Part shown: piece by piece, positions 1-37,503 of the stretch
Layout of the letters: the number at the start of each line of letters is the position of its first letter
Position numbering within the stretch: position 1 is the first letter of the stretch
Virus record (IMG/VR): IMGVR_UViG_3300012667_000202
Coordinates: 1-37,503 of that record
Strand: one strand, 5' to 3'
DNA: 37,503 nucleotides
From: a virus
Lineage: Duplodnaviria > Caudoviricetes
Notes under the pieces: model-generated
Told to the model about the DNA's origin: nothing
The model's input: only the letters and a program-made list of their open reading frames with translations
The model's database searches: none
Program-made: the position numbers and the translations under genes

Positions 1-55
1 TGTTGATTTGTTAGATTCTTATGATTTTACAGTAGAGGAGTTTAAAAGCCTATGA
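1..55. repeat. Exact 55-nt direct repeat, copy 1 (circularity/assembly overlap)
   Basis: Identical to 37183-37237; sequences diverge at the next base (A vs G). Confidence 0.95.
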
Positions 56-423
56 AAAACACAGAGCTAGTCTATAATGTCTTACTATGTAAGCCACAAA
101 CAAACCAAGAGATATGGCAGGCTCTTGATGGTGTGCTGACTCAAATAGAGGTCAATTCAGCCGTTCACAATCTTAAGCGGAAAAAGCTAATACAAGTCAT
201 TGGAAAGGTCACAGAGCAAGCTAAAAACACCACTTCCAGACGCAATATCTATATCTATGAGGCTATACCAATGCCAGAGGCTACAAAGCGAGCTAAGAGG
301 CAGAGATTACGCAAGGTGGACTTGACTAAGAAAAAGCCTATGGCAGTATTTAAACAATTGATTATTGATACAAACCCTCAGTTTTTGCTCTACTCTAAAG
401 AATTAGGGGTTCGCTATGGATAA
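52..423 (+). CDS. Putative winged-helix DNA-binding protein (variant A)
   Basis: 123 aa; wHTH-like pattern T.QEI..AL...VNSAVHNLKRKKLIQVIG...IYIY, basic C-terminus; GAGGAG RBS. Confidence 0.6.
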   Translation: MKNTELVYNVLLCKPQTNQEIWQALDGVLTQIEVNSAVHNLKRKKLIQVIGKVTEQAKNTTSRRNIYIYEAIPMPEATKRAKRQRLRKVDLTKKKPMAVFKQLIIDTNPQFLLYSKELGVRYG

Positions 424-583
424 GACTGAATTATTACAGCGTAGTTTGTATTCAATCGCTAAATATGACTGTGAAACTAAGGATTATTTGCGATACAATC
501 AGCTCTTATGGTCTAATATTCAGGGCTTAGATGATGAAGCCATTAAAGAAGCATTGATACAGTTAACGGAAGCTAGTCTATAA
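416..583 (+). CDS. Hypothetical protein, 55 aa (MDKTELLQRS...)
   Basis: Read manually; AGGGGT RBS, overlaps upstream stop. Confidence 0.65.
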   Translation: MDKTELLQRSLYSIAKYDCETKDYLRYNQLLWSNIQGLDDEAIKEALIQLTEASL

Positions 584-682
584 TGGGTCTAAAACGCTCT
601 AAATCGCTCTGTATTGGGTGTAAATGGGCGAGTTAATGGGTGTGCTTAGGTAGTATAATTTAAATTGATTCTAGGAGCTATT

Positions 683-862
683 TTGAACACTTTAGTAAAA
701 TATGAAACTATAGAAACTTCTTATTATGAATACTTATGGGATGTTGTCCCAGAGTTGATGCACAATAAGGACAAAGTTATAGAGATGATGGAAGATGGGT
801 ATCTACTTGATGACTATCTTGATTCTATTGGTCTTGAGTTTGATGACATTGATTTTAGCTAA
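683..862 (+). CDS. Small acidic hypothetical protein
   Basis: ORF track 665..862; AGGAG RBS favours TTG start at 683; D/E-rich. Confidence 0.6.
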   Translation: MNTLVKYETIETSYYEYLWDVVPELMHNKDKVIEMMEDGYLLDDYLDSIGLEFDDIDFS

Positions 863-871
863 GGAGATGCT

Positions 872-1120
872 ATGAGATGCACTTGTTGCAACGCAACATT
901 GACTGATTATGAGGTGACTTTGCGTCATGCAGTATCTAAACAGTTTATTGAGATGTGTTCTTTATGTCTTAAAGACACAGAGATACCTTTACAGGTTCGT
1001 AGTGACTTGTTGTCTGAAGTGGACTTAGATATGGTAGAAACTCTGTTAGACGGTGACGATGCTGAATTCTACGAAGAGCCTGAAGATGACTACTACAAAG
1101 ACATTTGGGATGAACGATGA
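872..1120 (+). CDS. Zn-finger protein with acidic tail
   Basis: CTCC...CSLC, AAGGAG RBS, D/E-rich C-terminus. Confidence 0.75.
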   Translation: MRCTCCNATLTDYEVTLRHAVSKQFIEMCSLCLKDTEIPLQVRSDLLSEVDLDMVETLLDGDDAEFYEEPEDDYYKDIWDER

Positions 1121-1129
1121 ACACTTCAG

Positions 1130-1215
1130 CCCATTACAGTCTATATAGACCTATGATGACACTCTTTAGAGAAACCACTACATCAAGAAACAATCTAAAG
1201 ATAGAACTATGTCGT
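1130..1215 (-). ncRNA. Candidate trans-acting sRNA antisense to the late leader (3' end uncertain)
   Basis: Lies directly downstream of a perfect leftward promoter, has no credible ORF and carries the 24-nt complement of the terS leader. Confidence 0.45.
1182..1205. repeat. 24-bp repeat, inverted copy of 34055-34078
   Basis: ATCAAGAAACAATCTAAAGATAGA vs reverse complement ATCAAGAAACAATCTAACGATAGA (23/24). Confidence 0.9.
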
Positions 1216-1221
1216 AAGAGC

Positions 1222-1250
1222 ATTATACACAGAGTTGTAAATGTTGTCAA
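1222..1250 (-). promoter_or_regulatory. Perfect-consensus sigma70 promoter, leftward
   Basis: TTGACA-17 nt-TATAAT on the minus strand. Confidence 0.85.
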
Positions 1251-1273
1251 GAACTTTATTTTGTCTAAACCTA

Positions 1274-1303
1274 TTGACTTTTTGTTCTTGTTTAATTTAC
1301 ATT
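1274..1303 (+). promoter_or_regulatory. sigma70 promoter for the replication operon
   Basis: TTGACT-18 nt-TACATT upstream of AAGGAG RBS; divergent from 1222-1250. Confidence 0.65.
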
Positions 1304-1325
1304 GTCTTAACACAAAGGAGTAATT

Positions 1326-1490
1326 ATGATTCAATTTATGGAAATGACACCACAAGAAGCTAAAGAAGCACACAATCACTTCATACTTCATGACATGGCA
1401 GACCTATGTATCAGCCAAGGTATTGAACCGACATTAGAAGAATTGATTGATTTGATTAACAGTAAACTAGATAACTTAGAGCCTGTATGA
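1326..1490 (+). CDS. Hypothetical protein, 54 aa (MIQFMEMTPQ...)
   Basis: Read manually; AAGGAG RBS; ATGA coupling to next gene. Confidence 0.75.
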   Translation: MIQFMEMTPQEAKEAHNHFILHDMADLCISQGIEPTLEELIDLINSKLDNLEPV

Positions 1491-1720
1491 AAGAGATTCT
1501 TGTTCTTCTTGGCTTTGTCGTGACCTTCATGGGTGGCTTTGCTTACGGTTCTATGGCTAGTTATGTTGATAAGATGACACATTGCACTAGCTATACAGGT
1601 ATTAATCAGGTGAGATGGATTGGTTATCGTGCAATCTCTGACGATTACGACAGACGATGCTTTTGGTTAGAAGATAGATTCCCTTACAGGATTAAACAAG
1701 GAATAGAGGTGAACAGATGA
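1487..1720 (+). CDS. Hypothetical membrane-anchored protein
   Basis: Hydrophobic N-terminus; ATGA overlaps on both sides. Confidence 0.75.
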   Translation: MKEILVLLGFVVTFMGGFAYGSMASYVDKMTHCTSYTGINQVRWIGYRAISDDYDRRCFWLEDRFPYRIKQGIEVNR

Positions 1721-1896
1721 TGGATGAAGCAACTAAACTAAAGATTGCACAGGCAGATAAGATACTTGCCAAGATTAAAGATGATGGGCTTGATGCTCAC
1801 TTCTTCCTGTGTTGGGAAGCCTTGGAATACTTCCTATACGATGTCTTGCAAGATGAAGACTTTGAAAGACTTAAAAGAAAGTTTAATGTTAAATGA
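1717..1896 (+). CDS. Hypothetical protein, 59 aa (MMDEATKLKI...)
   Basis: Read manually; GAGGT RBS; ATGA coupling to primase. Confidence 0.7.
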   Translation: MMDEATKLKIAQADKILAKIKDDGLDAHFFLCWEALEYFLYDVLQDEDFERLKRKFNVK

Positions 1897-3491
1897 CTAA
1901 ATCTAACTTTTTAAAACATACCAATTGTGACAACTGCGGTTCGTCCAATGCCAATAGCTTGTATGACGATGGACACACCTATTGTTTTGTCTGTGAAACA
2001 TACAAGAATGAAGATGGCTCTATTGAGCTTAACAAGAAAGAAACTAAACCTATGAACAAGGACTTGAAATTTTATGACAATGCTTCTACTAATGCTATCG
2101 CTAATCGTGGTATTTCTCAGACTACTTGCCTAACCTATGGTGTGAAGCAAGACCCACATGGCAATAAGCATTACTATCCATACTTTGATGCTGATGGTGT
2201 GATGGTGGCGATTAAGACTAGAGATGTGCCAACAAAGAACTTCTCTATCTCAGGTGAGTTCAAAGATGCTACTTTGTTTGGTCAGCAGTTGTTTGCTAAA
2301 GGTGGTAGAACTCTGACTATTTGTGAAGGTGAAGCAGATGCCCTGGCAAGCTATCAGATGCAAGGCTCTAAGTATGCGGTTGTTAGTATCCGCAACGGTG
2401 CAGCAGCAGCTCTGAAAGACTGCAAAGCTAACTTTGAATACATTGATAGTTTTGAAACTGTAGTGCTTGACTTTGATGCTGATGAAGCTGGACGAAAAGC
2501 AGCTCAGTCAGTAGCTGAGTTGTTTGGTGGTAAAGTAAAAGTGTTAAAACACAGAAAGGACTTTAAAGATGCTTGCGATTACCTTAAGGCTGGTTCTGCT
2601 AAAGAATATGTTGATGCTTGGTGGGGTGCTGAGTGTTATATCCCTGATGGAATTATTCAAGGTAACTCACTCTGGGAAGTCGTATCAACACCTATTGAGA
2701 AGGCTGATTGTGACTATCCATATGAAGCACTTAATAAACTCACCTATGGCATCAGAAAAGGCGAGTTGGTCATGGTCACTGCAGGAAGTGGTCTTGGGAA
2801 GTCGCAGTTTCTCCGTGAAATTGTTTGGCACATACTTAACAAAACAAATGACAACATCGGACTTATGTTTCTTGAGGAAGGTGTCCGCAAGACAGCTCGT
2901 TCCCTCATGTCTTTGGCAGTTAATAAACCGATTCATTTACCCGATGTGGAAATAACAGAAGAGGAACTAAAGAATGCTTTTGATAGAACACTTGGAACTG
3001 ATAGGCTATATCTTTTTGACCATTTTGGCTCTAGTAGTCTTGACAATATCGTTAATAGAGTGAGATACATGGCTAAGGGCTTGAACTGTGGCTATGTCTT
3101 CCTTGACCACATCTCTATCATCGTATCAGGCGGTGATGTCGGTGATGAGCGTAAAGCCTTAGATGCGATTATGACTCGCTTGCGTATGCTAGTGCAAGAA
3201 ACAGGTATCAGCTTAGTCTGCGTATCGCACCTAAAGCGTCCAGAGTCTAAAGGACATGAAGACGGAGCAGCGACATCATTGGCACAGTTGAGGGGAAGTG
3301 GGTCAATTGCTCAACTAAGTGACATTGTGATAGGATTGGAAAGAAATGGACAGGCAGAAGACCACATTGAGCGTAACACCACTCATGTCAGGGTGCTAAA
3401 GAATCGCTTTAGCGGTTACACTGGCGGTGCAGGTCATTTACTGTATAATGGTGGGACTGGAAGAATGTTGGAGATAATTGATGAGCTATAA
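1893..3491 (+). CDS. T7 gp4-like DNA primase-helicase
   Basis: N-terminal Zn-binding CDNC...CFVC, TOPRIM EGEADA and DFDAD, Walker A AGSGLGKS, FLDHISI, LRGSGSIAQLSD, KNRF. Confidence 0.97.
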   Translation: MTKSNFLKHTNCDNCGSSNANSLYDDGHTYCFVCETYKNEDGSIELNKKETKPMNKDLKFYDNASTNAIANRGISQTTCLTYGVKQDPHGNKHYYPYFDADGVMVAIKTRDVPTKNFSISGEFKDATLFGQQLFAKGGRTLTICEGEADALASYQMQGSKYAVVSIRNGAAAALKDCKANFEYIDSFETVVLDFDADEAGRKAAQSVAELFGGKVKVLKHRKDFKDACDYLKAGSAKEYVDAWWGAECYIPDGIIQGNSLWEVVSTPIEKADCDYPYEALNKLTYGIRKGELVMVTAGSGLGKSQFLREIVWHILNKTNDNIGLMFLEEGVRKTARSLMSLAVNKPIHLPDVEITEEELKNAFDRTLGTDRLYLFDHFGSSSLDNIVNRVRYMAKGLNCGYVFLDHISIIVSGGDVGDERKALDAIMTRLRMLVQETGISLVCVSHLKRPESKGHEDGAATSLAQLRGSGSIAQLSDIVIGLERNGQAEDHIERNTTHVRVLKNRFSGYTGGAGHLLYNGGTGRMLEIIDEL

Positions 3492-3819
3492 ACAGAAACA
3501 AGATTTACTAGATGCAGCTAGGGAGTATGCGAAGCACGATGAATACAGTGTGACTCGCAACTACATCTTGGCATTGTGTAACGAGATTGAGCGTCTCAGA
3601 AACCTCAACAGAGATGTGCTTAGTCGCATTCAGGACAATCGTGAGATGTTTGAAGATGCTGAACGCTATCACTGGTTGAAGACTAACTCCTGGGACTTAC
3701 CTGAGAATGTGATTGCACCGACTGTGATTGCTTGTGATGGTCGTGGCAACAATTGGGAATGGCTCACAGGCATCATGCTTGATGAAGCTATTGATAAATT
3801 TAGGAAGGAAGAGAAATGA
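3478..3819 (+). CDS. Hypothetical protein (DAERYxWL motif, Ead/Ea22-like)
   Basis: L.NEIERLR, DAERYHWLK, LDEAID motifs common in proteobacterial phages. Confidence 0.7.
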   Translation: MMSYKQKQDLLDAAREYAKHDEYSVTRNYILALCNEIERLRNLNRDVLSRIQDNREMFEDAERYHWLKTNSWDLPENVIAPTVIACDGRGNNWEWLTGIMLDEAIDKFRKEEK

Positions 3820-4010
3820 TTAACGAACACGACATTGCTGATATGTGTCAGCTAGACAAACTCCATGAAGGAGATAAGTTTACTGTGTCAGATGATGATA
3901 AGAACCTAGTGTTCAAAGTAAGAAACACTTATAACGACTTTGTGTTCTGCTACGATGCACAAGGGTTTGTCCACAAGTTTGCTAAATGGGTTAAGGTGAA
4001 AAAGGTATGA
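3816..4010 (+). CDS. Hypothetical protein
   Basis: Coupled ORF with AAGGA RBS. Confidence 0.7.
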   Translation: MINEHDIADMCQLDKLHEGDKFTVSDDDKNLVFKVRNTYNDFVFCYDAQGFVHKFAKWVKVKKV

Positions 4011-4240
4011 ACATCGTCACAATCAACAACAAGCATTACAACTTAAGTTCCATTGTTAAGATTCACGACAGACAAGTATTCTTCAACGATGGTAAGTCAG
4101 AGATATTCACAGAGCCTGAGCTACAAGAACTGTTTGCTTGGATATTTAACGAACCAAGGATAGAGAATGTTAAAGTGGACAGCAACGATACTGTGCCTAC
4201 TAGGAATCGCACTAACAAGCCTAAACGAGTATCCAAGTAA
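4007..4240 (+). CDS. Hypothetical protein
   Basis: Coupled ORF (ATGA). Confidence 0.65.
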   Translation: MNIVTINNKHYNLSSIVKIHDRQVFFNDGKSEIFTEPELQELFAWIFNEPRIENVKVDSNDTVPTRNRTNKPKRVSK

Positions 4241-4373
4241 TCTTTGGTTTGGTTTAGTCGGTAGCGGTCTGTGGGCTTACGCAGGGATACGACAAAAGGA
4301 TATGGCTTTGTTTGTCGTTGAAGCGGTGGCTGTTGGAATGTATTTAATGGGGTTGATTCATGTCTCTACATAA
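4167..4373 (+). CDS. Small 3-TM membrane protein (PnuC/SemiSWEET-like half)
   Basis: Three hydrophobic segments; KW.AT...G..LTS.N.YP.N pattern. Confidence 0.65.
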   Translation: MLKWTATILCLLGIALTSLNEYPSNLWFGLVGSGLWAYAGIRQKDMALFVVEAVAVGMYLMGLIHVST

Positions 4374-4737
4374 CAATGATAAACGATTTGATTTGGACTT
4401 AGCTTATGGACAAGTGTTTGAACAAAAGGTTGCAGAGATTCTCGGACAAAGTAAGATTGAAGTTAAAACAGAGAAAGACAAGTGGAAGGCGACAGGCAAC
4501 ATCGTCATTGAATACGAGTCCAGAAATAAGCCCTCTGGAATTGTTACTACTGATGCTGATTACTGGCTGCACAATCTTGCTATGGGCGACAGCCTTGTCT
4601 TATCTCTTCTCCTCAAAGTAAGCACATTGCGACAATATATTGCAACGCACAATCCACGGTCAGTTCGTGGCGGTGATGACATGACTTCTAAACTCTACTT
4701 GATTAAACTGACAGACTTGGTTACACTCATCTCATGA
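4360..4737 (+). CDS. PD-(D/E)XK-fold nuclease-like protein
   Basis: IEVKTE...W..TGNIVIEY...SGI..T.ADYW. Confidence 0.75.
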   Translation: MSLHNNDKRFDLDLAYGQVFEQKVAEILGQSKIEVKTEKDKWKATGNIVIEYESRNKPSGIVTTDADYWLHNLAMGDSLVLSLLLKVSTLRQYIATHNPRSVRGGDDMTSKLYLIKLTDLVTLIS

Positions 4738-6437
4738 AGATAGTTTTAGACATAGAAACCAACAGTGACTCATCAAAGATATGGTGTGTGTTCTGTCGTG
4801 ACTTAGACACTGACATTGTTTCAATGTTTGTTAAACCGAACAATCTACAAGCATACTTAGACTCAGTTGAAAAAATCATTGCACACAACGGTATCTTCTT
4901 TGATTTCCCTGTGCTAAAGAAAGTATGGGGAATCACTGTTAAGAAGTCACAGGTTGTTGACACTCTGGTTCTTGCTAGGTTGTATGACCCTTCTATTGAA
5001 GGCGGACACAGCTTAGAAGCTTGGGGTGAGAGACTAGGACACCACAAAGCACCTTACAAACAGATTTGGTCTTGGATGACAGGAACATTCCTAGACAAGG
5101 ACAATGCTAATTTACCTTTTGATGAACCAGTAACATCGTTGTTGCACCACTACTGTGCTAGAGACACTTTGGTCACTGCACAACTTTATAAACATTTAGA
5201 TAAGGAAATGCAAAATGACTTCTCAGAACAGAGCAAAGAGCTTGAACACCAAGTCGCTATCATCATTGCGGAGCAAGAGCGAAATGGTTTTAAGTTGGAT
5301 GAAAAAGGAGCTTCGCAACTACTATGTAGTCTTAAGGCTAAGTTGGAGACTATTCAAGTTGAAATGCAAAGCATATTCCCTCCGAAAGTCCAGTCCAATA
5401 GAATCCATAAAACCACAGGCAAAGCCCTCGCAGACATCGTTGAACCCTTCAACCCAGGCAGTCGCAAGCAAATCGCAGAAAGGCTCATTGAAAAAGGATG
5501 GAAGCCCAAGAAGCACACGGAAAAAGGCTCAGTCATCGTTGACGAAACCACCCTTGAAGGCATCAACATCCCAGAAGCGAAAGCCATTGCAGAATACTTG
5601 ATGCTTCAGAAACGCATTGCACAGATTGAATCATGGATTGAAGCAGTAGAATCTGATGGTCGTGTGCATGGTCGTGTAATCACAAACGGTGCTGTGACAG
5701 GTCGCATGACTCATCACAGTCCTAACATGGCTCAGATTCCTAATAGCGGTGCTATCTATGGACCTGAATGTAGAAACTTATGGACAGTAGAGAAAGGCAA
5801 TAGTTTAGTTGGCATTGACGCTTCAGGTTTGGAGCTGAGGATGTTGGCTCACTATATGAATGACGATGAATATACGCATCAAGTTGTATCGGGCGATATA
5901 CACACAACGAACCAGAAGGCTGCAGGACTTGAAACGAGGAATCAAGCTAAAACATTTATCTATGCATTCCTCTATGGTGCAGGAAGTCCCAAAATCGGGG
6001 CGATTAGTGGAGGCGGTGCGAAGGAAGGACAATTGCTCATTGATAGGTTTCTACGCAACACACCGAAACTCAAGAGACTTCGTGAGAAGGTTAGTCGTAT
6101 CTACTCTGAAAAGGGATGGTTTCCAGGTCTTGACGGACGCAAGCTATTGGTTCGCTCGGAGCACTCGTCGCTCAACACGCTTTTGCAAGGTGCTGGTGCG
6201 ATAGTAATGAAGCAAGCTCTTGTCTTGTTGAAAAAAGAACTAACTCGTCAGAAGGTATGGCATGAGTTCAAAGTCAATGTCCACGATGAATGGCAGATTG
6301 AGTGTCGTGAAGCAGATGCTGATACAGTAGGACAACTAGGTAAAGAAGCTATCAAACAGGCAGGTATTGAACTTAAGATGCGATGCCCTCTTGACGGTGA
6401 GTATAATGTAGGCAAAACATGGAAGGACACCCACTAA
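4734..6437 (+). CDS. polA: DNA polymerase family A with 3'-5' exonuclease (Tyr762 type)
   Basis: ExoI LDIET, ExoII HNGIFFD, ExoIII YCARD, motif A DASGLELR, motif B RNQAKTFIYAFLYG, motif C VHDE. Confidence 0.97.
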   Translation: MKIVLDIETNSDSSKIWCVFCRDLDTDIVSMFVKPNNLQAYLDSVEKIIAHNGIFFDFPVLKKVWGITVKKSQVVDTLVLARLYDPSIEGGHSLEAWGERLGHHKAPYKQIWSWMTGTFLDKDNANLPFDEPVTSLLHHYCARDTLVTAQLYKHLDKEMQNDFSEQSKELEHQVAIIIAEQERNGFKLDEKGASQLLCSLKAKLETIQVEMQSIFPPKVQSNRIHKTTGKALADIVEPFNPGSRKQIAERLIEKGWKPKKHTEKGSVIVDETTLEGINIPEAKAIAEYLMLQKRIAQIESWIEAVESDGRVHGRVITNGAVTGRMTHHSPNMAQIPNSGAIYGPECRNLWTVEKGNSLVGIDASGLELRMLAHYMNDDEYTHQVVSGDIHTTNQKAAGLETRNQAKTFIYAFLYGAGSPKIGAISGGGAKEGQLLIDRFLRNTPKLKRLREKVSRIYSEKGWFPGLDGRKLLVRSEHSSLNTLLQGAGAIVMKQALVLLKKELTRQKVWHEFKVNVHDEWQIECREADADTVGQLGKEAIKQAGIELKMRCPLDGEYNVGKTWKDTH

Positions 6438-6646
6438 TGAAAGACGATGATTACGATTACGAAGATGAAGAGAATGTGCTTGGTGTCGTGTCGCTAATTG
6501 CCTATAAAAACGACACATATGTGATTAAAACTGACCTTGGTGCAGAAGACATGGTTCAGCTAGTAGTAGAAGTGGGGGATGATTTACTTGAAGGTGCTGT
6601 AGAAGGACTTGAAAGTATTTCACATCATGGAATCACAAAGCACTAA
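6437..6646 (+). CDS. Acidic hypothetical protein
   Basis: TAATG coupling to polymerase stop; AAGGA RBS. Confidence 0.7.
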   Translation: MKDDDYDYEDEENVLGVVSLIAYKNDTYVIKTDLGAEDMVQLVVEVGDDLLEGAVEGLESISHHGITKH

Positions 6647-6702
6647 CTTGTAGTATAATGACCTTGCAGTATTTCATAAACGCAGTATCTAAGGAGAATC
6701 AA

Positions 6703-7122
6703 ATGAGTGAAATTAAACCAGTAAAACTTAACGCTGAAATCAATTGGGCTTTCTTTGACAAAGTATCAGATATGTCAGGTAAGTATCAAGTAGACCTTTG
6801 CAATCTCAGCGACCAAGCTGTTAAGGGCTTAGAAGCAATCGGTGTTGCAGTGCGTCAGCGTGAAGATAAGCCTGAGAAAGGTTGGTTTGTTACTGTTAAA
6901 TCTAACAACCCTATCAAGCCTGTTGATGAGAAGGGTAATCACATTACCGCTATCGTTGCTAACGGTTCTAAAGCAACAGCATTGGTGTCTGCTTACGAGT
7001 GGACATGGAAGAACAAGTCAGGTATTTCACCTAGCTTGATGAAGATTATTATTACAGACCTTAAGGAATACAATCCTGATGGCGGTAGTTCAGCGGACGA
7101 CTCTGACGACGACATCCTGTAA
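6703..7122 (+). CDS. ssDNA-binding protein (T7 gp2.5-like)
   Basis: AAGGAG RBS before MSEIK; GKYQVDL and NGS motifs, acidic tail DDSDDDIL; position between pol and exonuclease. Confidence 0.8.
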   Translation: MSEIKPVKLNAEINWAFFDKVSDMSGKYQVDLCNLSDQAVKGLEAIGVAVRQREDKPEKGWFVTVKSNNPIKPVDEKGNHITAIVANGSKATALVSAYEWTWKNKSGISPSLMKIIITDLKEYNPDGGSSADDSDDDIL

Positions 7123-7802
7123 TGATAACGGCTCTCATTGACGCTGATTCATTGTGTTACGCTGTAGGGTTCTCATCTAACGATGTTGATGAAGCCCTAG
7201 CAGTGTCTCGCTTAGAAGCAACGATGGTTGAGCTTTGCATGGACATTCATTGCGATGACTATAAGGGATTCCTTACTGGTAAGGGTAACTTCCGAAATGA
7301 CTTAGCAAAGACTGTTCCATACAAAGGAACGAGACCAACTGAGAAGCCTGTGCACCTACAAGCCCTGAGAGACCACTTAGTGACCTCTTGGGGTTTTGTA
7401 GTTGTAGACGGTATAGAAGCTGATGATGCTGTAGGTATTGCAGCGTATGAGCTTGAAGAAGATGAATCTATCATGGTTCACATTGACAAGGACTTAAACC
7501 AGTTCCGAGGACATCACTACAACTATCGCAAGAAAGAGAAGTATTATGTCTCTGAGTTTGCAGGTTGGCATAGTTTCTATTTACAGATTCTAACTGGTGA
7601 TAGAGTTGACAACATTGAAGGACTGAAAGGTATCGGTCCTGCTAAAGGTGCTAAAATACTCAAGGACTGCACAACAGTAGAAGAACTCTATGATGCAGTG
7701 CTTAAAGCATACGAAGGTAATGCTGAACGAGTGTTAGAGAATGGACAATTGTTATACTTACAACGGAAAGAAGGAGATGTATGGCAGCCTCCCCAAAGAT
7801 AA
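7122..7802 (+). CDS. 5'-3' exonuclease (T7 gp6-like)
   Basis: IDADS, NFR, YKGTR, EADD, DKDL, H3TH motif GDRVDNIEGLKGIGPAKG. Confidence 0.93.
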   Translation: MITALIDADSLCYAVGFSSNDVDEALAVSRLEATMVELCMDIHCDDYKGFLTGKGNFRNDLAKTVPYKGTRPTEKPVHLQALRDHLVTSWGFVVVDGIEADDAVGIAAYELEEDESIMVHIDKDLNQFRGHHYNYRKKEKYYVSEFAGWHSFYLQILTGDRVDNIEGLKGIGPAKGAKILKDCTTVEELYDAVLKAYEGNAERVLENGQLLYLQRKEGDVWQPPQR

Positions 7803-8101
7803 TCCAAGTATCCTGGATTGATGCTGTGGCTGATGTTGGTTGGGAATCAAAGACTAAAGCTGAGATTCATCACTGCATCACTGTAGGATATTTGATTGAT
7901 GAAACAGACGAAGCACTATGTCTAGCATCAACATGGTCTATTGACCAAACCAATGCAAGAATGCACATTCCTAAAGCATGGATTAAGAACAGAAAGGTAT
8001 TATCACATGAAAACCCAGTCAGCAAAAGCCAAGGGAAGAAACCTACAAAAGTGGGTCGTAAAGCAACTGTTAGAAAGGTATCCACAGTTAACAGAGCTTG
8101 A
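7781..8101 (+). CDS. Conserved phage hypothetical protein
   Basis: V.WIDA...W, C.TVGYL, IPKAWI pattern; AAGGAG RBS. Confidence 0.75.
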   Translation: MAASPKIIQVSWIDAVADVGWESKTKAEIHHCITVGYLIDETDEALCLASTWSIDQTNARMHIPKAWIKNRKVLSHENPVSKSQGKKPTKVGRKATVRKVSTVNRA

Positions 8102-8339
8102 CCTACGCAGCTGTCCGATGGGTTCTCACGGTGAAGATGTCGTGATGTCTCAAGCAGCTAAAGAAGCAATCCCTGCAGTGTTTGAGTGCAAGTCACTAGC
8201 CAAGGTAGCTGTGTATAACTACTACGAACAAGCTAAGTCTCACGGCAAGTATGAACCGATTGTTATCATCAAACAGAACGGCTGTAAGCCACTGGCAGTG
8301 ATTGACGCTGAGATTTTATTTGATATGATGGCAGGGTAA
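8007..8339 (+). CDS. Holliday junction resolvase-like endonuclease
   Basis: SAKAKGR.LQ, G..GED, ECK, PD-(D/E)XK pattern; AAGGT RBS supports start at 8007. Confidence 0.8.
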   Translation: MKTQSAKAKGRNLQKWVVKQLLERYPQLTELDLRSCPMGSHGEDVVMSQAAKEAIPAVFECKSLAKVAVYNYYEQAKSHGKYEPIVIIKQNGCKPLAVIDAEILFDMMAG

Positions 8340-8340
8340 T

Positions 8341-8520
8341 ATGAGTTACGCTAAAGACTTAATAGAGCAGTTTGAGAACCTTACTGCTACAATGGAACTA
8401 GAAGCTCGTTACATGAGAGAACGCAATGAGCGACTAGAAGCTGAGAACGAATACCTTAGAAAACAGATTGATGTGTTACTAAAAGTATTAGGAAAGGAAC
8501 ATGATGGAAATCAAGATTGA
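8341..8520 (+). CDS. Small coiled-coil protein, 59 aa
   Basis: Read manually: MSYAKDLIEQF...RERNERLEAENEYLRKQIDVLL. Confidence 0.7.
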   Translation: MSYAKDLIEQFENLTATMELEARYMRERNERLEAENEYLRKQIDVLLKVLGKEHDGNQD

Positions 8521-8707
8521 TATAGACAATGACTTCTGTGATGAGATTGTTGCACACCGTCTCATTCAGACATCAAAGGCATTGAAGAAAGACATCAAAG
8601 AAAAGAATTGGGGACAGGAAGACTTAGAGTCCTTTCAGAAGGTAGTAGAAGCCCTAGAAGTTGTAGGTCCTTGGTTTGTCTATCAGTGGGAGAAGAAGAC
8701 TAAATGA
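8501..8707 (+). CDS. Hypothetical protein
   Basis: AAGGA RBS; coupled to next gene. Confidence 0.7.
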   Translation: MMEIKIDIDNDFCDEIVAHRLIQTSKALKKDIKEKNWGQEDLESFQKVVEALEVVGPWFVYQWEKKTK

Positions 8708-9444
8708 AGATTCTCTTGCTTGATATTGAAACAAGTCCTAACAGTGCTTATGTCTGGGGTCTGTACGACCAGAACATCGGCATCAATCAGATGATAGATT
8801 CGTCACAAGTTCTTTGTTACTGTGCTAAGTGGCTCGGTGAAAAAGAAGTTGTGTTTGATTCTATTCACAAGTCTAACAGAAAGAAGATGTTGAAAGGTAT
8901 TCATGGGCTTATCAATGACGCAGACGGTGTTGTTACTTACAATGGCAATAAGTTTGACCTTCCTATACTTAACAAGGAATTCTTATTACATGGTCTTAAT
9001 CCACCATCGCCTAGTAAGAAAATTGACCTATTGCGTACTGTTCGTAGTAATTTTCGTTTTACTTCAAATAAACTAGATTATGTCTCACAACAGCTAGGAT
9101 TAGGAAAGAAGGTAGAGCATGAAGGATTTGAACTTTGGCTTAAGTGTATGGATAAAGATAATGCAGCTTGGGGTCGTATGGAAAAGTACAACATCCAAGA
9201 TGTCATCTTATTGGAAAAGCTTTATTATAAATTGTTGCCTTGGATTAAATCGTTGCCTAATCGCAACCTCAACACGGATAACCAGGTATGCCCTTCGTGT
9301 GGAGGCAAACATTTACACAAGCGTGGTCTTACAACGACAATCACAGCCTCGTATCAAAGGTATCAATGCAAAGGGTGTGGTAGCTGGTCGCAAGGCACAA
9401 AAGCGATTAAAACAGGTGTTACAATCAAAGGAATAACAGGATGA
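8704..9444 (+). CDS. DnaQ-like/RNase_H_2 3'-5' exonuclease with C-terminal Zn ribbon
   Basis: LDIETSP, YNGNKFD, KLDY, YNIQDV; CPSC...CKGC. Confidence 0.88.
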   Translation: MKILLLDIETSPNSAYVWGLYDQNIGINQMIDSSQVLCYCAKWLGEKEVVFDSIHKSNRKKMLKGIHGLINDADGVVTYNGNKFDLPILNKEFLLHGLNPPSPSKKIDLLRTVRSNFRFTSNKLDYVSQQLGLGKKVEHEGFELWLKCMDKDNAAWGRMEKYNIQDVILLEKLYYKLLPWIKSLPNRNLNTDNQVCPSCGGKHLHKRGLTTTITASYQRYQCKGCGSWSQGTKAIKTGVTIKGITG

Positions 9445-9791
9445 GTGGAGACCATAATATGTATTCATCACCAGTAGCTATGCCTACACTAGGCGATACT
9501 TATAAAGAATGGGCTGCAAACACTAAAGAGGTGTATAAAGCTTACTCAGCAGGACAAGAAGACCAAGGAGATATTATGTCTCGTCAAGTCGGTGGAGACC
9601 ACTACAAACGAGCCTGTCAGCCTTGGGAAATCATTGAAGAATGGGAACTTAATTATTGGGCTGGCAACATTATCAAATATGTGTTAAGATACCCACATAA
9701 GAACGGTGTAGAAGACCTTGAAAAGGCTAAACACTATTTAGAGTATTTAATCAAGAGAGAGAAAGATGCCCTTACTACTGCACGAGATTAA
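9441..9791 (+). CDS. DUF3310/SaV-like protein (T7 gp1.7 nucleotide kinase-like)
   Basis: QVGGDHY, QPWE, GNIIKYVLR..KNGVEDLEKAKHYL. Confidence 0.88.
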   Translation: MSGDHNMYSSPVAMPTLGDTYKEWAANTKEVYKAYSAGQEDQGDIMSRQVGGDHYKRACQPWEIIEEWELNYWAGNIIKYVLRYPHKNGVEDLEKAKHYLEYLIKREKDALTTARD

Positions 9792-9921
9792 AGAGCGTTT
9801 AACCGAGCTTGATGAAATAACTTTGTTGGAGCTGTTGAATATCACAAGCGAAGACATCGTAGAGTTGTTCTCTGATAGAATTGAAGAGAATGTTGATAAA
9901 CTAGAAAAGGAAGTTAGATAA
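9766..9921 (+). CDS. Conserved acidic hypothetical protein, 51 aa
   Basis: Read manually: MPLLLHEIKERLTELDEITLLELLNITSEDIVELFSDRI. Confidence 0.75.
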   Translation: MPLLLHEIKERLTELDEITLLELLNITSEDIVELFSDRIEENVDKLEKEVR

Positions 9922-9924
9922 TAA

Positions 9925-11832
9925 ATGACACAATACACAATGAGTCCGTATAACAACTTTATCGCTAAATCAAGATACAGCCGCTATCTTGACGATAAAG
10001 GTCGTCGTGAACACTGGAATGAAACAGTAGCACGATATTTTGATTTCATGGAGCAACATCTTAAAGACAAGCAATCGTATGTCTTAACGAAAGAACTTCG
10101 TGCAGAGTTAGAACAAGCAGTAAATAACTTAGAAGTAATGCCGTCAATGAGAGCTATCATGACTGCAGGTCCTGCATTAGAGCGTCAGAACATTGCAGCA
10201 TTCAACTGTTCTTATTTACCTATTGATGACCCTAAAGCTTTTGACGAAGCAATGTATATTCTCCTATGCGGAACTGGTGTAGGATTCTCAGTGGAGCAAC
10301 AGTATGTTTCTAAATTACCTGAAGTCCCAGAGCAGTTGTTTGCTAGTGAGACTACTATTGTTGTGTCGGATTCTAAAGAAGGATGGGCAAAATCGCTTAG
10401 ACAGCTATTGGCTCTTTTGTATTCTGGTGAAATTCCAAAGTACGATGTATCCAAAGTTAGACCTGCAGGAGCTAGACTTAAGACCTTTGGTGGAAGAGCG
10501 TCAGGACCTGGACCTTTGGAAGAGCTTTATAAGTTTTGTATCGCCAAGTTCAGAGGGGCAACTGGTCGTCGCTTATCATCATTGGAATGCCATGATATTC
10601 TCTGCAAAATCGGGGAAGTTGTTGTTGTGGGCGGAGTACGACGCAGTGCAATGATTTCATTGTCTGACTTGTCTGATGACAAGATGGCTCATGCTAAAGC
10701 AGGTGCATGGTGGGATGGTCAAGGTCAACGAGCATTGGCTAACAACTCTGCTGTTTACCAAGAGAAACCATACATCGGTCAGTTCATGCGTGAGTGGACA
10801 TCAATCTATGAATCACATTCAGGTGAGAGAGGAATCTTTAGTCGTGATGCGTCACAGAGACAAGCAGCCAAGAACGGTCGTAGGGACGCTACTTATGATT
10901 TTGGTACAAATCCTTGTAGTGAGATTATTCTTCGTCCTTATCAGTTCTGTAATCTATCTAGCTGTATTGTTCGCAGCGATGATGATATGGGTACTTTGGA
11001 GCGTAAGATTCGTATTGCAGCTATTCTTGGGACTTTCCAAGCGTCATTGACTAACTTCCCATACTTGCGTAAGGTTTGGCAGAAGAACACTGAAGAAGAA
11101 GCACTACTAGGTGTATCTATGACAGGTATCCTAGACAATGCACTGTTGAATAACCCTGATGATGCTGATTTACCAGCACGATTGGAGAAACTAAGAGATG
11201 TTGCTGTTGCTACTAATGCTGAATTTGCTTCAGCTCTTGGAATTAATCAAAGTGTGGCGGTTACGGCAGTCAAGCCAGAAGGAACGGTTAGCCAGTTATG
11301 CAGCACTGCAAGCGGCATTCATCCTCAACATAGTCAGTATTATATTCGTCGTGTTAGAGCTGATAACAAAGACCCACTAACACAGTTCATGATTCAGTCA
11401 GGCTTTGTTGCTGAACCGTGTGTGATGAAACCTGATTCAACAACAGTGTTCTCATTCCCTGTTAAGGTAGCTGAAGGTGCATTGTTGCGTGAAGAGTTAT
11501 CTGCGTTGCAGCACTTGAAGTTGTGGTTGTTGTTTCAAAGACACTACTGTGAGCATAAGCCGTCAGTGACTATCTCTGTTAAAGAGAATGAGTGGATGGA
11601 TGTTGGAGCATGGACATACAAGCACTTTGATGAAGTTACTGGTGTGTCTTTCTTGCCGTATGATGGTGGTACTTACAAGCAAGCACCTTATGAAGAATGC
11701 ACTGAAGAGCAATACAACCAGTTGAGAATGTTAGTTCCTGACTCAGTAGATTGGGATAACTTCAAAGAGTATGACGACAATGTTGAAGGTGCTCAGATGT
11801 TAAGTTGCACCGCTGGTGGATGTGCAATATAA
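9925..11832 (+). CDS. nrdJ: Class II (adenosylcobalamin-dependent) ribonucleotide reductase
   Basis: FNCS, GTGVGFS, VVVGGVRRSA, GTNPCSE, KPEGTVS, EHKPSVT, C-terminal CTAGGC; no beta-subunit gene. Confidence 0.93.
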   Translation: MTQYTMSPYNNFIAKSRYSRYLDDKGRREHWNETVARYFDFMEQHLKDKQSYVLTKELRAELEQAVNNLEVMPSMRAIMTAGPALERQNIAAFNCSYLPIDDPKAFDEAMYILLCGTGVGFSVEQQYVSKLPEVPEQLFASETTIVVSDSKEGWAKSLRQLLALLYSGEIPKYDVSKVRPAGARLKTFGGRASGPGPLEELYKFCIAKFRGATGRRLSSLECHDILCKIGEVVVVGGVRRSAMISLSDLSDDKMAHAKAGAWWDGQGQRALANNSAVYQEKPYIGQFMREWTSIYESHSGERGIFSRDASQRQAAKNGRRDATYDFGTNPCSEIILRPYQFCNLSSCIVRSDDDMGTLERKIRIAAILGTFQASLTNFPYLRKVWQKNTEEEALLGVSMTGILDNALLNNPDDADLPARLEKLRDVAVATNAEFASALGINQSVAVTAVKPEGTVSQLCSTASGIHPQHSQYYIRRVRADNKDPLTQFMIQSGFVAEPCVMKPDSTTVFSFPVKVAEGALLREELSALQHLKLWLLFQRHYCEHKPSVTISVKENEWMDVGAWTYKHFDEVTGVSFLPYDGGTYKQAPYEECTEEQYNQLRMLVPDSVDWDNFKEYDDNVEGAQMLSCTAGGCAI

Positions 11833-11866
11833 GTTTCCTTGTGTAGTCTCCTTCCGAGACCTTTAT

Positions 11867-11896
11867 GGCAGCCTCTTTATGGGGCTGTCTTTTTTT
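11867..11896 (+). terminator. Rho-independent terminator at the convergence of the two arms
   Basis: GGCAGCCTC-TTTAT-GGGGCTGTC followed by T7; extra hairpin GTCTC-CTTCC-GAGAC at 11846-11860. Confidence 0.85.
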
Positions 11897-11912
11897 GCAC
11901 AGTTAATCGGAT

Positions 11913-12389
11913 TTACGACTCAAACATCTCTTTCTCGTGAGTTCTTCTCTTAACTAAGCCAGGCAATACTTTACCACCAGCTTTGGTCCATACTAAGAAC
12001 TGCTCTGCTGCACCTTCATAGTCTTCTCTGTTGACCTTCATACGAAGTGTGCTGTTCTGTAAGTTACCTAAACCGACATTGAAAGAGAACGACACCAAGG
12101 CATCAAACTGTCCCTGTGTTAGAGGTACTTTAATCAGCCGTAGGACTCCAGCTTCAAATCTAGCTAGGTCTTGTCTTAGGATTTCATCAATCTCATCAGC
12201 ACTTAGAACCCTATCCCAACCTGCAGGAATAGGTAATTGTTTTCTATTAGCCAATGGAACTTTAGCGTGTTGAGGGTCAATAACATGACCTACTCCTACT
12301 GTCCAAAGCAAGGCAGGGCATTGGTACGGTTTGTTCCGAACACCCTCATCTTGCTTAATTTGTTGAATACACTTCTGGCTTACTTTCAC
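11913..12389 (-). CDS. Endolysin, GH24 lysozyme
   Basis: EG...PY.CPA..WTVGVGH, QGQFDALVSFSFNVG, GLVKRR..E. Confidence 0.95.
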   Translation of the reverse strand: MKVSQKCIQQIKQDEGVRNKPYQCPALLWTVGVGHVIDPQHAKVPLANRKQLPIPAGWDRVLSADEIDEILRQDLARFEAGVLRLIKVPLTQGQFDALVSFSFNVGLGNLQNSTLRMKVNREDYEGAAEQFLVWTKAGGKVLPGLVKRRTHEKEMFES

Positions 12390-12892
12390 TTCTTCTTATC
12401 CCAATTACGAGAACCAAACCAGAAACCAATAATACCGCCTAACATTGCCATCTCATCAGAAGAGAATATCATCTCACTGATAATCTCTAGGTCATCAACA
12501 CCGTTGATTAGACCTGGCATAGAGAACAACTTGTAGCACAACCAGAAGTTAATCAATACAAGCTCAATAACGAACAAGTAAGTCACTGTAGGTCTTACAG
12601 TACCGACATAGTTCACTACCCATGTAGAAGCTCTTTCCATGACTTTCTTATCGTGGTCCAAAGCAGCATTCTGCATCTGAGCAGCAGTCTGCATCTCTAC
12701 TTGGTCTGTGCGGATTTCTTCCATCTTAGCTTGAGCAATGAAGCCTCGCTCCATCATCTGAAGCTCTCTCTCAGTCTGCATCTGAGCTAGTTCTAACTCA
12801 TGTTTCTTGTCAGCTTTGTCTTGGAAGAACCCTAATAGGCTTGGTAGACCAGAGACTAATAGTCCACCAATGGTTGAAATTAATGACAGCAT
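12386..12892 (-). CDS. Holin (3TM/GTA-holin-like)
   Basis: N-terminal amphipathic helix, coiled coil, VRPTVTY, FWFGSR; adjacent to endolysin. Confidence 0.75.
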   Translation of the reverse strand: MLSLISTIGGLLVSGLPSLLGFFQDKADKKHELELAQMQTERELQMMERGFIAQAKMEEIRTDQVEMQTAAQMQNAALDHDKKVMERASTWVVNYVGTVRPTVTYLFVIELVLINFWLCYKLFSMPGLINGVDDLEIISEMIFSSDEMAMLGGIIGFWFGSRNWDKKK

Positions 12893-12894
12893 AC

Positions 12895-13338
12895 TTACTC
12901 CTTGTTAGATAATGGGTTGTCTAAAGCTCGTTTAATCTTTGTGTCAGTTTCCTTACGCATCTCTCGTAAGTCTTTGTCCACTTCACGAGACATCTGTTTC
13001 CCATCTCGTTCTACCTGTTCAACAACCTTCTCTAGTCTACGAACATCGTTCTTGATGTCGTTCTTAATATCTCTGGTGTAGTCATTCACCTTGTTAGTAG
13101 TCTCTTCAAGAGCCACTAGACGCTTGTCAAACTCAGACAAATCAGGAGCGACATAAGACTCAATCTTCTTCTGCATATTTTGATAGCCTTTGACAGCCTC
13201 AAAAGCACCCCATAAAGTACCGCCAACTACAGGAGTAATAGCAATGATGGCATACATTAGCTTATTAGAATACTTAAGCTTGTATCCACCAATACTGACT
13301 TCATAGTCTGGTTTCTTATTTTCTTCGGTACTGCTCAT
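12895..13338 (-). CDS. Membrane-anchored coiled-coil protein
   Basis: One TM segment, long heptad region, ends KRALDNPL. Confidence 0.75.
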   Translation of the reverse strand: MSSTEENKKPDYEVSIGGYKLKYSNKLMYAIIAITPVVGGTLWGAFEAVKGYQNMQKKIESYVAPDLSEFDKRLVALEETTNKVNDYTRDIKNDIKNDVRRLEKVVEQVERDGKQMSREVDKDLREMRKETDTKIKRALDNPLSNKE

Positions 13339-14524
13339 CTATCATCTCCTCGTGCTTTATCTGACTGTTCATTATTAAGTGATACATAGCCCTGTTATTA
13401 TCTGTTATAGGCTTCTTTACTAACTGTTGGTACGCTAAGTCCAGTATTATTGGAGCTTTGTACTCGTGTACAGGTTGCGGTATAGTCTGCGAAGGAAGCG
13501 AACCTTTAGGAGCTGCAGCTTGTCTAGTAGCTTGCTTAGGCTCTGACTTCTTTTCTGTCTTTGGTTCTGCTTGAGCAGGACTGGACTGTACGGTATTTGA
13601 CTGCGTATTCGTGGCATTGTTTGTTTGTGTAGTAGGTCTAGTAATTACTTCGTTGACAACTGAGTCAGACACGACAGGAGTCTCAACAGAGACTGTGCCT
13701 GTGCTACTGACTTGCAATACTGGTGCTGAAACAACTGTCCTTGATGTTGGCACAATGTTAGCAAGTGCATAAGCTGATTGGTATCCAGGACATCTTCTGT
13801 CATACAGCGAGTTATTGCTGCATTGTTGATTGAAATAAGCTTCAGCGTATCCTGGACAACTTGAGTCATATAAAGCATTCAGTGAGCATTGTTGAACTAA
13901 ATAAGCCTGTGCATACCCTGGACAACTGATACTTGACAGAGGCTCTGACAAACATCTATCACCTGTATTCTGTGTAATATACGACACAATTTCATTACTG
14001 CTGAACCCTGCACCGTGGTACCGCTGAGTAAACTCACCAGCAGAAGTATCTCCAGTCATTCCGATTGTTACAGGTCTCCAAGGACTGATATTGACCTGTT
14101 CATAATGCATACCGATATAGCCACTAGGTCGTATCTCAACACCAAAGGTGTTTAAGTTCTGTGGGACACCAAACTCACTGATGTTTTCCCATTTGTATCT
14201 TTGATACTGTGCTGTGCCTTCAGTTAAGAACCTGCCACTATAGTTAAGCAAGTCTGTCTGTAGAGGCATAATCGCAAAGTCAAACGGACTACCTCTTGAG
14301 GTCTCTAGGTTAAATCCTGTACAACACCAACTATTTGTCGGATTGAGGAAGCCAACAACACCGTTACTGAACATAAAAGATTCAGTAAACACACGACCGT
14401 GATAAGGGAATGGAAACTGTAGTGGAACTCTAACATACCCATCATCGGAAATATTGTGTTGTAATACAACTTGTGCAGTTGCAATATTGCACCATAATGC
14501 AATAATACATACTAACCATCTCAT
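13316..14524 (-). CDS. Secreted protein with nidogen/NIDO-like N-domain and Cys-rich repeats
   Basis: Signal peptide; DDG...VPLQFPFPYHG..F...MFSNG; 3x C....LY...CPGY..AY; S/T/Q/P linker. Confidence 0.7.
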   Translation of the reverse strand: MRWLVCIIALWCNIATAQVVLQHNISDDGYVRVPLQFPFPYHGRVFTESFMFSNGVVGFLNPTNSWCCTGFNLETSRGSPFDFAIMPLQTDLLNYSGRFLTEGTAQYQRYKWENISEFGVPQNLNTFGVEIRPSGYIGMHYEQVNISPWRPVTIGMTGDTSAGEFTQRYHGAGFSSNEIVSYITQNTGDRCLSEPLSSISCPGYAQAYLVQQCSLNALYDSSCPGYAEAYFNQQCSNNSLYDRRCPGYQSAYALANIVPTSRTVVSAPVLQVSSTGTVSVETPVVSDSVVNEVITRPTTQTNNATNTQSNTVQSSPAQAEPKTEKKSEPKQATRQAAAPKGSLPSQTIPQPVHEYKAPIILDLAYQQLVKKPITDNNRAMYHLIMNSQIKHEEMIDEQYRRK

Positions 14525-14976
14525 TTTATCTTAGGTCTAGTAGGAATCATGTTAGGGTTGTCTAGCCAGTGATTCTTGGCTTCAACACCAACTTTACCTT
14601 CTACAGGACATGGAGTACCAGCATCCCACATTCCCCACCAGTTGTTAGCATCCTGACACATCACAGCAACAGCAGCAGTCTTCATCTGCATATTGAATAG
14701 TGACTCAGCCTTGATAATCATCTCACAGTTCTTGTCTGTGATTGTAGTACCCATTGAGATACCAAAGATTTGTGTTTGCACTGCAGCAGCCACACCGCTA
14801 CTACACATCTTATTATTGATGGTAGTAATAGACGGTGAGATAGCTGACGGAGGAGGAGACTCTACCTTGGTCTTGCTGTTAGAGGTTGAATCAGTGATGA
14901 TTGGCTGTGCGTGTACAGGTACATAGCTTACACAGATAAGCACTAAGCCTATCCAAAGGTATAGCATTAATCTCAT
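14521..14976 (-). CDS. Secreted Cys-containing protein
   Basis: Signal peptide ending VHA; PPPSAISP, C..GV...VQTQI.GIS.G....D.NCE, AGTPCP. Confidence 0.75.
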   Translation of the reverse strand: MRLMLYLWIGLVLICVSYVPVHAQPIITDSTSNSKTKVESPPPSAISPSITTINNKMCSSGVAAAVQTQIFGISMGTTITDKNCEMIIKAESLFNMQMKTAAVAVMCQDANNWWGMWDAGTPCPVEGKVGVEAKNHWLDNPNMIPTRPKIK

Positions 14977-16487
14977 TCTGTTCCTGGTGGATTTAAAGCG
15001 TTAGTCAATAAACCTGTAGTAGCTAGACTTCTTACTCTGTCAGGAGCAGCACCAGAAGCAATCTGCTTAATTCCTAATTCAGCAGCTCTTCTACGCATTA
15101 AACTCTGTGCTGTATCTGCTAACAAACCTGTACCAGCAACAGCTGTTGTTGTTAACGGTGCTTGAGTAAAGGCATACGCACCGCCAGCAGCTGCTAGTTT
15201 AGAACGCAATGGACTGAACTGAGCTGCAAAAGTCAATAATGGGTCTAATGAACCACCCTTAGCAACAGACTTAATTACATTCTGTTCTTTATCTGTAAAC
15301 ATATTCATCTTCTTTTTATCAGCAGCAATGTTGATAAAACCACGACGAATAAGCTCAGACTCAGAAGCTTTAGGGTCTATTGCTCTTGCTTCAGCTGTGT
15401 TTAGTGCATCTTCTAAGACAGTAGCACGACTTAAGTTTCTCCAGTCTTTTCTAGCCTCAACAACACTCTTTACAGCTTTGTCTAAACCACCTTGACCTGA
15501 TAGAATATCGTTAGGCTTTAAAGTCATGATATAGTCGTCTACTTGACCAATAGCTGTAGCACCTAAACGACGAATATCAGCATCTTTGTTCATTCGTAAG
15601 TCGTTAAGCATCTGACGCATCTTATCTAACGCAGTGAACGAAGTTCCTTGAGTTGTGATAAGTGTCTTAGCTTGGTCAAGAGTTGCTTGAACAGCCTTAG
15701 CTTGGTCTGTGCCAGGAATCATTCTAGCGTCATCTAAAGACTGCTGAACATTAGCAAACATTCTTGTTAAGCTGTTAGGCTTAATAACAACACCTGCATC
15801 ATCCATTGCTTTATAAGAAGCAGAGGCTCTTTGCTTAACTTGGTCCATTGTATACAACGGTGTCTGTCTTTGCTGTGCTGCAGTAATTCCTTTACCTGTG
15901 GCAGCTGCACCTGCTGCACCTGCACCAGCACTTGCGATGAAAGCAGCTAAGTCACTACCTGTGATGTCTTTAACAACTTCACCTACAGGTTGACTTACCA
16001 AACCAGCGACACCGCCAGCAGGAACTTGTCGTACTAAATCAGCTGCTACTGCAGGGACATTAGGAGCTACTTTAGCAAGACCAGCAGTGCTTGCCATACC
16101 TTGCACACCAGCGTTAACAGCTCTTTCTAGTGTTCCTTCAGGCTGCGGTAAACCAATATCGCCTGTTAGTGTTTTTCTTTGCTGTTCATAGAATGAAGGC
16201 ATACGACTCTGAGAACCAATAGCTTCAGCACCTAAGTTGTAAGCAGTTCTACCTGCTTCTAAAACAGCAGTAGCTGGAGATGTAAATGCCTCATAAGCTG
16301 CACGACCTGTTAGTCCAATCTGTCTTGCTATCTCATCAGGAATAGAGCGTTTCTGTTGTTGCTGCATTGGTTGTTGTGGCTGAGGTGCTACCGCTGCGGC
16401 TTGTCCTCCGCCTAGCTCTTCTAATTCACTGTCTGAAAGCTCTCTTGGTGAATTATAGACTACTCCATTAATAGTATATTTAGGCAT
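14973..16487 (-). CDS. Internal virion/DNA ejection protein
   Basis: 504 aa, Ala/Gly-rich helical; podovirus ejection-gene position. Confidence 0.65.
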   Translation of the reverse strand: MPKYTINGVVYNSPRELSDSELEELGGGQAAAVAPQPQQPMQQQQKRSIPDEIARQIGLTGRAAYEAFTSPATAVLEAGRTAYNLGAEAIGSQSRMPSFYEQQRKTLTGDIGLPQPEGTLERAVNAGVQGMASTAGLAKVAPNVPAVAADLVRQVPAGGVAGLVSQPVGEVVKDITGSDLAAFIASAGAGAAGAAATGKGITAAQQRQTPLYTMDQVKQRASASYKAMDDAGVVIKPNSLTRMFANVQQSLDDARMIPGTDQAKAVQATLDQAKTLITTQGTSFTALDKMRQMLNDLRMNKDADIRRLGATAIGQVDDYIMTLKPNDILSGQGGLDKAVKSVVEARKDWRNLSRATVLEDALNTAEARAIDPKASESELIRRGFINIAADKKKMNMFTDKEQNVIKSVAKGGSLDPLLTFAAQFSPLRSKLAAAGGAYAFTQAPLTTTAVAGTGLLADTAQSLMRRRAAELGIKQIASGAAPDRVRSLATTGLLTNALNPPGTE

Positions 16488-16489
16488 TC

Positions 16490-17575
16490 TTAATCCTCAA
16501 TTTCAACAACTAAACCAGAAGCAAGTGTTTTTGTTTTCTTTTGTTTTGGTGCTGCAGGAGATTCTTGCTGTGTCTGTCCTTGGAAGTATGGCTCAACATT
16601 CTGAGACTTACGACGAGACTCAATACGACCAGCTGTTTTCTGCTGTGCTCTGTTGACAGAATCATAGTAACGCTTCAATGCTTCTAGCGTTGCTTGTGTA
16701 TCGTTTCTACCATATGCAGCAATCAACGCATTGGCGAAACGGAGCACATCTTTGTCTGTCTGAACACCTTTTTCAGCACTGACTTGTAAGTTAACAGCTG
16801 TATCAACTGCTGATTTTAAACCTTCATATGCACGGCTTTCAGGAGTTGAATTACCTGCAAGGTTTTGAGCAATATATTTAGCATTCTTTACTGGACCTAA
16901 CTCAAGTTTACGCACACCTTCAGCGTCTGGAGTCAAGTTAACAATAGATGGCATCAATGCTTCTTTTTGAGAGGAATAAGCATCGTATGCTTCTAAATCT
17001 TTACCTTCATCTTTTTGCAAACTTGCTGGCAATGGTTTTGGAAGACCACCTGCACCTGTAACTTCTTTTGCTAATACTAAATCTGCAGGATTCTGAGATT
17101 GTTGAAACTTAGCAATTGACGCAGGTGTGTATTTACCTGAAGACAATAACTGTTGGAAGTTTAATTGTCCTGGCTCTCTTTCAGCACGAATCTGTTGTGC
17201 TCTTGAAGTAGCAATAGCTTGTGCTTCTTTAGCCATAGACTGTGCTCTAATAACTGCTTGTTGAGCACCAGCAGCATCACCTTGTTGATTCAAGAACTGT
17301 GCATATTGCAGCATACCTTCAGGAGTAGCTGTGTTAAACTGCTGTGATGCTTGTTGACGAACAGCATTCATTTGCTCTTCTGCTGTCTGTACACCTAATG
17401 CACCACGAAGACCAGCACCAGCTCTTTCAGCGAACATACCAGACTGTCCTAAGATACCACCAAGTAAGTTGTTACCTGCTTGAGTTCCTCGTGTATAAGC
17501 CTGTTGTTCTTGCTGTGTCTGTAACAACTCAGGACTTACCCCGAATAGACTACCAATAATATTTGTGTCTGCCAT
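16490..17575 (-). CDS. Internal virion/DNA ejection protein
   Basis: 361 aa, Gln/Ala-rich; GVQTDKD motif; position. Confidence 0.65.
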   Translation of the reverse strand: MADTNIIGSLFGVSPELLQTQQEQQAYTRGTQAGNNLLGGILGQSGMFAERAGAGLRGALGVQTAEEQMNAVRQQASQQFNTATPEGMLQYAQFLNQQGDAAGAQQAVIRAQSMAKEAQAIATSRAQQIRAEREPGQLNFQQLLSSGKYTPASIAKFQQSQNPADLVLAKEVTGAGGLPKPLPASLQKDEGKDLEAYDAYSSQKEALMPSIVNLTPDAEGVRKLELGPVKNAKYIAQNLAGNSTPESRAYEGLKSAVDTAVNLQVSAEKGVQTDKDVLRFANALIAAYGRNDTQATLEALKRYYDSVNRAQQKTAGRIESRRKSQNVEPYFQGQTQQESPAAPKQKKTKTLASGLVVEIED

Positions 17576-17584
17576 GTTAGTTCC

Positions 17585-19300
17585 TTAAGATAACCAGTTA
17601 CCAATTGCTGTTGATAATCCTTGTTGTGCTGCAGTAACAAGAGGATTTACAGCAGTGTTCAATGCTTGTCCTTGTCCGTAGATACCAGCTAACTGACCTG
17701 TCAAACCAGTCTGTAGAGCAGATTGACTACCCAATAAACCTAACTGACCAGCTTTAGCACCTGCTGCAGAAGAAAGCTGACCTAAATTAGCAGCAAGTGT
17801 TAATGGTTGTTGTGCATAGCCTTCTAATGTATTAGCAGCACCAAATAAACCAGTACCAGTAGCAATCTGTTGATTCAACAAGTTCTGAGCATATGTCGGT
17901 GCATTAGCAGCTAATTGTGCATTCTGCTGTGCTAATGAGTTATAGTAAGCAGCCATCTCAGGATTCGTAGCCATTAAGCCTTGTGCGTTAGGAGCGTATC
18001 CTGCCATTGTACCACCAGTAGCTAAACCAGTTGTACCTCTTTGGAATTGTCTATTACGCAATTGAGCTAACTGTTGCTCACGACCTGGAGCTAACAAACC
18101 TTGTTGCTGTGCAATATATTGTTGCTGAATTGCTTGTGTATCTGCTGTTGTTGGCAATGCTGCAGCACCTAGACCAAACAATCTTTCTCTTTGAGCAGCT
18201 AACTCAGGAGAAGCTGTGTATGCAGCAGAAGTCAAACGACCTGTTGCTGGGTCTACTTGGAACTGAGATTGTCCAAAGGCAGTAGTAACTCCGACAGGAG
18301 TAAATGAAGCTTGTTGCTGTGCTTGTCTAACAGAGGCTTGTTGTGCTGCAACATTCTGTGCATAAGCATCTTGTAGCTTACCAATTTGTTGAGCAGACAA
18401 AGCATAGTTAACACCAGCACCTAGTAAACCGCCAGCAGTTCCCATAGGACCTTGAGTACCTGGTCTTACACCACCAGCACCAGCACCTCCACCAACACCT
18501 AACAATGATTTAACAGCAGCAGTTCCAAACTGTTTTAACAAACTTGTTAATGTACTGTTGTCGATACCAGCAGAAGCAGCAGCACCTGTTAAATCAGCAC
18601 CGTAGTCCTGTGTTAATATCTCAGTGATGTCTCCAGGCATTCCTGTCGTGGCAATGCTTCCAATATTGGCAGCAGCATACTGGTCAACACCATAGTTTTG
18701 CTGCATCAATTGAGAAATAGTGTCAGCATCATAGCCCATTTGTGCTAAATCAAATGCATCTTGTTCTATAAAACTTGAAAGCGTATCATCCATACCTGTA
18801 GTTCCTATTGTGGGAGTTGTTGTTCCACTTAATAAATTACTTCCTGCATCAACGACAGCACCAACACCTTGGTTGATGGCAGAGTTAATACCGCCTGTTA
18901 ATAATCCTGTTCCAATATCACCGCCTGAAACTGCAGCACCTGTGCCACCTGCAGCAGCTCCGCCAGCAATCGCACCTGCGACATCAGAGCCTGTAGCCCC
19001 TGCTACCTCGCCACCAACAGCACCGCCTACTTGCCCTGCGACATACGAAGTACCTGCCGATAATGCAGCATCTTCTAAACTACCGCCTTGGGCTACTGTA
19101 GCTCCTGCATTGATAGCTGGTACTAAATAAGCATTGCCTGTAGAGATTGCTGCTACAGTAGCTGCAGTCTTTATAGGGTCATCAAGTGCTGGCTGAATAA
19201 CAGCATCATCAATGAATGAGCCAGCATCTGATACTATCTCAACCGTGTCGTCAACAGCGTCATCAACGAGTTCTACTACTGAACTGACTGCACCGCCCAT
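17585..19300 (-). CDS. Internal virion/DNA ejection (pilot-like) protein
   Basis: 571 aa; Gly/Ala-rich membrane-interacting segments and Gln-rich helices. Confidence 0.6.
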   Translation of the reverse strand: MGGAVSSVVELVDDAVDDTVEIVSDAGSFIDDAVIQPALDDPIKTAATVAAISTGNAYLVPAINAGATVAQGGSLEDAALSAGTSYVAGQVGGAVGGEVAGATGSDVAGAIAGGAAAGGTGAAVSGGDIGTGLLTGGINSAINQGVGAVVDAGSNLLSGTTTPTIGTTGMDDTLSSFIEQDAFDLAQMGYDADTISQLMQQNYGVDQYAAANIGSIATTGMPGDITEILTQDYGADLTGAAASAGIDNSTLTSLLKQFGTAAVKSLLGVGGGAGAGGVRPGTQGPMGTAGGLLGAGVNYALSAQQIGKLQDAYAQNVAAQQASVRQAQQQASFTPVGVTTAFGQSQFQVDPATGRLTSAAYTASPELAAQRERLFGLGAAALPTTADTQAIQQQYIAQQQGLLAPGREQQLAQLRNRQFQRGTTGLATGGTMAGYAPNAQGLMATNPEMAAYYNSLAQQNAQLAANAPTYAQNLLNQQIATGTGLFGAANTLEGYAQQPLTLAANLGQLSSAAGAKAGQLGLLGSQSALQTGLTGQLAGIYGQGQALNTAVNPLVTAAQQGLSTAIGNWLS

Positions 19301-19701
19301 TATTTAATCTCCATTGACCATGTAAACATCTTACCGTTTTTATCTACTTCAACAGGAAGACGCATTCTTTGTAACATTGAAACTAATTTATAGTTATCTG
19401 TTTCGCCAACAAGTTTCTTAACACCAGCTTTTTTAACTGTGTCGATACCTACTTTAATTGCACCAGCAAGCATATTAGGACTATCTACTGTATACATATG
19501 TACTTCTAATGTGCCTGGTTCTTGACGGAGACCTACAAAAACTGTATTGTTATCACGAACAACAACAGCTTTATTATCTTGAATAGCTTGTTTTAAGCCC
19601 ATCAAGAATCTTCTTTCTTCTTTAGTAAAGCCTCCACGCTCTAAATCCTTACGGATAATGTCGCTGGAACTCATTTCTTTGTCAACGATTTGAGCAGCCA
19701 T
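19300..19701 (-). CDS. Hypothetical protein, possible GNAT-fold (T7 gp13-like position)
   Basis: LEVHMYT motif, alpha/beta pattern, synteny. Confidence 0.5.
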   Translation of the reverse strand: MAAQIVDKEMSSSDIIRKDLERGGFTKEERRFLMGLKQAIQDNKAVVVRDNNTVFVGLRQEPGTLEVHMYTVDSPNMLAGAIKVGIDTVKKAGVKKLVGETDNYKLVSMLQRMRLPVEVDKNGKMFTWSMEIK

Positions 19702-19970
19702 TAGAATGTTCCACCATCAACTGAAGCAGCTTCTAAAGCACCTGTCACTGTCAAAGTACCAGCTACTGTTGCGTTAGCAGTTACTGCCAATGTAGGAAGA
19801 GTTACAGTGCCTGTGAATGTAGGACTAGCTGTATCTGACTTACTATTAACAGCTACTTGAATAGCTGCAAATTCTGTATTGATTTCTGTACCACGAACAA
19901 TCTTAGCTGGGTTTCCTGAACCAAGCGAATCCTTCGCAGCGAAGTCCGTTGCTTTTGTGTAGTTACTCAT
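19701..19970 (-). CDS. Small tail protein/fibre adaptor
   Basis: MSNYTKATDFAAKD..., SPTFTGT, C-terminal DGGTF. Confidence 0.7.
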   Translation of the reverse strand: MSNYTKATDFAAKDSLGSGNPAKIVRGTEINTEFAAIQVAVNSKSDTASPTFTGTVTLPTLAVTANATVAGTLTVTGALEAASVDGGTF

Positions 19971-21562
19971 ATTGTCTTACCTCCTTTGACGAAGACATCT
20001 ATCTTCTGGATAGAGACTGCGTTATTATCAATGTCTGTTTCAAAACCAAGTTGTAATACTTTACCTGTGCCGCCAGCGTTTAAGTTAAGACTAAAAATAA
20101 TGATACCGCCAGCGTAACTATCAGTACCGTATTCACCGATACCGTACTCAGCAATCTCTGTAGGGTCAACAACAATCGTTGCTGATTGATATGCTCTCTT
20201 AAAGTCAAAGTCCCACTTCATCGTGATGTCTTGGTTCTGAGCACCAACTACTAACATCTGTACTTTCTTAAGAATCTTTGATACAGTCGGTTGTTGGAAG
20301 TCAAAATAGCTTGAGTAGTACACCATACGATAAGAAGCTTCATTATCTGCATAGCCTTCATGCAAACCAATATAACCTGCTTGTCCCATCAAGAACTCTC
20401 TGTCAGATGTTGTGCAGAAAGCTGTAGGTTTGATAGTGTCCCAAGTTGTGGTTCTTGCTGAACCGTCCTGTAGGAATGTCCTTGTGTCAAACACATAAGC
20501 CACATCCTGTGCAGGGAAAGACAACACATAGAAAGCATCATTAGATGAATAACCTGACTTGATGTCTTTCATTGTTGCTAAACCTAGTGTGTGTAACAAG
20601 TCATCACGAACATTCTTAGACATATCACGCATAGGCATAGACTTCTCTTGGATTGTTCTAGCAAAGCTTCTTACACCAGAGTTAGACAAGAAAATATAAT
20701 CAGTTCCTGTGGCTTGTACAGAGTCTCTAGCAGCACAGCCAATACCGTTAACAACATCACCTAAAGACATAGAAGCTGGGTCTTGTGCATTGCTGTAAAC
20801 AACAACATGACGCTCACAGAATATAATCAAGAAACCGTTATGAGCTGCTAAAGCTACGATAGGGTCGCCATCACCAACTACTTCAGCAATATCCAATGAA
20901 CCTGAAGTACCTGTTTGAAAGTTCAAAGGGTCTAACAAGTCACTAAAGTATACTGTTTGTCTATCGTTAGCAATGTCAGCCAACCAAACACGACCATACG
21001 CTGATAATGCACAGTTCGGTTTAAATGTAGCTGTTGTATGTGCTACAGGCACAGTCGGTAGTGTTGCTAAGTCGCCTAAGCGTCTAAATACATAAGCACT
21101 GGTTACTGAAGAATAAGACAAAATCAATGCTTCTTGTGCTTCTTGTACTATCACTGCTCTTGCTCTAGAGTTAGTGTTGTCAGGAATAGAAGCTACTTGC
21201 CAGTTACTATCAGTAATAGTGTAAGTTAAGTTAGCTGTATCGCCAGTGTTTCGCACAGATTTAACCGCCAATGCAGTGCCTGTAGACAAGAACAACTTAT
21301 TGTTACCTGCTGCAAACAACTGATGAGAACCATTAGGAGACAATACTTCAGCAATGGTCTTTACAGAAGCAGTGCTTAAATCAGAATTAGAAGGTAAGAA
21401 AGGTGTCCAGCCTTTACGAGCACCAATACGACCAAACTTATCAATCACACAGTTACTTGCTTCAATGGCAAAACCTGACTCTAGGGATGTCGGAGCATCC
21501 TGTAGGTTAAGACCAGCAAAACCTGGTGCTGATATAGAAGATGTAACGAGTTGTTTACTCAC
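19967..21562 (-). CDS. Tail tubular protein B/nozzle (P22 gp10, T7 gp12-like)
   Basis: 531 aa beta-rich; GRIGARKGW, VYFSDLL, GIGCAARDSV. Confidence 0.8.
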   Translation of the reverse strand: MSKQLVTSSISAPGFAGLNLQDAPTSLESGFAIEASNCVIDKFGRIGARKGWTPFLPSNSDLSTASVKTIAEVLSPNGSHQLFAAGNNKLFLSTGTALAVKSVRNTGDTANLTYTITDSNWQVASIPDNTNSRARAVIVQEAQEALILSYSSVTSAYVFRRLGDLATLPTVPVAHTTATFKPNCALSAYGRVWLADIANDRQTVYFSDLLDPLNFQTGTSGSLDIAEVVGDGDPIVALAAHNGFLIIFCERHVVVYSNAQDPASMSLGDVVNGIGCAARDSVQATGTDYIFLSNSGVRSFARTIQEKSMPMRDMSKNVRDDLLHTLGLATMKDIKSGYSSNDAFYVLSFPAQDVAYVFDTRTFLQDGSARTTTWDTIKPTAFCTTSDREFLMGQAGYIGLHEGYADNEASYRMVYYSSYFDFQQPTVSKILKKVQMLVVGAQNQDITMKWDFDFKRAYQSATIVVDPTEIAEYGIGEYGTDSYAGGIIIFSLNLNAGGTGKVLQLGFETDIDNNAVSIQKIDVFVKGGKTI

Positions 21563-22206
21563 ACGCTCACCCAGTTAGAGTCTTCAAGATAACGGTTAGA
21601 TTCAAGAGCAATGTAGTCAGACATCAAGTTCTTAGCTAAAGCATAAGCTTCGCTAGACTGTAAACCACCGTCTTCACCACGCTCAACAACAGCTCTTGCA
21701 AAAGCATTCAATGTAACGACATCACCTGGAACTTTAATCACATCAGCATCACTAACTAAAGGAGCTTGTGGGAGAATCAAGTTAAATCGTAAAGTGTAAG
21801 CAGAATTAGGAATTGGATAGATGTCTACCAATGTATCACCGTTACTGTCTACACCGTTAAAGTTGTAATACAAAGGAGCACCCTTTGCAGGGTCAGACAT
21901 GATAAACTGTGTGTTCATCCATGATGACGGTGCTAAGTGCATCGGTAAGTTAGAAGTGTCATTTAAGACATCTTGAACTCTAAAGCGTACACCAGAACCT
22001 TGTAATACATAGCTAAACACATCTGCTGTAGTTACAGCTGTTAAAGTATCTGACAATGAATTCCAACCGTAGGCAGCTTCTACTGATGACTTAGCATCAT
22101 TTACAAGCTCACCAATCATTTTAGAATAAGCATTCTCATTAACCGTAGAAACTTCTGTCTCTCGGAGTCTACGAAGAACACTGTTAACCATTTGTAAATA
22201 TGTCAT
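21559..22206 (-). CDS. Tail tubular protein A/adaptor (T7 gp11-like)
   Basis: MTYLQMVNSVLRRLRE, VNDAK..VE....W, YPIP. Confidence 0.8.
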   Translation of the reverse strand: MTYLQMVNSVLRRLRETEVSTVNENAYSKMIGELVNDAKSSVEAAYGWNSLSDTLTAVTTADVFSYVLQGSGVRFRVQDVLNDTSNLPMHLAPSSWMNTQFIMSDPAKGAPLYYNFNGVDSNGDTLVDIYPIPNSAYTLRFNLILPQAPLVSDADVIKVPGDVVTLNAFARAVVERGEDGGLQSSEAYALAKNLMSDYIALESNRYLEDSNWVSV

Positions 22207-22216
22207 ATATTTCCTT

Positions 22217-22245
22217 AGTCTAGCACACTTTTAGCGTTGTGTCAA
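22217..22245 (-). promoter_or_regulatory. sigma70 promoter with extended -10
   Basis: TTGACA-17-TAGACT preceded by TGc. Confidence 0.7.
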
Positions 22246-22258
22246 CACTTATTTTTAA

Positions 22259-22510
22259 TTAAGAACCACAATCCCACTTCTTTAGAGCCAGGGCTTTTCT
22301 TGTTGGTCTGCCCTTGTCATCTTTCATTGGTCCTTTGACACCTTCCATACGAGCACAGAAGGATTTACGACGAGCTGCTGCTTTAGGAGACTTTGCAGCC
22401 TCTTTAGCTGAGACAGGTGGTTTTAGGTTAGAACCAGTGGTCTTGTTGTAGTAATCACGACCCTTCTGGTTAAGACCACCTTTAGGGTTCTGAAACTCTT
22501 TCTTAGGCAT
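22259..22510 (-). CDS. Small basic protein (DUF6321-like)
   Basis: GGLNQKGR, NLKPPV, RRKSFCARM, ALKKWDC. Confidence 0.75.
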   Translation of the reverse strand: MPKKEFQNPKGGLNQKGRDYYNKTTGSNLKPPVSAKEAAKSPKAAARRKSFCARMEGVKGPMKDDKGRPTRKALALKKWDCGS

Positions 22511-22659
22511 TATTTCTTCTTCTTAGCTGTTTTAGCAGCATCTTTGAAGTCTTGAGCTGTGGGAGCTCCTTTAGAGCCTACTTTACGCATCTTCTCGCCT
22601 GAGCCAGCCTTGATACGAGCTTTCTTTGCTGCAATATTTGAATATAGTCCTGGCTTCAT
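22510..22659 (-). CDS. Small basic protein, 49 aa (MKPGLYSNIAAKKARIKAGSGEKMRK...)
   Basis: Read manually; TAATG-coupled on both sides. Confidence 0.8.
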   Translation of the reverse strand: MKPGLYSNIAAKKARIKAGSGEKMRKVGSKGAPTAQDFKDAAKTAKKKK

Positions 22660-22844
22660 TAGCGACCTCTGCCAGTCTTTTTCATCATTTTAGGCTTTGC
22701 CATACCAGCTTGTGACAAAGCAATCGCAACTGCCTGTTTCTGGTTCTTAACTACTGGACCACCTTTACCACTGTGTAATCCACCAGCTTTGTATTCTTTC
22801 ATTACTTTAGAAATCTTAGCTTCTGCTTTGGTCTTTTTCATCAT
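22659..22844 (-). CDS. Small basic protein (DUF6496-like)
   Basis: KVMKEYKAG.LHSG..GPVVK..KQAVAIALS. Confidence 0.75.
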   Translation of the reverse strand: MMKKTKAEAKISKVMKEYKAGGLHSGKGGPVVKNQKQAVAIALSQAGMAKPKMMKKTGRGR

Positions 22845-23191
22845 GAACCACCTTTTTGTTTAACATTGGTATATTCAAGTTCTATTGTTACAATACAAGA
22901 ACAAGTAGAACCTGCTTCTGATTGAATCCTGATTTCATCACCTTCTTCAAGCAATGTATAAGCACCACCATCAATCTTTAAGAAATTCTTAGCGGTTAAA
23001 GGATAGTCTTGAACAATAGCTATTTCTACATTGGCACTTTTATCGTACCACCAACAGCTGATGTTCTTAGCTGTGGAGGAGTTATTGATAGCATACAACA
23101 AGGTCCACTTACCTACATTCTGCTTAGGGATTGCGTACAGTGTTGTCTTTGTACCAGCAACGAGGTTAGCACCGACTGATATTGGTCTCAT
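22841..23191 (-). CDS. Virion-associated beta-sandwich hypothetical protein
   Basis: Real start likely MRPISVG (23191) by ATGA coupling; LLEEGDEIR motif. Confidence 0.7.
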   Translation of the reverse strand: MRPISVGANLVAGTKTTLYAIPKQNVGKWTLLYAINNSSTAKNISCWWYDKSANVEIAIVQDYPLTAKNFLKIDGGAYTLLEEGDEIRIQSEAGSTCSCIVTIELEYTNVKQKGGS

Positions 23192-23358
23192 ATTTTTAAG
23201 GCTATTCCTAGTAATACAACAATGATGAAGCCACAAGTACCCATTAATATCTGCTCTAAACGCTTTAGACGAGCATTAATAGATTCATACCGAATAGCAC
23301 AGACTTCTTCGTGAGTTAATAGTCTTGCTTCAGTGTGGCTTAATGTGGCTTCGCTCAT
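23188..23358 (-). CDS. Small coiled-coil + TM protein, 56 aa
   Basis: Read manually: MSEATLSHTEARLLTHEEVCAIRYESINARLKRLEQILMGTCGFIIVVLLGIALKI. Confidence 0.8.
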   Translation of the reverse strand: MSEATLSHTEARLLTHEEVCAIRYESINARLKRLEQILMGTCGFIIVVLLGIALKI

Positions 23359-23363
23359 GCTAC

Positions 23364-23588
23364 TTAGTCCTCTTTAGGTTCTTCTACAGGTTTTGCCAAT
23401 GATTCTTCTAGCATCTTAATGAACGCATCCTTACCAACTGATAGCTGGTCAAGATTGAACTGTGCTGAAGCAATCTTTCTGTCTAAATCAAAACAATGAT
23501 TCGTGAGCATCTGTTGCTCTGGAGTCATGTCCTCAAATTGATACTCTTTACCATTTACTGTAACTGGGGTCTTTTTATCTTTTCCCAT
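23364..23588 (-). CDS. Hypothetical protein (tail-associated)
   Basis: AAGGAG RBS; 74 aa coiled coil. Confidence 0.75.
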   Translation of the reverse strand: MGKDKKTPVTVNGKEYQFEDMTPEQQMLTNHCFDLDRKIASAQFNLDQLSVGKDAFIKMLEESLAKPVEEPKED

Positions 23589-23616
23589 TTTACTTCTCCT
23601 TACTAGTTAAAAAATC

Positions 23617-23964
23617 TTACTTAATTTGTATTGTATATCGCACTACAAAAGTTTTATTCTGATAATCAAATGAATAGCCTTTAGCATATACACCGACATA
23701 AGCACCTGCGACATCCGCTATAAAGTCTTTATAACTTGCTGTGTGTTTATGAGGATGCTGATAGTCATAGACTTCTTTAGCTAATCCTATTCCTACAGCA
23801 GTTAAGAAAGCCTTGTCAGCACTCATAACCTCAGATAAACCATACGACAATAATGCACTGCCTACAAAATGCTGTGCCTTATCTTTTCCGAACCAGCTAT
23901 CTTGTGCAATACAGATAGCAGGAATCAGTAAGATAAGGTATCTAATCACTTTACCAAGGTACAC
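23617..23964 (-). CDS. YfiM-like exported/membrane protein
   Basis: Signal peptide, D.WFGKDKAQHF, IGLAKEVYD, SYKDFIADVAG; true start may be GTG at 23949. Confidence 0.75.
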   Translation of the reverse strand: MYLGKVIRYLILLIPAICIAQDSWFGKDKAQHFVGSALLSYGLSEVMSADKAFLTAVGIGLAKEVYDYQHPHKHTASYKDFIADVAGAYVGVYAKGYSFDYQNKTFVVRYTIQIK

Positions 23965-24238
23965 CAGTCTCAGTCACAGGATTCTTCTGTGCTTCAATCT
24001 GTGCCAATACAGCAGCTTCAGTAGCTTCTTTATCTACTGATTCCCATACCCAAGCCAATACAGCTTCTTCGGTTAGGCTGTCATAGGCTACTGATAGTTC
24101 ACCATCAAAGCCACAAGAAGCGTATACAGAGGCTGAATAGTCACCATCTGTAGCTGTGCATTGCCAATGAGCAGTAGTGACAAAGCCATCTGCTGCGTTT
24201 CTATCTAATTGAGATACTGTCCATGTATATGTTGTCAT
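23951..24238 (-). CDS. Tail fibre-associated/assembly protein
   Basis: Y..LTEE.VL.WV...G.PW pattern; AAGGAG RBS; directly after the fibre gene. Confidence 0.7.
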   Translation of the reverse strand: MTTYTWTVSQLDRNAADGFVTTAHWQCTATDGDYSASVYASCGFDGELSVAYDSLTEEAVLAWVWESVDKEATEAAVLAQIEAQKNPVTETGVPW

Positions 24239-24248
24239 TTATTACTCC

Positions 24249-26177
24249 TTATTTAGATTCTAATGCAGTTACTTTTGCTTCTAGTGTTTCAATGCGTTCC
24301 ATTGCTTCTTGAAGTGCTTTTGCTGCTTTCATTAACAATACAGAAGTCTTAACTCCTTTTGTTATTTCTCCTGTATCTTTATCTTTGCAGTTATCAATTA
24401 AAGCTGGTGAAGTTTGCTCTAATTCTTGAGCTACAACACCCAACAAATATGGTGCACTAGGATTTGCTGCCACATCATCAATTAAACGATATTTACGGAA
24501 GCGAACTGCTTTAATGTCATTCCATTGAGAGCCAGCATCAACAATATCTTGCTTAATCTTTTGGTCTGAAATTGTATTGTAAGTGCCAGTTCTATTAGAA
24601 ACAGTACCATTTGAATAAATATACAATTTTGCATTTGTTGAATCTACGCACAACATAAAATAATTAGTTGTGTTATTTGGTGTGGCAGCTGTCCAATTTA
24701 TATATGCACCATAAGGACCAGCAGTTGTATTTTCTAATTTAAGAGTATCTGAACCAGTAGTGCCTTGACTAATTACTGCCTTTGCACCAGCACTAGTAGT
24801 CCCCACCAACAAGTTACCAGAACTATCTATTCTCATGCGTTCTGTGCCATTGGTTTGGAAGTAAACTGGGAAGTTACCTTCTGAGCCTAAATAAGCAAGC
24901 TCTCCAGCAGTTCCAAACATCCCCATAGTAAATCTAGATGCACCTGTTGAGTTTCCAAGCGAAATTCTTGAAGCAAGAGCTGATGTTGAAATGTCTGAAG
25001 TTACAAAAATATTTGATGCTGAACCTGATGTTCTGACATCAAGTCTAGCTTGTGGACTTGTAGTACCCACACCCAAATTACCACTAGCATCTAGTGTCAT
25101 TGCCTGTGTAAAGGTAATAGCGTTTCCTGCTGTGCCTGATGGTGCATTGAACCAGCGATGTTGTCCACCAGCCTGTTCGTATTTTGAAGCGTTATAAGTT
25201 ACTCGGTATATGTCGTTTGTGCCATTGTTGTAATAGTTTAAGCCAACACCAGCAACTGTATTATCGCTTTTTCCATAAAAACTACTATTAATAATTTGAG
25301 CTGCTGTGTAGCCACTCCAAGCACTAGGAGTAACTCCAAGACCTAGGTTGCCTGATGCGTTTATTAAAACTCTAGTATCTCCAGCAGTTCCAAGACCCAT
25401 AACATCAGTACTATGGTTGTATTGTATATAACCTCTAAATGCCTCATTGCCTGTTGTTCCATCTGCAAAGAACAAATTTCCTGCGTTAGATGCTCCACTT
25501 GCTATTGTTATGCCACTACTTCCACTTCCAAAAACAACTAGATTATTAGCACTATAACTAGCAGGACTACTAGTACCAATACCTACATTACCAGCACTAG
25601 TGATACGCATACGCTCAACAGAACTGGTGGTGTTAGTTCCGCTTCGGTTTGCATTACCAAAAATTAACGAACCATCATCAGATTGAAGATATTGGAATGG
25701 TCTAGAACTATCTGCAACAGCTAAATCTTCTAAATCAAGCCTTCCGCTTGTTGTTCCTGCTATGCGAGGAGCTATACCAGAAGCATCATAGCTTACATGA
25801 AGTGCTGATACTGGACTAGCAGTACCTACACCAACTCTATTATTAGTAGCATCAATAACTAAAGTATTGCTATCAAAGTTTAATCCGTTTGGAATACTTA
25901 CAGCACTACTATTGATTGTTAAAGCATCTCCACTAGCATCGCCTAGTGTTGCACCGCCATTGGCTGCGAATGTGCCAGCCACTGTTGTGTTGCCAGTAAA
26001 TGTACCAGTAGTGCCTGATACAGGTGCTCCTGCACCGATAATCTGTACAGGTGTTGATGAAGCGTCACCAACCCAGACTTTCTTGTCAGTGATGTTAACA
26101 GCTGTTTCACCCTGTACCAAAGTACTTGGTGCTGCAGTTGTTGTTACACTGTTCTTTAGTTTAATAGTTGTTGCCAT
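24249..26177 (-). CDS. Tail fibre with C-terminal intramolecular chaperone (Peptidase S74)
   Basis: N-terminal IKLKNS...P..L.QGE.AVN..D; repeated ERMRI.S.GNVGIGT; SDQKIKQDI, GVVAQEL, terminal coiled coil. Confidence 0.9.
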   Translation of the reverse strand: MATTIKLKNSVTTTAAPSTLVQGETAVNITDKKVWVGDASSTPVQIIGAGAPVSGTTGTFTGNTTVAGTFAANGGATLGDASGDALTINSSAVSIPNGLNFDSNTLVIDATNNRVGVGTASPVSALHVSYDASGIAPRIAGTTSGRLDLEDLAVADSSRPFQYLQSDDGSLIFGNANRSGTNTTSSVERMRITSAGNVGIGTSSPASYSANNLVVFGSGSSGITIASGASNAGNLFFADGTTGNEAFRGYIQYNHSTDVMGLGTAGDTRVLINASGNLGLGVTPSAWSGYTAAQIINSSFYGKSDNTVAGVGLNYYNNGTNDIYRVTYNASKYEQAGGQHRWFNAPSGTAGNAITFTQAMTLDASGNLGVGTTSPQARLDVRTSGSASNIFVTSDISTSALASRISLGNSTGASRFTMGMFGTAGELAYLGSEGNFPVYFQTNGTERMRIDSSGNLLVGTTSAGAKAVISQGTTGSDTLKLENTTAGPYGAYINWTAATPNNTTNYFMLCVDSTNAKLYIYSNGTVSNRTGTYNTISDQKIKQDIVDAGSQWNDIKAVRFRKYRLIDDVAANPSAPYLLGVVAQELEQTSPALIDNCKDKDTGEITKGVKTSVLLMKAAKALQEAMERIETLEAKVTALESK

Positions 26178-26179
26178 AA

Positions 26180-27544
26180 TTAGAAGCTTCCTCCGTCAAT
26201 TGTACCAGATATTTTCGACCCTGCTAATGAAGTAATCCATGCTGGGTCAGCATAGCTACCTGTTGTGTAGACACCATTCGTTACTGTACCTGCATTGCCA
26301 CTGATAGAACCAGTGATAGTGCTGCTGAAAGTCTTAGTTCCTGCTACTGTTTGGTCGCCAGTGAGCTTTACTACAGCATTGTCAGCAGCATAACCAGCAG
26401 AAGCATGATTACCCCAGCCAAAAGCTGTGTCAGCGTTTGTTCCTTGTGCTGCAGTTGCATAAGCAGTGCTGTTTGTTGTTGCTGCAGTACCTAACCCTAA
26501 GTTAGTTCTTGCTGTGCTTGCTGATGGTAAATCTGATAAGTTGTTAGCCTTTGCTAAGAAACTAGTGCCAGCAGCATAAGCATCAACCCACACAGAGCCA
26601 GTATACACTTTCATGTATCCGCCGACACTGTTAAAATACAATGTACCTGCTACTAGAGCATTGCCATCGTTATCTAATGTAGGGTCTGAAGTCTTAGAAC
26701 CTAAATAACGGTCATCAAAGTTATCGTATGCTGTTAAAGTCTGGTCTCTAGCAGTCTCTGCAGCTGTCTGAGCATTCGCAGCATTAGTTGCTGAAGTGCT
26801 TGCAGCAGAGGCACTATTGCTTGCATTAGTGGCTGAAGTAGCTGCAGCAGAAGCACTGTTAGAGGCATTCGTTGCTGCTGTTTCAGCGTTTGTTTCAGCT
26901 AACTCTGCAGCAGTTTGAGCAGTCTCTGCATTGGTCTCAGCTGTTTCAGCATTGGTCTCTGCTGTCTGTGCAGCTGTTGCACTGTTAGCAGCATTGGTTG
27001 CTGATGTTGATGCAGCAGTAGCACTGTTTGATGCATTAGTAGCCGATGTAGCAGCTGCTGTTGCAGAATTACTAGCATTCGTTGCAGAAGTAGAAGCAGC
27101 ACTGGCTGAGTTACTTGCATTGGTTGCTGATGTACTTGCTGCAGAAGCAGAATTAGCTGCATTCGTTGCAGCAGTTTCAGCATTAGTCTCTGCTGTCTCA
27201 GCATTGGTTTCTGCTAGTTCAGCAGCAGTCTTTGCGGTCTCTGCAGCTGTCTGAGCAGCCTCTGCAGCGGTTTGTGCAGCTTCAGCAGCAGCCTGTGCAG
27301 TCTCGGCATTAGCCTCTGCAGTCTCTGCATTGGTCTCTGCTGTCTCAGCGTTAGTCTCTGCAGTCTGTGCAGCACTAGCAGCAGCAGAAGCAGTAGAAGC
27401 ACTGTTAGAAGCGGAAGACGCAGAAGCCTGTGCTTGATTTTTATAAACTTCAGCTAAGGCAGCTTGTTCCGTAGCTAATGCTGCCTGACTAGAAGCATCA
27501 TTAGTTGCATCACCAGCACCGCCAGGACCTCGGTAGATTGCCAT
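26180..27544 (-). CDS. Ala-rich coiled-coil tail fibre/stalk protein
   Basis: AETAETN and AATSATNASNS repeats, FDDRYLG, NNLSDL...ARTNLGLG, C-terminal DGGSF. Confidence 0.85.
   Translation of the reverse strand: MAIYRGPGGAGDATNDASSQAALATEQAALAEVYKNQAQASASSASNSASTASAAASAAQTAETNAETAETNAETAEANAETAQAAAEAAQTAAEAAQTAAETAKTAAELAETNAETAETNAETAATNAANSASAASTSATNASNSASAASTSATNASNSATAAATSATNASNSATAASTSATNAANSATAAQTAETNAETAETNAETAQTAAELAETNAETAATNASNSASAAATSATNASNSASAASTSATNAANAQTAAETARDQTLTAYDNFDDRYLGSKTSDPTLDNDGNALVAGTLYFNSVGGYMKVYTGSVWVDAYAAGTSFLAKANNLSDLPSASTARTNLGLGTAATTNSTAYATAAQGTNADTAFGWGNHASAGYAADNAVVKLTGDQTVAGTKTFSSTITGSISGNAGTVTNGVYTTGSYADPAWITSLAGSKISGTIDGGSF
26760..27420 (-). repeat. Degenerate 21-nt (heptad) coding repeats
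   Basis: Repeated gcagagaccaatgc/gcagagactaac-type units encoding AETN/ASNS heptads. Confidence 0.8.
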
Positions 27545-27593
27545 ATTTTAATAATTCCTTGTCTTATTAAAGAACTCTTTAATAGAATCCTTT

Positions 27594-27621
27594 AAAAAGA
27601 CCCCTGCCGAAGCAGGGAATC
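27594..27621 (-). terminator. Rho-independent terminator after the capsid gene
   Basis: GATTCCCTGC-TTCG-GCAGGGGTC-TTTTT (UUCG tetraloop). Confidence 0.88.
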
Positions 27622-27631
27622 TTAATGCTTA

Positions 27632-28588
27632 TTAAGCGTTTACAGCCAATACGAAACCAGCTTCTGGTCGTACAACTTTAACACCGAACAATGTGTCGGC
27701 AGTGTAAAGAGTAGACAAGTATTCTTGTTTGTACTGAGTCTGTGAGCGAACACCAACTTGCTCTGCAAAAACCATAGTATCAGTATGGAATAACAAAGCA
27801 GCTTTGATTGCATCGCCAGCTGTGTTTTCAGCAGCAGTTTCAATAGTAGGCATATTGCTTGACACATAGATGTCAATGCCATACAACTTACCGATTTGAC
27901 CGTTCTGAACACCACGACCATCAACGAAGTCGCTTGAGTTGTAGCGGTCCACACCCATGATTGCATTACGCAATGATGGTGGAATTGCAAACTTACGACC
28001 GTCCATTGGTACATCAGCGTCGTCCATCAACTGGATAAGCTTACGGAAGCCAGCGTCAGTGAATACATCAGATGTAGTTACTGTGTCAACTGCATAAGTT
28101 GTCAAACCTGTAGAAGCGTCGATAAAGTATGCGTTTGAGTGAACCCAATCAGCACCATCGCTGTCACCGAAAGCTTGACCCAAAGCTACTAGCTCGTCGT
28201 CAACTTGTTTAGCCAATGCATAACCAGCATCTTCTGTGTAGAAAGAGCGTAGTGATGAAAGAGCTTGAACTTCAGTGATGTCCTCGATGAAGCGTGAGTA
28301 TTCAAAGTGCTTGTTAACCAAAACTTGTACTTCTGACTCTGTGTTAGCTTGGATTGTTACAGCTGTGTTAGCAGCTTTTGCAGTTGCTGTGCCACGAACT
28401 GGCTTAGGAATGTGCAATGTGTCGCCTTTTTTGCCTTTGAAAGACATCTTGCGAACTAGGTTTGCCAATACTAAGTTTTTCTTGTATGCAGCGATAACCT
28501 CGTCACTCCAAATTTCTGGAATGAATGTTGCTGCTGCTGTGTTGTTAACGATAGAGGTACTACCGCCTGGATATGTTACTTTTGCCAT
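27632..28588 (-). CDS. Major capsid protein
   Basis: FIPEIWS, GDTLHIP, GYALAKQVD, G.IGKLYGIDIYVS, FGVKVVRPE; follows scaffold; terminator downstream. Confidence 0.93.
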   Translation of the reverse strand: MAKVTYPGGSTSIVNNTAAATFIPEIWSDEVIAAYKKNLVLANLVRKMSFKGKKGDTLHIPKPVRGTATAKAANTAVTIQANTESEVQVLVNKHFEYSRFIEDITEVQALSSLRSFYTEDAGYALAKQVDDELVALGQAFGDSDGADWVHSNAYFIDASTGLTTYAVDTVTTSDVFTDAGFRKLIQLMDDADVPMDGRKFAIPPSLRNAIMGVDRYNSSDFVDGRGVQNGQIGKLYGIDIYVSSNMPTIETAAENTAGDAIKAALLFHTDTMVFAEQVGVRSQTQYKQEYLSTLYTADTLFGVKVVRPEAGFVLAVNA

Positions 28589-28620
28589 GATTTTATTTCC
28601 TTAAAAGTTAAATACTAAAA

Positions 28621-29460
28621 TTACTTGACTCGCCCTTCAGCATATGCTGCCATAATCTCATCAGACATGGCTTCGTATCTTTGTGGGTCTGTCATTCTCA
28701 ATTTAATTAGGTCTGCTCTACGATATACTTTTCTGCTTGTCTCGCCAGTACCACCAACATCCACAGTTGCAGCTTTCATTGCAGTCTTTTGTGCTTCAGC
28801 TTCAATTTGATTTGATTGAGCTGTCTGTTGGACAACCTGTTGTGCTTTGATTTGTTTAATCTCCTTGTAGGTAGATAACAACTCATCTGCACTTTCAAAA
28901 TCATACTCAGCGTCTGCTTTAGCAAACAAGTTTAATCGAACCTTAGAAGCTTTAACCCAATCTTGGAAACCTGCATCTGCTGCGATAGTTCCAAAGTCTG
29001 GATGTTTAGCAGACAACTGTTGAGCTGTCTTCATCTTCTTCATTTCAAGTGCTGCTTGTCGTGCTTCAATAACTGCAGGGTGCTTCTCAACTTGTCTGTT
29101 AACAGCCTGTTTAGGGTCTACAAAAAAGTCTTCTTCAAGCGATTCTTCAATAGGCTCTTGCTTAACTCTCTTGTTGGCTTCGAGTTGTTGTTTTAACAGT
29201 TGGTCTGCAAGACTTCGTACTTCATGCACCTCATTAGCTTGACGACCGATTAGCTTCTCAGCTTCTTGGTGCATTCTAGCAATCTCAGCAGCTGATTTAC
29301 CTTTGTATTTCTCTGGTAATTCATCCACTGGTTCAGGTGTGCCTACCTCTTCAGTAGTATCTGACATAGTTGAGTCAGGTACTGGGGTTGTAACATCTTG
29401 TACTACTTCTTGCTCATTGCTGTTAAACAGTTCGTCCTGTTCAATAAAGTTTGCTGCCAT
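28621..29460 (-). CDS. Capsid scaffolding protein
   Basis: Acidic N-terminus, LPEKYKGKS, helical, ends AYAEGRVK. Confidence 0.85.
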   Translation of the reverse strand: MAANFIEQDELFNSNEQEVVQDVTTPVPDSTMSDTTEEVGTPEPVDELPEKYKGKSAAEIARMHQEAEKLIGRQANEVHEVRSLADQLLKQQLEANKRVKQEPIEESLEEDFFVDPKQAVNRQVEKHPAVIEARQAALEMKKMKTAQQLSAKHPDFGTIAADAGFQDWVKASKVRLNLFAKADAEYDFESADELLSTYKEIKQIKAQQVVQQTAQSNQIEAEAQKTAMKAATVDVGGTGETSRKVYRRADLIKLRMTDPQRYEAMSDEIMAAYAEGRVK

Positions 29461-29468
29461 TTAAAGTC

Positions 29469-29530
29469 TCCTGTCACCGAATCAAGTGATTTTAGGATTT
29501 ATGTTCTAAGGCTCTTTCGAGGTATCTTAG
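29469..29530 (-). promoter_or_regulatory. Twin RNA hairpins; the second occludes the scaffold RBS
   Basis: CUAAG-AUAC-CUC-GAAA-GAG-C-CUUAG and UCCU-AAAA-UCAC-UUGAUUCG-GUGA-C-AGGA. Confidence 0.55.
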
Positions 29531-29760
29531 GCTAGGTTTTGTTTGCGTTCCTGCTTTGCTTTGTCTTCATGTCTTTTAGCCCACCTATCGTATGCAGAGA
29601 CATACACTGGGTCTGTCCCATCAAGCTCTACTCTAGGTGCGGAGATAATCCGACTAGCATCAGTACCACAAACACTACAAGGCACTTCTGTCATCTCATA
29701 ATTGACATAATGCTCTGTAATATGTCCTGCTGGACACATATGCTCATACATCCTACGCAC
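29527..29760 (-). CDS. FmdB-like zinc-ribbon protein
   Basis: YEHMCPAGH...CSVCG..ASRIISAP; GGAG RBS before GTG at 29760. Confidence 0.75.
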   Translation of the reverse strand: MRRMYEHMCPAGHITEHYVNYEMTEVPCSVCGTDASRIISAPRVELDGTDPVYVSAYDRWAKRHEDKAKQERKQNLA

Positions 29761-30001
29761 CGCTGTCTCCCGACATGAGTTGTTCATAGGACTGTTCTGA
29801 AACACTCTTGAGGCTTAGAATCCAGTTAAGAATGTCTAATTGACCTCGTTTTAGGTGTAATTCAGCTTCATTCTGAATCGGGAGAACTTGATTGAGTGCA
29901 TCAAACATCTTCTGTGCATCTTCCATCAAGTCCTGCCAACCAGGTGTTGAAAACAGGCTGAACCTGTCCTCGTAATACTGTTGTAACTGCTTATCTACCA
30001 T
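29753..30001 (-). CDS. Conserved head-region hypothetical protein
   Basis: AAGGA RBS before MVDKQ; F.TPGW, KRGQLDIL; between portal and scaffold. Confidence 0.75.
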   Translation of the reverse strand: MVDKQLQQYYEDRFSLFSTPGWQDLMEDAQKMFDALNQVLPIQNEAELHLKRGQLDILNWILSLKSVSEQSYEQLMSGDSGA

Positions 30002-30051
30002 TCTTTGTCCTTTTGTTGGAGAATGTTGTATTAAAACCACATTATTTCGTC

Positions 30052-30080
30052 AGTCTACCACAACTAACAGAAAAAGTCAA
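30052..30080 (-). promoter_or_regulatory. sigma70 promoter with extended -10 for scaffold/capsid genes
   Basis: TTGACT-17-TAGACT preceded by TGg. Confidence 0.75.
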
Positions 30081-30085
30081 GCTAT

Positions 30086-32089
30086 TTATTGCATATTTGA
30101 CTGTTTTTGCATCTGCATCTCAACAATCTTGCCTTTGTTGTTAATGTCTTTCTCTTTGAGCATCAAATCAGCAATTCTGGCTCTCTTTTCAAACTCATTG
30201 TCCTGTCCTTGACCGTCAATGTTGGTAGAAAGGGAGCTAATGACCTTAGCTTTTAGCTCTTCAGGTAACAATTGTGTCTCAACAACTGTCTTCTGAGCTT
30301 CTGCTTGGTCTCTTTGTGCTCTTGCTTGTAGAGAAGCAGTAGTTGCTTGAGCCTGTTCCATCTGCATTTGAGCTTGCATCTGAGCCATTTGAGCTTGTTG
30401 TGGGTCAGGCTGAGACATTTGTGTCAAAGCTTGTTCCATTTCAGCTCTGTTAGACAAGCTAGAGTTAGCAATAATGCCCTTAAGGATGATTGGTAACACT
30501 GGAGTATTAGGTCCAAGAGTCTGTAACAAGCCAATTAACTGCTGTTGTTCGTACTCACGAGCCATAATACCCAAAGTAGCTGTCGGTATAAACTTCATAT
30601 CTACAGAAGGGTAACGCTCAGGGTCAAACTGCATATAGCGGAAAGCCACTTTCTTAATCAAAGGAACTAAGAAGTCTTCTTGGAAGTTTGTGAGTGTACG
30701 CTTGTACTTCTTGATAATGCCAGCCATAGCCATAGACATACCAGCACCAGAAGCATCACGAGTAGCTTGAGATACCATGCCTTGGCTGTCTAAAGTGCCA
30801 GTAGCTTGTAGCAACATACGCTCAAAGTTCTGTGATGTTTGAATGTTGTTCTGGTCTGTTTGTCCAAACTTGAACGGCATCAAGATTTCACTAGGAGCAC
30901 CATTCGTAAGAATAGCTTTACCAGGCTTAACTTCAAACTTAGCACCACGAGGTAAGCGAGTAGCGTCCATCGCAATCATCGGAGCTGTGGTCAATGCCAA
31001 TGAGTCTAAGTGACTGCGTAGCTGTGCATCAATAGCTTTTTGCATATTGTATGCTTTTTCTACTGTACCACGACCCCAGAAGCGGTTAGGCACTGTATCA
31101 TCCTGATAAGCTACAATTGGACGGTCTTTCATCATGTAAGGATTAGCTTCTGCTTTGAGCAACAAACCATCGTTAGCAATAACAATGATAGCTTCTACTA
31201 AGTCAGAATAGCTGTCAGCAGTGCTTGACTCAGGGAACAAGTCAACAACTTCTTCACCTTCGTTCTCTAACTGCTCTAGGTACTCACGAGGAACAAGACC
31301 ATAGTAAGTTAATAGTTTAACTTTGTCATCTTGGTATTGAACAATCTCTTGTGTTGGCTCTAGGTCATCATCCAAACCATAACCTTGGACATCTACCTTA
31401 CGATAGATACCCTTTTCCATGCCTTCTACCACTTTGTGAATAGACACAAACTTCTCAACAGCAACACCCATTGCATCTTCAATAGAAGTAGCGTTAGGGT
31501 CAATCAAGAAGTTCTTAGGGTTAACAGGAGTTACTTTAACACAGAAATATTCCTTCTCTTGCACACCGTAAGCAGCTTGCATTGAGCCAGGAATAGGCTG
31601 AGTAGACGGAATATACTCTTTTTCTTGTTTAACAGTCAACTCACCAATACCAGTACCATAAATCTCAGCCATCAACTCAATCTGGTCGATAGACTTACGA
31701 ATCTTATGTTTTTCTAGGTCTTCACGCAATAGAGTACGGATTTGCTCAACATCCATTGGATTACCGTTCATATCTAAGACATCATCTTTAATGTCAAAGT
31801 ATTCACCGTTACCAAAGATAGCTTCCATGATTTCAGCATGGCGAGTCTCTACTGCTTGTTGTGTTGCTGGGGAAATTAAGCGACTACGCTCTGACTCACG
31901 AGTCTTGTCTTCAGAAGCCCACACACCACGGAAGATACGCTCGTATTCTTTCCAGTCTTCTAAGTAGTTCTCGTCACGGTGGTCTCTCCAACGGTCGCAG
32001 TGTCCAACAACAAAACCAACTAACTCTCTGTCAGATTCTGTCGGAGTGTCCCATTGTACACCTTCGTTATTGTCTTTCATCTCAGCCAT
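30086..32089 (-). CDS. Portal protein
   Basis: 667 aa; YGTGIG, FLIDP.A, FWGRG, Gln-rich barrel-like C-terminus; follows terL. Confidence 0.9.
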   Translation of the reverse strand: MAEMKDNNEGVQWDTPTESDRELVGFVVGHCDRWRDHRDENYLEDWKEYERIFRGVWASEDKTRESERSRLISPATQQAVETRHAEIMEAIFGNGEYFDIKDDVLDMNGNPMDVEQIRTLLREDLEKHKIRKSIDQIELMAEIYGTGIGELTVKQEKEYIPSTQPIPGSMQAAYGVQEKEYFCVKVTPVNPKNFLIDPNATSIEDAMGVAVEKFVSIHKVVEGMEKGIYRKVDVQGYGLDDDLEPTQEIVQYQDDKVKLLTYYGLVPREYLEQLENEGEEVVDLFPESSTADSYSDLVEAIIVIANDGLLLKAEANPYMMKDRPIVAYQDDTVPNRFWGRGTVEKAYNMQKAIDAQLRSHLDSLALTTAPMIAMDATRLPRGAKFEVKPGKAILTNGAPSEILMPFKFGQTDQNNIQTSQNFERMLLQATGTLDSQGMVSQATRDASGAGMSMAMAGIIKKYKRTLTNFQEDFLVPLIKKVAFRYMQFDPERYPSVDMKFIPTATLGIMAREYEQQQLIGLLQTLGPNTPVLPIILKGIIANSSLSNRAEMEQALTQMSQPDPQQAQMAQMQAQMQMEQAQATTASLQARAQRDQAEAQKTVVETQLLPEELKAKVISSLSTNIDGQGQDNEFEKRARIADLMLKEKDINNKGKIVEMQMQKQSNMQ

Positions 32090-32325
32090 TATTCTTCCTC
32101 TGTAGAATCATTAAAAGGGTCAACAAACTCTACTTCCATCACTTCTACAGCTGGCATGAAAATCTGTTTGTCTTTTAAACCTTGTTCTTTAGCAGCTGTG
32201 ATAATCTTCATCAAGCACTCAGCTTCAAGATATTGCATCTCTTCTAAAATTACTTTTAGCACCTCTGGGTTCTTCATCAGAGCCTCAAAGTTTAGAGGTA
32301 CAAACTCTTGTTCTTTATAGTCCAT
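32089..32325 (-). CDS. Hypothetical protein
   Basis: AAGGA RBS; TAATG-coupled to portal. Confidence 0.7.
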   Translation of the reverse strand: MDYKEQEFVPLNFEALMKNPEVLKVILEEMQYLEAECLMKIITAAKEQGLKDKQIFMPAVEVMEVEFVDPFNDSTEEE

Positions 32326-32340
32326 GTTATTCCTTTTGTA

Positions 32341-33600
32341 TTAATAGCCAGCAATTACATCCATAGCTTCCCAGTCATCTTCGTCATCGTCTGCGAAGTA
32401 ACTGGTCACCGCCAATTGGTCAATATAGCTTAAAGCGTCTGGTAAGTCGTCATGTACTCCAGCAGTAGGGAACATCAACAACTGGTCAACAAACTCATCA
32501 AAGTCTTCTTCAGCATTCAGAACAACTCTGCCATGCTCAAAACGACCCTGTAAAGCCCAGACAACCCTGTCTACCTTTTTCTTGTTACCGTGCGTCAAGT
32601 CTGCAATATGTGCGTAGCAGTTGTTCTTTCGCATCAAATCACTGAGGTACGGTAACACTGCATTCTTCAAAGCACCTCGTTCAATACCGACTGCCATTGG
32701 CTCATATTCTCTGATGTTCTTTAAGATGTTCACTGCAGTGGTCTGAATATCCCAACGACCAGCTTCAATCTTATCCACATACCATACACCGTCATCAGTG
32801 ACTTTAACCACAGCAATTGCTGATTGGTCAAGTCTCTTTTTACTGTTACCAGCAGATTTAGCTACTTCTTCAAAACCAGCTAAGTCCACTGCGATGTACC
32901 AAGAACCATGAGGCGGCTCTTCACCAAACTTAATCCATTCTTCTTTGAACAACCCTGCACCAGCGTTGTTGAAGGAAGACATATATTCTTGATTGAACGC
33001 AAAGCTGGACAGAGTCCTCTTAGCCGCTTCAATCTCTTTCTTGTCTATCGTCTCATTGTCAGCCGTGGTAAAGTGCCAAGACTTCCAATCTTCATCTTCT
33101 CCACTTTGCCCTAATTGATACCAGTCATAGAAGTGGTTTCTTCCTGACGGAGTAGAGATAAACATGGCTCTACCTTTTTTGTCAGACAAAGCAGCACGAA
33201 GCACCTTCTCCCAAATCTCTGGCTTAATAAAAGCTACCTCGTCCATTACCAAGTATGTCAAAGACACACCACGGAGAGAGTCTTGGTTATCAGCACCACG
33301 AACTAATATCTTACGACCATTAACAAGAGTAATCTCTAAATTGTTAATGTGTGCAGACTTGATAATAGGACGACCTAAGTCCATCAACAAGTCCCACATA
33401 ATTGTTCTTGCTTGTCCGAGTGTCGGTGCAACGTACATAACGCTACTTCCCTCTGGACAATTCAAACCTTCAATCAACAGCGTTACTGCAGATAATCGTG
33501 ACTTACCGCAACGACGACCAGCAGCAATGACCTTAAATCGTGTAGGGTCTTTGAAGACCTCTTTCTGCCAATTCAGCAATGCGAAGTTGAGTTCAGCCAT
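32341..33600 (-). CDS. terL: Terminase large subunit
   Basis: Walker A AGRRCGKS, Walker B LVMDE, ISTPSG, nuclease VDLAG and HDDLPDA. Confidence 0.96.
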   Translation of the reverse strand: MAELNFALLNWQKEVFKDPTRFKVIAAGRRCGKSRLSAVTLLIEGLNCPEGSSVMYVAPTLGQARTIMWDLLMDLGRPIIKSAHINNLEITLVNGRKILVRGADNQDSLRGVSLTYLVMDEVAFIKPEIWEKVLRAALSDKKGRAMFISTPSGRNHFYDWYQLGQSGEDEDWKSWHFTTADNETIDKKEIEAAKRTLSSFAFNQEYMSSFNNAGAGLFKEEWIKFGEEPPHGSWYIAVDLAGFEEVAKSAGNSKKRLDQSAIAVVKVTDDGVWYVDKIEAGRWDIQTTAVNILKNIREYEPMAVGIERGALKNAVLPYLSDLMRKNNCYAHIADLTHGNKKKVDRVVWALQGRFEHGRVVLNAEEDFDEFVDQLLMFPTAGVHDDLPDALSYIDQLAVTSYFADDDEDDWEAMDVIAGY

Positions 33601-33988
33601 TGCTTGTATCCTCTACATCCGTAATACTAGCTTCAATGACTTCTGCAGTTTCTACAGTCGGACTACTGATACCTGTAATGTTAATACTAATCTGTGGAAC
33701 TGAACCACCCTGTTTATCCTTGTCAAAGTAAGACAAAGGTAATACCCTGTCAATACACATCTTAAGAGCTGCACCCTGAACTGGATGCCCATCCGTCATG
33801 GCAATCTCTACAATCTTATTAATGACTTTATCGCCTGTGGTTGCTAACAACCGTGCTTTCAACTCTGCTATACGACCTGAATCACCAGCAGGTCTACCGA
33901 CCACACCCCTACTGCCCTTCTTCTTAGCTTTGACAGCAGCTTTAGGAGGTCGTCCTTTACGGACTTTTACTTCGTTAGTGTCAGACAT
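33593..33988 (-). CDS. terS: Terminase small subunit
   Basis: GRPPK/GRPAG, ALKMCIDRVLP, ISINITG; directly upstream of terL. Confidence 0.75.
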   Translation of the reverse strand: MSDTNEVKVRKGRPPKAAVKAKKKGSRGVVGRPAGDSGRIAELKARLLATTGDKVINKIVEIAMTDGHPVQGAALKMCIDRVLPLSYFDKDKQGGSVPQISINITGISSPTVETAEVIEASITDVEDTSNG

Positions 33989-34054
33989 CGTATCCTTTAC
34001 CCCAACTAAGGGAAGACAAATTAAAAACTTTAAGACCTATATATCTATATAGAC

Positions 34055-34078
34055 TCTATCGTTAGATTGTTTCTTGAT
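34055..34078. repeat. 24-bp repeat, inverted copy of 1182-1205, inside the late leader
   Basis: TCTATCGTTAGATTGTTTCTTGAT. Confidence 0.9.
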
Positions 34079-34218
34079 ATCGCTATCAACTTATTTATAA
34101 GAGGTTACTACTTCTTGTTGTTCGTAACCTAACCTACGGTAGTCTCTATATGGTGTCTCCCGACAGGGGGCTTTATAGATACTATATAGTGTGTGTTGCT
34201 GTTTGTTCAATGTAGGCG

Positions 34219-34247
34219 AGTGTAGCATACTTTTGAGAGTTTGTCAA
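34219..34247 (-). promoter_or_regulatory. Late-arm sigma70 promoter with extended -10
   Basis: TTGACA-17-TACACT preceded by TGc; ~225 nt leader to terS. Confidence 0.8.
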
Positions 34248-34349
34248 GCATTATTTTATACTTTATAGACCTAAAGAGCACAGCGGACCTTCATAGGCTT
34301 TATTGGTACTCCGCATGACCTAAAGTGTGCAATGTCCATCACAGCCTTT

Positions 34350-34364
34350 ATAACTTTTAGTTAT
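34350..34364. promoter_or_regulatory. LysR-type operator-like palindrome
   Basis: ATAAC-N5-GTTAT (T-N11-A). Confidence 0.45.
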
Positions 34365-34395
34365 GACATTGTCATTGTTCATTATAGTTCTTTAT

Positions 34396-34408
34396 TATCA
34401 ATTAGTTA
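34396..34408 (+). promoter_or_regulatory. IHF site
   Basis: TATCAATTAGTTA = WATCAANNNNTTR with A/T-rich 5' flank. Confidence 0.55.
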
Positions 34409-34511
34409 CTAACTATCATTGGTGCAGTGCAGTATTGTCTATTTTACCTCTTTTGTGAGCTGTAGAGCCTACCACAACATTACAACAACACAGCCACCCC
34501 CACCCCCCTAT

Positions 34512-34531
34512 GTTAGTTAGTGCTTACTTAC
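34512..34531. promoter_or_regulatory. SlmA-binding-site-like palindrome 1
   Basis: GTTA-GTTAGTGCTTAC-TTAC; core fits GTnAGYRCTnAC. Confidence 0.6.
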
Positions 34532-34550
34532 ATCAACATAGGCTTTATAG

Positions 34551-34570
34551 GTTAGTAAGGACTCACTTCA
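34551..34570. promoter_or_regulatory. SlmA-binding-site-like palindrome 2
   Basis: GTTA-GTAAGGACTCAC-TTCA; core 10/12 to GTGAGTACTCAC. Confidence 0.6.
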
Positions 34571-34582
34571 CAGGTCATCACA

Positions 34583-34602
34583 GTTAATGATAATCATTCT
34601 CA
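34583..34602. promoter_or_regulatory. Fur box 1
   Basis: GTTAATGATAATCATTCTC, 17/19 to GATAATGATAATCATTATC. Confidence 0.8.
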
Positions 34603-34659
34603 ATTACATAGGGTGTGTATGGCAGTGATGCACCTCTATTGACATACCTAGCCAATTGA

Positions 34660-34679
34660 CTAAGTGAGTAGCTACTAAC
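34660..34679. promoter_or_regulatory. SlmA-binding-site-like palindrome 3
   Basis: CTAA-GTGAGTAGCTAC-TAAC; core 9/12 to GTGAGTACTCAC. Confidence 0.5.
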
Positions 34680-34707
34680 ATCACAGACTAGATAGACCAT
34701 AGCTAAA

Positions 34708-34727
34708 TGATAATGATTCTCATTAAC
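34708..34727. promoter_or_regulatory. Fur box 2
   Basis: Reverse complement GTTAATGAGAATCATTATC, 17/19 to consensus. Confidence 0.8.
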
Positions 34728-34767
34728 TCTTATATAAGACATAAGATATAAGACAAATAACATAAGA
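34728..34767. promoter_or_regulatory. SdhR (GntR-family)-like operator/ATAAGA repeats
   Basis: TCTTATATAAGACATAAGA followed by further ATAAGA units. Confidence 0.55.
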
Positions 34768-34855
34768 GTCTGAGCTGAGGGATATAACAAAAGGTAATAA
34801 GCTATATAACTTTAAAGTCTAAAGAAATGAAGATTATTTGTGGTTTAGGGTGTTT

Positions 34856-34888
34856 TTGTAAGATAACTGTAAGTTTCATGTTGATAAT
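34856..34888 (+). promoter_or_regulatory. Candidate early promoter with OmpR/PhoB-type direct repeat in place of -35
   Basis: TGTAAG-N5-TGTAAG (11-bp period), then GATAAT 9 nt downstream. Confidence 0.45.
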
Positions 34889-34938
34889 AGAGGGTAAGCA
34901 ACACAGTTAAACAACACACATACACAGGAGTTTTAAAC

Positions 34939-35130
34939 ATGAACAAACTAGAACAGAGCAACATGATACAGACCATTGTAAAAGGCTACATGGCTGACAT
35001 TAACAACCCTAAGACATTGGCAGAGATTAACGACATACTAATAAACCATTTTTACACAATGGCTAATTCACCCTCTGAAATCTCCTCAACATACTTTGAG
35101 GAAGAGTATCAGATTTGGGCTAACAAATAA
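34939..35130 (+). CDS. Early hypothetical protein
   Basis: ACACAGGAG RBS. Confidence 0.75.
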   Translation: MNKLEQSNMIQTIVKGYMADINNPKTLAEINDILINHFYTMANSPSEISSTYFEEEYQIWANK

Positions 35131-35145
35131 CACAGGAGTAATCAC

Positions 35146-35250
35146 ATGAAACAGAAACTAATTAACCTAGCAATCAATACAATCGTTATGCTATCACTTG
35201 CACTAGCCTTTGCCTATTTGTTCGCAGTAGCACTTACACAGACTAACTAA
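35146..35250 (+). CDS. Early single-TM peptide, 34 aa
   Basis: Read manually: MKQKLINLAINTIVMLSLALAFAYLFAVALTQTN; ACACAGGAG RBS. Confidence 0.75.
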   Translation: MKQKLINLAINTIVMLSLALAFAYLFAVALTQTN

Positions 35251-35266
35251 CACAGGAGTATTAACC

Positions 35267-35461
35267 ATGAAATCTATCAACTACAAAGACTATCTAATTA
35301 CATTCTCAAAGACATCTCAAGGTGTATTGGCTACTGCCTTACACGATAACGATGACTATTTCAAGATTCACTATATTGACTATCCTATGACAACTATCAT
35401 CAAGCGTATGAAAACGCAATGCACTTATCGTATTGAAAACAACTTTCCATCAACTAACTAA
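35267..35461 (+). CDS. Early hypothetical protein
   Basis: ACACAGGAG RBS. Confidence 0.75.
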   Translation: MKSINYKDYLITFSKTSQGVLATALHDNDDYFKIHYIDYPMTTIIKRMKTQCTYRIENNFPSTN

Positions 35462-35474
35462 TTAAGAGGCTACC

Positions 35475-35813
35475 ATGAACACAATCAAAAACACTTATAA
35501 GAGCTTTTATGATTATATGCAATCTTATGACACAGAGGAATTGCAAGATATTGCAACTTATGGCTGTGTCAATGGTTCAGCTACTGGTCTTATCTACTAC
35601 TCTGACACATTGGCATTTTATGATGCCTTTGATGATGAGCTACATGAACAATTAGCTGATTGGGTCAATTGTGTAGGTGAACAGCCTGATTTTATTGTCA
35701 AAGAATTAGGCAATGCTACAGGCTTTAAGAATGCTGTTGTTTGGTTTGTAGCTGAAAAATACGCAAATGACATCACAGATTTAAGACATTGTGAAGAGAA
35801 AGGCTTAGTATGA
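35475..35813 (+). CDS. Early acidic protein, possible Ocr-like DNA mimic
   Basis: DIA.YGC..G....LIYYSDT.AFYD, FKNAVVWF; D/E-rich; GAGG RBS. Confidence 0.6.
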   Translation: MNTIKNTYKSFYDYMQSYDTEELQDIATYGCVNGSATGLIYYSDTLAFYDAFDDELHEQLADWVNCVGEQPDFIVKELGNATGFKNAVVWFVAEKYANDITDLRHCEEKGLV

Positions 35814-36097
35814 ACGCAACTAAATTTATAAACGAATGGATTGAACAAGATTGGCGGTTGTCTGAGAATATCGCATTAAAAACCATTGACTATTTTGGCT
35901 CGCATGAAGATTTAGGTCAGATAGCTAGATACTTAACCACAGACATTCGTAAAACATTTTCAGGGTATATCCACGATAAGACAAAAGACAATCTATTTAT
36001 GGTTGCATTGTCTGAAGAGTTCTTATCTCATGTTAACTGGTCAGAGATTGCCTCTGATTTCGTAATGGCTGAATATGAATCAATGGAAAGGGGATAA
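35810..36097 (+). CDS. Early hypothetical protein
   Basis: L..VNWSEIA motif; ATGA coupling. Confidence 0.75.
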   Translation: MNATKFINEWIEQDWRLSENIALKTIDYFGSHEDLGQIARYLTTDIRKTFSGYIHDKTKDNLFMVALSEEFLSHVNWSEIASDFVMAEYESMERG

Positions 36098-36099
36098 TT

Positions 36100-36288
36100 A
36101 TGAGTAAGAATTATGATGTCGCACTAAGTAGCGAGCAAATCAGTCTTATATTGAAGATAGCTAATCTTAGAGGCAATCAATTGATGTCTAGACATACTAA
36201 AAGCTCTGATTGGGAGCTAGGGCAAATTGATGCCTTAGTAGATTGTTTATGTGATGCAACAGACCCACAAACTGAAGAGGTGAAATAA
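36100..36288 (+). CDS. Early hypothetical protein
   Basis: GGGGA RBS. Confidence 0.7.
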   Translation: MSKNYDVALSSEQISLILKIANLRGNQLMSRHTKSSDWELGQIDALVDCLCDATDPQTEEVK

Positions 36289-36458
36289 TGAAAAACTACA
36301 CAATCTATGCAAGCCAAGTGATTTACTTTAAAAAAGAAGTGCAAGCCAATTCTAAAGAAGAGGCGGATTCTTTAGCCTTTGAGTATTCAGAGGATAACGA
36401 TTGGCAAGAATATAACTATGGTGAATGGCTCACCGATGACATTATTGAAGAGGAATAA
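36288..36458 (+). CDS. DpnD/PcfM-like small protein, copy 1 (56 aa)
   Basis: Read manually: MKNYTIYASQVIYFKKEVQANSKEEA... Confidence 0.7.
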   Translation: MKNYTIYASQVIYFKKEVQANSKEEADSLAFEYSEDNDWQEYNYGEWLTDDIIEEE

Positions 36459-36460
36459 TC

Positions 36461-36595
36461 ATGGATATTAAAACTATGACTGTCAGACAGTTAAAAACGC
36501 TCTTAAAACAGTTTTCTATTGTTAGTCTAGGGGTGCGTGACATCGTGCTAAAGAATGCCGTAGAAGATGAATTAAACGCTAGGGGTAAGCTATGA
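36461..36595 (+). CDS. Early hypothetical protein, 44 aa
   Basis: Read manually: MDIKTMTVRQLKTLLKQF...; GAGGA RBS. Confidence 0.65.
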   Translation: MDIKTMTVRQLKTLLKQFSIVSLGVRDIVLKNAVEDELNARGKL

Positions 36596-36837
36596 ACAAA
36601 CATTCAGACTATGATTATAAAAATGGGGGTTTTGTAAACAAGGCAGAAGAAAAACAGTATTTAAAAGATACTAATCAATTGAAAGGCTTAATTATGGATA
36701 ACAAACAGAAAAAGAAATACAACAACACAAACCCACCTTATCTTGATAAGACATGGGAATATCATAAATATAACGACATTCTAGCTAGGTTTAAGGCTAT
36801 GGGTTGGACTCCACCAAGTGAAAAGGTAAAGAAATGA
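36592..36837 (+). CDS. Early hypothetical protein
   Basis: C-terminal DILARFKAMGWTPPS; possible internal start at MDNKQ. Confidence 0.7.
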   Translation: MNKHSDYDYKNGGFVNKAEEKQYLKDTNQLKGLIMDNKQKKKYNNTNPPYLDKTWEYHKYNDILARFKAMGWTPPSEKVKK

Positions 36838-37004
36838 AAACATATACAATAACTGCAAGTGAAAAAGTCTATTATCAAACCGAAGTAAAAGCAGAGTCTT
36901 ATGAGAAAGCATTAGATTTATTTGTAGGTGTTTACTTTCCTAAATTAAGCCCTATTGAATATGAATCTTTTAAAATTGAAACTGTTAAAGAGGTGGAAGT
37001 ATGA
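36834..37004 (+). CDS. DpnD/PcfM-like small protein, copy 2 (56 aa)
   Basis: Read manually: MKTYTITASEKVYYQTEVKAESYEKA... Confidence 0.7.
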   Translation: MKTYTITASEKVYYQTEVKAESYEKALDLFVGVYFPKLSPIEYESFKIETVKEVEV

Positions 37005-37237
37005 GAGAAGATATCCTAGAAATACTGCAACAATACAAAGCTGAGATATTAAAAGGGCATGAGGAGTTTGTCGCTCCTGATTGGTGGCATTATCTTGATG
37101 ATGTTGCAATCAATGTCCACGATTGGGAAGAATCTGGAAGGGTTGTTGTTGCTATCTATGATTTATATGAGGATAGTGGACCTGTTGATTTGTTAGATTC
37201 TTATGATTTTACAGTAGAGGAGTTTAAAAGCCTATGA
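37001..37237 (+). CDS. Early acidic hypothetical protein
   Basis: GAGGTGG RBS; its last 55 nt form the repeat. Confidence 0.75.
   Translation: MREDILEILQQYKAEILKGHEEFVAPDWWHYLDDVAINVHDWEESGRVVVAIYDLYEDSGPVDLLDSYDFTVEEFKSL
37183..37237. repeat. Exact 55-nt direct repeat, copy 2
   Basis: Identical to 1-55. Confidence 0.95.
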
Positions 37238-37503
37238 GCTCAGTTACCCAAGAAGTTATATCACTACTCAAACATCGCAATATGACAGGAAGAGAGCTTG
37301 TATTAGAGCTAGGTGTAGAAGATGAGCCTAATCTTGTTCATTGTGTCTTAACGGCTCTAAAGAAGCGTAAAGCGGTTGTTTGTGTCGGTAAGTCTATTGA
37401 GGTCACAGTCACAGGCAAAAGTAGGCTTGTATCGCTCTATGGCTATCAAGAACCGCCTAAACCTTACACACCTAGAAAGCAAGGCAAGAAAAAGCGATAC
37501 TAT
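37234..37503 (+). CDS. Putative winged-helix protein (variant B), truncated by the window end
   Basis: Read manually: MSSVTQEVISLLKHRNMTGRELVLEL...VLTALKKRKAVVCVGK...RLVSLY; aligns with 52..423. Confidence 0.7.
   Translation, partial: MSSVTQEVISLLKHRNMTGRELVLELGVEDEPNLVHCVLTALKKRKAVVCVGKSIEVTVTGKSRLVSLYGYQEPPKPYTPRKQGKKKRYY

Follow-up and report, generated by a model that had tools for sequence, protein, structure and literature searches.

Antisense and leader-directed RNAs of phages

Attenuators of the P4 CI RNA and pT181 types work through an RNA that pairs with a nascent leader upstream of a hairpin, and they need an intrinsic terminator. Trans-acting phage RNAs that act on phage mRNAs control lysogeny regulators, as far as the available sections of one review go (PMC12197685). 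The c4 antisense RNA of the temperate phages P1 and P7 acts in trans by pairing with a phage mRNA, that of an antirepressor, at its ribosome site through sequences displayed in loops, and its sequence-specific variants could define immunity groups (PMC12197685). P22 sar, lambda OOP, and lambda aQ are made from counter-directed phage promoters, act on overlapping or adjacent regulator mRNAs, and lower lytic function; aQ delays late genes, and OOP acts through RNase III (excerpts of PMC12197685). IsrK of Gifsy-1, a short isoform of its own target transcript, binds and refolds a structured leader in trans and thereby activates translation, according to the consulted part of PMC4825925. Antisense and leader-derived RNAs have been reported in lytic Pseudomonas phages, with targets not assigned in the excerpted account (PMC10914365). 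We found no RNA that targets a terminase leader in the literature searched, which lay outside subscription journals; the available portions of PMC3985653 and bioRxiv 10.64898/2026.09.22.753630 hold nothing bearing on a terminase-leader RNA.

The locus described here lies in a 37.5-kb linear virus record, which was analysed over its full 37,503 nucleotides and is called the window below. It resembles c4 in that a phage-encoded, putatively trans-acting RNA is predicted to pair with a phage mRNA and occurs in sequence-specific variants. Unlike c4, its target is a terminase leader, and the window gave no integrase or repressor match in PHROGs and no Rfam match by covariance models (none at gathering score in the window, none at E of 1 or below around the two loci). 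It shares a counter-directed phage promoter with sar, OOP, and aQ, whereas those RNAs act on overlapping or adjacent mRNAs and this one sits at a separate locus with an imperfect match. The refolding of a structured leader in trans, as proposed here, is what IsrK does. As with P4 CI RNA and pT181, the predicted pairing falls on a leader upstream of a hairpin (a leader helix that we call P4), but the U-tract after that hairpin is not conserved here.

The window has two opposed arms. The plus-strand arm encodes a primase-helicase, a DNA polymerase, and a ribonucleotide reductase, and the minus-strand arm encodes terminase, portal, capsid, tail, and lysin; the phage family is uncultured and lytic. 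Cobaviruses and other T7-supergroup phages likewise exist without an RNA polymerase, and the cobavirus layout, as given in the available part of its account, matches the window in its opposed arms, primase-helicase, DNA polymerase, ribonucleotide reductase, missing RNA polymerase, and inter-arm terminator (PMC6775973). Unlike the cobavirus group, the window has its top terL, helicase, and capsid matches in other phages, all below 60% identity, judged by top matches, and no isolate exceeds 60% identity for any of the three proteins. The consulted part of the cobavirus account mentions no RNA of this kind (PMC6775973). As an earlier sequence-only reading of this DNA had stated, no RNA polymerase, sigma factor, or Q protein is recognisable: there was no match among 67 ORFs (PHROGs) and 29 small ORFs (Pfam), most of the small ORFs being unannotated. 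The sole hint of a host is L439, a 4.5-kb contig binned in a Burkholderiaceae MAG, with terL at 90% identity.

A perfect promoter reads against its neighbours into non-coding DNA

The features of the RNA locus are as follows.

872..1120, plus strand: 82-aa four-cysteine protein with an acidic tail, of no known family
1141..1148, no strand: CTATATAG palindrome, one of three window copies (1141, plus 34045 and 34182 in the terS leader)
1141..1215, minus strand: predicted non-coding RNA, 5' part, with a start predicted near 1215; conserved non-coding alignment
1155..1172, minus strand: a further block of weaker complementarity, to leader nt 53-70 (34160-34143); it runs colinear with the main one and is not significant alone
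1178..1211, minus strand: principal antisense block (core 1182-1205), with the short self-pairing stem ACAT/ATGT on its flanks
1222..1250, minus strand: sigma70 promoter TTGACA-17-TATAAT, 12/12, no extended -10 TG, directed against the neighbouring genes
1274..1303, plus strand: candidate replication-operon promoter (TTGACT, weak -10, no TG), back to back with the RNA promoter

The leftward TTGACA-17-TATAAT promoter at 1250-1222 that the sequence-only reading had called perfect matches the consensus at 12/12 positions and is the sole perfect sigma70 promoter in the window; simulated genomes average 0.023 each. It is followed by an A/T-rich stretch and adjoins the replication genes, and a site similar to the candidate replication-operon promoter occurs at equal spacing in most of the 27 genomes inspected. 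The same reading had seen no credible ORF beneath the promoter, and we agree: because the two overlapping ORFs there, 1117-1323 (+) and 1134-1391 (-), have no PHROG match and relatives carry 1-nt indels at the locus, we regard it as non-coding. The predicted RNA is not unusually stable when folded from the window (z = 0.43), RNAalifold on a MAFFT alignment of 26 type-1 RNAs returned no consensus structure, and the four pairs of its stem, invariant in 26/26, lack covariation support. None of 20 public sequencing runs, compared as contigs, shared half of the sequence words; among the pieces listed from four metatranscriptomes none covered 1130-1250, and four other runs were of doubtful type or probably DNA. 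These last two sets have no bearing on expression.

Since no intrinsic terminator was found for the RNA within 315 nt in 8/9 genomes, the transcript may be a long antisense RNA. If so extended, it would run antisense to the 3' end of the cysteine-protein gene, which in the window lies 95 nt downstream on the other strand and which stands beside the locus in 44/44 paired genomes (and at 21/25 distant loci, some of them near-duplicates). The missing terminator and this constant neighbour, together with the precedents of lambda OOP and aQ (PMC12197685, in part), are consistent with a transcript that mainly silences the cysteine-protein gene and other early genes in cis, its match to the leader being a leftover of common descent. 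We consider this account very doubtful as the main role, because silencing in cis needs no leader match and leaves unexplained the eight matched changes in one relative described below; a cis-antisense role can nevertheless coexist with the explanation that we prefer.

The cysteine protein itself has 302 cluster representatives at E of 0.001 or below and no Pfam, PHROGs, PDB, or fold match, and it is a candidate regulator at the boundary of the early and replication genes. The idea that it is a late activator like P2 Ogr was unsupported in Pfam, PHROGs, PDB sequence, and fold searches.

The terminase operon begins with a structured leader

The late locus comprises the following features.

34219..34247, minus strand: terS (late) promoter, 10/12, with extended -10 TG
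33989..34212, minus strand: structured 224-nt leader of the terS-terL-portal operon
34048..34082, minus strand: target zone, core 34055-34078, the leader's most variable segment
34032..34056, minus strand: P4, a weak A/U-rich hairpin immediately downstream of the target, with an A/U spacer behind it
33991..34018, minus strand: bulged hairpin over the terS ribosome-binding site
33593..33988, minus strand: putative small terminase (terS), first gene of the target operon, assigned by position
32341-33600, minus strand: terL (PHROGs)
30086-32089, minus strand: portal (PHROGs)

The terS product has no PHROG or Pfam match and owes its name to its position directly upstream of terL; the target in the leader lies 65-90 nt upstream of the terS start codon. 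The leader is structured: three helices are 87% paired across 30 sequences, with a covariation score above those of 500/500 shuffles and of slid controls, although the leader and RNA helices were named by hand and such structures lean towards the sequences they came from. RNAalifold on a MAFFT alignment of the 30 leaders returned 2 pairs only, the window leader alone folds with z = -1.63, and two alternative long-range helices are equally paired (87%) without covariation. The conserved features of the leader are the A/U spacer and the bulged hairpin over the ribosome site. The stability of P4 ranges from -2.4 to -11.4 kcal/mol across leaders, with U-rich tails in some and A-rich tails in others; because the U-tract after it is not conserved, P4 is not a canonical terminator across the family, and no intrinsic terminator was predicted in the window leader. 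The leader alone may already be catalogued, since a survey of viral structured RNAs holds, in its available part, 14 candidates upstream of a terminase domain (PMC10690425). The bulged-hairpin motif also covers the ribosome site of the first capsid-module gene (30002-30022, minus strand, before the gene at 30001); a similar motif stands before this gene in 47/70 upstream regions, and it occurs in distant relatives too. It is possibly a translational operator for a phage protein.

The two loci share an oriented match

The inverted match between 1182-1205 and 34055-34078 spans 24 nt with 23/24 positions complementary (96%), in agreement with the sequence-only reading. It is the sole 24-mer pair with at most one mismatch in the window, and 0/300 Markov-4 simulated genomes had any; the exact 17-nt core alone is not rare, at least 17 nt being reached in 8/60 simulated genomes. 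An extension by G-U pairs to about 30 nt had been proposed, and the duplex so extended has 30 pairs and a predicted energy of -36.9 kcal/mol. For RNA nt 1-45, the best predicted target across the whole window is the terS leader, with a score of 56.5 versus 39.5 for the next. The promoter and the inverted match are beyond chance. Two weaker blocks come next, arranged antiparallel: RNA nt 44-61 faces leader 53-70, and nt 68-75 faces leader 24-31. They count for their order only, because shuffled leaders give 1.3 such blocks per pair. In the best pairs, the 5' end of the RNA pairs into the 5' arm of P4.

A distance of about 4.3 kb on a circular map had been given for the two loci. The contig is linear, so that figure assumes a join; in relatives, however, the RNA promoter lies 2.7-4.7 kb from the terS start, which makes the two loci neighbours across the contig join. 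The record ends are probably an assembly branch, because bases 1-55 recur at 37183-37237, beyond which the final 266 bases (37238-37503) diverge. At the branch at 37237, 52-423 and 37234-37503 begin related ORFs of one cluster, with a winged-helix look by eye and no Pfam match; these are probably alternative alleles or paralogues. The stretch 34250-34900, gene-free and A/T-rich, contains a C-run (34495-34509) as well as an inverted repeat (34577-34614/34696-34733) and likely holds the physical genome ends. A strong terminator hairpin (11867-11889) lies between the convergent arms.

The promoter is conserved within one clade

We gathered 80 helicase loci and judged promoter conservation on the 42 that had at least 2300 nt upstream. 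The divergent promoter over non-coding DNA, which the sequence-only reading knew from the window, is present in all 42 as an opposite-strand promoter matching at 11-12/12 positions, followed by about 85 conserved non-coding bases. Further scans led to 44 RNA/leader pairs, and four of these have weaker RNA promoters (L090 and L156, 10/12; L161 and L162, degenerate -35). A scan for the promoter-plus-motif pattern returned 119 loci, only 13 of them from this phage family.

Distant relatives (helicase 46-66% identical) have a rightward promoter with A/T palindrome arrays at the cysteine-protein locus, and neither a leftward promoter there nor an oriented match to the terS upstream region was found in them; same-sense matches reached p of 0.01 or below in 2/21, both of which also matched in the opposite sense, from A/T palindromes. 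The exception elsewhere in the region is the distant relative L094, whose 12/12 promoter, 3573 nt upstream of terS, points in the late direction over unrelated sequence. It possibly makes an independent RNA, and it was left out of the pair set since its downstream sequence is unrelated and it does not lie beside the cysteine-protein gene. In L096, L097, L091, L114, and L129, arrays of 8-bp A/T palindromes with 11-12 bp spacing follow the cysteine-protein gene and precede terS; they are candidate protein sites for replication or packaging.

RNA and leader change together in some relatives

The sequence-only reading had asked for co-varying complementary pairs in related genomes, and the answer is divided: one relative shows matched change, while pairing is weak in most representatives and a near-twin of the window has its target swapped. 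In L090, 10/32 leader columns differ from the window, for 8/10 of these differences the RNA carries a change that brings back Watson-Crick pairing, and the pair as a whole has 28/32 Watson-Crick pairs. Accessibility-aware prediction of binding gives the L090 RNA -15 kcal/mol with its own leader and -1 to -5 kcal/mol with the other 23 leaders.

We made such binding predictions for 24/44 pairs, chosen to span sequence types, and co-folded 16 pairs. Binding to the own leader averages -8.2, compared with -6.0 +/- 0.5 for permuted pairs, a value reached in 0/20000 permutations of the 24 pairs, in which kin are not independent; in a set of 36 pairs, own pairs likewise exceeded permuted ones (0/10000, again with kin not independent). 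The own leader ranked first or second for 7/24 RNAs (first in L090, L083, L381, and L001; second in the window, L033, and L052). By ungapped block score it came first in 5/30 pairs, with a mean of 18.9 versus 15.3 permuted (p = 0.0003). Strong self-pairing is found in 9/24 representatives, on six branches of the adjacent gene's tree; the terS tree left out L083 and L036. Own binding is weaker than -10 kcal/mol in 15/24 representatives, for many relatives some other site in the available DNA is a better target than the own leader, and a plain identity test gave p of 0.01 or below in only 7/24, two of these via palindromes. In L025 a different segment pairs, RNA nt 39-55.

DNA copying or a co-evolving protein could likewise produce matched change. 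G-U pairs are not enriched over their mirror mismatches (64 versus 55; 78 versus 59, p = 0.12; shuffles 1637 versus 1351), and RNA pairing is therefore not separable from concerted change at the DNA level. We accordingly weighed the idea that the two loci are paralogous DNA elements, either protein sites or a transcription-primed origin with a copy near the genome end, which are kept alike by copying or by a co-evolving protein, the promoter supplying a primer, an R-loop, or a transcription barrier. Several observations are in keeping with it: read on the plus strand, 1141-1212 reproduces the leader in condensed form, as three colinear blocks; CTATATAG-like palindromes form arrays at the two loci even in distant relatives that lack the promoter; the primase-helicase operon follows just downstream of the site, and T7 primes its origin by transcription; and the G-U asymmetry is missing. 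We nevertheless find it unlikely that DNA elements account for the match. The oriented, non-palindromic match occurs only in the promoter-bearing clade, it is inverted relative to the two promoters, and the pairing segments differ by lineage, as in L025, unlike a site of fixed length. Nor does the repeat behave as a fixed-sequence protein site, the outcome that the sequence-only reading had set against its own proposal, since both sides change together and orientation is kept. GC skew, which transcription dominates and which is thus weak evidence, flips sign at the arm boundaries only. Overall, we judge it probable that the RNA pairs with a phage terminase leader.

Targets may be swapped, and RNAs may reach other leaders

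The near-twin L003, whose terS is 99% identical to that of the window, has 12 leader differences, 10 of which fall in the 32-nt target out of 227 nt; this clustering has P = 1.6e-7 on the assumption of independent differences. The same leader also occurs in L082 and L379. Because the differences concentrate there, the target behaves as a swappable cassette, with the caution that the linkage of RNA and leader in metagenomic contigs may be chimeric. Across 33 type-1 pairs mean identity is higher in the RNA core than in the target zone (0.86 versus 0.68), and 11/15 RNAs with weak self-pairing bind some foreign leader at -10 or better.

These three results, the more conserved RNA core, the foreign fits, and the swapped target in an otherwise near-identical leader, would suit an RNA whose main target lies outside its own genome, in the terminase leaders of co-infecting relatives (kin interference, with escape by target swapping) or in host mRNA. 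The c4 RNA sets a precedent in P1/P7 heteroimmunity (PMC12197685, in part). We judge a mainly foreign target decidedly improbable, however: the top fit out of 23 foreign leaders is a maximum over multiple comparisons, some leaders are sticky, metagenomic assembly can yield chimeric contigs, and for the window, L001, and L090 the self-match is the best or close to it. A related idea joins the own and the foreign target. Orthogonal lock-and-key RNAs would hold down terminase both in their own genome and in matching co-infecting kin, leaders would escape by swapping the 30-nt target cassette, and a switch of promoter class would lift the lock late. We think this rather unlikely.

Late promoters share an extended -10 class

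Two further late promoters lie within the minus-strand arm.

30052..30080, minus strand: late promoter serving the capsid module from inside the arm; TG type, with a short leader that does not match the RNA
22217..22245, minus strand: late promoter serving the tail module, likewise internal and of TG type; leader of about 5 nt without an RNA match

The sequence-only reading had cast the RNA as the switch that times the late genes. This part of the proposal finds no support for the full set of late genes: the leaders behind the promoters at 30080 and 22245 are short and do not match the RNA, and so the RNA cannot time all late genes. The extended -10 TG is present in all three late promoters of the window, in the terS promoters of 43/43 paired relatives, and in 53/55 of the capsid-module promoters found among 70 upstream regions, whereas 1/50 RNA promoters have it, plus those of L090 and L156 outside that set. 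The early and replication promoters that we inspected in the close clade are mostly without TG. The shared TG class could time the late promoters without any RNA. Established packaging biology makes terminase the late protein that would do most harm ahead of replication, and we infer that the same logic of timing applies to this phage.

According to the available text of PMC7403470, the phage factors gp39 and AsiA inhibit promoters of the -10/-35 type, and extended -10 promoters are spared. The late promoters of the window are thus like the late or middle extended -10 promoters of P23-45 (gp39) and T4 (AsiA) that escape a block of sigma region 4, but gp39 and AsiA are protein factors, and in the window we see only the promoter contrast, with no homologue identified (PMC7403470, in part). 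A stand-alone sigma70 region-4 protein of 49-75 aa occurs in 11/44 relatives, and 3/5 of those tested pass the Pfam cut-off; the window gave no Pfam match to such a protein. Examples lie at L161:7493-7642 (-), L066:8507-8653 (+), and L037:8403-8549 (+), and these proteins are possible -35 binders. Read with the promoter contrast, the RNA is presumably made early and switched off late.

An early antisense RNA may hold back the terminase-portal operon

Taken as a single mechanism, we favor an early trans-acting antisense RNA that represses its own phage's terminase-portal operon until late infection, and we tentatively give this reading a probability of about 0.45. The promoter at 1250-1222 would make an early non-coding RNA, whose first 40-75 bases would pair in trans with the structured terminase-portal leader and so hold the operon down until late in infection. 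Repression might proceed by RNase III cutting of the 25-30 bp duplex, by refolding of P4, or by blocked ribosome entry at the A/U spacer. Release would follow when a phage factor shuts -35-dependent promoters, so that the RNA decays while the TG promoters keep firing; the capsid and tail modules, on their own promoters, would stay outside RNA control apart from read-through. The promoter, the complementarity with its conservation and matched changes in relatives, the leader helices, and the contrast in promoter class are observed, whereas production of the RNA, its pairing in vivo, the repression, and release through shut-off of -35-dependent promoters are inferred.

The sign of the effect bears closer inspection. 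When the 16 pairs were co-folded, binding of the RNA raised nascent P4 by at least 0.2 in 5/16 leaders and lowered it by at least 0.15 in 3/16, and the ribosome site opened in 4/16 leaders, the window included (0.30 to 0.50). Because these shifts are mixed, folding does not fix the sign, although the predicted opening of the ribosome site would favor activation. The same pairing could then act in the opposite direction, with the RNA accumulating and opening the leader, at P4 or at a long-range helix over the ribosome site, to turn the terminase operon on. Predicted ribosome-site opening in the window, L001, L033, and L172, predicted loss of P4 in L001, L083, and L176, pairing of the RNA 5' end into the P4 5' arm in the best pairs, and the precedent of IsrK (PMC4825925, in part) all speak for activation. 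We still hold it to be an unlikely reading, as an essential activator would hardly tolerate the swapped or decayed targets seen in relatives, a strong promoter that depends on its -35 element is expected to fire early and, on the logic of gp39 and AsiA, to be off late, and no conserved U-tract follows P4. A dispensable brake fits better, both because assemblies with a broken match exist (L003; L082 and L379) and because the RNA would be early and its match can be lost.

What the locus may mean for phages without an RNA polymerase

How T7-supergroup phages that lack an RNA polymerase delay their late functions while using near-consensus host promoters is unexplained for most groups. The locus described here offers a two-part answer, in which an extended -10 class would serve the late genes and an RNA would be aimed at the terminase-portal operon, the one operon whose early expression would cut unreplicated DNA. 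The window and L090 are natural orthogonal pairs, usable for allele swaps without culturing the phage. If the lock-and-key idea were true, such RNAs would amount to an RNA-based heteroimmunity without lysogeny.

What the first reader, a model, noticed from the sequence alone, without database searches (positions are those of the whole stretch)
34340..34890. Non-coding array of host regulator operators: a possible DNA decoy or host-state sensing platform
Seen: within ~550 bp lie a LysR-type palindrome, an IHF consensus, three SlmA-like sites interleaved with two Fur boxes, an SdhR-like site, a second LysR-type pair and an OmpR/PhoB-type repeat. Most are 150-500 bp from the likely early promoter, too far for simple repression. 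None of the cognate proteins is phage-encoded. Three non-exclusive inferences follow. (a) Amplified phage DNA titrates host repressors (Fur, SdhR) to derepress iron uptake and the TCA cycle, acting as an auxiliary metabolic element with no gene. (b) Host proteins coat the first-injected DNA end for protection or disguise. (c) Host status is integrated into early transcription.
Basis: partly seen in the sequence, partly recalled or inferred. Interest (0 to 1): 0.85.

Follow-up and report, generated by a model that had tools for sequence, protein, structure and literature searches.

The report
Swappable host-protein pad at phage ends
In this uncultured freshwater phage, the stretch predicted to form both tips of its DNA is packed with look-alike docking sites for bacterial DNA-binding proteins, and its relatives fill the same slot with different, unrelated sites, so the phage likely coats its DNA ends with borrowed host proteins before it has made any of its own.

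Summary
The motifs are real, but they are probably not one 550-bp platform. Two 17/19 Fur boxes and three SlmA-type 20-mers are unique in the genome. In relatives the gap has two conserved anchors, a C-run (ends 34508) and a second motif (34610-34636), 72-250 bp apart (119 of 126 gaps). Contig ends pile up at the second anchor (10 of 85; 3.0 expected). Anchor profiles also mark the mapped terminal-repeat ends of cultured phage ICBM1. So about 34475-34627 is probably the direct terminal repeat, and the LysR and IHF sites lie at the virion's other end. Close relatives swap Fur for DnaA boxes, sigma-54-like or REP-like repeats in the same slot; others carry LexA, NtrC, IclR-like or parS sites. 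Phage-derived matrices find recA, umuD, glnA, aceA and origin-proximal sites in a genome of the likely host genus. Best reading (0.5): occupancy matters, not identity, giving a borrowed protein coat on the ends. A Fur/TCA decoy is not supported as the general function. Binding is untested; the host link rests on one co-binned contig.

The parts
32341..33600 (-). terminase large subunit
   Evidence: PHROG 2, E 2.6e-45
33593..33988 (-). probable terminase small subunit, first late gene
   Evidence: position upstream of terL and conserved across the clade; no family hit, so the name is inferred
34219..34247 (-). sigma-70-like promoter facing terS (predicted late promoter)
   Evidence: 10 of 12 match with extended -10; similar sequence seen by eye in relatives
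34350..34364 (.). LysR-type palindrome; predicted to lie inside the right genome end
   Evidence: not kept in closest relatives
34396..34408 (+). IHF consensus about 100 bp inside the predicted right-end repeat; possibly part of the packaging site
   Evidence: exact match; 27 of 126 gaps; role inferred
34470..34511 (+). anchor A1: conserved lead-in and C-run (34497-34508); predicted left terminus at about 34469-34476
   Evidence: near-invariant in close relatives, C-run kept to 52% TerL identity; contigs start 37 and 40 nt before the C-run end; profile's best hit ends at nt 32-33 of ICBM1 and ICBM2
34475..34627 (.). predicted direct terminal repeat (about 150 bp) holding the variable site cassette
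   Evidence: not shown by reads
34512..34531 (.). SlmA-type site 1, 3 bp after the C-run
34551..34570 (.). SlmA-type site 2
34583..34601 (+). Fur box 1, in the slot that relatives fill with other sites
34610..34636 (+). anchor A2; predicted right terminus at about 34621-34648
   Evidence: 119 of 126 gaps, 0 of 119 control stretches; contig-end pile-up; ICBM1 repeat ends 6 nt before the matching position
34660..34679 (.). SlmA-type site 3 (left end only)
34709..34727 (-). Fur box 2 (left end only)
34728..34753 (.). GntR-type ('SdhR-like') site
34857..34878 (+). OmpR/PhoB-type direct repeat at the -35 position of an inferred early promoter
   Evidence: the promoter itself was not found by the consensus scan
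34939..35130 (+). first early ORF, unknown function

Best explanation
The stretch between two conserved anchors (about 34475-34627) is likely the phage's short direct terminal repeat, it carries strong matches to binding sites of host DNA-binding proteins, and relatives swap these for sites of unrelated proteins, so it likely works as a landing pad that coats both DNA ends with whatever host proteins bind tightly. Shown: motif enrichment, the two anchors, slot swapping, matches at the expected genes of a host-genus chromosome. Inferred (about 0.8): terminase cuts near A1 and A2, so the cassette sits at both ends and the A1 end, followed by the early genes, enters first. Inferred (about 0.9): host proteins bind these sites. 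Inferred (about 0.5): the bound proteins hinder end-loading nucleases such as the host's AddAB and may help hold the entering end until host RNA polymerase engages about 400 bp further in. Turnover of site type would hedge across host strains and physiological states, because Fur, NtrC, LexA and IclR bind only under some conditions (established knowledge).
For: Enrichment in 92 distinct cassettes against dinucleotide shuffles: SlmA-type 104 vs 0.8, DnaA 18 vs 0.2, parS 17 vs 0, LexA 46 vs 3.8, Fur 9 vs 0.4. Sites concentrate between the anchors: SlmA-type 0.06 / 6.21 / 1.20 per kb left, between and after; DnaA 0 / 1.27 / 0.03. The first site starts within 20 nt of the C-run in 79 of 95 gaps that have one. 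Pairs at least 95% identical in the terminase segment keep the 60 bp left of A1 at a median 95% but the interior at 64%, 17 of 44 below 60%. One slot holds Fur, sigma-54-like, DnaA or REP-like sites in five close genomes. Non-regulators are included: SlmA is reported not to act as a gene regulator (PMC3116907, passage); parS and REP-like units are present. Termini; cobavirus repeats are 159-173 bp with a conserved G+C-rich 5' part in two-armed genomes (PMC6775973, passages). One operator at each end plus its protein left 65% vs 3% of linear DNA intact after 15 min of RecBCD (10.1101/2020.07.22.214221, passage). AddA-like helicase-nuclease in 5 of 5 host-genus genomes, below the family cut-off.
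Against: No binding or protection was measured, and no raw reads were available to map ends. Contig breaks can also arise where conserved sequence meets variable sequence in mixed strains. The A2 match holds for ICBM1 only with the 3' half of the profile, and not for ICBM2; their terminases are not close relatives (all isolate hits under 60%). 17 of 112 gaps have no site of the nine classes scanned, and some hold only simple repeats. Sites lie about 35 bp from the predicted left end and 25 bp or more from the right, which leaves room for a nuclease to load; RecBCD can push proteins off DNA (recalled). parS lay beyond A2 in 8 of 8 cases. In the host-genus genome the Fur, LexA and IclR-like matrices gave no more hits than column-shuffled controls, and three motif families had no hit. 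The 12-bp SlmA core was not above its reversed control in most of 61 family genomes. The host link is one co-binned contig, with no further case in 241 genus and 401 order genomes. The gaps are related, so counts are not independent.
Confidence: 0.5

Rival explanations
1. Titration or activation by amplified phage DNA. Many copies of SlmA sites would activate SlmA away from the nucleoid and block cell division, DnaA arrays would soak up the initiator, and Fur or GntR sites would derepress their regulons.
For: Two tandem SlmA sites on a multicopy plasmid give a lethal division block in E. coli (PMC3573117, passages). SlmA-type sites are the commonest a-priori class, 52 of 92 cassettes, usually 2-3 copies. 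The MAG encodes SlmA; the host-genus chromosome has 7 matrix hits, none between 285 and 1540 kb with the terminus near 918 kb.
Against: A specific physiological gain should keep the factor fixed, yet close relatives swap it. Titration does not need the sites to start within 20 nt of an end motif. Fur is in 5 of 92 cassettes.
Confidence: 0.2
2. Host-state sensing. The bound regulators tune early or late transcription, as proposed for CtrA sites (lytic deferment).
For: CtrA sites cluster in terminal repeats and gaps and regulate phage promoters (PMC9437464, passages). The OmpR-type repeat sits at an inferred -35 position in 5 of 5 close genomes. Some relatives have sigma-54-like repeats beside NtrC-like boxes pointing toward terS (by eye).
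Against: Most sites are 250-400 bp from either promoter. SlmA, ParB and REP-binding proteins are not regulators. The signal read would differ between near-identical phages. No integrase or repressor was found.
Confidence: 0.13
3. Roadblock for terminal-repeat duplication or terminase cutting. Any tightly bound protein between A1 and A2 stalls a polymerase or the packaging motor while the repeat is copied from the concatemer.
For: Explains indifference to protein identity and confinement between the anchors. The phage has no RNA polymerase of its own to supply a T7-type pause (recalled).
Against: Many sites also lie beyond A2 (LexA 33, NtrC-like 34, parS 8). Both anchors are defined by sequence, and gaps without recognised sites exist.
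Confidence: 0.12
4. No selected role of the sites: AT-rich palindromes in a recombination-prone repeat, or sites for unknown phage proteins.
For: Several motif families were read off the cassettes themselves, and three have no match in the host-genus genome. Many small ORFs are unannotated.
Against: A-priori motifs exceed shuffles 10- to 100-fold. Matrices built from phage sites rank umuD-type and recA promoters first for LexA, include glnA for NtrC (6 of 6 intergenic, 0 in controls) and rank isocitrate lyase first for the IclR-like motif.
Confidence: 0.05

Closest known systems
CtrA sites in terminal repeats and gaps of Alphaproteobacteria phages (phiCbK-like, vB_BsubS-Delta; PMC9437464, passages)
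   Same: High-scoring host-factor sites concentrated at genome ends, with turnover among close relatives.
   Different: One factor, placed in promoters and read as regulation; large repeats. Here many unrelated factors, including non-regulators, are interchangeable in a roughly 150-bp gene-free repeat.
DnaA boxes in the T5 injection-stop region (bioRxiv 10.1101/866236, abstract and passages; in-silico proposal)
   Same: Array of host-protein sites in a terminal repeat, proposed to act during DNA entry; T5-like terminases are among the best, though weak, isolate hits.
   Different: One factor in a fixed arrangement about 9 kb from the tip, proposed to stop injection. Here sites abut the predicted tip and vary in kind.
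Cobavirinae (Zobellviridae) terminal repeats, ICBM1 and ICBM2 (PMC6775973, passages)
   Same: Two convergent arms, class II ribonucleotide reductase (64% identity), short repeat starting with a C-rich run that matches the A1 profile.
   Different: Terminase, portal and capsid are not close; terS and terL, not tail genes, adjoin the right end; the passages read describe no host-site cassette.
Engineered end protection by scCro on terminal operators (bioRxiv 10.1101/2020.07.22.214221, passages)
   Same: A sequence-specific binder at each end slows RecBCD: the proposed mechanism.
   Different: Synthetic, operator at the very end, protein pre-bound; no natural case shown.
Phage end-protecting proteins (Mu Gam, T4 gp2; recalled)
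   Same: Solve the same problem.
   Different: Phage-encoded proteins rather than DNA sites for host proteins.

Membership tests
Short direct terminal repeat (T7/cobavirus type) | identical repeat at both virion ends, shown by read starts or doubled depth | not testable with these tools
   only assembled contigs were available
Short direct terminal repeat (T7/cobavirus type) | assemblies break at fixed boundaries | tested here: inconclusive
   right boundary 10 of 85 vs 3.0 +/- 1.4, 0 of 150 simulations as high; left boundary only 3 starts, at -40, -37 and -8; strain branching not excluded
Short direct terminal repeat (T7/cobavirus type) | boundary motifs like those of phages with mapped ends | tested here: inconclusive
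   A1 met in ICBM1 and ICBM2; A2 met in ICBM1 with the 3' half only, not in ICBM2; neither in two other records
SlmA-binding sites | palindromic core close to the E. coli consensus | tested here: met
   2-3 mismatches in 12 bp, extended to 20 bp (consensus in PMC3116907)
SlmA-binding sites | host has SlmA, and chromosomal sites avoid the terminus | tested here: met
   SlmA over cut-off in G001; 7 of 7 hits outside 285-1540 kb in G093; 103 vs 34 reversed-control matches in 41 genus genomes, my sum, 2 of them on the phage contig. One genome, and the host is inferred.
SlmA-binding sites | binding by SlmA | not testable with these tools
   needs EMSA or ChIP
Fur boxes | 19-bp consensus match | tested here: met
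   17 of 19, twice (consensus recalled); Fur in 5 of 5 genus genomes
Fur boxes | same motif before host iron genes | tested here: inconclusive
   a hit before feoA, but the matrix was off-centre and gave fewer hits than controls (43 vs 68); not repeated
Lytic-deferment phages (CtrA type) | one host regulator, sites in promoters | tested here: not met
   24 site-type sets (one of them empty) in 112 gaps; sites mostly far from promoters
T5 injection-stop region | eight DnaA boxes in fixed pairs within a long repeat | tested here: not met
   no DnaA box in this cassette; 6 of 92 relatives have them
Cobavirinae | shared terminase, portal and capsid | tested here: not met
   no cobavirus among the listed best hits; all under 60% identity

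The most novel reading that the evidence does not exclude
A large clade of freshwater podoviruses has turned its terminal repeat into a gene-free, mix-and-match telomere-like cap: an array of host-protein sites (SlmA, DnaA, Fur, LexA, NtrC, sigma-54, REP-binding) under diversifying selection that shields the ends from host nucleases at injection, and whose SlmA and DnaA versions later stall host division and replication as phage DNA multiplies.
Probability: 0.35. Interest if true: 0.9.

Novelty: new variant of a known kind. Interest (0 to 1): 0.75.

Why it matters
How linear phage DNA survives host end-processing nucleases before any phage gene is expressed is an open question; the T5 preprint states it directly. 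This cassette gives a testable, gene-free answer with natural variants as built-in controls. It also gives a way to infer hosts and their regulator motifs from uncultured phage ends, and a marker for terminus position in a clade estimated at over a thousand stored contigs. Ten literature searches listed single-factor precedents only. The library lacks most subscription papers, and bioRxiv supplements were not seen.

Tried and rejected
DNA search of the gap in 50,697 phage records: no match. No cultured relative by terL, polymerase, capsid or portal. Sequencing runs: contigs only, best share 0.36, no terminus information. Structured RNA: best Rfam hit E 0.33, below threshold. Promoter scan: 9 found vs 6.3 +/- 2.2 in shuffles. 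My recalled NtrC pattern was mis-spaced and gave 0 of 92; the NtrC-like count (31 of 92) uses a pattern read off the cassettes and is circular. Loose IHF matches in cassettes were barely above shuffles (74 vs 49). Palindromes at 34362 and 34649 are at chance level in relatives (5 vs 4.3 and 6 vs 5.9). The 12-bp SlmA core across 61 family genomes was not above control. Early-gene scans gave few contig starts near A1: 8 of 195 distinct loci had A2 in their first 700 nt, and 3 of 80 GP88-family loci belonged to the architecture. No clade terS in 240 other genus genomes or 400 other order genomes. Left open: a properly centred Fur matrix on the host genome, and a genus-wide test of the commonest unassigned 18-bp palindrome (59 of 92 cassettes, no hit in G093). 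Rows dropped before counts: non-clade hits of the anchor scan, L140, and cassettes with under 200 nt after A1; gaps with under 420 nt after A1 or duplicated; gaps with weak A2 or a short left flank (126 to 112; 108).

Full report
Setting. The window is a 37.5-kb uncultured podovirus-type genome with primase-helicase, DNA polymerase and ribonucleotide reductase on one arm and virion genes on the convergent arm; no RNA polymerase, integrase or regulator was recognised among 65 ORFs. It closes into a circle against a close relative. The finding lies in the gene-free gap 33989-34938 between terS and the first early ORF. Matching runs are freshwater metagenomes. A 4.5-kb contig with a 90% identical TerL lies in a Burkholderiaceae MAG, G001. 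Its genus has genomes of about 2 Mb, and most named SlmA homologs are labelled Polynucleobacter, though the closest named one is labelled Limnohabitans. That single contig is the only direct host link.

Observation. The two Fur boxes match the recalled 19-bp consensus at 17 positions, and nothing else in the genome has fewer than five mismatches. Three SlmA-type 20-mers occur at 34512, 34551 and 34660 and none in the coding 33.9 kb. The IHF, LysR-type, GntR-type and OmpR-type motifs are present and recur in 27, 17, 11 and 7 of 126 distinct related gaps, against 0-1 expected.

Anatomy from relatives. Eight viral scans and one metagenome scan supplied related gaps. They share a C-run anchor (A1), still present at 52% TerL identity. 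A second anchor (A2) was found 72-250 nt further in 119 of 126 distinct gaps and in 0 of 119 control stretches. Between and just after them lies a cassette. In 92 distinct cassettes, hits against five dinucleotide shuffles each were SlmA-type 104 vs 0.8, DnaA 18 vs 0.2, parS 17 vs 0, LexA 46 vs 3.8 and Fur 9 vs 0.4; the SlmA pattern was partly tuned on these sequences, and the cassettes are related. Sites are nearly absent left of A1, densest between the anchors, and begin within 20 nt of the C-run in 79 of 95 gaps that have one; 17 of 112 gaps have none. The interior changes fast: at 95% or more identity in the terminase segment it is a median 64% identical, against 95% for the 60 bp left of the C-run end (44 pairs). 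In five close genomes the slot before A2 holds Fur (window, L204), a sigma-54-like unit (L206), DnaA boxes (L202) or REP-like units (L226) (the sigma-54 label is recalled and assigned by eye).

Are they host sites? Matrices built from phage sites were run over G093, a complete 1.886-Mb genome of the G001 genus. SlmA-type: 7 hits, 6 intergenic (control mean 0.9, maximum 3), none between 285 and 1540 kb, with the skew terminus at 918 kb; E. coli sites likewise avoid the terminus (PMC3116907, passage). NtrC-like: 6 of 6 intergenic (control 0), one before glnA, a core NtrC target (PMC5343134, passage). LexA: the top two hits precede an umuD-type gene and recA. IclR-like: the top hit precedes isocitrate lyase. 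parS: two perfect sites at mnmG near the origin. The REP-like unit lies beside a Y1 transposase gene. The core of the GntR-type site lies between a GntR-family gene and mdh. Against: LexA, IclR-like and Fur hit counts did not exceed controls (the Fur matrix was off-centre), three families had no hit, and the 12-bp SlmA core was not enriched across the family, although the 20-mer was across the genus (103 vs 34).

Where are the ends? Of 85 distinct contigs that enter from terS and stop in or near the gap, 10 stop within -12 to +15 nt of A2; simulation gives 3.0 +/- 1.4, maximum 6 in 150. Three contigs start 40, 37 and 8 nt before the C-run end. Cobaviruses ICBM1 and ICBM2 have two-armed genomes with read-mapped repeats of 172 and 159 bp and a G+C-rich 5' part (PMC6775973, passages). 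The A1 profile's best hit in their first 1.2 kb ends at nt 32-33. The 3' half of the A2 profile scores best at nt 178 of ICBM1, six bases past its repeat end, and has no such hit in ICBM2. I therefore place a repeat of about 150 bp at 34475-34627 (about 0.8). Raw reads were not available, and strain branching could add to the pile-up. If this is right, the LysR and IHF sites lie inside the right end, two SlmA sites and one Fur box lie at both ends, and the rest lies inside the left end ahead of the early genes.

Mechanism. Interchangeability among regulators of iron, nitrogen, SOS and carbon metabolism and non-regulators (SlmA, ParB, REP-binding proteins), with placement hard against the end motif, points to occupancy rather than information. 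I commit to a borrowed protein coat on the DNA ends that hinders end-loading nucleases and may help hold the entering end (0.5). An engineered analogue works against RecBCD (10.1101/2020.07.22.214221, passage), and the genus has an AddA-like protein. Rivals: titration or activation by amplified DNA, most plausibly a SlmA division block, as seen with multicopy sites (PMC3573117, passages) (0.2); transcriptional sensing as with CtrA (PMC9437464, passages) (0.13); a roadblock in repeat duplication or packaging (0.12); no role (0.05). They are not exclusive.

Novelty. Single-factor arrays in terminal repeats are published for T5 (10.1101/866236) and CtrA phages. Ten searches listed no mixed, swappable cassette; PMC10146267 was seen as a listing only. 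Unreviewed notes of other agents describe similar cassettes in other phage genomes; I saw them after reaching this reading, and they are not independent support. What this window adds is the mapping of the cassette onto a two-anchor terminal repeat. Verdict: new variant of a known kind, interest 0.75.

Noticed in passing
L760:1-172 and L759:280-300 (ICBM1, ICBM2): The ICBM1 terminal repeat holds a palindrome at about nt 142-157 that recurs in ICBM2 at about nt 284-298; it resembles a metal-regulator (Zur-type) box (recalled). Cultured cobaviruses may carry a similar cassette and could be used for the bench tests.
   Followed up: no
L074:1396-2265 (-) and 13 other gaps: An ArdC-like anti-restriction protein (ArdcN plus MPTase-PolyVal) occurs in 14 gaps, a median 175 nt after A2; it is absent from this window.
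   Followed up: partly
L462, L436, L437, L636 after the C-run: Two to five sigma-54-promoter-like units; in L462, L436 and L437 mostly pointing toward terS, in L436 and L437 followed by NtrC-like boxes as in an enhancer-promoter pair (by eye).
   Followed up: no
L082, L170 cassette: A tandem pair resembling NrdR boxes (by eye, prompted).
   Followed up: no
L018, L551, L471, L577 cassettes: Simple tandem repeats instead of recognisable sites between A1 and A2.
   Followed up: no
L441 and L484 contig ends: Sequencing adapter left in the assembly; in L441 it begins 78 nt after the C-run, at its A2-like motif.
   Followed up: partly
window 34269-34330: Two copies of a 9-bp unit resembling the short repeats that flank the T7 terminal repeat (recalled); kept in close relatives.
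   Followed up: no
G093:C1:1620143 and L289: A SlmA-type site just upstream of groES recurs in many genus genomes.
   Followed up: partly
L140: A phage with a different terminase has a similar C-run motif, twice.
   Followed up: no
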